From Nitrospirota bacterium (GTDB lineage: Bacteria > Nitrospirota > Thermodesulfovibrionia > Thermodesulfovibrionales > JdFR-86), in NCBI GenBank assembly GCA_963721805.1, contig CAVRJY010000001.1, forward strand, positions 320,001 through 384,000: a stretch of 64,000 bases of DNA. Direction: 5' to 3'. Each line of letters starts with the position of its first letter. Position 1 is the first letter of the stretch. Position numbers and translations under genes: made by a program. The notes below the pieces were generated by a model. That model was given only the letters and a program-made list of their open reading frames with translations, ran no database searches and was not told the DNA's origin. Below, piece by piece: positions 1-64,000 of this stretch.

Positions 1-110
1 CCCAGAAGCTCTCCGGCGGGCTCACCCCCGACCTGATCAGGCTCTCCATCGGCATCGAGCACATAGACGACATCATCGGAGCGCTTGACGATGCGCTCGC
101 GGGCGTATAG
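1..110 (+). CDS. metY: O-acetylhomoserine sulfhydrylase (Cys/Met PLP enzyme), C-terminal fragment
   Basis: Frame from base 3 reads [35 protein letters not shown], a typical MetY C-terminus. It abuts metA. Confidence 0.75.
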
Positions 111-1017
111 GTGGCGCTAGTCCTCCAGCAGGGGCTCGGCATCAAGCCGATGCTCCAGAGCCACCACATCCAGTGCGTCGACCTCGACGAGGCGATGAGG
201 GAGGACATCCGCGCGCTGCGCATCGGGATACTGAACATCATGCCGCAGGCCGAGACGTACGAGTTCAGCCTGCTGTACGCGCTCGGCCGCTCGGTGCTCC
301 AGATCGAACCTGTATGGATCAGGCTTCGGGAGCACCAGTACCGGAGCTCCGACCACGAGCACCTGAGGCGTCGGTACGTCTATCTTCGACGAGGCTATCT
401 CCCGCGGCCCTATAGACGGCCTGCTGCTGACCGGCGCGCCCGTGGAGGACATGGACTTCGAGCAGGTCTTTTACTGGCGCGAGCTGCTCGGCATCTTGGA
501 GCACTGCCAGATCAATTCGCAGAGCGTGCTGGGGATGTGCTGGGGCGGGCTCGCCCTGGCCAATATGATGGGGATCGAGAAGATACGCTATCCGCGCAAG
601 CTTTTCGGCGTCTTCGAGACCCGCAACCTCGACCCCGAGCACCCGATTATGTGCGACCAGGACGACGTGTTCTGGTGCCCTCAGAGCCGCCACGCCGGGG
701 TGGACGACGCAACGATGGAGGCCGCGGCCTCGCGCGGCGAGGTCAGCCTGCTGGCGCACGCGCCGGAGAGCGGCTATACGATATTTGAAAGCGGCGACGG
801 AAAGCTGCTCGCGCACCTCGGCCACCCGGAATACCGCGCCATGAGGCTTGTCGACGAATACCGGAGGGACGCCGAGCGCGGACGCCAGGACGTCGGTGCG
901 CCCGTGAACCTCTCGCTGGCCGCGCCGCAGAACCGGTGGAGGTCACACCGCAATGAGTTCTTCCGCCGGTGGGTGGACTTCATCCACGAGATGACCAATA
1001 AGAAACTTGCGCGGTGA
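111..1017 (+). CDS. metA: Homoserine O-acyltransferase (MetA family, probably acetyltransferase); one frameshift near 383
   Basis: ORF 111 has DIRALRIGILNIMP. After a +1 shift it continues LLLTGAPVE, LGMCWG, PQSRH, GHPEY, NRWRSH. APVE (Glu) is the acetyl-type determinant. Confidence 0.88.
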
Positions 1018-1031
1018 AAGGGCGCTTTTTG

Positions 1032-1260
1032 AAAGCGCGCTAAAGTCGCGTGATACGTTGTCACGGCTCGGAAATCCGTCCTCAACGTACGTCATAGTAC
1101 GCCTCGGTACGTTTTCCTCGCCGTTCCTAGTCTGACGCGATTTATCGCGCTTTGCGGGGTTAGACGCGGCCCAGCCGCTGGACCCCGCCCCCCAAGGTCA
1201 ACGGCATTGATTAGAGATGAGCGCTGTGGCGTGAATTGGGAAGGGGGCCAATCGGCCCCC
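1032..1260 (+). repeat. Palindromic intergenic repeat, copy 1 (core 1032-1153 plus tail modules)
   Basis: AAAGCGCG...CGCGCTTT ends, central GTAC-N6-GTAC, tail CCCCCAAGGTCAACGGCATT...GAGATGAGCGC...GGGGCCAATCGGCCCC. Confidence 0.85.
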
Positions 1261-1265
1261 GCACC

Positions 1266-1294
1266 TTGACAGGGGGGCGGGTTGGTGCTAAGAT
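1266..1294 (+). promoter_or_regulatory. Sigma70-type promoter with extended -10
   Basis: TTGACA (1266-1271), 17 nt spacer, TGC-TAAGAT (-10 at 1289-1294). Confidence 0.7.
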
Positions 1295-1300
1295 TTAATC

Positions 1301-1403
1301 AGAGACAGGGAGCGCAACACAGAGCGCACCCGAAGGGCCGCGGCCTACGTCGGAGGTCCCGACAGACGAGCCGCAGATCAGCACCGCGACCCTTCGGTTT
1401 TTT
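1301..1403 (+). ncRNA. Candidate ~100-nt structured small RNA
   Basis: Follows a consensus promoter and has no ORF. A stem CCGAAGGGcCGCGG/CCGCGaCCCTTCGG closes inner hairpins and is followed by a T6 run. Confidence 0.5.
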
Positions 1404-1455
1404 ATTGTCCTGAGAGCCCCATTCAAAAAGATAGTGAGAGCCCGGTGGCTGCCGT

Positions 1456-1845
1456 CTATTCGCCGCCCTGTGCGTTGTTATAGGCCCTGCCCACGCGGGC
1501 GACGATTGCTGCGAGCCTCCTGTCGAGCTTCTCGCCGGGGCTGCCGAGGATCTTGCGCACCGCTCGGTTGCTCAGCCCGTACTTCGCTGCCAGCCTGCGC
1601 GGGCACATCCCGCCGCGGTGGTCCTTGCGGATGGCGGCATTGCGCGCTTCGCGAAACAGGCCCTCGAGGCTGTTGATGTAGATCATCGTGCCCTTTAAGG
1701 CCTTGGCGATCCTGAGCGCGGCCTCCGGCCCCGCGATCTCCGCGATCCTTCCCACGTCCCCGGAGAACAGCCCGCTCCCGCCGGCCCGCCGCCCGGTTTC
1801 GTTCGATTCGCGATGCGCCAATGTGGTTGTCCGTTTCTCTATCAT
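1456..1845 (-). CDS. Mor/C-family phage transcription activator
   Basis: IAEIAGPEAALRIAKALKGTMIYI...RNAAIRKD...LAAKYGLSNRAVRKIL matches the Mu Mor/C pattern. Confidence 0.75.
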   Translation of the reverse strand: MIEKRTTTLAHRESNETGRRAGGSGLFSGDVGRIAEIAGPEAALRIAKALKGTMIYINSLEGLFREARNAAIRKDHRGGMCPRRLAAKYGLSNRAVRKILGSPGEKLDRRLAAIVARVGRAYNNAQGGE

Positions 1846-1866
1846 TTTCCTAACAATAGTTAATGG

Positions 1867-2061
1867 TTATACGAAGAAATAATCGGTCGGGCACTCAAGC
1901 GCCCTGGCGAGCTTGGCCAGGGTGTTTGCGCGCGGCTCTTTCTTTCCCTTCTCCAAGGCCGATATAGAGACCTGGCTGAGGCCGATTTCCTTGGAAAGGC
2001 GCACCTGCGTCTTTCCCAACCGCCTTCGCCTCACCGACATCCTCTCGGGGCTGAATTGCAT
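1867..2061 (-). CDS. Cro-like XRE HTH protein
   Basis: 64 aa, TQVRLSKEIGLSQVSISALEKGKKEP; RBS AGGAGG upstream. Confidence 0.85.
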   Translation of the reverse strand: MQFSPERMSVRRRRLGKTQVRLSKEIGLSQVSISALEKGKKEPRANTLAKLARALECPTDYFFV

Positions 2062-2079
2062 GTCCGCACCTCCTTTCGC

Positions 2080-2184
2080 TAACTATTGTTAGTTTATACC
2101 TCTCATTTTACTACTGTCAAGGGTAATACTTAACTTTAGTTAGTAAAAAGGGCTTGACAATTGCTTTTCTATAAACTATAGTTA
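2080..2184. promoter_or_regulatory. Divergent cI/cro promoters with TAACWWWWGTTA operators
   Basis: Palindromes at 2080-2091, 2131-2142 and 2173-2184 (a fourth at 1851-1862). Plus strand: TTGACA(2154)-17-TATAGT(2177). Minus strand: TTGACA(2120-2115)-18-TAAACT. Confidence 0.7.
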
Positions 2185-2188
2185 ATGC

Positions 2189-2836
2189 ATGGTGAAGATA
2201 AAGGCCACCGACATGAAGCGGATCGGCGGATTCATTAAGAGAAAGAGGATAGAGAAAAACCTCACCGCGCGCAGGCTGGCCGAACTCGTCGGGGTCTCGG
2301 ACGCCCATATCATCTATATAGAGAAGGGCCAGCGCGGGGCCTCCTTCGACATCATCGTAAACATACTCTCAGCGCTGGGCGAGACGGTCGAGGGCATGCT
2401 CGCCGAGATCAGGCGCAGCCGCTCCAACGTCGAGCCGGCGCGGATGGCCTCCCCGGCGCCGATCCCCGTGGTCTCATGGGTGACGGCCGGTAAGTGGCGC
2501 GAGGTCTGCGACGTCTTCGAGCCCGGCGACTCGGACGAGTGGATAGAGAGCGACGTCCGGGGCAGAAACGTCTTCGCGCTTCGCGTGACGGGGGATTCGA
2601 TGGACCCGGAGTTCAAGGACGGCGAGATCATCGTCGTGAACCCTCATATCGAGGCCACGCCGAACGACTATGTCGTGGTCAAAAACCCGAGGGGCGAGGC
2701 CACCTTCAAGCAGCTCAAGAAATACGGCCAGAGGTGGGTCCTGCACCCCTTAAACCCCAGGTACGAGGACGAGGAGGTCAGGAAGGGCGACTTCGCGATC
2801 ATAGGCAAGGTCGTCAAAAAAGAGAAACGGTATTAG
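2189..2836 (+). CDS. CI/LexA-like repressor (XRE HTH plus S24 peptidase)
   Basis: N-terminal HTH; VTAG cleavage-type site; FALRVTGDSM (Ser) and ATFKQL (Lys) catalytic motifs. Confidence 0.9.
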   Translation: MVKIKATDMKRIGGFIKRKRIEKNLTARRLAELVGVSDAHIIYIEKGQRGASFDIIVNILSALGETVEGMLAEIRRSRSNVEPARMASPAPIPVVSWVTAGKWREVCDVFEPGDSDEWIESDVRGRNVFALRVTGDSMDPEFKDGEIIVVNPHIEATPNDYVVVKNPRGEATFKQLKKYGQRWVLHPLNPRYEDEEVRKGDFAIIGKVVKKEKRY

Positions 2837-2898
2837 AAAGGCCAGGCCCGGGCGTTTGTAGGGCGCGCAGCCCGTATGGTAAAATTATCTTTGCCCTA

Positions 2899-2974
2899 GG
2901 GCGGTTAGCTCAGTTGGGAGAGCGCGGCGTTCGCAACGCCGAGGTCGAGGGTTCGACCCCCTTACCGTCCACCA
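2899..2974 (+). tRNA. tRNA-Ala(CGC)
   Basis: Cloverleaf, anticodon loop TTCGCAA, G3:U70 pair, encoded CCA. Confidence 0.95.
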
Positions 2975-2975
2975 T

Positions 2976-3018
2976 AAAAATCCCCCTGATCCCAAACAGA
3001 TCAGGGGGATTCTTTTTT
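2976..3018. terminator. Bidirectional intrinsic terminator
   Basis: AAAAATCCCCCTGATC...GATCAGGGGGATTCTTTTT. Confidence 0.75.
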
Positions 3019-3095
3019 GTCCGAACCTGAGCGTGTCAGGAGGGAGCCCATCGGGGCGGGACTTGGAGATCCAGCCCCGATGGGTGGATACTATG

Positions 3096-5234
3096 TTACT
3101 GCCTGACGCCTACCATAAGCCTGATCGTGCCGTCGGTGGCCCCGTTGTCCATGGACATGAAAACCTGCGCGTCGGGGCTGAGCATGCCGCTGTCGCCCGT
3201 GGACATCGTCAGCTGTCCGCCGGTGCCCATCGTGTAGGTACCGCCGCTGGCGTATGGCTGCCCGTCGCTGCTGTAGAGGTCCTGGGCAGAGAAATTGCCG
3301 CTGCCGTCGAAGGTCATCGCGCTGACGCCGGTCCATGCGAGGTCTCCGGTGATCGCCGTCTGCGCGACCGTATAGTCGCCGGCCATCGATCCAGCATTAA
3401 GCCCGCTGGAGGTCGAGACGCCGATGGCCATGCCGGTCTTCCGGCCTGAGTTGCCGACCTGCACGAGGCTCAGAACGGCGCCGTCGGACCTCGCGAAGCC
3501 CTGCAGCTGCATGCCGTTGACCTTCATCGTAACCTTGCCGTTGTTCGCGACCTGGTACCTGCCGGACTTGGCCATGCCGTTGCCCGGTGCGCCTTCGCCG
3601 CCGTCGGTGTTGCCTCCGGTGGTGCCAGCGTTACGGTAGGACATCCTGCCGTTGCCCTTAAACTGGATGTTCACGAGGAACGGGGTCGAGGTGACCTGGC
3701 CTGTGCCGGTGGCCGTCATCGCCACGCCGCCTATGACATACGTTCCCTTAAGCTTGGACCTGCCCATGTGGCCGGAGGCCCTGAACCCGAGGCCGATGCT
3801 CAGGGCGTTGTCCCCGGCCGTCGAGGTGTCGGCCCATGCCATGGCGTTGCCGTCAGCTGACTGCGCGGACATGCCGCCGGTTGTTCCAAAGGACATAAGC
3901 CCTTCGGCGGTCGTGGTGACCATGCCGGTCATCCTGTTGCCCATGCCCATGGATGAGCCCGAGCCCATGGGGTTGCCGCTGAAGTTGCCCTGGCTGTCGA
4001 TGCCGAGGTTGTACATCTGGTCCCAGAAGGGCTGGCCGGATGAACGCCAGCCGAACATCCCGAAGACGTAGTTGCCGGCAGGACCCGTTCCGCCTGTGCC
4101 GCCTGTGCCTCCGGCCAGGGTCGTCGCCGTGGCGGTATTGCTCGCGGCCGATACGTTGCCGGCCGCGTCGGCTGCCTCGACGGTGTAGTTATAGGTGGTC
4201 GTAGGCGCGATCGCCATATCCGTGTAGCTGGTCATGGCCGTAGAGCCTATCTGCGTGCCGTCGCGGAAGACCTTGTATCCGGTCACGCCAACGTTATCGG
4301 AGGACGCGCCCCAGATGAGCTTGACCGAATTGGCCATCACCGATGCCGTGAGCCCGGAGGGTGCGGACGGCGGCGTGGTGTCGGTAACCGAGACGCTTAC
4401 GTTCACCGAGGCGCTTGCCGGGCTAGAGACGTTACCGGCCGCGTCCTTGGCCCATGCATACATGGTATTGGCGCCCGCGGAGCCGGCCATGTAGCTCGTG
4501 GGAGCGGTGGCCGACCAGCCGGCCGCGTTAGCGAGCGGCGCGGTAGCGGAAGTGGTCACCATGTATCCGGTCACGCCGACGTTATCGGTGGCCGTGAAGC
4601 TCGTGATCATCATCGTCATCGAGGATGACATGGCCGGCATGCTGAAGCCGGTGATCGTCGGTGGCGTGGTATCGGTCGTCGCGCCGCCTGCGGAAACCGT
4701 GAACGAATTGGTCGATACGACTTCCATCCCATGGTTGGGGTTGTTCGGGTCAGGCGTCCAGCCCGTGCCGAATACGCTGGATGAGGCGTCGTACTGGTTG
4801 CCGTACCACGCGACCTTCCAGGTGTAAGTGCCCGGGGTCGAAGGCGCGGGCGAGTTCAGGACTATGGGATAGCCCATGCCGCCGCCCATACCGCCGCTCA
4901 TCGCGCCGGTGCTGCGGGCAAGCTCGACGCCGTTTTGGTCAAGGAGGAGGCCGCGGATCCAGCCGGTCCGGTAGCCGCCGGTCATTGTTACGCTCACGGA
5001 CTCGCCGGGGGCGTACGTGGCCTTGGAGGTCGTACCGGTTATGTTAATGACGTTTTTGTTGCTGTTAGAGTGCGTGCCGTGCGAGTGGCAGCCGTTACAG
5101 GTAGTGGGCGATGCGGCGTGGCAGCTTGTGCAGTTTGCAGCGAAATAGCTCGATTCAGCACTGGCGTTCGACGGCATGAATCCAAACGCCGCGAAGCCCA
5201 GGATACAGCAGAGGATTATTAAACTTTTTTGCAT
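3096..5234 (-). CDS. Secreted diheme c-type cytochrome with Ig/FN3 domains (paralog A, Met-rich)
   Basis: Start MQKSL at 5234 behind RBS AGGAGAG; signal peptide; CTSCH and CNGCH; DTTPP...AWAKDAAGNVS and FN3 (PSAPSGLTA...YNYTVEAADAAGN) modules. Confidence 0.8.
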   Translation of the reverse strand: MQKSLIILCCILGFAAFGFMPSNASAESSYFAANCTSCHAASPTTCNGCHSHGTHSNSNKNVINITGTTSKATYAPGESVSVTMTGGYRTGWIRGLLLDQNGVELARSTGAMSGGMGGGMGYPIVLNSPAPSTPGTYTWKVAWYGNQYDASSSVFGTGWTPDPNNPNHGMEVVSTNSFTVSAGGATTDTTPPTITGFSMPAMSSSMTMMITSFTATDNVGVTGYMVTTSATAPLANAAGWSATAPTSYMAGSAGANTMYAWAKDAAGNVSSPASASVNVSVSVTDTTPPSAPSGLTASVMANSVKLIWGASSDNVGVTGYKVFRDGTQIGSTAMTSYTDMAIAPTTTYNYTVEAADAAGNVSAASNTATATTLAGGTGGTGGTGPAGNYVFGMFGWRSSGQPFWDQMYNLGIDSQGNFSGNPMGSGSSMGMGNRMTGMVTTTAEGLMSFGTTGGMSAQSADGNAMAWADTSTAGDNALSIGLGFRASGHMGRSKLKGTYVIGGVAMTATGTGQVTSTPFLVNIQFKGNGRMSYRNAGTTGGNTDGGEGAPGNGMAKSGRYQVANNGKVTMKVNGMQLQGFARSDGAVLSLVQVGNSGRKTGMAIGVSTSSGLNAGSMAGDYTVAQTAITGDLAWTGVSAMTFDGSGNFSAQDLYSSDGQPYASGGTYTMGTGGQLTMSTGDSGMLSPDAQVFMSMDNGATDGTIRLMVGVRQ

Positions 5235-5430
5235 TGGTACTCTCCTTTTTGGTTGTTCAGGCATAATACGAAGATGACGGCAGGCAGCGTCTTTGCTTGA
5301 TCGCACGGTGTCGTCTCTCTTGCCCCCTTTCGTTTTAGTTCGCTTGTTCTCGGTCCGCATGCGCCGGGACGCAACTCTCCTTATGCCCCATTGCGCACCT
5401 CCGCTGTGCCCCCTTCTGAAGGGAGGGGGA

Positions 5431-5555
5431 AATAAAAAACCGCCAGAGCCATGTTTCCTCTGGCGGCCCGGCTGACATGAAACGGGATGCGCTCCGTTCG
5501 TTAGTCCCGTTGCTCTGCGCCCCGGGGTTTCCCGCGGTTTGCTCTGAGCAGAGTC
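5431..5555 (-). promoter_or_regulatory. GEMM-I cyclic dinucleotide riboswitch (A20, cGAMP-type) with terminator
   Basis: Minus strand CTCTGCTCAGAGCAAACCGCGGGAAACCCCGGGGCGCAGAGCAACGGGACTAA...ATGTCAGCCGGGCCGCCAGAG, then CTCTGGCGG-TTTTTT. Confidence 0.88.
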
Positions 5556-5683
5556 CTTGATGCCTTCGATCTTGTGCATATAGGATAGCACCAAAATATG
5601 AAAACGCTGTGAAGCGGGCGCATATGAAATATGATTATTTTGTGAACCCCCGATCCGCCTCTTTAAGGTGGCTTATGGGGGGG

Positions 5684-5728
5684 CCCATCCAGGCGGGGGG
5701 GGTATGAGGAGGGCCCCGCCTGGATGGG
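5684..5728. terminator. GC-rich hairpin/terminator downstream of paralog B
   Basis: CCCATCCAGGCGGGG...CCCCGCCTGGATGGG. Confidence 0.55.
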
Positions 5729-5744
5729 TTAAAAACTTTTGCTC

Positions 5745-8155
5745 TTACTCTTTTACGCCGATTCGCAGTCCGATAGAGCCGTCAGGGTTTCCCCTGTCTA
5801 CGGACATGAAAACCTGCTCGTCGGGGCTGATCATGCCGCTGTCTCCGGTGGACATCGTAAGCTGTCCGCCGGCCGCGACCCGGTAGGTCCCGCCAGCCGC
5901 GTACGGCTGCCCGTCGCTGCTGTAGAGGTCCTGGGCCGAGAAGTTGCCGTTGCCGTCGAAGTCCATCCTGCTGATGCCGGTCCACGCGGAGCTGCCCGTA
6001 AGTACCGTCTGGGCCACCGCATAGCCGCCGGAAAGGGAGGCTGAACTCATGCCGGTCGAGACCGGGATACCGACGGCGATGCCGTCCTTAAGGCTGGAGC
6101 CGGGCTGCACAAGGCTGATGAGCCTGCCGCCGTCCTTGACCGAGCCCTTAAGGTTCATATTATTTATCGTCATCGAGACTGAGCCGCTGCGCGAGACCGA
6201 ATACTTGCCCGAATATATCTTAGTACTGGTCACGCTGGTATCCCTCGATGCGGTCCTGGAGCCGGAGTCGTCACCGGTGCCGCTCGTGCTGCTGACGGCG
6301 CTGTAGGTCATGGTGCCGTCGCCCTTGAACGTCATGTTATACAGGTAAGCCTTCGCCGTCGTCTGACCGGTGCTGTTTTCCACCGTGGTGACGCCGCCCA
6401 GCAGGTACTTGCCCTTGAGCGTGGCATTGCTCATGCGCGTGGTGGGCTTCGCGAACCCCAGCCCGATGCTCAGGGAGTTGTCCGCGGTCTCTGAGGAGTC
6501 AGCCCACGCAAGGACCTTTCCGTCCGAGGACGGGGCCGCGATGCCGTCGAGAGCGTCAAAGTACAGGAGCCCTTCATCGGTCAGGCTGACCGTGCCGGTG
6601 CCGGTCGAGGAGCCGTCGTCGGATGAGCCCACCTGTGAGTAGGTGAAGTTGCCCTGACCGTCGAGCCCGAGGTTATACAGCTTGTCCCAGAAATTGTCCT
6701 GAGACGATTGCCATCCGAAGAGGTCGAGCGAGAAGCTGCCGCTTACTCCGGTGGCAGCGCCGCCTGCCTGGGTCGTGACCGTCGCGGTGTTGCTGGGCGC
6801 CGATACGTTGCCGGCAGCGTCGGTGGCTTCAACGGTGTAGTTATAGGTGGTCGATGCGGCGACCGTCATGTCCGTGTAACCGGCCGCGGCCGAGGTGCCT
6901 ATCTGCGCGCCGTCACGGAGGATCAGGTATCCGGTCACGCCTACGTTGTCAGAAGACGCGTTCCAGGTGAGCTTGACCGAATTGGTGGCCGTCGAGGCCG
7001 TGAGCCCTGTGGGTGCGGAAGGGGCTACCGTGTCCGAGATCGTTATCGTAACTGAAGCGCTCATCGAGGCGGATACGTTGCCCGCTGCGTCCTTAGCCCA
7101 TGCATAGAGGGTTTTGGTCCCTGCGGTGCTAAACGTATAGCTCGCGGGAGCGCTAGCCGACCATCCTGCCACGGTAGCAAGCGGCTTGGTCGAGGACTCG
7201 GTCACCATGTAGCCGGTGACGCCGTGTTGTCGGTGGCCATCATGCTTGAGATCGGTACGGTGAGCGAGGACGAGGTGGCCGGTATGCTGAAGCCGGTCAT
7301 CGTCGGTGCCATCGTATCGGGAAGCGTTATCGTAACTGAAGCGCTCATCGAGGAAGATACGTTGCCCGCGGCGTCCTTGGCCCATGCATAGAGGGTTTTG
7401 GTCCCTGCGGTGCTAAACGTATAGCTCGCGGGAGCGCTAGCCGACCATCCTGCCACAGTAGCAAGCGGTGCGGTCGCGGACTCGTTTACGAGGTATCCGG
7501 TGACGGCCGTGTCGTCGGTGGCCATCATGCTTGAGATCGGTACGGTGAGCGAGGACGAGGTGGCAGGTATGCTGAAGCCGGTCATCGTCGGTGCCATCGT
7601 ATCTACCATGGCCACGACCGTGAACGAGTTTGCGCTGACGACTTCCATTCCATGGTTTGGGTTGTTCGGATCAGGCGTCCAGCCGGCTCCGAATATGCTG
7701 GATGAGGCGTCGTACTGGTTGCCGTACCACGCGACCTTCCAGGTGTAAGTGCCCGGAGTCGAAGGCGCAGGCGAGTTCAGAACTATGGGGTAGCCGGGTC
7801 CGCCACCCATGCCGCCGCTTGCGGTGCCGGTGCTGCGGGCAAGCTCCACGCCGTTTTGGTCAAAGAGGAGGCCGCGGATCCAACCGGTCCTGTAGCCGCC
7901 GGTGAGCGTTACGTTTACGAGCTCTCCGGGGGCGTAACTGGCCTTGGAGGTGGTCCCGGCTACGTTAATTACGTTTTTTGTGCTGTTAGAGTGGGTACCG
8001 TGCGAGTGGCAGCCGTTGCAGGTAGACGGCGATGCCGCGTGGCAGCTCGTGCAGTACGTCGCGAAATAGGTCGACTGTGCGCTGGCGTCCGATGCCATGA
8101 ATCCAAATGCTGCAATCCCTAAGATGCAGCACAGGATAATTAAACTTCTTTGCAT
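5745..8155 (-). CDS. Secreted diheme c-type cytochrome with Ig/FN3 domains (paralog B); one frameshift near 7221
   Basis: Start MQRSL at 8155; CTSCH/CNGCH; joins ORFs 7202-8185 and 5745-7385. The second internal repeat lacks one C relative to the first (ACGGCCGTC vs ACGGCGTC). Confidence 0.8.
7041..7608. repeat. Near-identical tandem ~285-bp (95-aa) intragenic domain duplication
   Basis: CGTTATCGTAACTGAAGCGCTCATCGAGG occurs at 7041 and 7325; period 284 = 285 minus the frameshift base. Confidence 0.85.
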
Positions 8156-8349
8156 TAATACGCTCCTTTTAGTTTGGTTCGGCATAATACGAAGATGACG
8201 GCAACTGGCGTCATTGCTTGGTTAGGCGATGTCGTCTCCCGAGCCTCCTTTCATTTTGGATGGCTTTTTGTTTGCCCGTATGCACAAGGACGCACCTCTC
8301 CCTATGGCCCATCGCGCACCTCCGCTGTGCCCCTCCTGAAGGGAGGGGA

Positions 8350-8474
8350 AATAAAAAACCGCCAGAGTAGGTTTCCCTCTGGCGGCCCGGCTGACATGAA
8401 ACGGGATGCTTCCCGCTCGTTAGTCCCGTTGCTCTGCGCCCCGCGGTTTCCCGAGGTTAGCTCTGAGCAGAGTC
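8350..8474 (-). promoter_or_regulatory. GEMM-I cyclic dinucleotide riboswitch (A20, cGAMP-type) with terminator
   Basis: Minus strand CTCTGCTCAGAGCTAACCTCGGGAAACCGCGGGGCGCAGAGCAACGGGACTAA...ATGTCAGCCGGGCCGCCAGAG, then CTCTGGCGG-TTTTTT. Confidence 0.85.
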
Positions 8475-8733
8475 TATTTTACTGTTTCGATTTCTTGCGC
8501 TTATCATAGCATGCGCAATATGAAAAACTTGTGAAGGGATTAGCCCCACTAATATGCTGCAGGCCGCAAGCCGCGCCCTCCCGCCCATGCCGGACGGCGT
8601 ATCAGCCGGGGCAGGGTTGCGGCCGGCCGCGCGTGTGCTACAATTAATATAGACATCAGCGCCCGCCACGGCCTGATTCCGAAGCGCAGACTCATAGCAA
8701 GCAACGACGCAGGTTCAAGGAAAAAGAGAGTAC

Positions 8734-10320
8734 ATGTCAAGCAAGATCCGGTCACTTATCAGGGACGAGAAGCCGCTAAATCCATCACCCGCAACGGACC
8801 CTTCACAAGCCTCAGTATCGCCCATCAGGGCCCTGCTCGTATACCCGGAATTCCCCGACACCTTCTGGAGCTTCAGGTACGCCCTGAAGTTCATCCACAG
8901 AAAGGCGAGCAGCCCGCCGCTGGGGCTGCTGACCGTCGCGGCGATGCTCCCCGGCGCCTGGGAGAAGCGGCTGGTGGACATGAACGTAAAGGCGCTGCGC
9001 GACGATGATCTCAGGTGGGCGGACCTCGTCCTGATAAGCGCGATGTCCGTGCAGAAGGCCTCGGTCAAGGCAGTGATCGCGAGGTGCAAGGCCGCCGGGG
9101 TCAGGGTCGTCGCCGGGGGGCCGCTTTTTACGACGGAATACGAGGCCTTCGAGGACGTCGACCACCTGGTCTTGAACGAGGCCGAGCTCACGCTGCCCCG
9201 GTTTCTCGAAGACCTCGCAAACGGTGCTGCCAAGCGCGTTTATACGACCGACCAGTGGGCCGACCTGCGGACGACTCCCATCCCGCTTTGGCGGCAAATC
9301 AAGGTGAGGCACTACGCCTCGGTCAATATCCAGTACTCGCGCGGCTGCCCGTTTAACTGCGAGTTTTGCGACATCACGCTGCTTTGCGGCCGCACCCCGC
9401 GCACGAAGGACAGCGGGCAGATCGTCGCCGAGCTCGAGAGCGTCTACCGCTCGGGGTTCAGGGGGCAGGTCTTCTTCGTCGACGACAACTTCATCGGGAA
9501 CAAGAAGAAGCTCAAGGAGGACGTGCTCCCGGCCATCATCGAATGGATGGACAGCCGAGGCCACCCTTTCGGCTTCAATACGCAGGCTTCCATAGAGCTC
9601 TCGGACCACGAGGACCTTATGCGCCTTATGGTGCGCGCCGGGTTCGACATGGTATTCGTCGGCATCGAGACCCCGCACGAGCAGAGCCTCGCGGAGTGCA
9701 GCAAGCAGCAGAACAAGAACCGCGACCTGCTTGCGAGCGTCAGGAAGATCCAGAATGCCGGCATCGAGGTGCAGGGGGGCTTTATCGTCGGGTTCGACAG
9801 CGATCCCCATACGATCTTCGATACCCAGATAAAATTCATCCAGGCAAGCGGCGTGGTCACGGCCATGGTCGGAATTCTTAACGCGCTGCCGCGCACGCGG
9901 CTATACGAGAGGCTCAAGCAGGAACACAGGCTGCTGGCCGAGACCTCGGGCGACAACACCGACCTCTCGACGAACTTCATCACGAAGATGGACCCGGAGC
10001 TCCTTGCCACCGGCTACAAGAAGGTCATCGGCACACTGTATTCGCCCCGGCACTACTATAAGAGGCTCAGGACGTTCATGAAGGAATACCACCCGCCCAA
10101 GAGGAAATATAAGGCGTTCAGGATCCGGCCCAACTACATGGGCGCGTTCTTCAAGGCCGCCGTAGTGCTCGGGCTGACCGGAAAAGAGCGGTTCCAATAC
10201 TGGAGGCTCCTGTTTTGGACGATGTCGCACCGTCCCGCGCAGATGTCACAGGCCATTACGCTTGCGATCTACGGCCACCATTTCAGGAAGGTGTTCGACA
10301 AGCGCCTCAGGGATGCTTGA
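8734..10320 (+). CDS. B12-binding radical SAM protein (DUF4070-type C-terminus)
   Basis: PPLGLLTVAA, GGP, SRGCPFNCEFC (CxxxCxxC), FFVDDNF, GFIVGFDSD. Confidence 0.9.
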   Translation: MSSKIRSLIRDEKPLNPSPATDPSQASVSPIRALLVYPEFPDTFWSFRYALKFIHRKASSPPLGLLTVAAMLPGAWEKRLVDMNVKALRDDDLRWADLVLISAMSVQKASVKAVIARCKAAGVRVVAGGPLFTTEYEAFEDVDHLVLNEAELTLPRFLEDLANGAAKRVYTTDQWADLRTTPIPLWRQIKVRHYASVNIQYSRGCPFNCEFCDITLLCGRTPRTKDSGQIVAELESVYRSGFRGQVFFVDDNFIGNKKKLKEDVLPAIIEWMDSRGHPFGFNTQASIELSDHEDLMRLMVRAGFDMVFVGIETPHEQSLAECSKQQNKNRDLLASVRKIQNAGIEVQGGFIVGFDSDPHTIFDTQIKFIQASGVVTAMVGILNALPRTRLYERLKQEHRLLAETSGDNTDLSTNFITKMDPELLATGYKKVIGTLYSPRHYYKRLRTFMKEYHPPKRKYKAFRIRPNYMGAFFKAAVVLGLTGKERFQYWRLLFWTMSHRPAQMSQAITLAIYGHHFRKVFDKRLRDA

Positions 10321-10407
10321 TGGTTATTGTTAGAACTTGAGGCGGCGCGGATGCGCCTTTGAGGAGACCGCGCCGAGGCTGGAAGGCATGCCCGGGCGGA
10401 TTGCGGG

Positions 10408-11661
10408 TCAGGCTTGGGCCTCGACGCCCTTTCGGATCTCCTCAAGGTTGTTACCGAGCATCTTTACGAAGAACTTAAAACTTTCCATGTCGTAGTTGTC
10501 CGGCTGGTTCTGGATGATGCTCAGGGCCTTATAGGGGCTCATCGGCGACTGGTAGGGCCGCGCGGTCGTGATCGCGTCATAGGTGTCCGCGATCGCGGTT
10601 ATGCGGCCCGTCAGGTGGATCGCCTCGCCCTTGAGGCCGAAGGGATAGCCCACGCCGGAGAGCTTCTCGTGGTGCTCCATCAGGGGGTAGAAGGACTCCG
10701 GCGGCATGTCGCGCTTCATGCGGACGAGTTTCAAGCCCTTCTGGACATGGGCCTTCATGATGCGGAACTCGTCTTCCGTGAGCTTGCCCGGCTTGTTGAG
10801 TATCTCGGGCGGCACCTCGCTCTTGCCGATGTCGTGCAGCAGCGAGCCGATCCCCAGCGGCATGAGCTCGCGCTCCCGGTCCATGCCCATGGCCATCGCG
10901 AGCGCGAGCGTCAGGACGCTGACCTCGACGGAGTGGGCGTAAGTGTAATAGTCGTATTTGTTCAGGGTGAGGATGCTGGTGGTCAGGCCGCCGCTGTCGT
11001 GTATCGAGGCGATCAGGTCCCCGACCGCGTCCTTGCAAAGCTCGACGGTGTTGCCGCTCCTGGGGTCGGTCAGGAGCTCCTTGACTACGATCTTGGTGTT
11101 TTCCTTGATGATCGCGTTTTTCACGCGCTGGGCGTCCTTGCCCGTGCCGGTATGCGATCCGAGCTGCTTTAGGTACTCGCGGTAGCGGGCGATGTCCTTG
11201 ATGTCTATCAGGAGCTCGCCGGGCGCATCGAGGATCTCGCCGGTGAGCTCGATATCGCGGCCGGAGTAGACCGCTATGGGCGCGATATCGATGTCGTGCT
11301 TGCTGTACAGCGAGAAATCGACCGCGCTGCCGCGCTGCAGGGTGCCCTTCTCGATCTGGAGGCGCTCCTCCTTCTCGTGCGAATACCGCTTGAACTCCTC
11401 GGGCGTGATTATGCGCTCCTCGACTCGCCGGGTGTTGGGTGCGGGCGGGGGAGGGGCCTGCTGCTCCTTTGCGGCCTCGGACTCGTCGAGGTCCTCGCGG
11501 ACGAAGACGTACTCGATCCCGGCGTCCCTGATAGCCTGGAGCTGCTCCTCGTTGCGGATATGGAACTTGTGGCTTAAAAAAGGCGTCTTGAACCAGGACA
11601 TGTCTATCCCGTCAAGGAACATCCCTATGCGCAGATCTTCTACGGGTATCCTGGTTCGCAT
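10408..11661 (-). CDS. HD-GYP phosphodiesterase with DUF3391-like N-terminus (RxxQ variant)
   Basis: YTYAHS, LLHDIGK, HHEKLSGVGYP, ADTYDAITTARPYQ. Confidence 0.9.
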   Translation of the reverse strand: MRTRIPVEDLRIGMFLDGIDMSWFKTPFLSHKFHIRNEEQLQAIRDAGIEYVFVREDLDESEAAKEQQAPPPPAPNTRRVEERIITPEEFKRYSHEKEERLQIEKGTLQRGSAVDFSLYSKHDIDIAPIAVYSGRDIELTGEILDAPGELLIDIKDIARYREYLKQLGSHTGTGKDAQRVKNAIIKENTKIVVKELLTDPRSGNTVELCKDAVGDLIASIHDSGGLTTSILTLNKYDYYTYAHSVEVSVLTLALAMAMGMDRERELMPLGIGSLLHDIGKSEVPPEILNKPGKLTEDEFRIMKAHVQKGLKLVRMKRDMPPESFYPLMEHHEKLSGVGYPFGLKGEAIHLTGRITAIADTYDAITTARPYQSPMSPYKALSIIQNQPDNYDMESFKFFVKMLGNNLEEIRKGVEAQA

Positions 11662-11694
11662 ATCGTTGAGTTAATTATACCCCGTCTCGGGCGG

Positions 11695-13342
11695 CTATCG
11701 CGAATATATCCATACGAACGGCCGGTAATAGAACTCTCCGGTCGAGACGGAGAACTCGCGCCTGAGCGTGAATCCCTCCGGCGGCTGCGGCAGCGGCGTG
11801 AGGCCGTCGGAGATCACCGCGTATACCCGGCTTTCGGGCGCGGGCGCGGCGTAGTATGACGGGTTTCGGTAGCGCCAGGTGAAGCGGAGCGCGGAGGTCG
11901 CAAGCACGTCGTCCGGGACCGTGCGCCTGACGTCATAGGCGTAGTGGATCGGTTTGTTTAGGTACAGATCCAGCAGAGGCACCGAGACCGCCGGGTTTAT
12001 CTCGCTCTCGCTCTGGGGCAGCGTGACGACCTCGACCGCATCGCCTGGCAGACTGTCGATGAACCTGGCCGCGTCTCTTAGGTTCACGGTATCGTAGCGG
12101 TCCAGTAACGGGACGTAAAACGCGAGCACCAGCGCTACGGAGGCAAGCGCGGCCCCGAGGGCGGCCGTCCGCATCGCCCGCTGCCCACTGATGGCCGAGA
12201 GCCCGTATGCGGCCATCAGCGCGAATGAGGGCAGCGCGGGCATCAGGTAGCGCGAGCGCTTTATCTGGAACGCGACGGCCAGAAGCGGCAGCCAGAGCGC
12301 GATGAGGTAACGCGCGTCGCGCCTCTTTAGCGCGACCGCGAGGGAGCAAAGCGCCGCGAGCGTCACGAACGGGTGTATCTGAAACAGGAACGTCGAGGTG
12401 AACGACTCGCCCCAGCGGCTTAGGCCCGGCCCCTGATACTCACGCAGAAACGCGATCTGCGAGGCGACTACATCCCGCATCGGCCAGAGCGCTAGGCCGA
12501 GCATCGCGATCCCCGCCGCTATCGCGATCAGCCCCCGCATCGCCTGCGGCCTGCCGCGCTTGATTGCATATGCAAGCAGTATCACGCCGAGCACCGAGAG
12601 CATCGGCCAGAGCGAGTATTTGCTGAGCGCAGAGGCGGCTATGGCTGCCCCCGCCGCAAGGATGCGCCGCACGCGGCCGCGCTCTACCGCCAGGATGAAC
12701 AGGTATGCCGCGAGCGCGAGGAAGAACATGCTGCCCATGTCGACGAGCATCAGCGGGGCCTGCGCCCATACCAGAGGCATCGCGATCAGCATGAGCCCGG
12801 CTGCGCGGCCTGTCTCCTCGTCCCAGAGCCTCCTGCCCGTAGATGCAACGAGCCATACCGAGCCGGAGAGGAACGCGGAGTTCAGTATGTCGGCCAGCAG
12901 CCTGTGCTCGCCAAAGATCTTAAAGAGCAGCCCGTAGAGGAAGGGGATCAGGGGCAGGTCGGTCCATGCCTCCAAGAGTGGGGCCGCCCCAGTCGCGAAG
13001 GAACGCGAGCGCCCCGTAGAGTTCGAGGTGCTTGGCCTGTGTGAAGTAACGCGCGGCGTCCACTATCGTCTCGGGCGTGTGCCAGAGCAGCGCCGAGACG
13101 CAGAATGTCAGTATCGCCTGAGTTCGCGGCGAGGGGAGGCGTCTCGATCCGAGCCCGAGGGCCGCGGCCATCGAGGCTGCGGCAAGGCCGAGCAGCCGCC
13201 AGAGGTCGTCCGGCCCCATCAGCCAGTCCCACGGGGCGAGGCGGTTGTCGTCGATGGCCCTCAGGCGGTAGAGCGCGAGATAGGCCGCTATGCCCGCTAT
13301 GCAGACAAGCGCCGCGCCTCCCCTGCCCGAGCCGGATCTCAT
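11695..13342 (-). CDS. GT-C/ArnT-like (PMT family) membrane glycosyltransferase; frameshift near 12973
   Basis: Joins ORFs 12920-13357 and 11695-12975; multi-TM; DAARYFTQAK, WTDLP, LSKY, RYLMP motifs. Confidence 0.7.
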
Positions 13343-13390
13343 CGCGAATTTTAACACGCGCGCGTCTGCGTTAGGGTAAAATCAGGCACA

Positions 13391-14543
13391 GTGGCTATAA
13401 CGCGCGAGGGCATAGAGGCCGCCTGCGGCCGGCCGTTCATCAACGGAAACTCGGTCGAGGTCCTGGTGCGCGGGGAGTCGGTCTTCGGGAGGCTGTTTGA
13501 GGCCGTGCGCTCTGCAAGGCGCAACATATGCCTTCAGTTTTACATCTTCCGCGACGACGCGACCGGACGCGAGCTGGCGTCGATCCTAAAGGAGCGCGCG
13601 GCTGCGGGCGTGAAGGTCTATCTGCTCTACGACCATATGGGCTCGTTCTACACCCGCCGCGCGTTCTGGGAAGATCTGAGATCCTCGGGCGTCGAGGCTC
13701 GTGCCGTCGAGGCCCTTCCGGTGGGCCTCGCCGATCCTCTATATCAGGCGCGACCACCGCAAGCTCGTCGTGATCGACGGCCGCACGGCCCTCATCGGGG
13801 GCTTCAATATCGCGGACGAGTACCATACCGGCCTGGGCGCGGCATCCGCGGGCTCGTGGCGCGACACCGCGATATTCATCCACGGCCCGGCCGCGCTCAA
13901 CATGCGGCGGACCTTCAGCACCGCGTGGAAGCGCAGCGGCGGGCAGGACATCACCGACCCGGCCCCGCCCGAGGCGGAACTCGACGAGTGCACGATGCTC
14001 CCGGTGCTCCCGCTCTTCGCGCACTCGGTCAAGGGCCGCCGCAGGATGCGCAAGGTGCTTTACCACTCGATCGGCGAGGCCGGGCATGACATATGGCTTA
14101 CTACCGCGTACTTCACGCCGAGCCTCTGGATGATGCACGAACTCGAACTCGCGGTGCGCCGCGGGGTGAGGGTGCGCCTGCTCGTGCCCGGCCGGAGCGA
14201 CGTCCCGGCCGCGTACTACGCCGGGCGGTCGTTCTTCACGCACCTGCTGAAGCTCGGCGTCGAGATATACGAATACGGGGGCACGATGCTGCACGCCAAG
14301 GCGTACATATTCGACGGCCAGTGGTGCGTCGTCGGCTCGTCGAACCTCGACTTCAGGTCTCTGAGGTGGAACGACGAGGGCAACGCCGGGATATTCGGCG
14401 AGGGGTTCGCGCTCGAGATGAGGCGTATCTTCGAGGACGATGCGGCGCAGTCCTTAAGGCTGGATATCGAACGGTGGCGGAGGCGGCCGATGATGGAGAA
14501 ATTCAAAGAGGCGTTTTATACCATTTTCCGCCGCAGCCTTTAA
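13391..14543 (+). CDS. cls: Cardiolipin synthase (PLD family, ClsB-like); frameshift near 13705
   Basis: Two HKD motifs (HRKLVVID, HAKAYIFD); GSSNLDFRS. Confidence 0.85.
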
Positions 14544-14601
14544 AATTACAAGGCGCCCCGCCCCTAGACAATACACGATACCCTCTGCTATTGTTTGAGT
14601 T

Positions 14602-15477
14602 ATGTCTGTTATGCGTTATCTGAGCCCCGGCAGGATGCTCGCGCTCAACGCCGTGCTCGGCGTGGCGCTCGTGCTCGCCGCCCTGCTCGTCGTGCGCGAC
14701 ACGGTCTCGCTGCGGCGGGCCGCGTCGAGCCCGCCCCCGGCGGCACCCGCCAAGGCCGCAGCCCATGAGGGGGCCAAGCCCTTCGAGTCCTACGCCTCGG
14801 CCGTCGAGCAGGGCAACCCCTTCGGCATCCCCGGCGGCAAGCTAGAGCGCATCACCGCCAAGACCGGTGCGGCGCAGTCCGCGCTCGAGGTGAAGGTCGT
14901 GGGCATCATCGCCTGGCCCGGGGGGCGCGGATACGCGATGCTGAGTTCGCCGAGCATCCCTCAGGACGTCTATAGGGCCGGCCGCGAGATACCCGGCGTA
15001 GGCAGGTTAAAGGCGGTATACCCCTATAAGGTAATAATCACCTCCGGGGGGAAGGACGTCGAGCTCAAGCTCATCGAGGACTCGGCGATGCCGGTCTCAG
15101 CACCGGAGGCAATTAAACCCGCTGGCGGGCGCGGAGAGTTCGCGCGGCGCACCTCGGACAACGCGTTCAGCGTCGATAGGGAGGCGCTCCGCGAGTCGCT
15201 GGAGAACCCCCAAAAACTGATGACCGACGCCCGGATGGTCCCGAACATGGAGGGCGCGTCCCAGCACGGCTTCATACTGCGCGAGATCAGGCCGGGCGGG
15301 ATATACCAAAAGCTCGGGCTCAAAAACGGCGACGTGCTGCTTCGGGTCAACGAGTTTGAGATATCGGACACGGAAAGCGCCCTGCAGGCCTTCACCGCGC
15401 TTAAGGGCCTCGACCGCGTGGCGCTCGACATCGTGCGCGGCGGAGCGAACATGACCTTGACTTATTCGGTCCAATAG
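14602..15477 (+). CDS. gspC: Type II secretion protein GspC (PDZ)
   Basis: N-terminal TM; C-terminal PDZ (KLGLKNGDVLLRVN); precedes a secretin. Confidence 0.8.
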   Translation: MSVMRYLSPGRMLALNAVLGVALVLAALLVVRDTVSLRRAASSPPPAAPAKAAAHEGAKPFESYASAVEQGNPFGIPGGKLERITAKTGAAQSALEVKVVGIIAWPGGRGYAMLSSPSIPQDVYRAGREIPGVGRLKAVYPYKVIITSGGKDVELKLIEDSAMPVSAPEAIKPAGGRGEFARRTSDNAFSVDREALRESLENPQKLMTDARMVPNMEGASQHGFILREIRPGGIYQKLGLKNGDVLLRVNEFEISDTESALQAFTALKGLDRVALDIVRGGANMTLTYSVQ

Positions 15478-15488
15478 GTGAAGAATTA

Positions 15489-17672
15489 ATGGCTTATATG
15501 CTGCGCAACACACTTATAACCCTGCTGATCGCCGCCGCGCTCGTAATGGGCGCAGGCTCGGCGCACCTCTATGCCGCCGGCCCGGAGGGCGGGGTCACGT
15601 TTAACCTCTCGAACGTCGAGATCGCGAACGTCGCCAAGTTCGTAAGCGACGTCACGGGCAAGAACTTCATGTTCGACGACCGCGTGACCGGCAAGATCAC
15701 GATCATCGCCCCCACGAAGATCAGCCCCGACGACGCCTTCAAGCTCTTCGTCTCGGTCCTGAGATTAAAGGGCTACGCGCTCGTGCCTACCGGCGTGGAC
15801 GCATACAAGATCGTGCCCGCGGCCGAGGCCAAGCAGTCCGGCGTCGACCTGCTCGCGCCGGACAAGACGATCCCGATGGACGACAATACGGTCGCGCGGC
15901 TCATAAGCCTGACGTACATATCGGCCGACGACGCCCTGAAGTTCCTCCAGCCGGTCGTATCGAAGTCCGGGCACATATCGTCCTTCGGCCCGGGGAACCT
16001 GCTGCTGGTAGTGGATTCAGGGATGGTCGTCGACAAGGTCCTGAAGCTCGTCGAGAGCATCGACCTGCCGGCCCAGAGCGAGGAGCCGGACGTCGTGTTC
16101 CTGCAAAACGCCGGGGCCGAGGCCGTGGCCGCTACGCTTAACGACGGGCTCTCGCGCTCGGCGGCCAGACGGGGCCCGGAGCAGCAGCCCGCACGCGCGG
16201 TGGCCGACCGCAGGCTCAACGCGGTCGTACTGTTCGGCGACCGCTCGGCCAAGGAGGGCATGAAGCGCCTGGTCGCGCGCCTCGACGTCAAGGCCGACTC
16301 CACGCAGGGCGCGATAAACGTGTATTTCCTGGAGAACGCCGCGGCCGAGGACATCGCCAAGGTGCTCGAAAACATCAGGAAGGTCTCGCAGGAGGCCGCC
16401 TCGAAGCAGCAGCCTGGGATTCAGTCCATCCAGGCCGCCCAGCCGACGCGCTCGCCGTTTGAGTCCGCCTCGGGAATGAGCATCACGCCGGATAAGGCCT
16501 CGAACTCCCTGATAATCATAGCCTCGCCCTCGGACTACGCGAGCCTCGTGCAGGTGATAAAGAAGCTCGACCGCCGCAGGCGGCAGGTGTACGTCGAGGC
16601 CATGGTAGTGGAGGCCTCGGTCGACAAGACCCGCGACCTCGGCACCGAGTGGCGGGCGACCGCCCTCGACAGCAAGCGCGCCCCGATAGTGGTCGGCGGC
16701 GTCGGCACGATAGACGCCACCGCCGTCAGCGCGATCCTGAGCGGGCTTTCGGGCGCGACCGTCGGCGGGCTCGGTAATTTCTTCTCGGTGCCGGTGACAA
16801 ACCCCGACGGCACTACCGGGACGCTCTCGGTGCCGGGCTATGCCGCGCTATTTAGCGCGAGCATCTTCAGCTCGGCCGTAAACGTCCTCTCCACGCCCCA
16901 GATCCTCACGTCCGACAACGCCGAGGCCGAGATCATCGTCGGCGAGAACGTCCCGTTCATCACCCAAAACAACGTCAATACCGTGAATTCCGGCGTCGTC
17001 TCAAACTACATAGAGCGCAAGGACGTCGGCATCACGCTTAAGCTCACGCCCCAGATCACCGAGGGCGACTACGTCAAGCTCGACATCTACCAGGAGATCT
17101 CGGCCCTCGAGAACATCTCGTCGAACAACCTCGTCTCGATCATCACTACGGTCGGCCCCACCACGACCAAGCGCTCGACCAAGACGGACGTCGTGGTCCG
17201 CGACGGCCAGACCGTCGTGATCGGCGGGCTCATGCAGGACAAGGTAAACGATACGATTACCAAGGTGCCGCTGCTGGGCGACATACCGCTGCTGGGCTGG
17301 CTTTTCAAAAACAGTTCGAAGGAGCACACGAAGACCAACCTCCTCGTCTTCCTGACCCCGCACATCATCAGGGACTCCAGGGAGCTCGAGGGCCTGACCT
17401 CACACAAGCGCACGGAGATCTCCGGGGATGACGACCTTTACATCGACGGCGAACTCGTGGTCAGCTTCGGCCCCGGAGTGGCCGCCGAGAAGGCAGCCGA
17501 GATACTCAGGTCCAAGGGCGTGACCGTCCTGGGCACCCTCTCGGACGGCAGGTACATAGTGCGCACTCTCGTGCCCGAGCGCACGGCCGAGACGATGGGG
17601 GAACTCAAGTCCACCCCGGGCGTGGTGGACGTCTTCAGGCGGCTCCGCACCGAGAGCCTTACCGCCCAATAA
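15489..17672 (+). CDS. gspD: Type II secretion secretin GspD with an extra C-terminal domain
   Basis: N0-N3 domains; VYVEAMVVE, NVLSTPQILT, KVPLLGDIPLLGWLF, TNLLVFLTPHII. Confidence 0.93.
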   Translation: MAYMLRNTLITLLIAAALVMGAGSAHLYAAGPEGGVTFNLSNVEIANVAKFVSDVTGKNFMFDDRVTGKITIIAPTKISPDDAFKLFVSVLRLKGYALVPTGVDAYKIVPAAEAKQSGVDLLAPDKTIPMDDNTVARLISLTYISADDALKFLQPVVSKSGHISSFGPGNLLLVVDSGMVVDKVLKLVESIDLPAQSEEPDVVFLQNAGAEAVAATLNDGLSRSAARRGPEQQPARAVADRRLNAVVLFGDRSAKEGMKRLVARLDVKADSTQGAINVYFLENAAAEDIAKVLENIRKVSQEAASKQQPGIQSIQAAQPTRSPFESASGMSITPDKASNSLIIIASPSDYASLVQVIKKLDRRRRQVYVEAMVVEASVDKTRDLGTEWRATALDSKRAPIVVGGVGTIDATAVSAILSGLSGATVGGLGNFFSVPVTNPDGTTGTLSVPGYAALFSASIFSSAVNVLSTPQILTSDNAEAEIIVGENVPFITQNNVNTVNSGVVSNYIERKDVGITLKLTPQITEGDYVKLDIYQEISALENISSNNLVSIITTVGPTTTKRSTKTDVVVRDGQTVVIGGLMQDKVNDTITKVPLLGDIPLLGWLFKNSSKEHTKTNLLVFLTPHIIRDSRELEGLTSHKRTEISGDDDLYIDGELVVSFGPGVAAEKAAEILRSKGVTVLGTLSDGRYIVRTLVPERTAETMGELKSTPGVVDVFRRLRTESLTAQ

Positions 17673-17699
17673 GCGGCCTCATCCATGGAGGATTCGAGC

Positions 17700-18449
17700 A
17701 TGACCGCACGGAGACTGTTTAAGCTGATCTGCACCGCCCTGCTCATTCCGGCCGCGCTCGCGGCCTGCGGCAAACTCTCTCACATGTCGTACAATTCCCT
17801 GAGCGAGGACCCGCCCTCCGACCTCACGGCCAAGGCCACGTCCTCAAGCTCTGTGCACCTGAAGTGGAAGGCCCCGATAAGCGGCGTCTCGGCCGGATAT
17901 GACATATACCGCTCGGATGGGGGGTCAGGGGCATACGTCGAGATAGATTCCTTCGACATCGGCAACGCCATAGACAACAGCATAGATAACAGCATCGTCA
18001 ACAGCCCTTTCTACGACGACACCGGGCTCACCGCAGGCCAGCTTTACTGCTACGAGGTCTCGTCATATAACGCAAGTGGCGTGCAGTCCAAGAAGAGCAA
18101 TTCAGCCTGCGTCTCGATCCCCGGCGTCCTGAGCGTCGACCCTGCAAACCTGAGCAACGGCATCGCTTGGGACCCCGCCCCCACCATCAGCGTGACCTTC
18201 ACGGATCCCATAAAGGCCTCGACGATATCAGAGAGCAACTTTACGATGCTCGTCAACTCCGGAGCGGATATCGGAAACTCAGTCGTTGGATCAGTGATAA
18301 TTAACAGCGTTAATAACGTGCGGTTTACGCCGGGCGCTTCACTGGAGAACGGTACGACATACCAGGTCACTCTCGGAAGCGGCGTACAGTTCGATGACGG
18401 AAGCGATCTGGACGGCCCCTACACCTGGAAGTTCACGACTGCCCCGTAG
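17700..18449 (+). CDS. Lipoprotein with FN3 and Ig-like (Big_5-type) domains
   Basis: Lipobox LAAC; PSDLTA...LKW...YDIYRS; ISVTFTDPI...FTP...YTWKFTT; RBS GGAGGA at 17687. Confidence 0.75.
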   Translation: MTARRLFKLICTALLIPAALAACGKLSHMSYNSLSEDPPSDLTAKATSSSSVHLKWKAPISGVSAGYDIYRSDGGSGAYVEIDSFDIGNAIDNSIDNSIVNSPFYDDTGLTAGQLYCYEVSSYNASGVQSKKSNSACVSIPGVLSVDPANLSNGIAWDPAPTISVTFTDPIKASTISESNFTMLVNSGADIGNSVVGSVIINSVNNVRFTPGASLENGTTYQVTLGSGVQFDDGSDLDGPYTWKFTTAP

Positions 18450-18455
18450 CGGGGC

Positions 18456-18707
18456 TCAGTCTTTAAATACGTAGCCCAGGGTCGCCGCCGGATTCGTCGT
18501 CGAGCGCCAGAAGAACCAGTCGTCGGCCATCGCTATGGAGTCGGCCTGCGGCGGCCTCCGTTTGCGTATTTTGTAGATGTCCCCCTCGGAGAACATCTCT
18601 ATGAGCGGCTCCCCCTCGCCGGGTTCGGTGTAGCGCACGCGCACCCCGTATAGCCCGTCGTCGAACTCCTCGGCCTCGTCGAGGTCCGCTATCAGCACGT
18701 ACTTCAT
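18456..18707 (-). CDS. Hypothetical protein (83 aa)
   Basis: Host-like codon usage; TTGCAA-17-TATCCT promoter 6 nt before the ATG. Confidence 0.65.
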   Translation of the reverse strand: MKYVLIADLDEAEEFDDGLYGVRVRYTEPGEGEPLIEMFSEGDIYKIRKRRPPQADSIAMADDWFFWRSTTNPAATLGYVFKD

Positions 18708-18742
18708 CTATTGAGGATAGTCGATACTGCATTTCTTTGCAA

Positions 18743-18808
18743 GGGTGCCACGGGCACCTCCCTCTATTCGCGGGGCCACGGCCCCCTCTCACTATTCGCT
18801 TCGCTCAC
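18743..18808 (-). repeat. Stand-alone tail modules of the repeat family (2 units)
   Basis: GGTGCCACGGGCACC..CTATTCGC GGGGCCACGGCCCC..CTATTCGC. Confidence 0.7.
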
Positions 18809-18849
18809 TTCCAATCAAAGCCTTTGGCCTTGGAGAGCTTTCAACAAGG

Positions 18850-18905
18850 TTTAACCGAAGCTTAACGGCGGCTACACGCTGGCTTAATGGCTGGGGCGCT
18901 ACAAT
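18850..18905 (+). promoter_or_regulatory. Pho-box-like 11-bp periodic array plus -10
   Basis: TTTAAC(18850), CTTAAC(18861), CTACAC(18872), CTTAAT(18883); TACAAT at 18900. Confidence 0.6.
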
Positions 18906-18932
18906 TAATAATGACAAAAGGAGGGATGAGAA

Positions 18933-19121
18933 ATGTTTACGCTCGATAGGAAGCTCCCGATCACCCAGTCCGCATACTGCCCGTATTGCAGCTTCGAGAC
19001 CGACCGCTGCCAGGCCGCGCTCACAGTGCTCCGCCCGGCACAGTCCCCGCACCAGGGGCTCTGCGCCAGCGAGGACCACGACGGCTGCCCGCTTTTCCTC
19101 TCAAAGCTCCTGCGGGCATAA
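18933..19121 (+). CDS. Small Cys-rich protein (62 aa)
   Basis: RBS AGGAGGG; CPYC...C...C...CPLF. Confidence 0.7.
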   Translation: MFTLDRKLPITQSAYCPYCSFETDRCQAALTVLRPAQSPHQGLCASEDHDGCPLFLSKLLRA

Positions 19122-19144
19122 CCCCGGAGGCTGCGCCCCCCGCA

Positions 19145-19383
19145 ACTATTCGCGGGGCCACGGGCCCTTCTCACTATTCGCGCATAGCGCTCATCTCTAA
19201 AATAATGCCGTTGACCTTGGGGGGCTCGGGGGGCTTCCGTTGGACTCCACACCCCCGAAAGCGCGCCCAAATCGTCTTCAGACAAGGCAGGGCGAGAAGA
19301 CCGCCCGATGGTGTACTTGGACGTACATGGAGGGCGAGTCTTCGAAGACCAACGCAGTATCAAGCGATTTGGCGCGCTTTGAA
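19145..19383 (-). repeat. Palindromic intergenic repeat, copy 2 (core 19258-19380)
   Basis: Same TIRs, GTAC-TTGGAC-GTAC, tail modules in reverse orientation. Confidence 0.88.
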
Positions 19384-19402
19384 GAAATCGCACCTACTGC
19401 TC

Positions 19403-20068
19403 TTATTCTATCGCGGGGGGCGCCATGTGACGGATTATCTTGCCGTCGATGAGATACAGCACCATCTCGGCGATATTAGTGGCGTGGTCCGCGATGCGCT
19501 CGAGGTACTGCGCGACGAAGCTGATCTTCATGGCCCTCGTCACGTTGGAGGGGTCCTTTATCATGTACGTCGCGAGTTCGTGCAGTACGAGGTGCTTGAG
19601 CTCGTCGACCTCGTCGTCGCGCTGGATGACGTCGCGCGCGAGCCGCCGGTCCTTCTGGACGAAGGCGTTCAGGGCGTCGCGGGTCATCCCCTGCGCGACC
19701 TGGCTCATGCGCGGCACGTCGATGTAGGGCTTAAGCAGCGGCTCCTCGTTGAGCTCGAGCGCGCGCTCGGCTATGTTGACCGAGAGGTCGCCCATGCGTT
19801 CGAGGTCGGTCGTGATCTTCATGGCCATCGTGATGAGCCGCAGGTCCGCGCCCTTGGGCTGCATCAGCGCGATCAGCCTTATGCACTCCTCGTCGATCTC
19901 GACGTCGAGCGCGTTTAGAGAGTGGTCGTTGTCTATCACGCGGATCGCGAGCGCGTTGTCGCGCTCGACGAGCGCCTGCACCGAGAGCTTGACCGATTCC
20001 TCGACCATCGAGCCCATCCGCAGGATCCTGTCTTTGAGCCGTGCCAGCTCGTCGTCGAATATCGCCAT
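19403..20068 (-). CDS. phoU: Phosphate signalling protein PhoU
   Basis: DLERMGD, LERIADHATNIAE. Confidence 0.96.
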   Translation of the reverse strand: MAIFDDELARLKDRILRMGSMVEESVKLSVQALVERDNALAIRVIDNDHSLNALDVEIDEECIRLIALMQPKGADLRLITMAMKITTDLERMGDLSVNIAERALELNEEPLLKPYIDVPRMSQVAQGMTRDALNAFVQKDRRLARDVIQRDDEVDELKHLVLHELATYMIKDPSNVTRAMKISFVAQYLERIADHATNIAEMVLYLIDGKIIRHMAPPAIE

Positions 20069-20832
20069 CAGCCGAACCTCCCCGTGATATAGTCCTCCGT
20101 GAGCTTCTCAGTGGGGGCCGTAAACATCATGCCCGTCTCCCCGAACTCGATCAGGCTGCCGAGCATCATGAAGCCGGTCCAGTCCGAGATGCGCGCGGCC
20201 TGCTGCATGTTGTGCGTGACGATGATGATCGTGACCTCGCGCTTGAGCTCCACGGCCAGCTCCTCGATCTTCGAGGTCGAGATCGGGTCGAGCGCCGAGG
20301 TCGGCTCGTCAAAGAGCAGGACCTCCGGCTCCACGGCCAGCGCCCTGGCGATGACGAGCCTCTGCTGCTGCCCGCCCGAAAGGTCGTTGGCGCTGTCTCT
20401 GAGCTTGTCCTTGACCTCGTCCCACAAAGCGGCGTGGCGCAGGGCGCGCTCGACGCGGCCGGCAAGCTCCGAGCGGCCCCCCAGGCCCTTGAGCCTCAGG
20501 CCGTACGCGACGTTCTCGTAAATGCTCATCGGAAACGGCGTCGGCTTCTGGAAGACCATGCCTATGCGGCTTCGAAGCTCGATGAGGTCCACCTCGCGGG
20601 CGAGCAGATTTTTCCCGTCGAGGATGATCTCGCCCTCGTACTTGTTGCCGGGGTAGAGGTCGTGCATGCGGTTGAAGCATCTCAGGAGCGTGGTCTTCCC
20701 GCAGCCCGAGGGCCCGATCAGGGCGGTCACCCCGTTTTTGCGCACCGTGAGGTTGATTTCCTTAAGCGCGTGGTTGCCTCCCGCGTAATGGAAATCAAGC
20801 CCCTTGACCTCGATCTTCGTCTCGGCTGACAC
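20068..20832 (-). CDS. pstB: Phosphate ABC ATPase PstB
   Basis: [40 protein letters not shown] start at 20832. Confidence 0.96.
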
Positions 20833-21674
20833 TACCTGAACCTCCAGCGTATGAAAAGTCTGCCCATGACCGTCAGGCCGAGCACGAATACGGTTATCAC
20901 CATCGACGCGGCCCATGCCTGCGCGTGCCAGTTATCGTAAGGTCCCATCGCGTACTGGAAGATCGCGACCGTCAGAGACGGCACCGGGCCGTTCATCTTA
21001 AGCGTGAAGTACGAGTTATTAAACGACGTAAATAAAAGCGGCGCGGTCTCGCCCACGACGCGCGCAATAGAGAGCAGCACGCCCGTAAGCACGCCGCGCG
21101 CCGCGCTCCGGAATACGATGTCCATGATAACCTTGTAGTACGGCGCTCCGAGCGCGAAGGCGGCCTCGCGGAGCGTCCAGGGCACGAGGCCCAGCATGTT
21201 CTCGGTCGTCTTTATCACGACCGGCACCATGATTACGGCGAGCGCCACCGCGCCGGCCCAGCCGCTGAAGTGGCCCATCGGCCTGACCATCACGGCATAT
21301 ATAAACGTCCCTACGATGATCGACGGCACGCTGATCATGATGTCGGACATCGTGCTTATGATACCAGAGATCCGTTTGCCGCGGGCGTACTCGGCCAGGA
21401 ACGTCCCGCCCAAAAGCCCGACCGGCACGCCGATCACGACCGCGAAGAACGTGAGCATCAGGTGGCCGACGAAGGCGTTTCGGAGCCCTCCGCCCTCGAC
21501 ACCGGCCGGAACGGGGTCTGAGAGGAACAGCGCGCCGTTTAAGGCAGAGGCGCCGTGGCGTATCACGTCAAACAGTATGAATAGAAGCCAGAAAAGCCCG
21601 GCCGCCGCGGCCGCGCCGCAAAGCACGAGCGCCGCGAGGTTCGTGGCCTTCCTTATCGCGCTCCGCCTGATCAC
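20832..21674 (-). CDS. pstA: Phosphate ABC permease PstA
   Basis: [28 protein letters not shown] start overlapping the pstC stop. Confidence 0.94.
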
Positions 21675-22624
21675 GCCCCGGCCCCCGACTGCGCCTTGTG
21701 CAACAGGAGCCTTGCAGCCCCCAGCACCGCGAAGCTTATAGCGAACAGCACGAGCCCCAAAAAGAACAGAGACGAGAGGTACATGTCGCCCGCGGCCTCG
21801 GTGAACTCGTTGGCGAGCGTTACGGTGATAGTCGATGCGGAATCCAGAAGCGAGGCCGAGATGCGGTGGCTGTTGCCCAGGACGAAGGCGACGGCCATCG
21901 TCTCGCCCAGAGCGCGTCCGAGCGAGAGCACTATCCCGCCCATCACCCCGGTCTTCGAGTAAGGTATTATGACGTCCTTTACGACCTCCCACTTCGTAGC
22001 GCCCACGGAGTACGCGGACTCTTTCAATATGGACGGCGTGAGCATGAAGGCATCGCGGGAGATGCTGGCCGCAAACGGGATGATCATGATGCTCAGGATC
22101 AGGCTCGCGGTCAGCAGGTCTATGCCCATCGGAGTGCCCTGAAACAATACGTGCACGAGGGGGATGCTCGCGGTGGCCTTCTTTAAAAACGGCTCGACGT
22201 GATCTCCCATGATTGGGGAGAGCGTGAACAGCCCCCACATGCCGTATATGATGCTGGGGATCGAGGCCAGGAGCTCAATGGCCACGCCTATCGGGCCTTT
22301 GAGGCGCGAGGGGGCGATCTCGGTGATGAATACCGCGATCCCGAGCGCGAGCGGCACCGCGATGACGAGCGAGAGGACTGTAGTGACGACCGTCCCGTAG
22401 ATGGAGGTGGCCGCGCCGAAGACCTCGGTCACCGGGTTCCATTGCATGCCGGTTATGAACCCGAAGATCCCGAACTTGCCGATCGCGAGCCTTGACTCGA
22501 TGAGCAGCGAGACGAAGATGCCGACGATCAGGACGAGTATGGTCGAGGCCGCGGCCCCCGTGAGGACGGCCACGGCCCTGTCGACGTTCTTCTCGTAGCT
22601 CGAACCTTTTTTGGTTTTGTTCAT
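21671..22624 (-). CDS. pstC: Phosphate ABC permease PstC
   Basis: IELLASIPSIIYGMWG, RALGETMAV. Confidence 0.95.
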   Translation of the reverse strand: MNKTKKGSSYEKNVDRAVAVLTGAAASTILVLIVGIFVSLLIESRLAIGKFGIFGFITGMQWNPVTEVFGAATSIYGTVVTTVLSLVIAVPLALGIAVFITEIAPSRLKGPIGVAIELLASIPSIIYGMWGLFTLSPIMGDHVEPFLKKATASIPLVHVLFQGTPMGIDLLTASLILSIMIIPFAASISRDAFMLTPSILKESAYSVGATKWEVVKDVIIPYSKTGVMGGIVLSLGRALGETMAVAFVLGNSHRISASLLDSASTITVTLANEFTEAAGDMYLSSLFFLGLVLFAISFAVLGAARLLLHKAQSGAGA

Positions 22625-22675
22625 ATCCGCAATCAAAGGGGCGGAGACCGCGGCGGTCCCCGCCCCTTCGTCGTA

Positions 22676-23686
22676 TTATATGCCCTGGGACTTCCAGTAT
22701 GCCCTGATCTTGTCCTTCAGCGAGGCCGGCAGCGGGACGTATACTAGCTCCTTCGCCTTGGCGTCGCCGTTTTTGAACGCCCAATCATAGAACTTCGTCA
22801 CCTTCTTGTTCGCCTCGGGCCTGTCCTTGGCGAGGATTATGAACGTCGCCCCGGCGATGCCCCAGGCGTCCTTGCCGGGCGCGTCGACGAGCCAGAGGTA
22901 GAAGTCCTTCCTGGGGTCGAAGTCCGCGCTGGCGGCCGCGTCCCCGAAGCTCTCGAAGCTCGGCTTCACGAAGTTGCCGGCCTTGTTCTTAAGCAGGGTG
23001 TACGAGATCTTGTTCTGCATCGCATAGGCGAACTCCACGAACCCGACCGAGTGCTTCATCCTCTTGACGTAGTTCGCCACGCCCTCGTTGCCCTTGCCGC
23101 CGATGCCGACCGGCCAGTTGACGGCAGTGCCGGAGCCGACCTTCTCTTTCCACTTGGGGCAGACCTGGCTTAGGTAGCTGGTGAATATCGCGGTCGTGCC
23201 CGATCCGTCCGAACGGTGCACCACGCCGATCTCGTCGTCAGGCAGGTTGAGGCCGGGGTTGAGCTTCGCTATGGCCGGGTCGTTCCACTTGGAGATGTCG
23301 CCGAGGAATACGCCGCAGAGGGTCTGCTGGTCGAACTTGAACTGCCCGGTCTTGACGCCCTCGAGGTTCACTACCGGCACCACGCCGCCCATAACGGCGG
23401 GAAACTGCATCTCGTTGTTTTTCTTGAGTGCCTCGGGGGTAAGCGGTGCGTCGGAGGCGCCGAACTCCACCGTGCGGTCCGCGATCTGCCTCTGGCCGCC
23501 GCCGGAGCCGATCGGCTGGTAGTTGAGCTTCACCCCGGTGGCCTTGCCGTAATCAAAGGCCCACGCCGAGTAGACCGGGTAGGGGAAAGTGGCCCCGGCG
23601 CCGTTTATCGTCTCGTCGGCCGATGCGATGCCAGAGAAGCACAGGCACAGCGCCAGCGCCATCAAGGCAAAAAAATTCGTCTTCAT
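22676..23686 (-). CDS. pstS: Phosphate-binding protein PstS
   Basis: GAGATFP, GSGGG, HRSDGSGTT. Confidence 0.97.
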   Translation of the reverse strand: MKTNFFALMALALCLCFSGIASADETINGAGATFPYPVYSAWAFDYGKATGVKLNYQPIGSGGGQRQIADRTVEFGASDAPLTPEALKKNNEMQFPAVMGGVVPVVNLEGVKTGQFKFDQQTLCGVFLGDISKWNDPAIAKLNPGLNLPDDEIGVVHRSDGSGTTAIFTSYLSQVCPKWKEKVGSGTAVNWPVGIGGKGNEGVANYVKRMKHSVGFVEFAYAMQNKISYTLLKNKAGNFVKPSFESFGDAAASADFDPRKDFYLWLVDAPGKDAWGIAGATFIILAKDRPEANKKVTKFYDWAFKNGDAKAKELVYVPLPASLKDKIRAYWKSQGI

Positions 23687-23735
23687 ACAACCTCCTTGGG
23701 ATTCGGTTTGCGTTCATCAACCATGAGATTAGTAT

Positions 23736-23785
23736 ATGAAACGAATGTTATCACCTTATGAAGCGGATGTTAAATTTTGGTTAAG
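23736..23785 (-). promoter_or_regulatory. Pho box array upstream of pstS
   Basis: Minus strand CTTAAC, TTTAAC, CTTCAT, GATAAC, TTTCAT at exact 11-bp spacing. Confidence 0.75.
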
Positions 23786-23878
23786 GGGCCACGGGTCCCT
23801 CTCATTTTGGGGCTGGCAATCCGGCCCTATTGCCGTATGAATACTATCAGGGCCGACTCGGGCCGGTACATGCATTTA

Positions 23879-25024
23879 TCAATCCAGCGTGCGGCGGTAG
23901 CGCTTGACCCCGATGGCAAGAACTATAACCGTAAAAAGCGCTATCGGCCAGAGCTGGCCCGATACGTCAACAAACCCGTCGCCCTTAAGCAGTATCGCGC
24001 GCGTTATCCTCAGATAATGCGTAAGCGGGAAGATATTGCCTATCGCCTGCGCCCAGAGCGGCATCCCCCTGAAAGGGAACATGAAGCCCGACAGCAGGAT
24101 GTTGGGAAGGAAGAAGAACATGCCCATCTGCATCGCCTGCCGCTGGTTCGTGGCGAGGGTCGAAAACGTCACCCCGACCGCGAGGTTCGCAAATATGAAA
24201 AGGACGGTAAGGACCAGCAGCAGCGCTATGCTCCCCTCTATCGGGACGTTGAAGACGAAGATCGCCGCCAGCAGGATCAGCCCGACTTGCAGGTACCCGA
24301 CGAGCACGTAAGGCACGATCTTGCCTATCAGCACCTCCAGAGGCCGCGTCGGCATGGTGAGCAGGTTTTCCATCGTCCCGGTCTCGATCTCGCGCGTTAT
24401 GGCTATGGCCGTGATCAGGACCATCGTCATCGTGAGCACGACGCCCATCAGGCCCGGCACTATGTTGTACTGCGTGATCGCCTCGGGGTTATATTTCGCA
24501 TGCACCCTGATCTCGACCGGGTCGTCCTGGGGGGCGAGGTACGAAAGCGCGCCCTTGAGGTCGTCGGCCACGGCCGTGCGCATCAGCGTGCCGAGGGTCG
24601 CGAGCGCGTTGCCGGTCGAGCCCGGGTCGGTCGCGTCGGCCTCGACCAGGAGCACCGGCCGCGCGCCGCGCAGCAGATCGCGCGTGAAGTCCTGCGGTAT
24701 GTTGACCACGAACTGCACCTCGCCTCGCGCAAGCGCCTCTTCGGCCTCCTGCTCGGTGCTGATCAGCCTGACGAACTCGAAGTACCCGCTGTTGCGCATC
24801 GCGTAAAGCAGCGTCCGGCCGAGCGGCCCGTTGTCAGAGCTGACGACCGCGGCAGGCAGGTGCCTGGGGTCCTCGTTTATGGCGAACCCGAAGAGCATGA
24901 GCTGCAAAAGCGGTATCCCGATTATCATCACGAACGTCAGGCGGTCGCGGCGCATCTGGATGAACTCCTTGACGACCATCGCCCAGAACCGCCCGAACGA
25001 GAACTCACGGCCCACGAGCCTCAT
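23879..25024 (-). CDS. ABC-2 type permease (YbhS/R-like)
   Basis: KEFIQMRRDR, REIETGTME, LLSGFMFP. Confidence 0.9.
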   Translation of the reverse strand: MRLVGREFSFGRFWAMVVKEFIQMRRDRLTFVMIIGIPLLQLMLFGFAINEDPRHLPAAVVSSDNGPLGRTLLYAMRNSGYFEFVRLISTEQEAEEALARGEVQFVVNIPQDFTRDLLRGARPVLLVEADATDPGSTGNALATLGTLMRTAVADDLKGALSYLAPQDDPVEIRVHAKYNPEAITQYNIVPGLMGVVLTMTMVLITAIAITREIETGTMENLLTMPTRPLEVLIGKIVPYVLVGYLQVGLILLAAIFVFNVPIEGSIALLLVLTVLFIFANLAVGVTFSTLATNQRQAMQMGMFFFLPNILLSGFMFPFRGMPLWAQAIGNIFPLTHYLRITRAILLKGDGFVDVSGQLWPIALFTVIVLAIGVKRYRRTLD

Positions 25025-25941
25025 TGCCGCCCCTCGCTCTCCATGAAATGTATAAACGCGTCCTCGAGCCCGGAGGGTATGCGGCTCCACTGGTAGCGGG
25101 CGTCGGCCTTATACGGGGCGATCGCGGCCTCGAGCGCCGCGGGGTCGGGGCCGCTGACGTGCAGCGTGCCGCCGAACGCGACCGCCTGCTCGACCCCGGC
25201 TGCCGCCTTGAGGCTCAGCGCGAGCTCCCTCAGCTCGGGGCCGCTCACGGCCCAGGTGACGAGCCCCGCGTGCTCTATGAGGTCCGCGGTCGTGCCCTCG
25301 GTCAGCAGCCTGCCGTTTAGGATGAACGCGAGCCTGTGGCAGCGCTCGGCCTCGTCCATGTAATGGGTCGCGATCAGAAACGTAAGCCCCCCGGCCGCGA
25401 GCGCGTGTATCTCGTCCCAGAACTCGCGCCGGGCCCTCGGGTCTACGCCCGCCGTAGGCTCGTCCAGCAGCAGGAGGCTCGGGTTGTGTATCATGCACGC
25501 CGCAAGCGCGAGCCGCTGCTTCCAGCCCCCGGAGAGCTGCCCTGCGAGCTGGTTTCTGCGGGCCTCGAGCCCGAGCCGCGCGAGGCTCTGATTGACCGCG
25601 TCTTTGCGGTTCGTTATGCCGTACATCCGCGCGACGAAGTCGAGGTTCTCTGAGATGCTCAGGTCCTCCCAGAAGCTGAAGCGCTGGGTCATGTACCCGA
25701 CCCTGAGCTTTATCGCCGCGCTCTCGGTGATGACGTCATGGCCGAGGCAGACGCCCTCGCCGCGGTCCGGCTGCAGCAGGCCGCAGAGCATGCGTATGAA
25801 GGTCGTCTTGCCGCTGCCGTTTGGGCCGAGGAAACCGCATATTTCGCCGGGCCGCACGCGCAGGCTCACGCCGTCAACCGCGACGAGCCCCCCGAAGCTC
25901 TTGGTCATGCCACGCACGTCTATGGCATATTCGCTATCCAT
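25021..25941 (-). CDS. ABC transporter ATP-binding protein
   Basis: GPNGSGKT, LSGGWKQR, LLDEPTAG. Confidence 0.93.
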   Translation of the reverse strand: MDSEYAIDVRGMTKSFGGLVAVDGVSLRVRPGEICGFLGPNGSGKTTFIRMLCGLLQPDRGEGVCLGHDVITESAAIKLRVGYMTQRFSFWEDLSISENLDFVARMYGITNRKDAVNQSLARLGLEARRNQLAGQLSGGWKQRLALAACMIHNPSLLLLDEPTAGVDPRARREFWDEIHALAAGGLTFLIATHYMDEAERCHRLAFILNGRLLTEGTTADLIEHAGLVTWAVSGPELRELALSLKAAAGVEQAVAFGGTLHVSGPDPAALEAAIAPYKADARYQWSRIPSGLEDAFIHFMESEGRQ

Positions 25942-25953
25942 CGCAGGGGCCTG

Positions 25954-26907
25954 CTACGGCAGGTATACATCCACGGGCTGGCCGGGATGCATCCGGGCCG
26001 AAAGCTCGGGGCCGAAGACTACCTCGATCATGAAGACGAGCTTGCTTCGCGTCTCGCGGCTGTAGATGACCGGGGGGGTGTACTCGGCGCTCGGGGAGAT
26101 AAAGCTTATCCTGCCGGGGATGGGAGCCTTATCCCCGTCGATCCTGACTTGCACGGTCTCGCCCGGCTGGAGTGCGGCTATGCGGGGCTCGGGCACGAAG
26201 GCGCGCACCTTGACGTTCGAAGGCGGCAGGAGCACGACGACCGGCCTGCCTGCCGCGACCCACTCGCCGGGGCGGTAGAGGGTGTCGAAGACGAGCGCGT
26301 CCTGCGGGGCGGACAGGCGGCTCTGGCCGAGGTCGTATTCAGCGCGGGCCTCGGCCGCCCGCAGGCTCCGTTCCGAGGCCGCCCCGGCCGCTATCTGGTC
26401 CGTGCGCGCCCCGAGCCTCGCGGTCTTGAGGTCCGACTCTATCTGGGCCACGCGCTCGCGGTCCTGGTCGCGCGCCGAGCGCGCGACGTCCACGTCCTGC
26501 GCGGCGTTAAACCCGGCGCGGCTAAGCTCCTGCTGCCTGGCGAAATCCTTTTCAGCAAGCACGAGCGCTGCGCGCGCCTGCATCAGCTGTGCCTCCAGCG
26601 AGGCTATCTCGGTCGGCCGGAGGCCCTTCGTTAAGTCCACGAGGCCGGAGTGCGCCTGCGACACGCGCTCGGCCGCCTCGTCGCGCGCGGTCCGTTCCGG
26701 CGTGTCGTCAAGCACGTACAGAAGCCCCCCGGAGCGGACCTGATCTCCGCGGCTGACGTCCAGCTCGCGGAGCGTCCCGGAGGTCTCAGACGCCATATAG
26801 AGGTACTCGCCCTCGACGTATCCCTGCACCGGGCCGTTAGGCTTGGCCGGGCATGCCGCGGCCATCGCGAGGCAGGCCATCAGCAAGATCGTTTTTAAGA
26901 GGCGCAT
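25954..26907 (-). CDS. HlyD-family membrane fusion protein (YbhG-like)
   Basis: QGYVEGE, coiled coil, ISPSAEYTPP. Confidence 0.88.
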   Translation of the reverse strand: MRLLKTILLMACLAMAAACPAKPNGPVQGYVEGEYLYMASETSGTLRELDVSRGDQVRSGGLLYVLDDTPERTARDEAAERVSQAHSGLVDLTKGLRPTEIASLEAQLMQARAALVLAEKDFARQQELSRAGFNAAQDVDVARSARDQDRERVAQIESDLKTARLGARTDQIAAGAASERSLRAAEARAEYDLGQSRLSAPQDALVFDTLYRPGEWVAAGRPVVVLLPPSNVKVRAFVPEPRIAALQPGETVQVRIDGDKAPIPGRISFISPSAEYTPPVIYSRETRSKLVFMIEVVFGPELSARMHPGQPVDVYLP

Positions 26908-26969
26908 TGTTACATTAAACCATAATCCGCCCACGTCGTAAATCCCGGGCGTCTTCGGAGTGAGGGGAG

Positions 26970-28703
26970 CTAGATGATGATTTTGACCGTTGTGCCGCGG
27001 CCCTCGGCGCTCTCGACGCGCATATGCCAGCCGTGGGCGCGCACGAGGTGCTTGACGATGGACAGCCCGAGCCCGGTGCCGCCCATCTTGCGCGAGCGGC
27101 CGGGATCGACCCGGAAGAACCTCTCGCCGAGCCGCGGGATGAACTTCTGCGGGACCCCGATGCCGGTGTCGCGGACGAAGATATACCTCTCGCCGCCGCT
27201 TATCTCCGAGCCTATGGTGACCGAACCCCTGTCAGTGAACTTGATCGCGTTTTCCGCGAGGTTCGTAAGTATCTGGATGAGCCGGTTTTTGTCGGCCGAG
27301 ATCTCGGCCAGGCCGGGGCTGACCGAGCTCTGGAGAGTAATCCCCTTGGCCTCGGCGCGGGCGTCAAGCAAGGCGGTGACGCTCCTTATGGCCCCATCGA
27401 GCTGCACCGGGCCTTTCTCTATCCTTATGACCCCGAGCTCTATGCGGGATATCGTCATGAGGTCGTCTATCAGGCTGTTCATGCGCTCTGCGTGCGAGTG
27501 TATCGTCTCGAGGAACGAGACCGCGTTTTCGCGGTCGTCGAGCGCGCCGCCCAGCAGGGTCTCGCTGAACCCCCGGATGGCCGAGATCGGGGTCTTGAGC
27601 TCGTGCGAGACGTTCGCGATGAAGTCCTTCCTGACCTCCTCGAGCTGCCGCTCCTTGGTGATGTCGTGCAGTATCATCACCGCGCCATCGGGCTCGCCTT
27701 CCGGCAATCCGAACCGCAGCGGGGCGATGCGCACGAGCATGTAGCGCTCGTCCACCTTGAGCTCTTCCGTGATCAGCTCGCCGGATGCCTTCGCGGCGTC
27801 GACGAGCGCGGCGACCTCGTGGTTTCTGAGCACCTCCAGATACTGTCTGCCGATGAGGGGCAGGCCGTGGAAGAACTCCGAGGCCGAGGCGCTCGCAAGC
27901 CGTATCGTCCCCCTTGCCCCGAGGATCAGGAGCGAGTCCGGGACGCTTTGAAGTATCACGCCCAGCCGCATGCGCTCCGACTCGCTCTGCGCGAAGGCCT
28001 CATGCAGGCGCTTGGACATCGAGTTGAGGTCGTCCGTGATGCCCTCAAACTCGGCCGCGCCCTCGAAGTACATCTGCTGCCCGGTCGCGCCCTGCGCCAG
28101 CGAGTGGGAAAACTCGCTTATCCGCTTGAGGTAGCGCCTCAGCAGGTTGACGAAATACTCCGAGAGCGCAAGCGTGAAGAGCAGGACCGCGAGCACCGTC
28201 AGGACGATCTTGAGCCTGATGGAGTTGATGGCGCGGTCGACCTGCACGAGCGGCACCGCGAGCCTGATGAACCCCGGCGTCGAGCCCCCGCCCGCGGTGC
28301 GCTTGGCGACGTACAGCAGGTCGACGCCCAGCGTGTGGCTGTGGCGGATCGATGAGCCCAGCCCGGCCTCGCGCGCCCTCATCACCTCGATCCTGTCGCG
28401 GTGGTTTTCCATCTTAAGCGACTCGGCGTCGGAGTCCCCCAGGACCTCGCCCGAGTCCGCGATCACGGTCATGCGCGCCCCGCTTAGCGCCTTGACCCTC
28501 CGGCATAGCCCGTCGTACCGCAGCCCGCCGTCGAACGAGACATCGTTCTCTATCAGGTTGATGCGGGCCGAGAGCTCGGAGGTGATGTCAGAGACGTAGG
28601 AGCCGTGTATCACAGAGGTGATGTAAAGCTCGCTGAAGAGCACCGCTACCGCGAAAAACGCGATGTGCAGCCAGAGTATCCGGCCGAAGATCCCCCTGCT
28701 CAT
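26970..28703 (-). CDS. phoR: PhoR-like sensor histidine kinase
   Basis: RKDFIANVSHELKTP, ERFFRVD, GGTGLGLSIVKH; near the pst operon. Confidence 0.88.
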   Translation of the reverse strand: MSRGIFGRILWLHIAFFAVAVLFSELYITSVIHGSYVSDITSELSARINLIENDVSFDGGLRYDGLCRRVKALSGARMTVIADSGEVLGDSDAESLKMENHRDRIEVMRAREAGLGSSIRHSHTLGVDLLYVAKRTAGGGSTPGFIRLAVPLVQVDRAINSIRLKIVLTVLAVLLFTLALSEYFVNLLRRYLKRISEFSHSLAQGATGQQMYFEGAAEFEGITDDLNSMSKRLHEAFAQSESERMRLGVILQSVPDSLLILGARGTIRLASASASEFFHGLPLIGRQYLEVLRNHEVAALVDAAKASGELITEELKVDERYMLVRIAPLRFGLPEGEPDGAVMILHDITKERQLEEVRKDFIANVSHELKTPISAIRGFSETLLGGALDDRENAVSFLETIHSHAERMNSLIDDLMTISRIELGVIRIEKGPVQLDGAIRSVTALLDARAEAKGITLQSSVSPGLAEISADKNRLIQILTNLAENAIKFTDRGSVTIGSEISGGERYIFVRDTGIGVPQKFIPRLGERFFRVDPGRSRKMGGTGLGLSIVKHLVRAHGWHMRVESAEGRGTTVKIII

Positions 28704-29416
28704 GGCTCCTCGTCCGTGATCAGGTAGCCGAGGCCGCGCTTCGTGAGCAGGTAGCGCGGGGCCGAGGGGTCGTCCTCGATCTGAGAGCGGAGCTTGCGGA
28801 TATGCACGTCCACCGTGCGGGGCTCGACGTGCGACTCGTTGCCCCAGAGCGCGTCCAGCAGGCGGTCGCGCGAGAAGACCCGCCCGCGCCGCTCGGCGAG
28901 ATACAGCAGTATCCGGTATTCCGTGGCGCTGAGCGTCAGCGCCCGCCCGGCCTTCGTGACCGAGCAGGCGTCCTTTGTGATCGTCAGGTCCCCGACCGAG
29001 AGGACGTTTTCGGCGGCCGGCTCCTCGGGGGTCGCGCGCCTGAGCACCGCCCGGATGCGCGCCATGAGTTCGTTTACGCCGAAGGGCTTGGTGATGTAAT
29101 CGTCCGCGCCGAGCTCGAGCCCGAGCACCTTGTCGAGCTCCTCGCCCTTGGCGGTGAGCATGATGATCGGGATGGACTTGGTCGAGCTGTCGGCCTTGAG
29201 CCTGCGGCAGAGTTCGAGGCCGCTTACGCCTGGGAGCATGAGGTCCAGGAGCACCAAGTCGGGCTTCCCGGCGCGCACGGTGCGCTGCACATCGGTGCCG
29301 TCATAGGCCTCGAGCACCTTGTACCCCTCGCGTTTGAGGTTGTACGAGACGAGCCGCACGAGGTCTTCCTCGTCCTCGACGATCAGAATCTTTTTGGCGT
29401 CCCGGCTGGCGTCCAT
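28700..29416 (-). CDS. phoP: PhoP/PhoB-like OmpR-family response regulator
   Basis: REC domain (LLDLMLP, KPF) plus winged helix (RTVDVHIRKLR); ATG at 29416. Confidence 0.85.
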   Translation of the reverse strand: MDASRDAKKILIVEDEEDLVRLVSYNLKREGYKVLEAYDGTDVQRTVRAGKPDLVLLDLMLPGVSGLELCRRLKADSSTKSIPIIMLTAKGEELDKVLGLELGADDYITKPFGVNELMARIRAVLRRATPEEPAAENVLSVGDLTITKDACSVTKAGRALTLSATEYRILLYLAERRGRVFSRDRLLDALWGNESHVEPRTVDVHIRKLRSQIEDDPSAPRYLLTKRGLGYLITDEEP

Positions 29417-29458
29417 CTGATGATTATATCCTAAATGGGGCCGACCGGCCCCACTCAA

Positions 29459-30299
29459 TCACATGTGTTCCAGGCGGTCGATGCGCTCCTCGATCGGGGG
29501 ATGCGTGCTGAACAGCTTTCTCAGGCCGCCGCCGGTTAATGGATTGACGATGAACATGTGCGAGGTCGCGGGCGTGGCCGCGTCCATCGGGATGCGCTTT
29601 GAGGCCATGTCGAGCTTGCGGAGCGCGCCGGAGAGGAACCTCGGGTTGCCGGCCAGCTCGGCCCCTGCGATATCGGCCTGGTACTCGCGCGAGCGCGAGA
29701 TCGCCATCTGTATGAGCATAGCGGCTATCGGGGCGACGATCATCATCACTATCGCGGCTATCGGGCTTCCGCCCTCGCCGTCGTCGCGGCGGCCGCCGCC
29801 GAATATCGCGGCCCACTGGGCCATCTGCGCCAGATAGCTGATCGCGCCGGCTATAGTGGCCGCTATGGTCGAGATCAGGATGTCGCGGTTGCGTACGTGC
29901 CCGAGCTCGTGGCCTATGACGCCCGAGAGCTCCTCGGGGCTCAGTATCCGCATTATGCCGGTCGTTACCGCGACGGCCGCGTGCTCGGGGTTGCGGCCCG
30001 TGGCGAAGGCGTTGGGCTGGTCCTCGTCGATGATGTAGACCTTCGGCATCGGGAGCTGGGCCTTCGATCGCGAGGCGGCGCACGGTAGAGAACAGCTCGG
30101 GCGCGTCGGTCTCGGTGACTTCCTTGGCATGGTACATCCTGAGCACGATCTTGTCGCTGAACCAGTAGGAGACCATGTTCATGCCGAACGCGATCACCAG
30201 CGCGATGGTCATGCCGCCGCGGCCGCCCAATGCACCGCCCACGAACACCAGGAACACCGTAAGGCCCACCAGCAGGACCATAGTCTTTAGATTATTCAT
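29459..30299 (-). CDS. htpX: Zinc metalloprotease HtpX; frameshift near 30066
   Basis: [30 protein letters not shown]. Confidence 0.92.
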
Positions 30300-30372
30300 A
30301 TGAAACCTCCTTCAGGCAACGTTTCTGCCTAACATCTAGTATATCAAAAGCACTGGCAGCGCTGTCATTTTC

Positions 30373-30652
30373 AAAGCGCACCAAATCGCTTGATACTGCG
30401 TTGGGCATCGAAGACTCGCCCTCTATGTACGCCCAAGTACACCATCGGGGTGCCACGGGCACCTCTCCTGAAGAAAGGGCCAGTCGCCCTGCCTTGTCTG
30501 AAGACGATTTGGGCGCGCTTTCGGGGGGCACGGACAACGGACGCCCCCCGTGCCCCACAAGGTCAAAGGCATGATTGGAGATGAGCGCTCTGGCGCGAAT
30601 AGTGAGAGGGGCCCGTGGCCCCGCGAATATTTGCCGGGGGGCGCTGCCCCCC
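30373..30652 (+). repeat. Palindromic intergenic repeat, copy 3 (core 30373-30521, nested hairpin insert)
   Basis: TIRs, GTAC-GCCCAA-GTAC, GGTGCCACGGGCACC insert, tail modules. Confidence 0.88.
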
Positions 30653-30736
30653 ATTGACAGGGAGGCGTGGAAATAGTAAATTAACAGACAGCTTAATAAA
30701 AGTTATCACAAATCCCTATATGACGGCCAAGGAGCG

Positions 30737-31108
30737 GTGATGAGCAAGAAGCGGGTTCTAATAGTGGACGACAGCGCCCTGGTCGCAAAGCAGCTCGCGG
30801 CGATAGTCGAGGGCTCGGGGGATTTCGAGGTCGTAGGCCGCGCGCAAAACGGCATCGAGGGCATAAAGCAGTTCACCGCTCTGAAGCCCGACCTGGTCCT
30901 GATGGACCTCGTGATGCCGGAGATGGACGGCCTGCAGGCCATCCGCGCGATCACGTCGCTGGACAAAGAGGCGAGCATCGTCGTCATATCCTCGGCCGGG
31001 GGCGTCGGGGAGAAGGTCGTCGAGGCGCTCAGGTTCGGGGCCAAAAGCGTGATATCCAAGCCCTTTGATCCGGCCAAGGTGATCGACGTTATGAAGGGGC
31101 TCGCGTAG
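30737..31108 (+). CDS. Single-domain CheY-like response regulator
   Basis: IVDD, LMDLVMP, KPF. Confidence 0.9.
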   Translation: MMSKKRVLIVDDSALVAKQLAAIVEGSGDFEVVGRAQNGIEGIKQFTALKPDLVLMDLVMPEMDGLQAIRAITSLDKEASIVVISSAGGVGEKVVEALRFGAKSVISKPFDPAKVIDVMKGLA

Positions 31109-31144
31109 GGGGGACTAACCCGATGCGGAGGGAGAGCATATCAG

Positions 31145-31981
31145 ATGGCGGTCAAATTCTTCGGACAGTTCCTTCTTGAGCGCGGCATAATCGGCCGCGA
31201 CCAGTTGCTGGATGCGGTGTCGTACCAGGAATCCAAGAACCTCAAACTCGGCGATTACGCCGTTACCAAGGGCTACCTTTCGGCCGAGCAGCTCGTGCGC
31301 CTCAACGAGGAGCAGAAGCGCACCGACATGCGCATCGGCGAGCTCGCGGTCCTGATGGGCATGCTGAGCCGTACCCGGCTGGAGGAGCTCCTCGTGATGC
31401 AGAAAAACGACCATATAATGATCGGCGAGGCCTTTGTCCGAAAGGGCATCCTCACCGCGGACGTCATCGAGCGCGAGCTGATCGCGTTTCACGAGGACCA
31501 GAAGGCATACGCCCAGGACAAGGCCGCCGAGTCCACCGGCAACGAGGCCGTGCGCGCGGCCATTGACATGACGATAAAGATGTTCCAGCGCGTCGCGCAC
31601 ATCGAGGCCAAGGTGGGCCAGGGCGAGCCGGACGGGGTCGTCCCGGCCTCGAGCTTCTCGGCCGTCTCGATAATGTTTTCGGGCGACATCAAGGTCGAGT
31701 ATGTCCTGTGCACCACGCGCGAGCTGTCCAAGCGGATAGCGGCGGTATTCATCGGGGCGGACACCGCCACCGAGGAGGAACTCCGAGACGGCGTGCGAGA
31801 GTTCTGCAATATCGTCTGCGGCAACGTGATGGCCGTCCTCGCGCGCAAGGGCAAGGCGGTCGACATCAGCCCGCCGAAGGATCGGATTCCGGGCGAGGAT
31901 GTGTCGGAGGGGATGGCAGCGACGCGCTACTCGATCGCGACGACCATACTCGGGGAGCAAGCACTCATCATCGTTCGCTAG
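31145..31981 (+). CDS. CheX-family phosphatase with N-terminal MshEN-like repeats
   Basis: Four (L/I/F)GxxxxxxGxI/L repeats; EFCNIVCGN and DISPP CheX motifs. Confidence 0.75.
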   Translation: MAVKFFGQFLLERGIIGRDQLLDAVSYQESKNLKLGDYAVTKGYLSAEQLVRLNEEQKRTDMRIGELAVLMGMLSRTRLEELLVMQKNDHIMIGEAFVRKGILTADVIERELIAFHEDQKAYAQDKAAESTGNEAVRAAIDMTIKMFQRVAHIEAKVGQGEPDGVVPASSFSAVSIMFSGDIKVEYVLCTTRELSKRIAAVFIGADTATEEELRDGVREFCNIVCGNVMAVLARKGKAVDISPPKDRIPGEDVSEGMAATRYSIATTILGEQALIIVR

Positions 31982-31985
31982 TGTG

Positions 31986-32160
31986 AAAGCGCACCAAATC
32001 GCTTGATACGTCGTTGGGCATCAAAGACTCGCCCTCTATGTACGTCACAGTACACCATCGGGCGGTCTTCTCGCCCTGCCTAGTCTGAAGACGATTTGGG
32101 CGCGCTTTGCGGGGAGTAGAGTAGCCCCCGCGCCCCCGTGGTCAACGGCTTTGATTAGAT
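31986..32160 (+). repeat. Palindromic intergenic repeat, copy 4 (core 31986-32108)
   Basis: TIRs, GTAC-GTCACA-GTAC, GGTCAACGGC tail. Confidence 0.88.
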
Positions 32161-32225
32161 GGGCCGGGCGCGTCCGCTTGACTGTTGAATGTAGCGATGT
32201 TTATTATATCAACTCGTTTTTTCAA

Positions 32226-32301
<76 letters not shown>

Positions 32302-32314
32302 CTCTTTCTTCCCA

Positions 32315-32361
32315 GGTGACATAGTCACCCCTCCCTATTCGCAGGGCCAAGGCACTGCTCA
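32315..32361 (-). repeat. Repeat tail module, left flank of the AT-rich gene
   Basis: Hairpin GGTGACATAGTCACC plus CCTATTCGCAGGGC-N9-GCTCA. Confidence 0.7.
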
Positions 32362-32495
32362 TCAGCTTTCCAAGAGTAAGTAGGGAATGTTGCTATAGTA
32401 TATTTCCACCCGTTGTTTTTTGTTGACATCTCATCAGCGCAAATATAACCTAATAGTGGCAAGAAGATCCGTATAATGAGTCAGACCATGGGGGA

Positions 32496-33476
32496 TTGAT
32501 GAGTAAGTTCGATGAAATGCAAGCCGAATTCATGAGAATCGACTATGGAGGGATGGTCGGAAACCTTAATAAGATCAGCGATCAGATGCTTACAGTTAAA
32601 TGGTACTTCCTCGCAGCCATTGCCGCTATAGGGACAGGCTATAAGTTCTTGCTTGGTTCTAAATCATCAAATAATTGGTTGTCTATCGTTGCGATTTCCA
32701 TCGTCGGCAATATTGTGCTTTGGCTTATCGGCGAATACGTCATATCGCATGGATTTCTTTTTAGATATATACAGACAAGAATGGCAAAAATTGAAAAAAA
32801 TATGTATGGAGTACAGAATTGGTTCGATACGGCCCCTTTGATACGGTTGGCTCATGACCCAACAGATAAGAAAAAATTCATATCAGATGACAATAAGGCC
32901 TCACTTGAAATTGATTGTTATATGCCTGATCAATTCAACCCGACATATTGGACCGCAATCTTTATGATTCTGATAAACACCGGATTAGGCATTGCTAAGA
33001 TTTGTTAGTTAGGCAACTTTGCAGATGACAAAAAGCGCTTCTTGTGCAGTCTGTTAGCGTTAAGCGGACTCTTTTTGCTGTTTAAATTGTGGTCATATAA
33101 TCTGCATAAATTTAGAGAACTGTTTAGGGGACGCTTGGATTTTGAAATTTTGGATGATGGGACTAAAGAAAACTTTTTTTCAAAACCTGAGACATTAAAC
33201 TCCTATGGAATAATAATAACCTTGGCTATTTCGCTTTCAATTTGGCCGACGTATATAGGCAACGATTCAAGCGTTTGGGATACATTGTTTATTGGATCTC
33301 TAGCAGTTTCAGGCTGGTTTTTCCTTCCTTTGTTATTCTGGCTGGCAGCTTTTGTTTGGAAGCATGTTTTATTGAAAAACATGGAACCCAAGATCGCCCG
33401 CCAAGAGAATGGGCGCTATTATGCAAAAAGTAGTTGGTTTTATAGGGAGCTTTACGTGATGTATTTAATGGCCTGA
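32496..33476 (+). pseudogene. AT-rich multi-TM membrane protein with one in-frame TAG (33006-33008)
   Basis: ORFs 32496-33008 and 33042-33476 are in the same frame, with open sequence between (LGNFADDKKRFL); strongly AT-rich relative to the flanks. Confidence 0.65.
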
Positions 33477-33541
33477 ATAATTTAAAAACAATCTGCCCAA
33501 CGCAGGGATATAGGGACTATGCCCGTTTCCCATCCCGGCAG

Positions 33542-33590
33542 TGAGCGGGGCGTCAGCCCTGCGAATAGGAAAGGGGGCCAGTCGGCCCCC
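33542..33590 (+). repeat. Repeat tail module, right flank (inverted relative to 32315-32361)
   Basis: TGAGC-N9-GCCCTGCGAATAGG plus hairpin GGGGCCAGTCGGCCCC. Confidence 0.72.
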
Positions 33591-34021
33591 TATGCGAAGT
33601 CTAGGTGGAGTTCCCGGTCGAAGACCTTTGCGAGGCGTTCGAGGGTCTTTAGCGTGGGGTTGCCCTTGCCCGGCCTTTCAAGCCGCTGGTACGACTGGTA
33701 CGAAATCCCGAGCACCTTCGCAACGTCGCTCTGGGTGAGTTTTCGCGCCTCCCGCATCTTGCGCAGGTATATCGGCACCGCTACTTCGGCCTCGGGCTCG
33801 ACCATGTGGATGTCCCTGCCCTTTTGGTGCGAGGGCTCTGGTATCCTGACGTTACGCTCGAATACCGAGGCTAGGTATCCGGTCAGGGCCTCCCGCGCGT
33901 TAAGCAGGGCCTCATCCAGCGTGTGTCCCTCGGTCAGGCATCCCGGAAGATCGGGAAACTCGACGAGATAGGACTTGTCAGCCGCGATGTATTTAATCCT
34001 TGCCGGATAACTTACGTTCAT
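33590..34021 (-). CDS. hicB: HicB antitoxin with C-terminal HTH
   Basis: VEFPDLPGCLTEGHTLDEALLNAREAL plus XRE HTH. Confidence 0.9.
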   Translation of the reverse strand: MNVSYPARIKYIAADKSYLVEFPDLPGCLTEGHTLDEALLNAREALTGYLASVFERNVRIPEPSHQKGRDIHMVEPEAEVAVPIYLRKMREARKLTQSDVAKVLGISYQSYQRLERPGKGNPTLKTLERLAKVFDRELHLDFA

Positions 34022-34197
34022 TTCAGACCTCCCTGCTTCATCAAGGCATTAAGCAATCCCTTGCCCAGATCACTGCTGCCATGCACGGGGACGGATAGCG
34101 TCCTCTCGCCCTTCACCATGATATGGTGGCTTCCCTCGATCCTGTCCAGCCGCCAGCCCTGCTCGATCAAGAGCTTTATCAACTGCTTGCCTGACAT
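34018..34197 (-). CDS. hicA: HicA toxin (59 aa, absent from the ORF track)
   Basis: MSGKQLIKLLIEQGWRLDRIEGSHHIMVKGERTLSVPVHGSSDLGKGLLNALMKQGGLK; ATGA overlap with hicB. Confidence 0.9.
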   Translation of the reverse strand: MSGKQLIKLLIEQGWRLDRIEGSHHIMVKGERTLSVPVHGSSDLGKGLLNALMKQGGLK

Positions 34198-34306
34198 CTC
34201 ACATTATACAACATATATCCTGTATGGGCAAGCACGTATTAATCCCGGTTAATCGAAGTTGAAGCGCCCGTGGCCCCCGATTATAGCATTCGTGCTATAA
34301 TCCATC

Positions 34307-34660
34307 ATGGCTTGGGAAATAGAATACTATGCCACGGAGAACGGCAAGTGCCCTATCAAGGACTTCTTGGATTCCCTTTCCCCTGAGAGCAAGGCAAAGT
34401 ACATCTTCATCGCTGATTTGCTGGAGGAGTACGGCATCCTTGTTAAAGAGCCATACGTCAAGCCGATTACAGGCAAGAAGAAGCTGTTTGAGATACGGAT
34501 AAAGGACAAGGCTAATATCCACAGGGTCCTCTATTTCGTCTTCACGGGCAAGAGGCTTGTCCTGTTGCATGGGTTCACGAAGAAGACACAGAAGACTCCT
34601 CAAGCCGAACTGGATATAGCCCAGATGCGGATGCATGATTACCTAAGGAGGCGGACATGA
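34307..34660 (+). CDS. RelE/ParE (Gp49/HigB-like) toxin
   Basis: NGKCPIKDFLDSL, LFEIRIK, RVLYF, LLHGFTKKTQKTP. Confidence 0.9.
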   Translation: MAWEIEYYATENGKCPIKDFLDSLSPESKAKYIFIADLLEEYGILVKEPYVKPITGKKKLFEIRIKDKANIHRVLYFVFTGKRLVLLHGFTKKTQKTPQAELDIAQMRMHDYLRRRT

Positions 34661-34953
34661 ACTACAAGAGCCATAGAAAAGAGCTTCTGAAGGATAAGGC
34701 GGTCAAGGCGGAGTTCGACAGGCTCCGGCCTGAGTACGAGCTTGCCAAGAGCCTGCTAGAGCAGCGCATGAAACTGAAGATGACACAGGCTGAGGTTGCA
34801 CAGAAGGCAGGGATGCCCCAGTCCACCATCGCCCGCATCGAGGGGCTGACTCACGGGGTCCCGAAGATTTCTACCCTGATAAGAATAGCCGATGCCCTGG
34901 ACGCCAAGCTTGTGGTGCGCCTCGAATCTGTAAGGAAGGTTAAACACGCATAG
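34657..34953 (+). CDS. HigA-like HTH antitoxin
   Basis: MTQAEVAQKAGMPQSTIARIE; ATGA overlap with the toxin. Confidence 0.88.
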   Translation: MNYKSHRKELLKDKAVKAEFDRLRPEYELAKSLLEQRMKLKMTQAEVAQKAGMPQSTIARIEGLTHGVPKISTLIRIADALDAKLVVRLESVRKVKHA

Positions 34954-35320
34954 AAAATGGCCCCCATTAACCAGAGTTAGTCGTAAGTTAGTAGAAAACG
35001 CACGAGCCTGAATTTTTCCTATGAACTACGGTTTATATATGAACCAAAGTTTGGTGTTCTTTGGTGTATAGTGGTGCGATGAGTAAGATAGGATCATATC
35101 TGATGGGCGGGGAGAGGGCGGCGGGATGCCGCGCCGCTTGTTCGGATAATGGGCCCAAAAACGCGTTATTTATCCGAACATCCGAACAAGGCAGCGCTGA
35201 TAAAATGAATAAATACGCAATGTTACGCCCAGTATTGTCCCAAACATCCGAACGGAACCGGCAAAAACGCGCGCGCACGCGCGCGGAATGCGTAACTATA
35301 CCTAAGCGCGGACATCAGAA

Positions 35321-35501
35321 CATGCTTTTGACCTTGGGGGGTCTGGGGGGATCCGACGTTGGCCTCCCCACCCCCGGGAGCGCGAAAAATCGTCTTCAGA
35401 CTAGGAAGCATTTGAAAATAGCCCGCAAGTGTACTGAGACGTACTCTGGAGGGTTATTTTCAAATGGTGACGACGTATCAAGCGATTTGGCGCGCTTTCA
35501 A
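35321..35501 (-). repeat. Palindromic intergenic repeat, copy 5 (core 35377-35498)
   Basis: GTAC-TGAGAC-GTAC; inner stem replaced by CATTTGAAAATAGCCC/GGGTTATTTTCAAATG. Confidence 0.85.
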
Positions 35502-35621
35502 AGGCGGTTCCCCTTGAAATGGGAGGCTGTACTTGTGCTATAAATTTAGCTCTTTGCCGCTAGTCCCCTCGGGGCGGCGGCTTCCCGGTCTTTTGGGCTG
35601 GGAATCCACAAGGAGGTGTAA

Positions 35622-36068
35622 GTGAATATTTACGAGAACGTAGTTATCTTCAATGTCAGCCTCTCCGAAGAGGCCCTGGCAGCCGCGATCCAGAAGGTCC
35701 GCGACCAGCTCACCGCAGCCGGCGCCGAGATCCTCAAGGTCGACGACTGGGGCCGCCGCAAGCTCGCCTATGAGATCAACAAGAACTCCCACGGCCACTA
35801 TGTGCTCTTCACTTTCAGGGGACCCTCGACCGCATCGACCGCTATCGAGTCGTTCTACCGCGTGTTCGAGTCCGTGGTCAAGCAGATGATCGTGAAGCTC
35901 GAGAAGAAGCAGGCCGAGCACGTCCTGAACTCGATCAAGACAGCGGCGGCAGCGGCAGCAGCCGCGGCAGCGGCGCCCGCACCGGCCCCTGTAGCAGAGG
36001 CAGTGGCGGCACCTGCAGAGTCGGCCCCGGCAGGAGAGGGCCAGTCGGCCCCTGAGGCGACTGTTTAG
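35622..36068 (+). CDS. rpsF: 30S ribosomal protein S6 (Ala/Pro-rich tail)
   Basis: [17 protein letters not shown]; followed by ssb and rpsR. Confidence 0.95.
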
Positions 36069-36069
36069 C

Positions 36070-36470
36070 GTGTACAACAAGATCATCCTGATAGGCAACC
36101 TCACGAAGGACCCGGAGCTGCGCTACACGCCGCAGGGCACCGCGGTGGCCTCCTTCACCCTCGCGGTCAACTCGCGCATCAAGTCCAAGGACGAATCCAG
36201 GGAGGAAGTCGCTCTTCATGGACGTCGTCGTATGGGGCAAGCAGGGCGAGGTCGTGAGCCAGTACCTCTCGAAGGGCCGGCAAGCCCTGGTCGAAGGCCG
36301 CCTGCGCGAGCGCAAGTGGGAAGGCCAGGACGGCCAGCAGAAGAGGCGTATGGAGGTCGTTGCCGACTCGGTGAGGTTCCTTGGCAAGAGAGGACGACAG
36401 CAGCCGCGGCGCGGGCTCGGAGCAGTCAGCCCCGCCCCCGGACGAAATAACCGATATCGAACCGTTTTAA
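36070..36470 (+). CDS. ssb: Single-stranded DNA-binding protein; frameshifts near 36210 and 36392
   Basis: [19 protein letters not shown] / [13 protein letters not shown] / third frame ends DEITDIEPF*. Confidence 0.9.
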
Positions 36471-36487
36471 TATAACAAGGAGAAGTC

Positions 36488-36715
36488 ATGCAACCAAGGC
36501 GTTTTCAGAGAAGGAAAAAGTTCTGCAGGTTCTGCGCGGAGAAGATCCCGTTTATCGACTATAAGGACATGAAGACCCTGCGCGCCCATATCACCGAGCG
36601 CGGCAAGATCCTGCCCCGCAGGATGACCGGCGCGTGCGCCTGCCACCAGCGCGAGGTCCAGACCGCGGTCAAGCGCGCGCGCAACATCGCGCTCATCTCG
36701 TTCATCGAGAAATAG
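36488..36715 (+). CDS. rpsR: 30S ribosomal protein S18 (Zn-binding type)
   Basis: KFCRFC, IDYKD, GKILPRR, CACHQR. Confidence 0.97.
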
Positions 36716-36719
36716 GGGA

Positions 36720-37001
36720 ATGCGCATCCCGAAGGAATGGATAGCGCCGATGGCCAGGCGCATAGTCGACACGCTTGTCAAAGAGAAGCTCATCACCGAG
36801 GACATGAAGCCCGACGTGGTCCTGAAGGCGATCGAGGAGCTCATCTACACCGAGCTCTCGGCCGAGGACAGGCTCAACGAGGAGGTCCGGCAGATGCTCC
36901 TGAAGTTCGACTTCGACATCAACCGCGGGAGGCTCGACTACCGCAAGCTGTTCGACCTGACGAAGCAGAAACTCGTTAAAGAGAGGAACCTGGTCATATA
37001 G
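36720..37001 (+). CDS. DUF507 family protein
   Basis: EDRLNEEVRQML...YRKLF..KQKLVKER. Confidence 0.75.
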   Translation: MRIPKEWIAPMARRIVDTLVKEKLITEDMKPDVVLKAIEELIYTELSAEDRLNEEVRQMLLKFDFDINRGRLDYRKLFDLTKQKLVKERNLVI

Positions 37002-37003
37002 CT

Positions 37004-37288
37004 ATGGCGACACTCTCTGACGAAAAGATCACGCACATGACGCACGTGATCCTGAAGGCCCTCCTCGACCGCGACCTCTTCGACATCACCGAGGAGGAGG
37101 GCGTAGTCAGGAAGGCCATGAAGAAGGCCATACAGGAGCAGCTCCGCATAGGCGGCGATATCGACGCCGCGGCGCGCAAGAAGATCGAGTCGCTTAGCAA
37201 GCACGTCCCGGAGGGCAGCCCGGAGTGGGAGATCCTCTATTCGAAATACACCAGGGAAGAAGAGAACAAGCGCGGCATGGGGGCATAG
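37004..37288 (+). CDS. DUF507 family protein
   Basis: LSDEKITH..., EGSPEWEILY. Confidence 0.75.
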   Translation: MATLSDEKITHMTHVILKALLDRDLFDITEEEGVVRKAMKKAIQEQLRIGGDIDAAARKKIESLSKHVPEGSPEWEILYSKYTREEENKRGMGA

Positions 37289-37299
37289 GGGTCGACTGA

Positions 37300-37539
37300 C
37301 CCCTCTTCTATTCGCGCTGCCAGTGCAGCACTCACACGAAACTCAAAGGGGCTCTTCGGAGCCCCTTATTAATTAATGCCGTCGACCGCTCGCACGGTTA
37401 GGCATGGGATACATTAAAGCGCGATAAAGCGCGTCAGACTAGGAAGGGCGAGAAGACCGCCCGACGGTGTACTGAGACGTACTCCGAGGGCGCGTCTTTG
37501 AAGGCCTGACAACGTATCACGCGTATTTAGCGCGCTTAA
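37300..37539 (-). repeat. Palindromic intergenic repeat, copy 6 (core 37416-37538)
   Basis: AAAGCGCG...CGCGCTTA, GTAC-TGAGAC-GTAC, CTATTCGC tail. Confidence 0.85.
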
Positions 37540-37541
37540 GA

Positions 37542-38267
37542 CTAGGCCCACTTGTGGTTGAACTGGATCAGCACCCCGCCGTCGGAGAGGACCTTATACG
37601 GAAGCCCCTGTTCGCGGAGCTTGTCCACGTCGAGGTCCCTAAGCAGCCGCCGGCCGACCAGGACATAGTCGTTGCCGTCCGGGAGTTCGTGGCGACTGAG
37701 CTTCTCGTACGAGCGGTCTATCGAGATGTGCAGCTCGCTGTTCAGCACGCCGAAGACCGGCTGGCTGGAGTCGTAGACCGACTCGATCACCCTAAGCAGG
37801 AGCGTCATGTTGCGGACGTGGATCGCATGCGGCCCGGCGCCGGAGAGCAGGTAGTCCTCCCAGAGCGAGATCGTGGCCTGGGTGCGGCCCGTCTCCTGGG
37901 TATAGACGAAGCTGATCCCGATGTCCATAGCCCCGGTCCTGGACTCGGCCTCCTCTGCCACGACGTCCTCGAGGTCGTTTTCGTCGAGCTCGAAGTCGTG
38001 CTCGAACGTTATGCGGCCCCAGGCCGGGAAGGGTATGCGGGTGGCGCCGCGGGCGAGCATGTTTTCGATGTACGCCCCGGCGAGGTCGACGAACCCGGCG
38101 AGGTTCGACTCTCCGGAGAACGAATGGTGGGTCTTGCTCTCGGGGCTCTCCTGGAGCGTGGCGCGCTTGAAGCGGCTGCCGGAGGCGGTCATCCCCTCGA
38201 TGACGCCCCTGACGGCCGGGCCGAAGCCGCCTTCAAAGTACATGTCAGCGTAATAGAACGAAGGCAT
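37542..38267 (-). CDS. Hypothetical protein
   Basis: 241-aa ORF with host-like codon usage; no family recognised. Confidence 0.65.
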   Translation of the reverse strand: MPSFYYADMYFEGGFGPAVRGVIEGMTASGSRFKRATLQESPESKTHHSFSGESNLAGFVDLAGAYIENMLARGATRIPFPAWGRITFEHDFELDENDLEDVVAEEAESRTGAMDIGISFVYTQETGRTQATISLWEDYLLSGAGPHAIHVRNMTLLLRVIESVYDSSQPVFGVLNSELHISIDRSYEKLSRHELPDGNDYVLVGRRLLRDLDVDKLREQGLPYKVLSDGGVLIQFNHKWA

Positions 38268-38405
38268 AGCGCGCGTCCCGCCTCTCTGTGTATTGCCGGC
38301 CTGCTGGCTCGTATTATATCACGCTCGCGGGGCGCGCGCGTTGATTTTTAGCCCCTGAAATGGTATATTAAATTCGTACATAGACCGGGCCGCAAATTTT
38401 AAATT

Positions 38406-38428
38406 AAGAGTGGGACGCCCCACTCTTT
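38406..38428 (+). promoter_or_regulatory. rimP leader hairpin
   Basis: AAGAGTGGG-ACGC-CCCACTCTTT directly upstream of rimP. Confidence 0.6.
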
Positions 38429-38441
38429 GTGTTTTATGGGC

Positions 38442-38897
38442 ATGATGGAAGAAAAGATTGTCGCTCTGGCGAAGGATGCCGCATCGGGGCTGGGCCTTGA
38501 ACTCGACGAGATCGAACTCATCGGCCAGGGCCGCCACAAGAAGCTGCGGGTCGTGATCGACCGGCCCGGCGGCACGGTGACGCTCGGCGACTGCGAGGCC
38601 ATGAGCAACGACCTCAGCGCGGCGCTCGACGTGGAGGACCCGATTAAGGGCACATACGCCTTGGAGGTCTCATCTCCGGGGCTCGACCGGCCGCTTAAGC
38701 GGATCGAGACTTACAAAAAGAGCGTGGGCAAGCTCGCGCGTCTGGTGATGAAGGGTACCGCCCCGGTCAAGGGGGGCGTGCTGGTCGGCAGGATCGCGGC
38801 CGTCGAGGGCGAGAAGATAACGCTCTACACGGCCGAGGGCTCTGTAACCGTTGAATTTGGGGACATCTCCAAGGCAAGGCTCGAGGTGGAGATATGA
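38442..38897 (+). CDS. rimP: Ribosome maturation factor RimP
   Basis: LRVVID, DCE, YALEVSSPGLDRPL. Confidence 0.95.
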   Translation: MMEEKIVALAKDAASGLGLELDEIELIGQGRHKKLRVVIDRPGGTVTLGDCEAMSNDLSAALDVEDPIKGTYALEVSSPGLDRPLKRIETYKKSVGKLARLVMKGTAPVKGGVLVGRIAAVEGEKITLYTAEGSVTVEFGDISKARLEVEI

Positions 38898-40111
38898 TGG
38901 CGAAAGAGATTTTTTATGTCATAGATCAGCTAAGCAGGGAAAAGGGCATATCCCGCGAGGTCCTCATCGAGGCCATCGAGGGCGCGCTCGTCACGGCCGT
39001 GCGCAAGAAGTACGGCGGCCGCGAAAACGTCTTCCTCAAGATCGAGCCCTCGGGCCAGATTCGCCTGTTCGAGACGAGGCTCGTAATCGAGACCGACCCG
39101 CTGAACCCCGAGCTCGAGATATCGCTCGTCGAGGCCCGCAAGATAAAGCCCGACGCAACGGTCGGCGACGAGATCAGCTTTAACCTCGAGTTCACGGACT
39201 TCGGCCGCATCGCCGCGCAGACGACCAAACAGGTCATATTCCAGCGCGTGCGCGAGGCCGAGCGCGGCGTCATATTCAACGAGTTCAAGGACAAGATCGG
39301 GCAGGTCGTCAGCGGCTCGGTCATGCGCAAGGAGAAGGGCTTCTACTACGTCAACGTCGGCAAGACCGACGCTATGCTCCCGATCAAGGAGACCCTCCCG
39401 GGCGAGAACCTCAAGCGCGGCGACCATATCCGCGCCTATATCACGAGCATCAAGGACTCGGCGAAGGGGCCGCTTATAATGCTCTCGCGCACGGATTCGA
39501 ACTTCATCACCGCGCTCTTCAAGATGGAAGTCCCCGAGATCAACGACGGCCTCGTGATCATCAAGAGCATCGTCCGCGAGCCCGGGGAACGCACGAAGAT
39601 CGCGGTATACTCGACCAACAACTCGGTCGACCCCGTCGGGGCCTGCGTCGGGATGAAGGGCACGCGAGTGCAGAGCATCGTCCGCGAGCTCCGCGGCGAG
39701 CGCATAGACATCATCCCCTGGACGGACGACCTGCGCATGCTCATAGCCCGCGCCCTGAGCCCGGCCACTATCGAGCGCGTCGGCATCGTCGAGGAGGACA
39801 AGACCGCGATGGTCGTCGTCAGCGACCAGATGCTCTCGATAGCCATAGGCAAGAAGGGCCAGAACGTCCGCCTCGCGATGAAGCTCACCGGATGGGACAT
39901 CGACATCCTCAGCGAGACGGAATACTCCAAGATGAAGACCGACGAGGCCGAGCCCGGCGCGGCGGCCGCGAAGGCCGAGGCGGATGACGACGAGGCTATC
40001 GCCGAGGAGGATGCCGCCGAGGAGCGTGCTGCCGAGGAGTCCGCGGTAGCCTCCGAAGATGAGCCCGCCTCAGAAGAAGCATCGGCGCCCGACGATGCAG
40101 CCGCCGAATGA
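38894..40111 (+). CDS. nusA: Transcription factor NusA
   Basis: FGRIAAQT, REPGERTKIAV, AIGKKGQNVRLA. Confidence 0.97.
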   Translation: MMAKEIFYVIDQLSREKGISREVLIEAIEGALVTAVRKKYGGRENVFLKIEPSGQIRLFETRLVIETDPLNPELEISLVEARKIKPDATVGDEISFNLEFTDFGRIAAQTTKQVIFQRVREAERGVIFNEFKDKIGQVVSGSVMRKEKGFYYVNVGKTDAMLPIKETLPGENLKRGDHIRAYITSIKDSAKGPLIMLSRTDSNFITALFKMEVPEINDGLVIIKSIVREPGERTKIAVYSTNNSVDPVGACVGMKGTRVQSIVRELRGERIDIIPWTDDLRMLIARALSPATIERVGIVEEDKTAMVVVSDQMLSIAIGKKGQNVRLAMKLTGWDIDILSETEYSKMKTDEAEPGAAAAKAEADDDEAIAEEDAAEERAAEESAVASEDEPASEEASAPDDAAAE

Positions 40112-42251
40112 CGCTCCCGCTTTAGCGCTCCCGGTACGCTTCATCAAGGGCGTAGGCCCCAAGACCGCCTCGCTGCTCGGCCGCCTTGGGGTCATGACCG
40201 TCCGCGACGCACTCTACTACTTCCCGGCCAGATACGAAGACCGCGCCGCGAGCTCCCCGATAGGCTCGCTTACGCCGGGCGAGCTGCAGTCCATCACCGG
40301 CACGGTCGCGGACGTCAGCCTCAAGGCCCTCAGGCAAAACGCCTTCAAGTTCAAGGGCAGGGGCCGCGGGACCAGCAGCATCCTCGAGGTCGCGGTCACT
40401 GACGGCACCGGCGTGGTCAAGGCCAAGTGGTTCAACCAGCCGTTTTTAGAGAAGAACTTTACGCGCGGGATGAAGGTCACCCTCAGCGGCACCGTAAAGG
40501 CCACCGCATGGGGCCTCGAACTCGTCACCCCTGAATACGAGGTCATAGGCGAGGGCGAGCCTGATGCCGATACACACGTCCATACCGCGCGCATCGTGCC
40601 GGTATACGGCGTGACCGAGGGCCTGAGCGTCAGGCTCCTGCGCACGATCCTCTCTCGCGTCATCGAACAATACCTCGACCTCGTAGAAGACCCCCTGCCT
40701 GATGATATCCGGGCCCGCCACGGCCTGACGCCACTTAAGTCCGCGATACGCGCCTGTCACTTCCCGCCCGAGGGCACGAGCCTCGCGAAGCTTAACGACT
40801 GGGCCACGCCCGAGCAGCGCAGCCTGTCATTCCACGAGCTGTTTTTCTTCGAGATAGGCGTTGCGGCTATCAAACGCGACACCGCGCACGTGACCGGGAT
40901 CGCGTTCAACCCAAAAGGCGAGCTTGCAGGACGGCTCCGCGCCTCGCTCCCGTTTAAGCTCACCTCAGCCCAGGAGCATGCTATCGCCGATATCGAACGC
41001 GACATGCGGGGCCCCCACCCGATGCACCGCCTGATACAGGGCGACGTCGGCTCGGGCAAGACGATAGTGGCCCTGATCGCGATGCTCGGCGCGGTCGAGT
41101 GCGGGTATCAGGCCTGCCTCATGGCCCCGACCGAGATACTGGCCGGGCAGCACTTCATAAACATCCATGCCATATGCGAGTCCCTCGGCCTGCGTGTGCG
41201 GCTGCTGCAGGGCGGCCGCAAGCGAAAGGCAGAGCTTGCCGGGATCGCCTCCGGCGAGGCGGACATCATAGTCGGCACGCACGCCTTGATACAGGAGGGC
41301 GTGCAGTTCAAGGCCCTGGGCCTCGCGGTGATAGACGAGCAGCACCGCTTTGGCGTGATGCAGCGCGCGGTGCTCAGGCAGAAGGGCCGGCAAACCCCGG
41401 ACATACTCATCATGACCGCCACCCCGATCCCGCGCACGCTCGCCCTGACGCTCTATGGCGACCTCGACCTGAGCGTGATGCGCGGCCTCCCGCCCGGCCG
41501 GACGCCGGTTAGCACCCTCTTGTATTCCGAGACCGATAAGGCTATGGTATATAAGGAGATTGAGCGCGAAGTCAGCGCCGGGGGACAGGTATATGTGGTG
41601 TACCCTGTCATAGAGGAACAAGAGGACGAGCCCGACGCGATACGGCCCGCGCTTAAGAGCGCGGAGGAGGGGTTCGAGGGCTTAAAAAGGCTCTTCCCCA
41701 AATTCCGGGTAAGCCTCATACACGGCAGGATGAGGCCGGAGGAGCGCGAGGCCTCGATGGCCGCGTTTAAGGCCGGGGAGATCGACATACTGGTTGCTAC
41801 GACCGTCATAGAGGTAGGCGTGGACGTCCCTAACGCCTCGCTGATGGTCATAGTGCACGCCGAGCGGTTCGGGCTCGCGCAGCTCCATCAGCTTCGTGGC
41901 CGCGTAGGGCGCGGCCGGAGGGCCTCAAGATGCGTGATGCTCTCATACGGAGAGCCCGGCGAGAAGGCCCGCCGCAGGCTCGAGTCGATGGTGGCCACGA
42001 CCGACGGCTTCAAGATAGCCGAGGCCGACCTCGACATCCGGGGCCCGGGCGAGTTCGCCGGAGTGAGACAGTCAGGCATGCCGGAGCTGCGAGTCGCGCA
42101 CCTCGTCAGGGACGCCCTGCTGGTGGAGCCCGCGCGAGATGAGGCGTTTGCCCTGATGGCGGCCGACCCGGAGCTTTCAGCCCACCCGGCCATAAGGGCC
42201 GCGGCCGAGGCGTTGTGGCAGGGCCGGATGGAGCTGTATAAAACCGGATAG
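40095..42251 (+). CDS. recG: ATP-dependent DNA helicase RecG
   Basis: QGDVGSGKT, DEQHRFG, MTATPIPR, QLHQLRGRVGR (exact start uncertain). Confidence 0.96.
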   Translation: MQPPNDAPALALPVRFIKGVGPKTASLLGRLGVMTVRDALYYFPARYEDRAASSPIGSLTPGELQSITGTVADVSLKALRQNAFKFKGRGRGTSSILEVAVTDGTGVVKAKWFNQPFLEKNFTRGMKVTLSGTVKATAWGLELVTPEYEVIGEGEPDADTHVHTARIVPVYGVTEGLSVRLLRTILSRVIEQYLDLVEDPLPDDIRARHGLTPLKSAIRACHFPPEGTSLAKLNDWATPEQRSLSFHELFFFEIGVAAIKRDTAHVTGIAFNPKGELAGRLRASLPFKLTSAQEHAIADIERDMRGPHPMHRLIQGDVGSGKTIVALIAMLGAVECGYQACLMAPTEILAGQHFINIHAICESLGLRVRLLQGGRKRKAELAGIASGEADIIVGTHALIQEGVQFKALGLAVIDEQHRFGVMQRAVLRQKGRQTPDILIMTATPIPRTLALTLYGDLDLSVMRGLPPGRTPVSTLLYSETDKAMVYKEIEREVSAGGQVYVVYPVIEEQEDEPDAIRPALKSAEEGFEGLKRLFPKFRVSLIHGRMRPEEREASMAAFKAGEIDILVATTVIEVGVDVPNASLMVIVHAERFGLAQLHQLRGRVGRGRRASRCVMLSYGEPGEKARRRLESMVATTDGFKIAEADLDIRGPGEFAGVRQSGMPELRVAHLVRDALLVEPARDEAFALMAADPELSAHPAIRAAAEALWQGRMELYKTG

Positions 42252-42336
42252 GGTTCCGAACGAAATTTCGCTTCGCTCGTTTTCGTTCGGGAGCAATGTC
42301 GCGGTTTATCAGGGTTAAAATATAAAGGGAGACGAT

Positions 42337-42645
42337 ATGCTCGATAAGATAAAGCTCAGCTTCGATAACGGGATAGAGAGGCTCAAGTGGTTTTCGAGCA
42401 CCGTAAACGCGCGGCTCGGGGTCGAGATCGCGATGATGAAGCTCATGCGCGAGGCCCGCGAGCTGGAGCTCCGCAAGGCCGATCTCCTGAAGGCCGTAGG
42501 GGAGCGCGTATTCGAGCTCCGCACCCGCCACCCCGAGTACATGCAGGACGACGCGGTCCGCCGTACCGTATCCGAGCTTGACGGCGTGGAGCGCGAACTC
42601 AACGATATCAAGCGCCGCGCCTCGGATTTGGGCCGCATAGATTAA
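42337..42645 (+). CDS. Hypothetical coiled-coil protein
   Basis: RBS GGGAG; translationally coupled to pilD. Confidence 0.7.
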   Translation: MLDKIKLSFDNGIERLKWFSSTVNARLGVEIAMMKLMREARELELRKADLLKAVGERVFELRTRHPEYMQDDAVRRTVSELDGVERELNDIKRRASDLGRID

Positions 42646-43451
42646 TGCAGGTATATTCCGACCCAGCGTTCGTGATCACGGCGCTCGCGCTGGCCGGGCT
42701 CGTAGTGGGCTCGTTCCTCAACGTCTGCATCTACCGCATGCCGCTTGGCAAGTCCATAGTCACGCCGCGCTCGGCATGCCCCTCCTGCGCCACCCCGATC
42801 AGCGCGCTGGACAACATCCCCGTGCTGAGCTACCTGATCCTGCGCGGCCGCTGCCGGAAGTGCGGCGTGCATATCTCTATGCGCTACCCGCTCGTCGAGG
42901 CCCTGAACGCCGCGCTATTCGTGCTGATATACCTCCGCACCGGGATGGGCTGGCACCTGCCGGTATACCTCGCCTTCGCATCGGCGATGGTCGTCGTGAC
43001 GTTCATCGACCTGGACCACCAGATCATCCCTGACGAGATCACGGTGCCGGGAGTGATAATCGCGTTTCTGGCCGGGGCGTTCATCCTCCCGGACCCCTTC
43101 GACCGCATGGCGCTGCTGGGCTGGAAGCACTCGCTGATCGGGGCCGCGACAGGCTTCGGGCTTTTTTATTTCGTGGCATGGGCCGGGAGCCTGATATTTA
43201 AGCAGGACGCGATGGGCGGCGGGGACATAAAGCTGATGGCGCTCGTCGGCGCGCTCACAGGATGGCGGGGCGTGCTGCTGACCACGTTTATAGGGAGCTT
43301 GACGGGTTCTATAATCGGCATCTCGGTGATGAAGGCGCGCAAGCACGGCCCCCGGATGGTGCTGCCGTTCGGGCCGTTTCTGGCCTTGGGCGCGCTGGTC
43401 TCGATCCTCTGGGGCGGCGAACTCCTCAGGCTCTGGTGGCCTGAGCAATAG
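42645..43451 (+). CDS. pilD: Prepilin peptidase/N-methyltransferase
   Basis: GSFLNVCIYR, CPSC..CRKC, DLDH, MGGGDIKL, PFGPFL. Confidence 0.95.
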   Translation: MQVYSDPAFVITALALAGLVVGSFLNVCIYRMPLGKSIVTPRSACPSCATPISALDNIPVLSYLILRGRCRKCGVHISMRYPLVEALNAALFVLIYLRTGMGWHLPVYLAFASAMVVVTFIDLDHQIIPDEITVPGVIIAFLAGAFILPDPFDRMALLGWKHSLIGAATGFGLFYFVAWAGSLIFKQDAMGGGDIKLMALVGALTGWRGVLLTTFIGSLTGSIIGISVMKARKHGPRMVLPFGPFLALGALVSILWGGELLRLWWPEQ

Positions 43452-43453
43452 CG

Positions 43454-44680
43454 ATGGAAGGCATTCATGGCCTGATCATCCTGACCGGTGCGGTGGCCGT
43501 GGCCCTGCTTGCGCTCATCGTCTATTCCTTCGTCGGGATGGCCCGCAAGCTCCATTCCTCTGACCGTACCGGCGGCCCCGGCGAGGTCGGCTTTGTGGTC
43601 GATACCTTCCACGAACTCGTAGCGAAGCTCAAGGAGAAGGAGCGTGAGCTCGAGGCCCTGCGCGCGGCGGCCGAGGACAAGGCAAGCACCATAGAGGGCT
43701 ATAACGAGAGCATCCTTCAAAGCGTGCCCTCCGGGGTCATCAGCCTCGACGCAAGTGGCGCGATAGTCAAGGCCAACGCGGCCGCGGCCCGGATGATAGA
43801 GCGGCCGGCGGAGTCGCTTGCCGGGATGGGAATAACCGATGTGCTCGGGGCCGCGGTCGAGCCGGTCGAGCGCGGCGAGCTTCAGTACCGCTCGCCGTCG
43901 GGGCGGCTCAAGTGGCTGGGATACGGCGTTGCCCCGCTTACGGACGCGCGCGGAGGCGGGGCGCTCGGCCGCCTGATGGTGCTGACGGACGTCACGGAGC
44001 TAAAGGCATACCAGTCGCAGGCCGAGCTGCGGCGGAGATTGGAAAGCCTGGGCGAGGTCGCTGCCGGGATCGCGCACGAACTCAGAAACCCGCTAGGCGT
44101 GATCGCCGGATATATGCAACTGATTGAGAAGCGCGGCGACCCGGCCATCAAGTCTCAGGTCGAGGCGGCGCTGCGCGAGGTAAGCCTGATGGACGCGATC
44201 ATCGCGGACTTCCTGAGCTTCGCCCGCCCCCGGACGCTCGACCCGCAGGAGCTTGACCTCGGAGCGCTCGTGCGCGAGGCCGCAAACGCTGCCGCGCCGC
44301 CGGACGTAACAGTAAAATTCGACCTGCCCGGTACGGGGCTCCGCGTTCGGGCCGACGAGACTATGCTCAGGCAGGCGGTCTGGAACGTCATCCAAAACGC
44401 GGTCGAGGCCCTTGGGCCCGATCCCCGCGAGATCGCGATAAGCGGCAGGCAGGATGACGGCAGGGTCACGCTCCGCATCGCCGACACCGGCTGCGGCATA
44501 CCGCCGGAGGTCAGCGAGAAGGTTTTTCTGCCATTTTTTACCACCAAGGAGAAGGGCACCGGGCTTGGGCTTGCGATAGCGCACCGTGCGATCACGATGC
44601 ACCGCGGCAGCATATCGGCGGCCCGCCGCGAGCCGGTAGGCACGGTATTTACGATAACGCTCCCGGCGGGCGGGGTATGA
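43454..44680 (+). CDS. PAS-domain sensor histidine kinase (NtrB/PilS-like)
   Basis: AHELRNPL, NVIQNA, PFFTTK, GTGLGL. Confidence 0.9.
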   Translation: MEGIHGLIILTGAVAVALLALIVYSFVGMARKLHSSDRTGGPGEVGFVVDTFHELVAKLKEKERELEALRAAAEDKASTIEGYNESILQSVPSGVISLDASGAIVKANAAAARMIERPAESLAGMGITDVLGAAVEPVERGELQYRSPSGRLKWLGYGVAPLTDARGGGALGRLMVLTDVTELKAYQSQAELRRRLESLGEVAAGIAHELRNPLGVIAGYMQLIEKRGDPAIKSQVEAALREVSLMDAIIADFLSFARPRTLDPQELDLGALVREAANAAAPPDVTVKFDLPGTGLRVRADETMLRQAVWNVIQNAVEALGPDPREIAISGRQDDGRVTLRIADTGCGIPPEVSEKVFLPFFTTKEKGTGLGLAIAHRAITMHRGSISAARREPVGTVFTITLPAGGV

Positions 44681-44955
44681 AGGCCAGCCGCGTGCATATG
44701 CTTATAAGCGGCCGGGTGCAGGGCGTGTTCTACCGCGCGACCGCCGAGGACGCGGCCCACAGGCTCGGGGTGCGCGGGTGGGTGCGCAACCTGCCTGACG
44801 GCAGGGTCGAGGCCGTGGCCGAGGGCGGGCGCGATAAGCTCGAGGCGTTCATCGCGGAGTGCCGTCAGGGCCCACCGTATGCGCGCGTCGACGATATCGA
44901 GCTTCAGTGGTCCGAGCCTACCGGCGAATTCAGAGAGTTCAGGATGAGGCACTAG
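44677..44955 (+). CDS. acyP: Acylphosphatase
   Basis: GRVQGVFYR, GWVRN. Confidence 0.93.
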   Translation: MKASRVHMLISGRVQGVFYRATAEDAAHRLGVRGWVRNLPDGRVEAVAEGGRDKLEAFIAECRQGPPYARVDDIELQWSEPTGEFREFRMRH

Positions 44956-44956
44956 C

Positions 44957-45925
44957 ATGACAGGGCGAATACGCGAGCTTGCCAGGAGGGCATCCAAGGG
45001 AGAACACCTGGGCCGCGACGAGGGGCGTTTCCTCGCGTCCGTCGAGATGCCCGCGCTCTTTGAGATGCTCGCGCTTGGCGGGGCGATACGCGAGGCCCGG
45101 CGCGGCCGCAAGGCCGACCTCTGCGCGATCGTGAGCGCGAAGACCGGGGCGTGCCCCGAGGACTGCGCCTACTGCGCCCAGTCCTCCGCCTCGAAGACAG
45201 CGATCATAACTCACCCGCTGATGGACGAGGCGACCGTGCTCAGAAAGGCCGAAGAGGCCCGCGCCTCTGGGGCCCGAAGGTTCTCTATCGTCATAAGCGG
45301 GGCGCGGCCTTCTGCCGATGAGTTTCAGCGCATACTTAAGATGATCAGCGCCATACGGGCCATCGGCCTGAGCCCGTGCGCCTCGCTCGGGATGCTGCCG
45401 GTAGAGGAGCTCGTGGCGCTCAGGGATGCTGGCCTTCACCGCTACCACCACAACATCGAGACCTCGCCTGAGTACTTCCCGCGCATATGCTCGACGCATA
45501 GTTACGAAGACAAGCTCCGCACGATAGACGCGGTGCACCAAGCCGGTCTCTCGCTATGCTCTGGCGGAATCGTGGGGATGGGCGAGTCGTGGGCCGATCG
45601 CATAGAGATGGCCTTGGAGGCCCGGAGGCTCAAGGCCGACTCCGTGCCGATAAACTTTCTGCACCCTATTGAGGGCACACCGCTTGGCGAGCGTAAGCCG
45701 CTAGCGCCGTTCGAGGCCCTGAAGGTCGTGAGCCTGTTTAGGTTCCTGATCCCGGACTCTGAGGTGCGCCTCGCGGGCGGGCGATTACAGAGCCTCTGGG
45801 AGTTCAACTCGATGGTCTTCCTCGCGGGAGCGGACGGGTTGATCACCGGAGACTACTTAACCACCACCGGCCGCAATCCCGACGATGATATCAAATTAGC
45901 ACGCGCCTACGGGCTCGAATACTAA
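44957..45925 (+). CDS. bioB: Biotin synthase
   Basis: CPEDCAYCAQS, YHHNIET, CSGGIVGMGE, SVPINFL, GDYLTT. Confidence 0.95.
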   Translation: MTGRIRELARRASKGEHLGRDEGRFLASVEMPALFEMLALGGAIREARRGRKADLCAIVSAKTGACPEDCAYCAQSSASKTAIITHPLMDEATVLRKAEEARASGARRFSIVISGARPSADEFQRILKMISAIRAIGLSPCASLGMLPVEELVALRDAGLHRYHHNIETSPEYFPRICSTHSYEDKLRTIDAVHQAGLSLCSGGIVGMGESWADRIEMALEARRLKADSVPINFLHPIEGTPLGERKPLAPFEALKVVSLFRFLIPDSEVRLAGGRLQSLWEFNSMVFLAGADGLITGDYLTTTGRNPDDDIKLARAYGLEY

Positions 45926-46041
45926 AGCGCGCTAAGGGGGCAGCGCCCCCTCGCTCCTATTCGCAGTGACAAGCACCGCTCACTCCAGGCGATTTTCCCG
46001 CTTCCTAGGCGGTCAACAGTTTTTATGTAGTCTCGCGCTTT
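45924..46041 (+). repeat. Repeat copy 7: TIRs kept, interior replaced by a tail module
   Basis: AAAGCGCG...CGCGCTTT enclosing GGGGGCAGCGCCCCC and CCTATTCGCAG..GCTCA. Confidence 0.6.
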
Positions 46042-46165
46042 CGATAAATTGGCTCTGCCCCTAATTAATTTTATATGGAGTAAACCTCCCGTACCAGAAA
46101 AAAAGAGGAAAGGCCCTTGGAAGGCCCTCCCTCTTTTCGAAAGACGTCACGGGTAAAAAACTAAT

Positions 46166-46462
46166 TTAGCGTTGTGGTGCTTCAGGCGCAGGCGCTCCCG
46201 GTGCTCCCGGCGCTCCCGGCGCTCCCGGCGCTCCCGGTGCTCCTGGTGCTCCCGGCGCTCCCGGCATAGGTGCTGGCTCAGGTGCTGGCGCAGGTGTTCC
46301 CGGCGCACCTTGTGCTCCCGGCGCTCCCGGTGCTCCTGGTGCTCCCGGTGCTCCTTGTACTCCCGGCGCATGCGCAGGCGCCTCCTGGTTCTGGCAACCG
46401 ACAACAAGTGCCATTGCCAGGACCAGTATCATTGATAGCGTTATAGCCCAGAATTTCTTCAT
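46166..46462 (-). CDS. Small lipoprotein with collagen-like (Gly-Ala-Pro)n repeats
   Basis: Signal peptide with lipobox VVGC; two GAP repeat blocks separated by PAPAPEPAP. Confidence 0.75.
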   Translation of the reverse strand: MKKFWAITLSMILVLAMALVVGCQNQEAPAHAPGVQGAPGAPGAPGAPGAQGAPGTPAPAPEPAPMPGAPGAPGAPGAPGAPGAPGAPGAPAPEAPQR

Positions 46463-46472
46463 ATTGCTTAAC

Positions 46473-47068
46473 GAAAACCATGCCAGTATGCCCCGTGGCT
46501 TGCCACGGGGATGAATGGCATCCCTGCCGGGGGGATGTAAGGGGGGCTGGAAGTCCCCCTTTCCCGCCGAGGCAATTGCGGGCTATCATGAGGCATGGGG
46601 TTACGCAGGACGAGTCACGCTGTATATGACACCGGGTACCATCTGGTATGGTGTCCTAAGTATCGCAAGAGACTGTTCGCGCAAAGTTACATGCGCGAGC
46701 GGTGCGCGGAACTTTTCAGGGAGATAGCTGAAGAGTATGAATATGAGATAGTGGAGATGGAAGTGGCGGAGGACCATGTGCATATATTTCTATCGTTCCC
46801 GCCACGGTACTCGATAGGGGTGGTGGTCAGAACCCTGAAAAGTATCAGCGCCCGTGAGCTGTTCAAGCAATACCCATCGCTGAGGCAAAGACTATGGAAG
46901 GGTGAGCTGTGGGAGGATGGGTACTTTGCGCGGACAGTCGGGGACAGCTTGACCTCGGAAATGATCCGCAAATACATACGCGGCCACAGAGCAGAGAAGC
47001 AATTGCCTGCGCAGCTGGACTTATAGCTGCGCCACGGATGCCCCGTGGCTTGCCACGGGGAGCTTCAC
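46473..47068 (+). mobile_element. IS200/IS605-family element (tnpA only), 596 bp
   Basis: Identical hairpins CCCCGTGGCTTGCCACGGGG at 46491 and 47041; target TAAC (46469-46472); right end TCAC (47065-47068). Confidence 0.9.
46595..47026 (+). CDS. tnpA: IS200-family Y1 HUH transposase
   Basis: YHLVWCPKYRK, DHVH (HUH), LKSISA, LWEDGYF, KYI. Confidence 0.96.
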   Translation: MGLRRTSHAVYDTGYHLVWCPKYRKRLFAQSYMRERCAELFREIAEEYEYEIVEMEVAEDHVHIFLSFPPRYSIGVVVRTLKSISARELFKQYPSLRQRLWKGELWEDGYFARTVGDSLTSEMIRKYIRGHRAEKQLPAQLDL

Positions 47069-47120
47069 TCCTCCTTCTTTTGTTGAGGTGATAGAAAAAT
47101 CTCTACCCTGACTTATGAAA

Positions 47121-47149
47121 ATACTATAGCGTTATGCCTGTTATGTCAA
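47121..47149 (-). promoter_or_regulatory. Promoter of the collagen-like lipoprotein gene, separated from it by the IS
   Basis: Minus strand TTGACA-17-TAGTAT; RBS AAGGAGGA at 47069-47076. Confidence 0.65.
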
Positions 47150-47245
47150 CGATACAGGAATAATAGGTGTGTTTCCAGTTTCCGCATCATCGAGAATTGC
47201 ATTGAGAGTTCGGCCTTCCGATTGCCCTCTTCCCACCCTGCCTCG

Positions 47246-47405
47246 AAAGCGCGCCCAAATCGTCTTCAGACAAGGGGCCGACTGCCCCTTACCTTAACAG
47301 GAGGGGTCAGTGACCCCCGAGGGTGTACTGTGACGTACATTGAGGACGGATTTCCGAGCCTTGAAAGGAGAGGGCCAGTCGGCCCCAAGCGATTTGGCGC
47401 GCTTT
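47246..47405 (-). repeat. Palindromic intergenic repeat, copy 8 (nested hairpin inserts)
   Basis: TIRs, GTAC-TGTGAC-GTAC, GGGGCCGACTGCCCC and GGGCCAGTCGGCCC inserts. Confidence 0.82.
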
Positions 47406-47454
47406 AATAGAAGATCCATTGCAAAGTGGTGGTTGTGGACAATATAATCAACCT

Positions 47455-48981
47455 ATGTTAGCGATGGCTTACAGCGCGGCGTTGGTGGGGATTGAGGCGC
47501 ATTGCGTCGAGGTCGAGGTCGACGTCGCCACGCGGGGGCTGCCGCATTTCTCGATAGTCGGGCTTCCGGATGCGGCGGTCAAGGAGAGCCGCGACCGCGT
47601 GCGCGCGGCGCTCAAGAACATCGGATTCCAGTTCCCGCTCAAGCCGGTCACGATCAACCTCGCCCCCGCGGACCTAAAGAAAGAGGGCTCCGCGTTCGAC
47701 CTCCCTATAGCGCTCGGCCTTGCGGCGGCAGAGGGCGTATTCCCGAAAAGTGCACTCGCGGGCGCGATGTTCCTCGGGGAGCTCTCGCTCGACGGCAGGG
47801 TCAAGCCGGTGCGTGGCTCACTGAGCGTCGCGATAGCCGCCAAGCGGCTTGGCTGGCGCGTCGTGCTGCCGGCTGAGAACGCCCCTGAGGCAGCGGTCGT
47901 AGAGGGCGTCGAGGTAATCGGCGCGGCCACGCTCTCAGAGGTGATAGACTTCCTGCGCGGCACGCTAACCCTCGCGCCCGAGTCGTCCGCCCACATGCGC
48001 GACCGGCTGGTATCCGCCTCATACGAGGACGATTTCTCTGACATCAAGGGCCAGGAGCATGTCAAGCGCGCGGTAGAGGTCGCTGTAGCCGGCGGGCATA
48101 ACATGCTGATGATCGGCCCCCCGGGCTCCGGCAAGACGATGATCGCACGAAGGCTCCCGACGATCATGTCCCCGATCTCGTTTGGCGAGGCGATAGAAAG
48201 CACCCGCATCCATAGCGTCGCCGGCACGCTGCGCTCCGGCGAGCCGCTCGTCTCAGTCAGGCCGTTTCGGAGCCCGCACCATACGATCTCGGACGTCGCG
48301 CTCGTTGGCGGCGGCACGGTGCCCCGCCCCGGCGAGGTGAGCCTGGCGCACAATGGAGTGCTGTTTCTGGACGAGCTGCCGGAGTTCAAGCGCTCGGTGC
48401 TCGAGGGCCTGCGCCAGCCTCTGGAGAACGGCGAGGTCACGATATCGCGCGCCACGGGCTCATTAACTTTTCCTGCCTCGTTCATGCTCGTCGCGGCTAT
48501 GAACCCATGCCCGTGCGGGTTTTGGGGCGACGACCGACGACCGTGCGCATGCACCGCCGGGCAGATACATAGATACCGCGCCCGAGTATCCGGCCCATTG
48601 CTCGACCGCATAGACATCCATATCGACGTCCCGGCCGTGAAGTACCAGGCGCTCGCCGCTGACCGCTCGGGCGATACCTCGGACGTGATCCGCGGCCGCG
48701 TAGAGGCCGCGCGCGAGGCCCAGCGCGTTCGGCTCGGCCCTCACAAGCTATATTGCAACGCCCAGATGGGAACCCGATTAATAAAGAAGTTCTGCGAGAT
48801 CGGGGAGGACGGCCGCCGGATACTGGAACTTGCGCACGAGCGGCTGGGGCTGTCGGCCCGAGCCTATGCACGCATCCTTAAGGTATCCCGCACCATTGCC
48901 GACCTGGAAGGCTCCCCGGACATCCAGACACCGCACGTAGCGGAAGCAATACAGTATAGATCCTTAGATAGGCAAATTTGA
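47455..48981 (+). CDS. comM: YifB/ComM Mg-chelatase-like AAA+ ATPase
   Basis: [52 protein letters not shown]. Confidence 0.93.
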
Positions 48982-48989
48982 CCTTTTTC

Positions 48990-49243
48990 AAAGCGCGGGA
49001 AACTCGCGTGATACGTCGTCAGTTCTCAAAAACTCGCCCTCCATGTACATCACAGTACACCATCGGGCGGTTTTATCGCCCTTCCTAGTCTGCACGATTT
49101 CTCGCGCTTTCGGGGGTGTGGAGGCCAACTGACGCCCCCCGGCCCCCCAAGGTCAAGGGCATTAATTAATAGTGAGCGGGGCGGGGGACCTGCTCATAAG
49201 TGAGCGCTTTGGGCGAATAGGAAAAGGGGCCAGTCGGCCCCCC
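48990..49243 (+). repeat. Palindromic intergenic repeat, copy 9 (core 48990-49110)
   Basis: TIRs, GTAC-ATCACA-GTAC, full tail. Confidence 0.88.
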
Positions 49244-49316
49244 GCTTGATATTTTTGTGGCGGATGCCTATAATTATTGTTTCGGGGTCGCGTAGGGTGA
49301 GTTGCGCCCTATCGAA

Positions 49317-49393
49317 GCCACCGTAGCTCAGACGGCCAGAGCAGCTGATTTGTAATCAGCGGGTCGGGGGTTCGATTCCTCTCGGTGGCTCCA
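49317..49393 (+). tRNA. tRNA-Thr(TGT)
   Basis: Cloverleaf, loop TTTGTAA, CCA. Confidence 0.95.
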
Positions 49394-49459
49394 GCTCGTG
49401 CTGTCCGGGGCGCTCTTAGAGGGCGGCTTTTTTAATTTACGTTGAAGTGGCCGCGCATA

Positions 49460-49544
49460 GGAGGGGTACCCGAGTGGCCAAAGGGGACGGGCTGTAAACC
49501 CGTTGGCGTAGCCTACGAAGGTTCGAATCCTTCCCCCTCCACCA
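49460..49544 (+). tRNA. tRNA-Tyr(GTA)
   Basis: Loop CTGTAAA, long variable arm, CCA. Confidence 0.95.
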
Positions 49545-49616
49545 TCGCACCGGTGCAGCGGGGCCGGGCAGGGCGCGGAGTTAGAGCGGTGAGTTGCAGT
49601 ACGGGACGGCGATAAC

Positions 49617-49688
49617 GCGGGAGTAGCTCAGTGGTAGAGCGTCAGCCTTCCAAGCTGAGGGTCGCGGGTTCGAATCCCGTTTCCCGCT
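49617..49688 (+). tRNA. tRNA-Gly(TCC)
   Basis: GCGGGAG start, loop CTTCCAA. Confidence 0.95.
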
Positions 49689-49708
49689 CTGGACGTCGGT
49701 TTTAATGT

Positions 49709-49781
49709 GCCCATGTGGCTCAGTCGGCAGAGCACATCCTTGGTAAGGATGAGGTCACCGGTTCGATTCCGGTCATGGGCT
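49709..49781 (+). tRNA. tRNA-Thr(GGT)
   Basis: Loop TTGGTAA; canonical Thr-Tyr-Gly-Thr-tuf order. Confidence 0.95.
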
Positions 49782-49843
49782 TTATCAGACGGTTAAGGGA
49801 TTTAATATAAAAGATATAGCAAGGCCACCGGAGGTGACGCACT

Positions 49844-51039
<1,196 letters not shown>

Positions 51040-51043
<4 letters not shown>

Positions 51044-51192
51044 GAATAATCATCCTTCTGCAGTGCGGCGAGTGCAAGAACCGTAACTACTCGACGATGA
51101 AGAACAAGAAGAACACGACCGAGAAGCTCGAACGCAGCAAGTACTGCAAGCACTGCAGGAAACACACGCCGCATAAGGAGACGAAGGCATAG
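51040..51192 (+). CDS. rpmG: 50S ribosomal protein L33 (Zn-ribbon type, absent from the ORF track)
   Basis: [50 protein letters not shown]. Confidence 0.95.
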
Positions 51193-51200
51193 TCGTGATA

Positions 51201-51277
51201 AGGCCAGTAGCTCTAACGGCTAGAGCGTCGGACTCCAAATCCGAGTGTTGGGGGTTCGAATCCCTCCTGGCCTGCCA
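51201..51277 (+). tRNA. tRNA-Trp(CCA)
   Basis: Loop CTCCAAA, CCA end, lies between rpmG and secE. Confidence 0.95.
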
Positions 51278-51288
51278 TCGGAAAAAAC

Positions 51289-51474
51289 ATGCTCGATAAC
51301 GCGAAGCAGTTTATGAAGGAAGTCAAGGTGGAGGCCAAGAAGGTCGTCTACCCGAACCGCGAGGAGCTGATAGGCTCCACGTGGGTGGTGATCATCGCGG
51401 TGCTGATCGTATCGGTCTACCTCGGGGTCATAGACCTCGGGCTCTCGAAGATCGTCCGGGCATTGCTGCAGTAG
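51289..51474 (+). CDS. secE: Preprotein translocase SecE
   Basis: EAKKVVYP plus TM segment; synteny. Confidence 0.93.
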   Translation: MLDNAKQFMKEVKVEAKKVVYPNREELIGSTWVVIIAVLIVSVYLGVIDLGLSKIVRALLQ

Positions 51475-51489
51475 AAAGGGAACTCCGAG

Positions 51490-52008
51490 ATGAACTGGTA
51501 TGTCGTGCACACGTATTCGGGGTTCGAGGCCAAGGTTAAGCTCTCCATAGAGGAGAAGGCGGTCAAGGACGGCCTGCAGGACCGGGTCGGCCGCATACTT
51601 ATCCCGAGCGAGAAGGTCATGGAAGTCCGGGGCGGCAAGAAGAAAGAGGCCGAGAAGAAGTTCTACCCCGGCTACATACTCATGGAGATGGTCCTGGACG
51701 ACGAGACCTGGCACCTGGTGCGGAACACCCCGCGCGTTACGGGGTTCGTGGGCGGCATGAAGCCCGTGCCGGTCTCGGAGGACGAGATCCAGCAGATACT
51801 CCTTCAGCTCGAGCGCGGCCCCAAGGCCAAGGTCAAGACCCAGTTCGAGCAGGGCGAGCAGGTGCGCATCACCGACGGGCCGTTTACGAACTTCACCGGA
51901 GTGGTCGAGGACGTGGACATGGAGCACGCGAGGCTCCGCGTCATGGTCAGCATCTTCAGCCGCCAGACGCCGGTGGACCTTAATTTCTTCCAGGTAGAGA
52001 AGGTTTAG
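51490..52008 (+). CDS. nusG: Transcription factor NusG
   Basis: WYVVHTYSG, FYPGY, KOW domain DGPF. Confidence 0.97.
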   Translation: MNWYVVHTYSGFEAKVKLSIEEKAVKDGLQDRVGRILIPSEKVMEVRGGKKKEAEKKFYPGYILMEMVLDDETWHLVRNTPRVTGFVGGMKPVPVSEDEIQQILLQLERGPKAKVKTQFEQGEQVRITDGPFTNFTGVVEDVDMEHARLRVMVSIFSRQTPVDLNFFQVEKV

Positions 52009-52066
52009 CTTTACGCACCTCGGGGCGCTCCCTCGCCCCGTGACAGAATAGGAGGCATTGAAACAG

Positions 52067-52495
52067 ATGGCTAAGAAGGAAGTTCAGGCGCTCGTAAAGC
52101 TTCAGATACCGGCTGGCAAGGCCAACCCGGCCCCGCCGATAGGCCCGGCGCTCGGCCCTCACGGCGTCAACATAATGGAGTTCTGCAAGGCGTTCAACTC
52201 CCAGACCGGGCAGATGGGCGACACCATCGTGCCGGTGCTGATGACGATCTATAACGACCGCAGCTTCACGTTCATCCTCAAGACCCCGCCGGCCTCGCAG
52301 CTCGTGAAGAAGGCCGCCGGCGTCGCGAAGGGATCGGGCAAGGCCGGCAAGGAGAGCGCCGGGACGATCAAGACCGAGCAGGTGCGCGCCATGGCCGAGA
52401 CCAAGCTCCCGGACCTCAACACCAAGAGCGTCGAGGCCGCGATGAGGACGATCGTAGGCACCGCGCGCTCGATGGGCATACAGGTCGCAGATTAA
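52067..52495 (+). CDS. rplK: 50S ribosomal protein L11
   Basis: [20 protein letters not shown]. Confidence 0.98.
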
Positions 52496-52529
52496 TCATT
52501 ACCATCCCCCTGGGGGGATGTCAATATAT

Positions 52530-52653
52530 TCTCCATTCATAAATCAGGATGGAAACGCGAAGGCAAGCGAGCGGCGACGAGACAGTACTGATAGTACGGA
52601 GAGGAGCCGCGCAGCGAAGCCGACAAAGTTAACGCCTGATTTGGGAATGGAGA
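52530..52653. repeat. Second-family palindromic MITE-like element inside rplK-rplA
   Basis: TIR TCTCCATTCATAAATCAGG / CCTGATTTGGGAATGGAGA; central GTAC-TGATA-GTAC. Confidence 0.65.
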
Positions 52654-52672
52654 TTGCGGGAGAGCTAAAATA

Positions 52673-53371
52673 ATGGCTAAACTAGGCAAGAAGCTTGCCG
52701 AATCTTTAAAGCTCGTGGACCGCGCGCGCGAATATCCGCTTGCTGAGGCCGTCGCGCTCGTAAAGAAGGCCAAGTGCGCCAAGTTCGACGAGACCGTCGA
52801 TCTGGCGATCAACCTGGGCGTTGACCCCAAGAAGTCAGACCAGATGGTCCGCGGCACCGTGCAGCTTCCGCACGGCACCGGCAAGACCGTCCGCGTGCTC
52901 GTCTTCGCCAAGGGCGAAAAAGAGAAAGAGGCCGAGGCGGCCGGCGCGGACTTTGTCGGCGGCGACGACCTCGTCGAGAAGATAAAGGGCGGCTGGATGG
53001 AGTTTGACAGCGCGGTCGCGACCCCCGACATGATGGGCACCGTAGGCAAGATCGGCAAGATCCTGGGCCCTAGAGGCCTTATGCCGAACCCCAAGCTCGG
53101 CACCGTCACGATGGACGTCGGCAAGGCCGTGAAAGAGATCAAGGCCGGCAAGGTCGACTTCCGCGTCGAGAAGGGCGGGATCATCCACGTCATGGTCGGA
53201 AAGTGCTCGTTCAGCGAGGCCGCGCTCGAGGAGAACACCCGCTCGGTCGTAAGCGCCCTCGTCAAGGCCAAGCCGGCCACGAGCAAGGGCAGGTACATGA
53301 AGAAGTTTTCGATCTCATCGACCATGGGCCCCGGCATCAAGGTCGACCTCTCAAGCGTATCGGAGAAATAA
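52673..53371 (+). CDS. rplA: 50S ribosomal protein L1
   Basis: [24 protein letters not shown]. Confidence 0.98.
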
Positions 53372-53571
53372 CCCGCCGCCCCTGCGAGGGGGCCAGGGTT
53401 TTTCATATAAGCTGTAGCGGCAGGGGCAAGGTGAGCGCAACAGACACCAGCCCTACAAGTTGGCGGGGTACCGGATCGGGCCTCTGCAAAAAATCCCCCC
53501 GGCGGGACCGGGTGGATTTTGTCGTTTCGCGAGTATCGCCGTCCGGCCTGGCCGGGCGTTATACAAATACT

Positions 53572-53665
53572 GAGTCAGAGACAGCAGGCGGGTGGGGCCG
53601 GGGCATCCGGTGAACCCCACCTTTAATTGCCGGAAGTTCAGGGGCGGCCTGCCGAGACGCTGCTT
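53572..53665 (+). promoter_or_regulatory. Probable L10 leader
   Basis: GAGACAGCAGG...TTAAT...CCTGCCGAGA upstream of rplJ. Confidence 0.55.
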
Positions 53666-53691
53666 TCCCGCGTCTCAGACGGGAAAGGAGG

Positions 53692-54222
53692 ATGGTTCTG
53701 AAAAACAGGGTAGAGAAAAAAGCGGACCTCGATTCGCTTAAGGAGAAGTTTTCGCGCGCCAAGGGCATAGTCCTGGCCGAGTACAAGGGCATGACCGTGG
53801 CCGAGGTGAGCGAACTGCGCGACAAGTACCGCGCGCTCGGCATAGAGTACAAGGTCGTCAAGAACACGATCGCCCGCATCGCATCGGAAGGGACCTCGGT
53901 GGAGTCCGCGAAGGCTTCATTCAAGGGCCCGCTCGGCGTGGCCATCGGTTACGACGACGCGGTGACGGTCGTGCGCGAGGCGCTCGAGTACGCAAAGAAG
54001 AACGAGAAGTACGTGGTCAAGTGCGGCGTAGTCGACGGGATGTTCTGCGATACGGGCAACATCAAGAAGATCGCGAGCCTGCCGACGAGGCCGGTTCTGC
54101 TCAGCATCCTGGCCGGTACGATGCAGGCTCCGGCCACCAAGATGGCACAGCTGCTTTCGGCCACGGTCACGCGTTTTGCGTACGCGATGACGGCCCTCAA
54201 GGACAAGCGCGCCGCCGAGTAG
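53692..54222 (+). CDS. rplJ: 50S ribosomal protein L10
   Basis: YKGMTV..LR, VVKNTI, IASLP. Confidence 0.96.
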   Translation: MVLKNRVEKKADLDSLKEKFSRAKGIVLAEYKGMTVAEVSELRDKYRALGIEYKVVKNTIARIASEGTSVESAKASFKGPLGVAIGYDDAVTVVREALEYAKKNEKYVVKCGVVDGMFCDTGNIKKIASLPTRPVLLSILAGTMQAPATKMAQLLSATVTRFAYAMTALKDKRAAE

Positions 54223-54289
54223 TCCGCCTTGCGGATGCCGGAATGGCGATTATACGACTAACGAAATACAGCCTCAGGAGGACACATAA

Positions 54290-54670
<381 letters not shown>

Positions 54671-54730
54671 CGGCCCGTCATTGCCGTGTGGTTAAGTTGT
54701 TAACAAACAACCGGAGGGCAAGGGGTAAAT

Positions 54731-62832
<8,102 letters not shown>

Positions 62833-62857
62833 GTAACCGCTATTAGCTAGCGATCAA

Positions 62858-62896
62858 CGGGGGAGGGCTTTTCAGCCCTCCCCCGTTTTCTTTTTT
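62858..62896 (+). terminator. rpoC intrinsic terminator
   Basis: CGGGGAGGGC-TTTTCA-GCCCTCCCCCG followed by a T run. Confidence 0.8.
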
Positions 62897-62897
62897 C

Positions 62898-63190
62898 AAA
62901 GCGCTCCAAATCGCTTGATACTGCGTTGGGCATTGAAGACTCGCCCTCTATGTACGCCCAAGTACACCATAGGGGTGCCACGGGCACCTCTCCTGAAGGA
63001 AAGGGCCAGTCGGCCCCTTGTCTGAAGACGATTTGGGCGCGCTTTCGGGGGGCACGGACGAAGGACGCCCCCCGCGCCCCATGAGGTCAACGGCTTTAAC
63101 TAGAGATGAGCGCTGTGGCGCGAATAGTGAAAGGGGTCCATGACCCCGCGAATAGTGAGAGGTGCCCGTGGCACCCGTGGCACCCCAGTG
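62898..63190 (+). repeat. Palindromic intergenic repeat, copy 10 (core 62898-63045)
   Basis: Very similar to copy 3, including the nested insert; tandem GCGAATAGTGA-hairpin tail units. Confidence 0.88.
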
Positions 63191-63285
63191 AATATCGGGC
63201 GCTCAGCACGTTGGGTCCGGCCTATTAATTATAACTTGAGCATAAGGCCCCACCGGTGTATAATACCCGCAATGGGGGATTTGCC

Positions 63286-64000
63286 GTGAAGCTCACGCAT
63301 GATGTTGTGACCATCGATGGCAAACTGTTGTTGCCTGCCGGGACAGCGCTCTCGGATTCTGTGCTTGACGGGCTCTCATCCGGGAAAAAGGCATCCGGGG
63401 TCAAGACGTTCCCCCTTATGGAGCACAATAATGTCGAGGAGAACCTCCTTACTTTCTTGTGCTCATATCCCTACAATAACCTCTTTCGTGAGGAAGACGA
63501 CATCTCCTTGCTGCTGGATGAGATGCGCGAGGTGCGGCTTTCCATCGAGGTGCTGGAATCTCTCGACTATTTTATCGCGCGTGACCCGTACAGCTACAGG
63601 CATTTCCTCCTCGTGTTCGCGGTATCCACGCTCCTGGCGAAAGACCTTGTCCCGGACAAGGAGGCCCGCATAATGCTGACGGCCACGGGACCTGCGCACG
63701 ATATAGGGAAGACGTGCGTTCCGATAGGCGTGCTGAAAAAGGTCGCGCCCCTCACCGCTGAGGAGAAGGGCATGATCGACAACCATTCTCTGGCCGGGTA
63801 TGTGCTGCTCGGATATTATATCGGAGACTTCGGGCACCTCGCGCCCATAGTCGCCAGAGACCACCATGAACGCCGGGACGGCTCCGGCAAGCCCTCCGGC
63901 AAGAGGCTGGACAATTTCATGACGGAAATAATAGCGGCCTGCGATGTTTATGATGCCCTGATATCGCCGAGGCCGTACAGAAACGAGGCGTATAATAACA
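63286..64000 (+). CDS. HD-GYP domain protein, truncated by the window end
   Basis: From GTG 63286: YSYRH, AHDIGK, HHERRDGSGKP, CDVYDALISPRPYR. Confidence 0.85.
   Translation, partial: MKLTHDVVTIDGKLLLPAGTALSDSVLDGLSSGKKASGVKTFPLMEHNNVEENLLTFLCSYPYNNLFREEDDISLLLDEMREVRLSIEVLESLDYFIARDPYSYRHFLLVFAVSTLLAKDLVPDKEARIMLTATGPAHDIGKTCVPIGVLKKVAPLTAEEKGMIDNHSLAGYVLLGYYIGDFGHLAPIVARDHHERRDGSGKPSGKRLDNFMTEIIAACDVYDALISPRPYRNEAYNN

Follow-up and report, generated by a model that had tools for sequence, protein, structure and literature searches.

The Hypr-GGDEF pathway of 3',3'-cGAMP signalling is an established system in Geobacter, Myxococcus and Bdellovibrio. In the 64,000-nucleotide stretch of DNA analysed here (the window), two GEMM-I aptamers precede genes for exported dihaem proteins, and an HD-GYP phosphodiesterase with an RPYQ motif is encoded nearby, which raises the question of whether the pathway also operates in a Nitrospirota genome. 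The features concerned are:

5459..5553, minus strand: GEMM-I aptamer 1 (RF01051, 51.2 bits, full model 1-87), with A at model position 11 (base 5543)
8378..8472, minus strand: GEMM-I aptamer 2 (RF01051, 47.8 bits, model 1-87), with A at model position 11 (base 8462)
5432..5468, minus strand: terminator 1, with an 11-bp stem, a 9-nt loop and a U run (MFE and centroid fold)
8351..8387, minus strand: terminator 2, of the same architecture (fold and subtype comparison)
3096..5234, minus strand: exported protein 1 (712 aa), with a signal peptide and a pair of CxxCH motifs, repeats of Ig-like and FN3-like type, and a further C-terminal ~330 aa
7202..8155, minus strand: N-terminal part of exported protein 2 (317 aa), ending through a frameshift
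5745..7385, minus strand: remainder of protein 2, read in a different frame, with FN3-like and C-terminal domains
8734..10320, plus strand: B12-binding radical SAM / DUF4070 gene between aptamer 2 and the HD-GYP gene, with no evident link to the module
10408..11661, minus strand: DUF3391-HD-GYP phosphodiesterase with RPYQ at 10549-10560, a candidate cGAMP-preferring eraser
contig C3:994-2472 (also labelled L011:511-1992), elsewhere in the genome: GAF+GGDEF protein with Hypr signatures

The host genome (2.78 Mb, 94% complete) is, judging by its proteins, Nitrospirota-like and not a relative of Geobacter. RpoB is 72-73% identical to that of two MAGs labelled Nitrospira/Nitrospiraceae and 57% identical to that of Geobacter sp. 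AOG1, so the placement by rpoB proposed in the first-pass annotation falls on the Nitrospirota side; the homologues of the RPYQ HD-GYP are likewise named Thermodesulfovibrionales, Nitrospirae or Magnetoovum. A Geobacter-relative host was our first reading, prompted by the dihaem protein, which has its best homologues in Geobacter and Geomonas, and was rejected on RpoB and the HD-GYP homologues.

Both RNAs match the Rfam covariance model for c-di-GMP-I (RF01051) above its gathering score of 35 bits. Model position 11, which is unpaired and lies directly 5' of the first two-base-pair helix, has a consensus G and is A in both Rfam alignments, at the bases that the first-pass annotation had picked out. 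We take this position to be the equivalent of Vc2 G20 and Gs1761 A14. The equivalence fits PMC6140456, as well as the A found there in 35/35 Geobacter-type aptamers. All four GEMM-I aptamers of the genome have A for G at this presumed reader of the first ligand base, and G-type aptamers are absent from it.

The closest characterised counterpart is Gs1761, the GEMM-Ib (3',3'-cGAMP) riboswitch upstream of pgcA (PDB 4YAZ; PMC6456294 and PMC6140456, citing Kellenberger 2015 and Nelson 2015). The window aptamers share with Geobacter GEMM-Ib the GEMM-I fold, the A at the G20 position and the location before genes for exported haem proteins. The window dihaem protein has Geobacter and Geomonas homologues with GEMM-Ib-type aptamers upstream. 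The pocket region, however, is unlike that of the validated Geobacter members: the window type reads CAG-A-GC-AAACC ... CGCAGAGC and the Geobacter type AAU-A-CU-AAACC ... GCGGAAAGC, so that the helix adjoining A20 is G-C/C-G here, as in Vc2, and C-G/U-G there, and the junctions differ. These differences limit the likeness to the aptamers that are proven to be cGAMP-selective. Geobacter-group loci also often have a tandem pair of aptamers, whereas here there is one per gene, with no second, degenerate aptamer found in either leader down to E=1. The host here is a Nitrospirota genome, and a preference of its aptamers for cGAMP is a prediction.

Each of the four aptamers is followed by an intrinsic terminator, the 5' arm of which shares the sequence CAGAG with the aptamer closing helix. 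In leader 1 the aptamer's 3' end runs into this arm, whose CAGAG can also pair with the aptamer 5' CUCUG. The subtype alignment comprises 10 copies from at least six genomes, and in 10/10 of them an 11-bp terminator comes directly after the aptamer and overlaps its 3' end, with compensatory changes at two stem pairs; the closing helix also shows compensatory changes (CUUUG/CAAAG in G021, U-G in L082), and 12 of the 35 consensus pairs are changed on both sides. The RF01051 assignment is therefore backed by covarying helices and an expression platform. Since CAGAG is common to the closing helix and the terminator arm, ligand binding should hold it in the helix and block the terminator, so that transcription would continue: we infer an ON switch. 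The lower expression of genes downstream of GEMM-Ib on deletion of gacA (PMC6456294) fits this direction.

The genes behind the switches would provide the outputs. Both window proteins have signal-peptide-like N-termini, which in protein 1 consist of a hydrophobic stretch ending in ASA, and two CxxCH motifs, CTSCH from residue 35 and CNGCH from residue 46 (residues 35-39 and 46-50 in protein 1). They are paralogues, with 87% identity across the first 182 residues. Invariant in 13 homologues are C35, C38, H39, C46, C49, H50, H52 and H168. The proteins thus have the CxxCH motifs, the export signal and the conserved distal ligands expected of c-type cytochromes, and haem attachment is predicted, although they match no Pfam cytochrome family. 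The description of both as secreted dihaem proteins with FN3 domains in the first-pass annotation holds for export and the two CxxCH motifs; the Pfam fn3 scores (24.3 and 20.9 bits) fall just below the cut-off of 25, and gene 2 is broken by a 1-base deletion near 7222, inside copy two of an Ig-like repeat of ~95 residues. The third aptamer of the genome lies ahead of a gene for an exported protein in which CxxCH occurs eight times. The proposed outputs would be the window's two exported dihaem Ig/FN3 paralogues together with this octahaem cytochrome and, elsewhere in the genome, a small secreted protein. A look-up in the ESM Atlas gave a best score of 0.88, with unnamed clusters.

The writer would be the GAF-GGDEF protein, a Hypr-type enzyme predicted to supply 3',3'-cGAMP. 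Its best match among solved structures is the Hypr domain of Geobacter metallireducens GacA (6D9M; 173.5 bits, against 119.6 for PleD), so the search for a Hypr GGDEF that the annotation had called for does yield a candidate. The position of the guanine-reading Asp is Ser, GHLVGS aligning with GHLVGS of GacA (Ser348 in 6D9M); the signature motif is RYGGDEF, with Asp, consistent with the "Goldilocks" rule that Ser enzymes need GGDEF and not GGEEF (PMC6456294); and the cross-dimer Tyr304 position is Ser (FNSRY), non-Arg as in Hypr enzymes. All these features are common to GacA (6D9M, 5VS9) and GacB, as are the equivalent of Asn339 and an RxxD site lying five residues ahead of GGDEF, and Myxococcus GacB has the same GAF-GGDEF architecture. 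The protein differs from both in a ~170-residue N-terminal extension, in having a product that is predicted, and in its distribution: its gene, which adjoins secA, is near-universal in a Nitrospirota order, with a full-length relative in 46/60 genomes of the order, and GHLxGS, GGDE[F/Y] and FN[S/T]RY are all retained in the 29/29 relatives fetched. A second Ser-type GGDEF (L022:901-2049; GHMAGS, GGDEY, cross-dimer Asp) scores alike against GacA (97.5 bits) and WspR (97.0 bits) and is for this reason not counted as Hypr. As to a competing source of cGAMP, a search of the 94%-complete genome with PF18144 (SMODS) found no CD-NTase.

More difficult is the ligand. A20 is necessary and not sufficient for cGAMP selectivity; it allows cGAMP binding without guaranteeing a preference for it. 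Vc2 G20A binds c-di-GMP (53 nM) slightly more tightly than cGAMP (120 nM), the natural Clostridium aptamer Cbe 1-2, also with A20, is bispecific, and Gs1761 also binds c-di-GMP, via a protonated A (PMC6140456). When the first-pass annotation took G20A as the mark of a cGAMP riboswitch it was right about the base, which alone is no proof of selectivity. The window aptamers resemble Vc2 G20A and Cbe 1-2, which bind the two dinucleotides about equally, in having A20 on a Vc2-like core with the adjoining helix kept; they differ in forming a conserved subtype of their own and in sharing their genome with the gene for a Hypr-type synthase. That genome also has about 20 canonical GGDEF genes and no G-type GEMM-I, and the A-type aptamers could thus be c-di-GMP sensors: bispecific or mainly responsive to c-di-GMP, with A tolerated via protonation, and the cytochrome genes a c-di-GMP regulon as in the relatives.

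The survey of those relatives supplies evidence on both sides. Downstream genes were called crudely, by taking for each aptamer the first ORF to begin within 500 nt and reach 60 aa or more, and 109 of the relatives' 120 aptamers yielded a scanned downstream ORF of at least 70 aa. Five cytochrome genes follow aptamers in 60 related genomes, all five behind G-type aptamers, while the relatives' A-type aptamers precede other secreted proteins and regulators; the sole homologue of the dihaem protein in the order (G044) has no GEMM-I upstream. A "cGAMP regulon for surface redox proteins" in the lineage, as first proposed, hence fails to generalise, and the claim is restricted to the host genome. 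Nor do writer and A-type reader co-vary, since Hypr-type GGDEFs occur in many relatives that have G-type aptamers only or none. Against c-di-GMP as the main ligand are the A-type share itself, which is 4/4 here and 20/120 (17%) across 33 genomes of relatives, the GacA-like synthase with all its signatures, the Q-type HD-GYP close by, and the Geobacter group (Geobacter, Geomonas, Desulfuromonadales), in which GEMM-I aptamers lie upstream of dihaem homologues at 21/40 loci and are A-type in 35 of 35 cases. On this basis we regard c-di-GMP sensing as possible, though the less likely reading.

The candidate eraser is the RPYQ HD-GYP, which, as noted in the first-pass annotation, lies close to the aptamers, at 1.9 kb from aptamer 2. 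Its catalytic motifs are intact (HDIGK at residue 276, HHEK..GVGYP at 330-340; HD_5 E-value 1.5e-27), and RPYQ aligns with DRPYK of PmGH (4MCW; R314 and the base-contacting K317), giving it the signature of the cGAMP type. The RxxQ rule for cGAMP-selective HD-GYPs is in print: in Wright et al. (bioRxiv 10.1101/600031), the Q518R change swaps the substrate specificity of PmxA, and 3/5 active RxxQ/N candidates were selective, while 2/5 degraded both dinucleotides. The window enzyme shares intact HD and GYP motifs and a Gln fourth in Rxx(K/R) with PmxA, Bd2325 and the Geobacter metallireducens candidate of the same work (also Mol Microbiol 2020); it differs from that group in an N-terminal DUF3391 in place of Cache-HAMP, with no membrane segments noted, in belonging to a Nitrospirota family that is otherwise RPYK, and in having a substrate preference that is predicted. 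The other HD-GYP of the window, with which the annotation had contrasted it, does read RPYR (63970-63981, at the window end) and has GKP in place of GYP.

The link between HD-GYP and riboswitches is one of proximity and signature, and the enzyme may instead be an ordinary c-di-GMP phosphodiesterase, or one specialised differently, its position coincidental and its Gln a lineage quirk lacking the effect seen in PmxA. It forms its own transcription unit, separate from the riboswitch genes and beyond the opposite-strand radical SAM gene; the three RxxQ HD-GYPs encountered in relatives are all in genomes with G-type aptamers only; two of the five active RxxQ/N candidates have dual activity; and no close orthologue was found in a metagenome scan (best 38%) or, above 45% identity, in any of 400 Nitrospirota representative genomes. 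However, its Gln falls exactly on the base-contacting K317 of PmGH and is the only Q among the 13 readable motifs of the genome (11 R/K, 1 S); it is retained in the nearest database homologues (87, 71, 51 and 49% identity), while sister proteins of the wider family have R or K; and the post-hoc chance of one gene falling within 3 kb of any of three riboswitch loci in 2.78 Mb is about 0.8%. We consider a coincidental neighbour possible but less likely, and a Q-type eraser would lower cGAMP while leaving the c-di-GMP pool untouched. That the aptamers sense another dinucleotide (e.g. c-di-AMP or a linear product), or that the leaders no longer switch, is very improbable: the junction CGCAGAGC is unlike all characterised members and one regulated gene is frameshifted, but the Rfam alignment retains both the intercalating A and the equivalent of C92, which pairs with the ligand guanine, and across the subtype copies compensatory changes maintain fold and terminator.

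With A-type aptamers, a GacA-like GGDEF and a Q-type HD-GYP, candidates for reader, writer and eraser are all present in one genome, and the synthase type is widely conserved in the order. The observation from which we started (A-type aptamers, dihaem genes, RPYQ HD-GYP) is confirmed, and its first interpretation is partly supported. We lean towards the view, from these signatures, that the pathway known from Geobacter, Myxococcus and Bdellovibrio operates in this Nitrospirota genome with a distinct aptamer subtype; the separate transcription of the HD-GYP and the broken state of one of the two regulated genes count against it. A full-text literature search found no papers linking Hypr or cGAMP riboswitches to Nitrospirota, and what is new is probably the candidate set in a new phylum with its own aptamer subtype, the pathway itself being known already.

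A bolder and more speculative reading, which we hold only tentatively, would make the GAF-type Hypr GGDEF an ancestral, nearly universal core enzyme of this Nitrospirota order and 3',3'-cGAMP a primary messenger of the whole deep lineage, and not one special to the former Deltaproteobacteria. On this reading a separate, independently derived cGAMP-selective subclass, that of the CAGAGC...CGCAGAGC aptamers, would have replaced every c-di-GMP riboswitch in this genome; control of extracellular cytochromes would have passed to cGAMP, with the Q-type HD-GYP serving as its dedicated eraser. Two questions are opened: whether cGAMP signalling is far older and wider than believed, and whether it switches exported cytochromes in uncultured Nitrospirota. 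Because this subtype is natural and combines A20 with a Vc2-like core, it also makes testable what besides A20 sets aptamer selectivity. Further along the window, on the plus strand at 14602..17672, lie genes for a type II secretion GspC-like protein and a GspD secretin, a possible export route that we mention for context only.

Each of the two leaders in the window carries a GEMM-I aptamer that matches the Rfam c-di-GMP-I model (RF01051) above its gathering score of 35, as the first-pass annotation had expected. The window features considered here are:

3096-5234, minus strand: exported dihaem protein 1, 712 residues
5432-5468, minus strand: terminator hairpin 1, 11-bp stem followed by six U's, directly 3' of aptamer 1
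5459-5553, minus strand: GEMM-I aptamer 1, RF01051, 51.2 bits over the whole model, reading CAG-A-GC-AAACC
5745-7385, minus strand: continuation of dihaem protein 2, the remainder of the protein in another frame
7202-8155, minus strand: N-terminal part of dihaem protein 2, 87% identical to protein 1 over the first 182 residues
8351-8387, minus strand: terminator hairpin 2, 11-bp stem followed by six U's, directly 3' of aptamer 2
8378-8472, minus strand: GEMM-I aptamer 2, RF01051, 47.8 bits over the whole model, reading CAG-A-GC-UAACC
10408-11661, minus strand: Q-type HD-GYP, DUF3391 + HD_5, with HDIGK, HHEK..GVGYP, and RPYQ
14602-17672, plus strand: GspC-like and GspD secretin genes

RF01051 has an unpaired consensus G at model position 11, immediately before (5' of) the first two-base-pair helix. 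Both aptamers have A instead (bases 5543 and 8462), in agreement with the first-pass reading; this is the position we take to be G20 of Vc2 and A14 of Gs1761. The Rfam alignment keeps the A after CGC as well as the C after AG, the partner of the second guanine; the junction of the window aptamers, CGCAGAGC, departs from the canonical one. All 35 Geobacter-type aptamers fetched likewise have A at position 11 (“A-type”). G20 recognises the ligand's first guanine, and cGAMP riboswitches have A in its place (PMC6140456).

The two terminator hairpins were missed by a simple terminator scan because their loop is 9 nt. Their 5' arm, GCCGCCAGAG, overlaps the 3' end of the aptamer, and its CAGAG has two alternative partners: CUCUG at the aptamer 5' end or CUCUG in the hairpin 3' arm. 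The identical aptamer–terminator layout is found in 10/10 copies of the window subtype (four from the source genome, five from four related genomes, and one from a MAG labelled Nitrospirae), with two-sided changes at 12 of 35 consensus pairs across these copies (RNAalifold). In the relative G021, CUCUG/CAGAG is replaced by CUUUG/CAAAG; in locus L082, what is elsewhere an A-U pair is G-C in the hairpin and U-G in the closing helix. The leader is likely an ON switch, in which bound ligand would fix the closing helix and leave the terminator unable to form.

The proteins behind these leaders had been described as secreted, with two CxxCH motifs and FN3 domains. The export-like N-terminus (hydrophobic, ending in ASA in protein 1) and the haem motifs (CTSCH at residue 35, CNGCH at residue 46) stand; the domains are FN3-like only, the fn3 match of 24.3 bits falling below the cut-off of 25. 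Protein 1 also has Ig-like repeats and a C-terminal third without family assignment, and the haem domain of this dihaem Ig-repeat family has no Pfam model. An alignment of 13 homologues shows no variation at the two CxxCH motifs, His52, or His168, a pattern that would fit two bis-His haems. A 1-base deletion in the 7150-7390 region interrupts gene 2 within copy 2 of its tandem ~95-residue Ig-like repeat (GGCGTC there, GGCCGTC in copy 1); the gene may be a true pseudogene, or the break an error of assembly. The two leaders, aptamers included, are 84% identical over 320 nt; gene and switch were therefore duplicated together. Right beside gene 1, at its 3' end, are genes for a Mor-family activator, a LexA-like HTH-S24 peptidase, and one tRNA (1456-2971), and the GC content around them gives no clear island.

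A Hypr GGDEF had been named as one possible source of cGAMP, and the source genome has a candidate: the 493-residue GAF+GGDEF protein of locus L011 (L011:511-1992; contig C3:994-2472), one of 3/23 GGDEF matches with Ser at the guanine-reading Asp position. Its GAF domain is reminiscent of GacB. Among solved structures the highest score, 173.5 bits, goes to 6D9M, the Hypr domain of GacA from G. metallireducens (PleD, 119.6), and the GHLVGS stretch is identical to that of GacA. Under the “Goldilocks” model, Ser enzymes need Asp in GGDEF (PMC6456294); L011 has GGDEF with Asp, Asn at the 339 position, and, at the cross-dimer Tyr304 position, Ser, which is listed among the residues of cGAMP-producing enzymes (eLife, PMC6456294). 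RTID, five residues before GGDEF, looks like an I-site. For the second Ser GGDEF, L022, the GacA and WspR scores are about equal, and it is not classed as a Hypr enzyme here. No SMODS-type CD-NTase (PF18144) was found in this 94% complete genome. The region with secA, the Hypr-type GGDEF, and a Ras-like GTPase is present twice, with 94-96% protein identity, which could come from mixed strains in the assembly or from a duplicate in decay:

C3:1-3972 (L275/L011): intact copy, on a 20-kb contig
C1:1344105-1347434 (L023): second copy, with several frameshifts

A full-length relative of L011 occurs in 46/60 genomes of the order (E <= 1.6e-85), and GHLxGS, GGDE[F/Y], and FN[S/T]RY are kept in all 29 orthologues fetched, which makes the gene for this Hypr-type enzyme part of the order's core. 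No such relative was found in families f3 (0/5) and f10 (0/4). These two families are also without GEMM-I (0/5 and 0/4), yet have a DUF3391-HD-GYP of the RPYK type in 5/5 and 4/4 genomes, the reverse of what is seen in the family to which the source genome belongs.

The third signature lies in the candidate phosphodiesterase. By phmmer, its RPYQ (ending in Gln371) aligns to DRPYK of PmGH (4MCW/4MDZ), with the Arg at R314 and the Gln at K317; V-cGAP3 has RPYR at this place. The preprint of Wright et al. (bioRxiv 10.1101/600031) gives R314 and K317 as guanine-contacting residues of PmGH and assigns the cGAMP specificity of PmxA to Gln518, reversed by Q518R; it also reports Rxx(Q/N) in 4.69% of 11,504 HD-GYP domains and selectivity in three of five active Rxx(Q/N) candidates. 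The motif is readable in 13 of the 20 HD_5 matches of the source genome: 11 have R/K, one S (a degenerate protein), and one Q, the window enzyme. The contrast drawn earlier with RPYR in the window's other HD-GYP is correct for both motifs, but that other protein reads GSGKP rather than GYP and may not be an active HD-GYP; at 63256-63999, it is cut by the window end. Gln occurs in 6/119 database homologues; RPYQ is kept in the four nearest (87, 71, 51, and 49% identity), with RAYR in a sister group and RPYK in the wider family. The Gln thus marks a small clade, within which it is conserved.

Judged from sequence, all three signatures (aptamer A, Ser-type GGDEF, RPYQ) are real, independent, and at functionally defined positions, and we think it reasonably probable that the known Hypr-cGAMP pathway operates in this member of the Nitrospirota, where it would turn on genes for exported haem proteins. 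The main rival, that the A-type aptamers here are bispecific or serve c-di-GMP, is less probable but still plausible on the sequence. The Hypr-type enzyme also occurs in genomes with only G-type aptamers (G at position 11), or none. Several observations count against a tight module: the gene for the Q-type HD-GYP stands alone as a transcription unit, none of the ten genomes of the same taxonomic family has a member of its protein family, and three Q-type HD-GYPs of relatives are in genomes with G-type aptamers only. Neighbourhood evidence for the enzyme comes from this one locus. Relative to the known pathway, what is new about a Hypr-cGAMP system here is the phylum, the distinct aptamer subtype, and the order-wide GAF-type Hypr enzyme; a full-text literature search, with the taxon lists of the primary 2015-2016 papers outside its scope, turned up no publication that connects Nitrospirota with Hypr enzymes or cGAMP riboswitches.

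The four GEMM-I aptamers of the source genome (2.78 Mb) are without exception A-type and of one subtype, the two outside the window being:

C1:553390: third aptamer, between genes for a CRP/FNR-type regulator and an exported eight-CxxCH protein
C2:504832: fourth aptamer, preceding a 227-residue secreted protein without family

GEMM-I is present in 33 of 60 genomes of the same order, with 20 A and 100 G among the 120 aptamers fetched of 123 over threshold; A-type aptamers occur in 12 genomes, four of which have the window subtype. We scanned 109 downstream ORFs in these relatives, with crude ORF calling. Behind G-type aptamers lie genes for secreted FN3/PKD/Ig proteins, sigma factors, glycosidases, and five cytochromes. 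Those behind A-type aptamers encode FG-GAP, CARDB, beta-propeller, and FN3/PKD proteins, a transglutaminase, a CRP-like regulator, and a Rec-HD-GYP (RTYK); A-type aptamers are therefore not tied to cytochromes there. The proposed association of A-type aptamers with redox proteins holds for the source genome (3/4 aptamers) and for the Geobacter group, where aptamers lie upstream of the dihaem homologue in 21/40 loci (35/35 A-type), but not across the order. Most aptamer-bearing dihaem loci of Geobacter, Geomonas, and Desulfuromonadales (L048-L088) have tandem A-type pairs ~200 nt apart.

The closest dihaem-protein homologues are those of Geobacter, Geomonas, and Desulfuromonadales, at 45-58% identity over the N-terminal half. 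Membership of the source genome itself in the Geobacter group is ruled out by RpoB identities (73% and 72% to two MAGs labelled Nitrospira sp. and Nitrospiraceae, 62-63% to a “Nitrospirae bacterium” MAG, ~60% to an Anaeromyxobacteraceae MAG, 57% to Geobacter sp. AOG1) and by the names of the HD-GYP homologues (Thermodesulfovibrionales, Nitrospirae, Magnetoovum, Thermodesulfovibrio). Among the 60 related genomes the dihaem domain occurs in one (G044, 57% identity), with no aptamer upstream; the distribution is therefore patchy, which suggests exchange with the Geobacter group.

In two genomes a CRP/FNR-type cNMP-binding regulator is the neighbour of an A-type aptamer that has the window subtype: in the source genome, where it lies upstream of the third one (L004:634-1308), and in the relative G008 (L202:524-1273). 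Together with the GAF domain of the synthase, this regulator hints at a link of cyclic mononucleotides to the pathway. In another relative (G031), a receiver-HD-GYP gene with canonical RTYK (L184:216-1283) directly follows an A-type aptamer, an arrangement that could form a feedback loop between dinucleotide sensor and phosphodiesterase.
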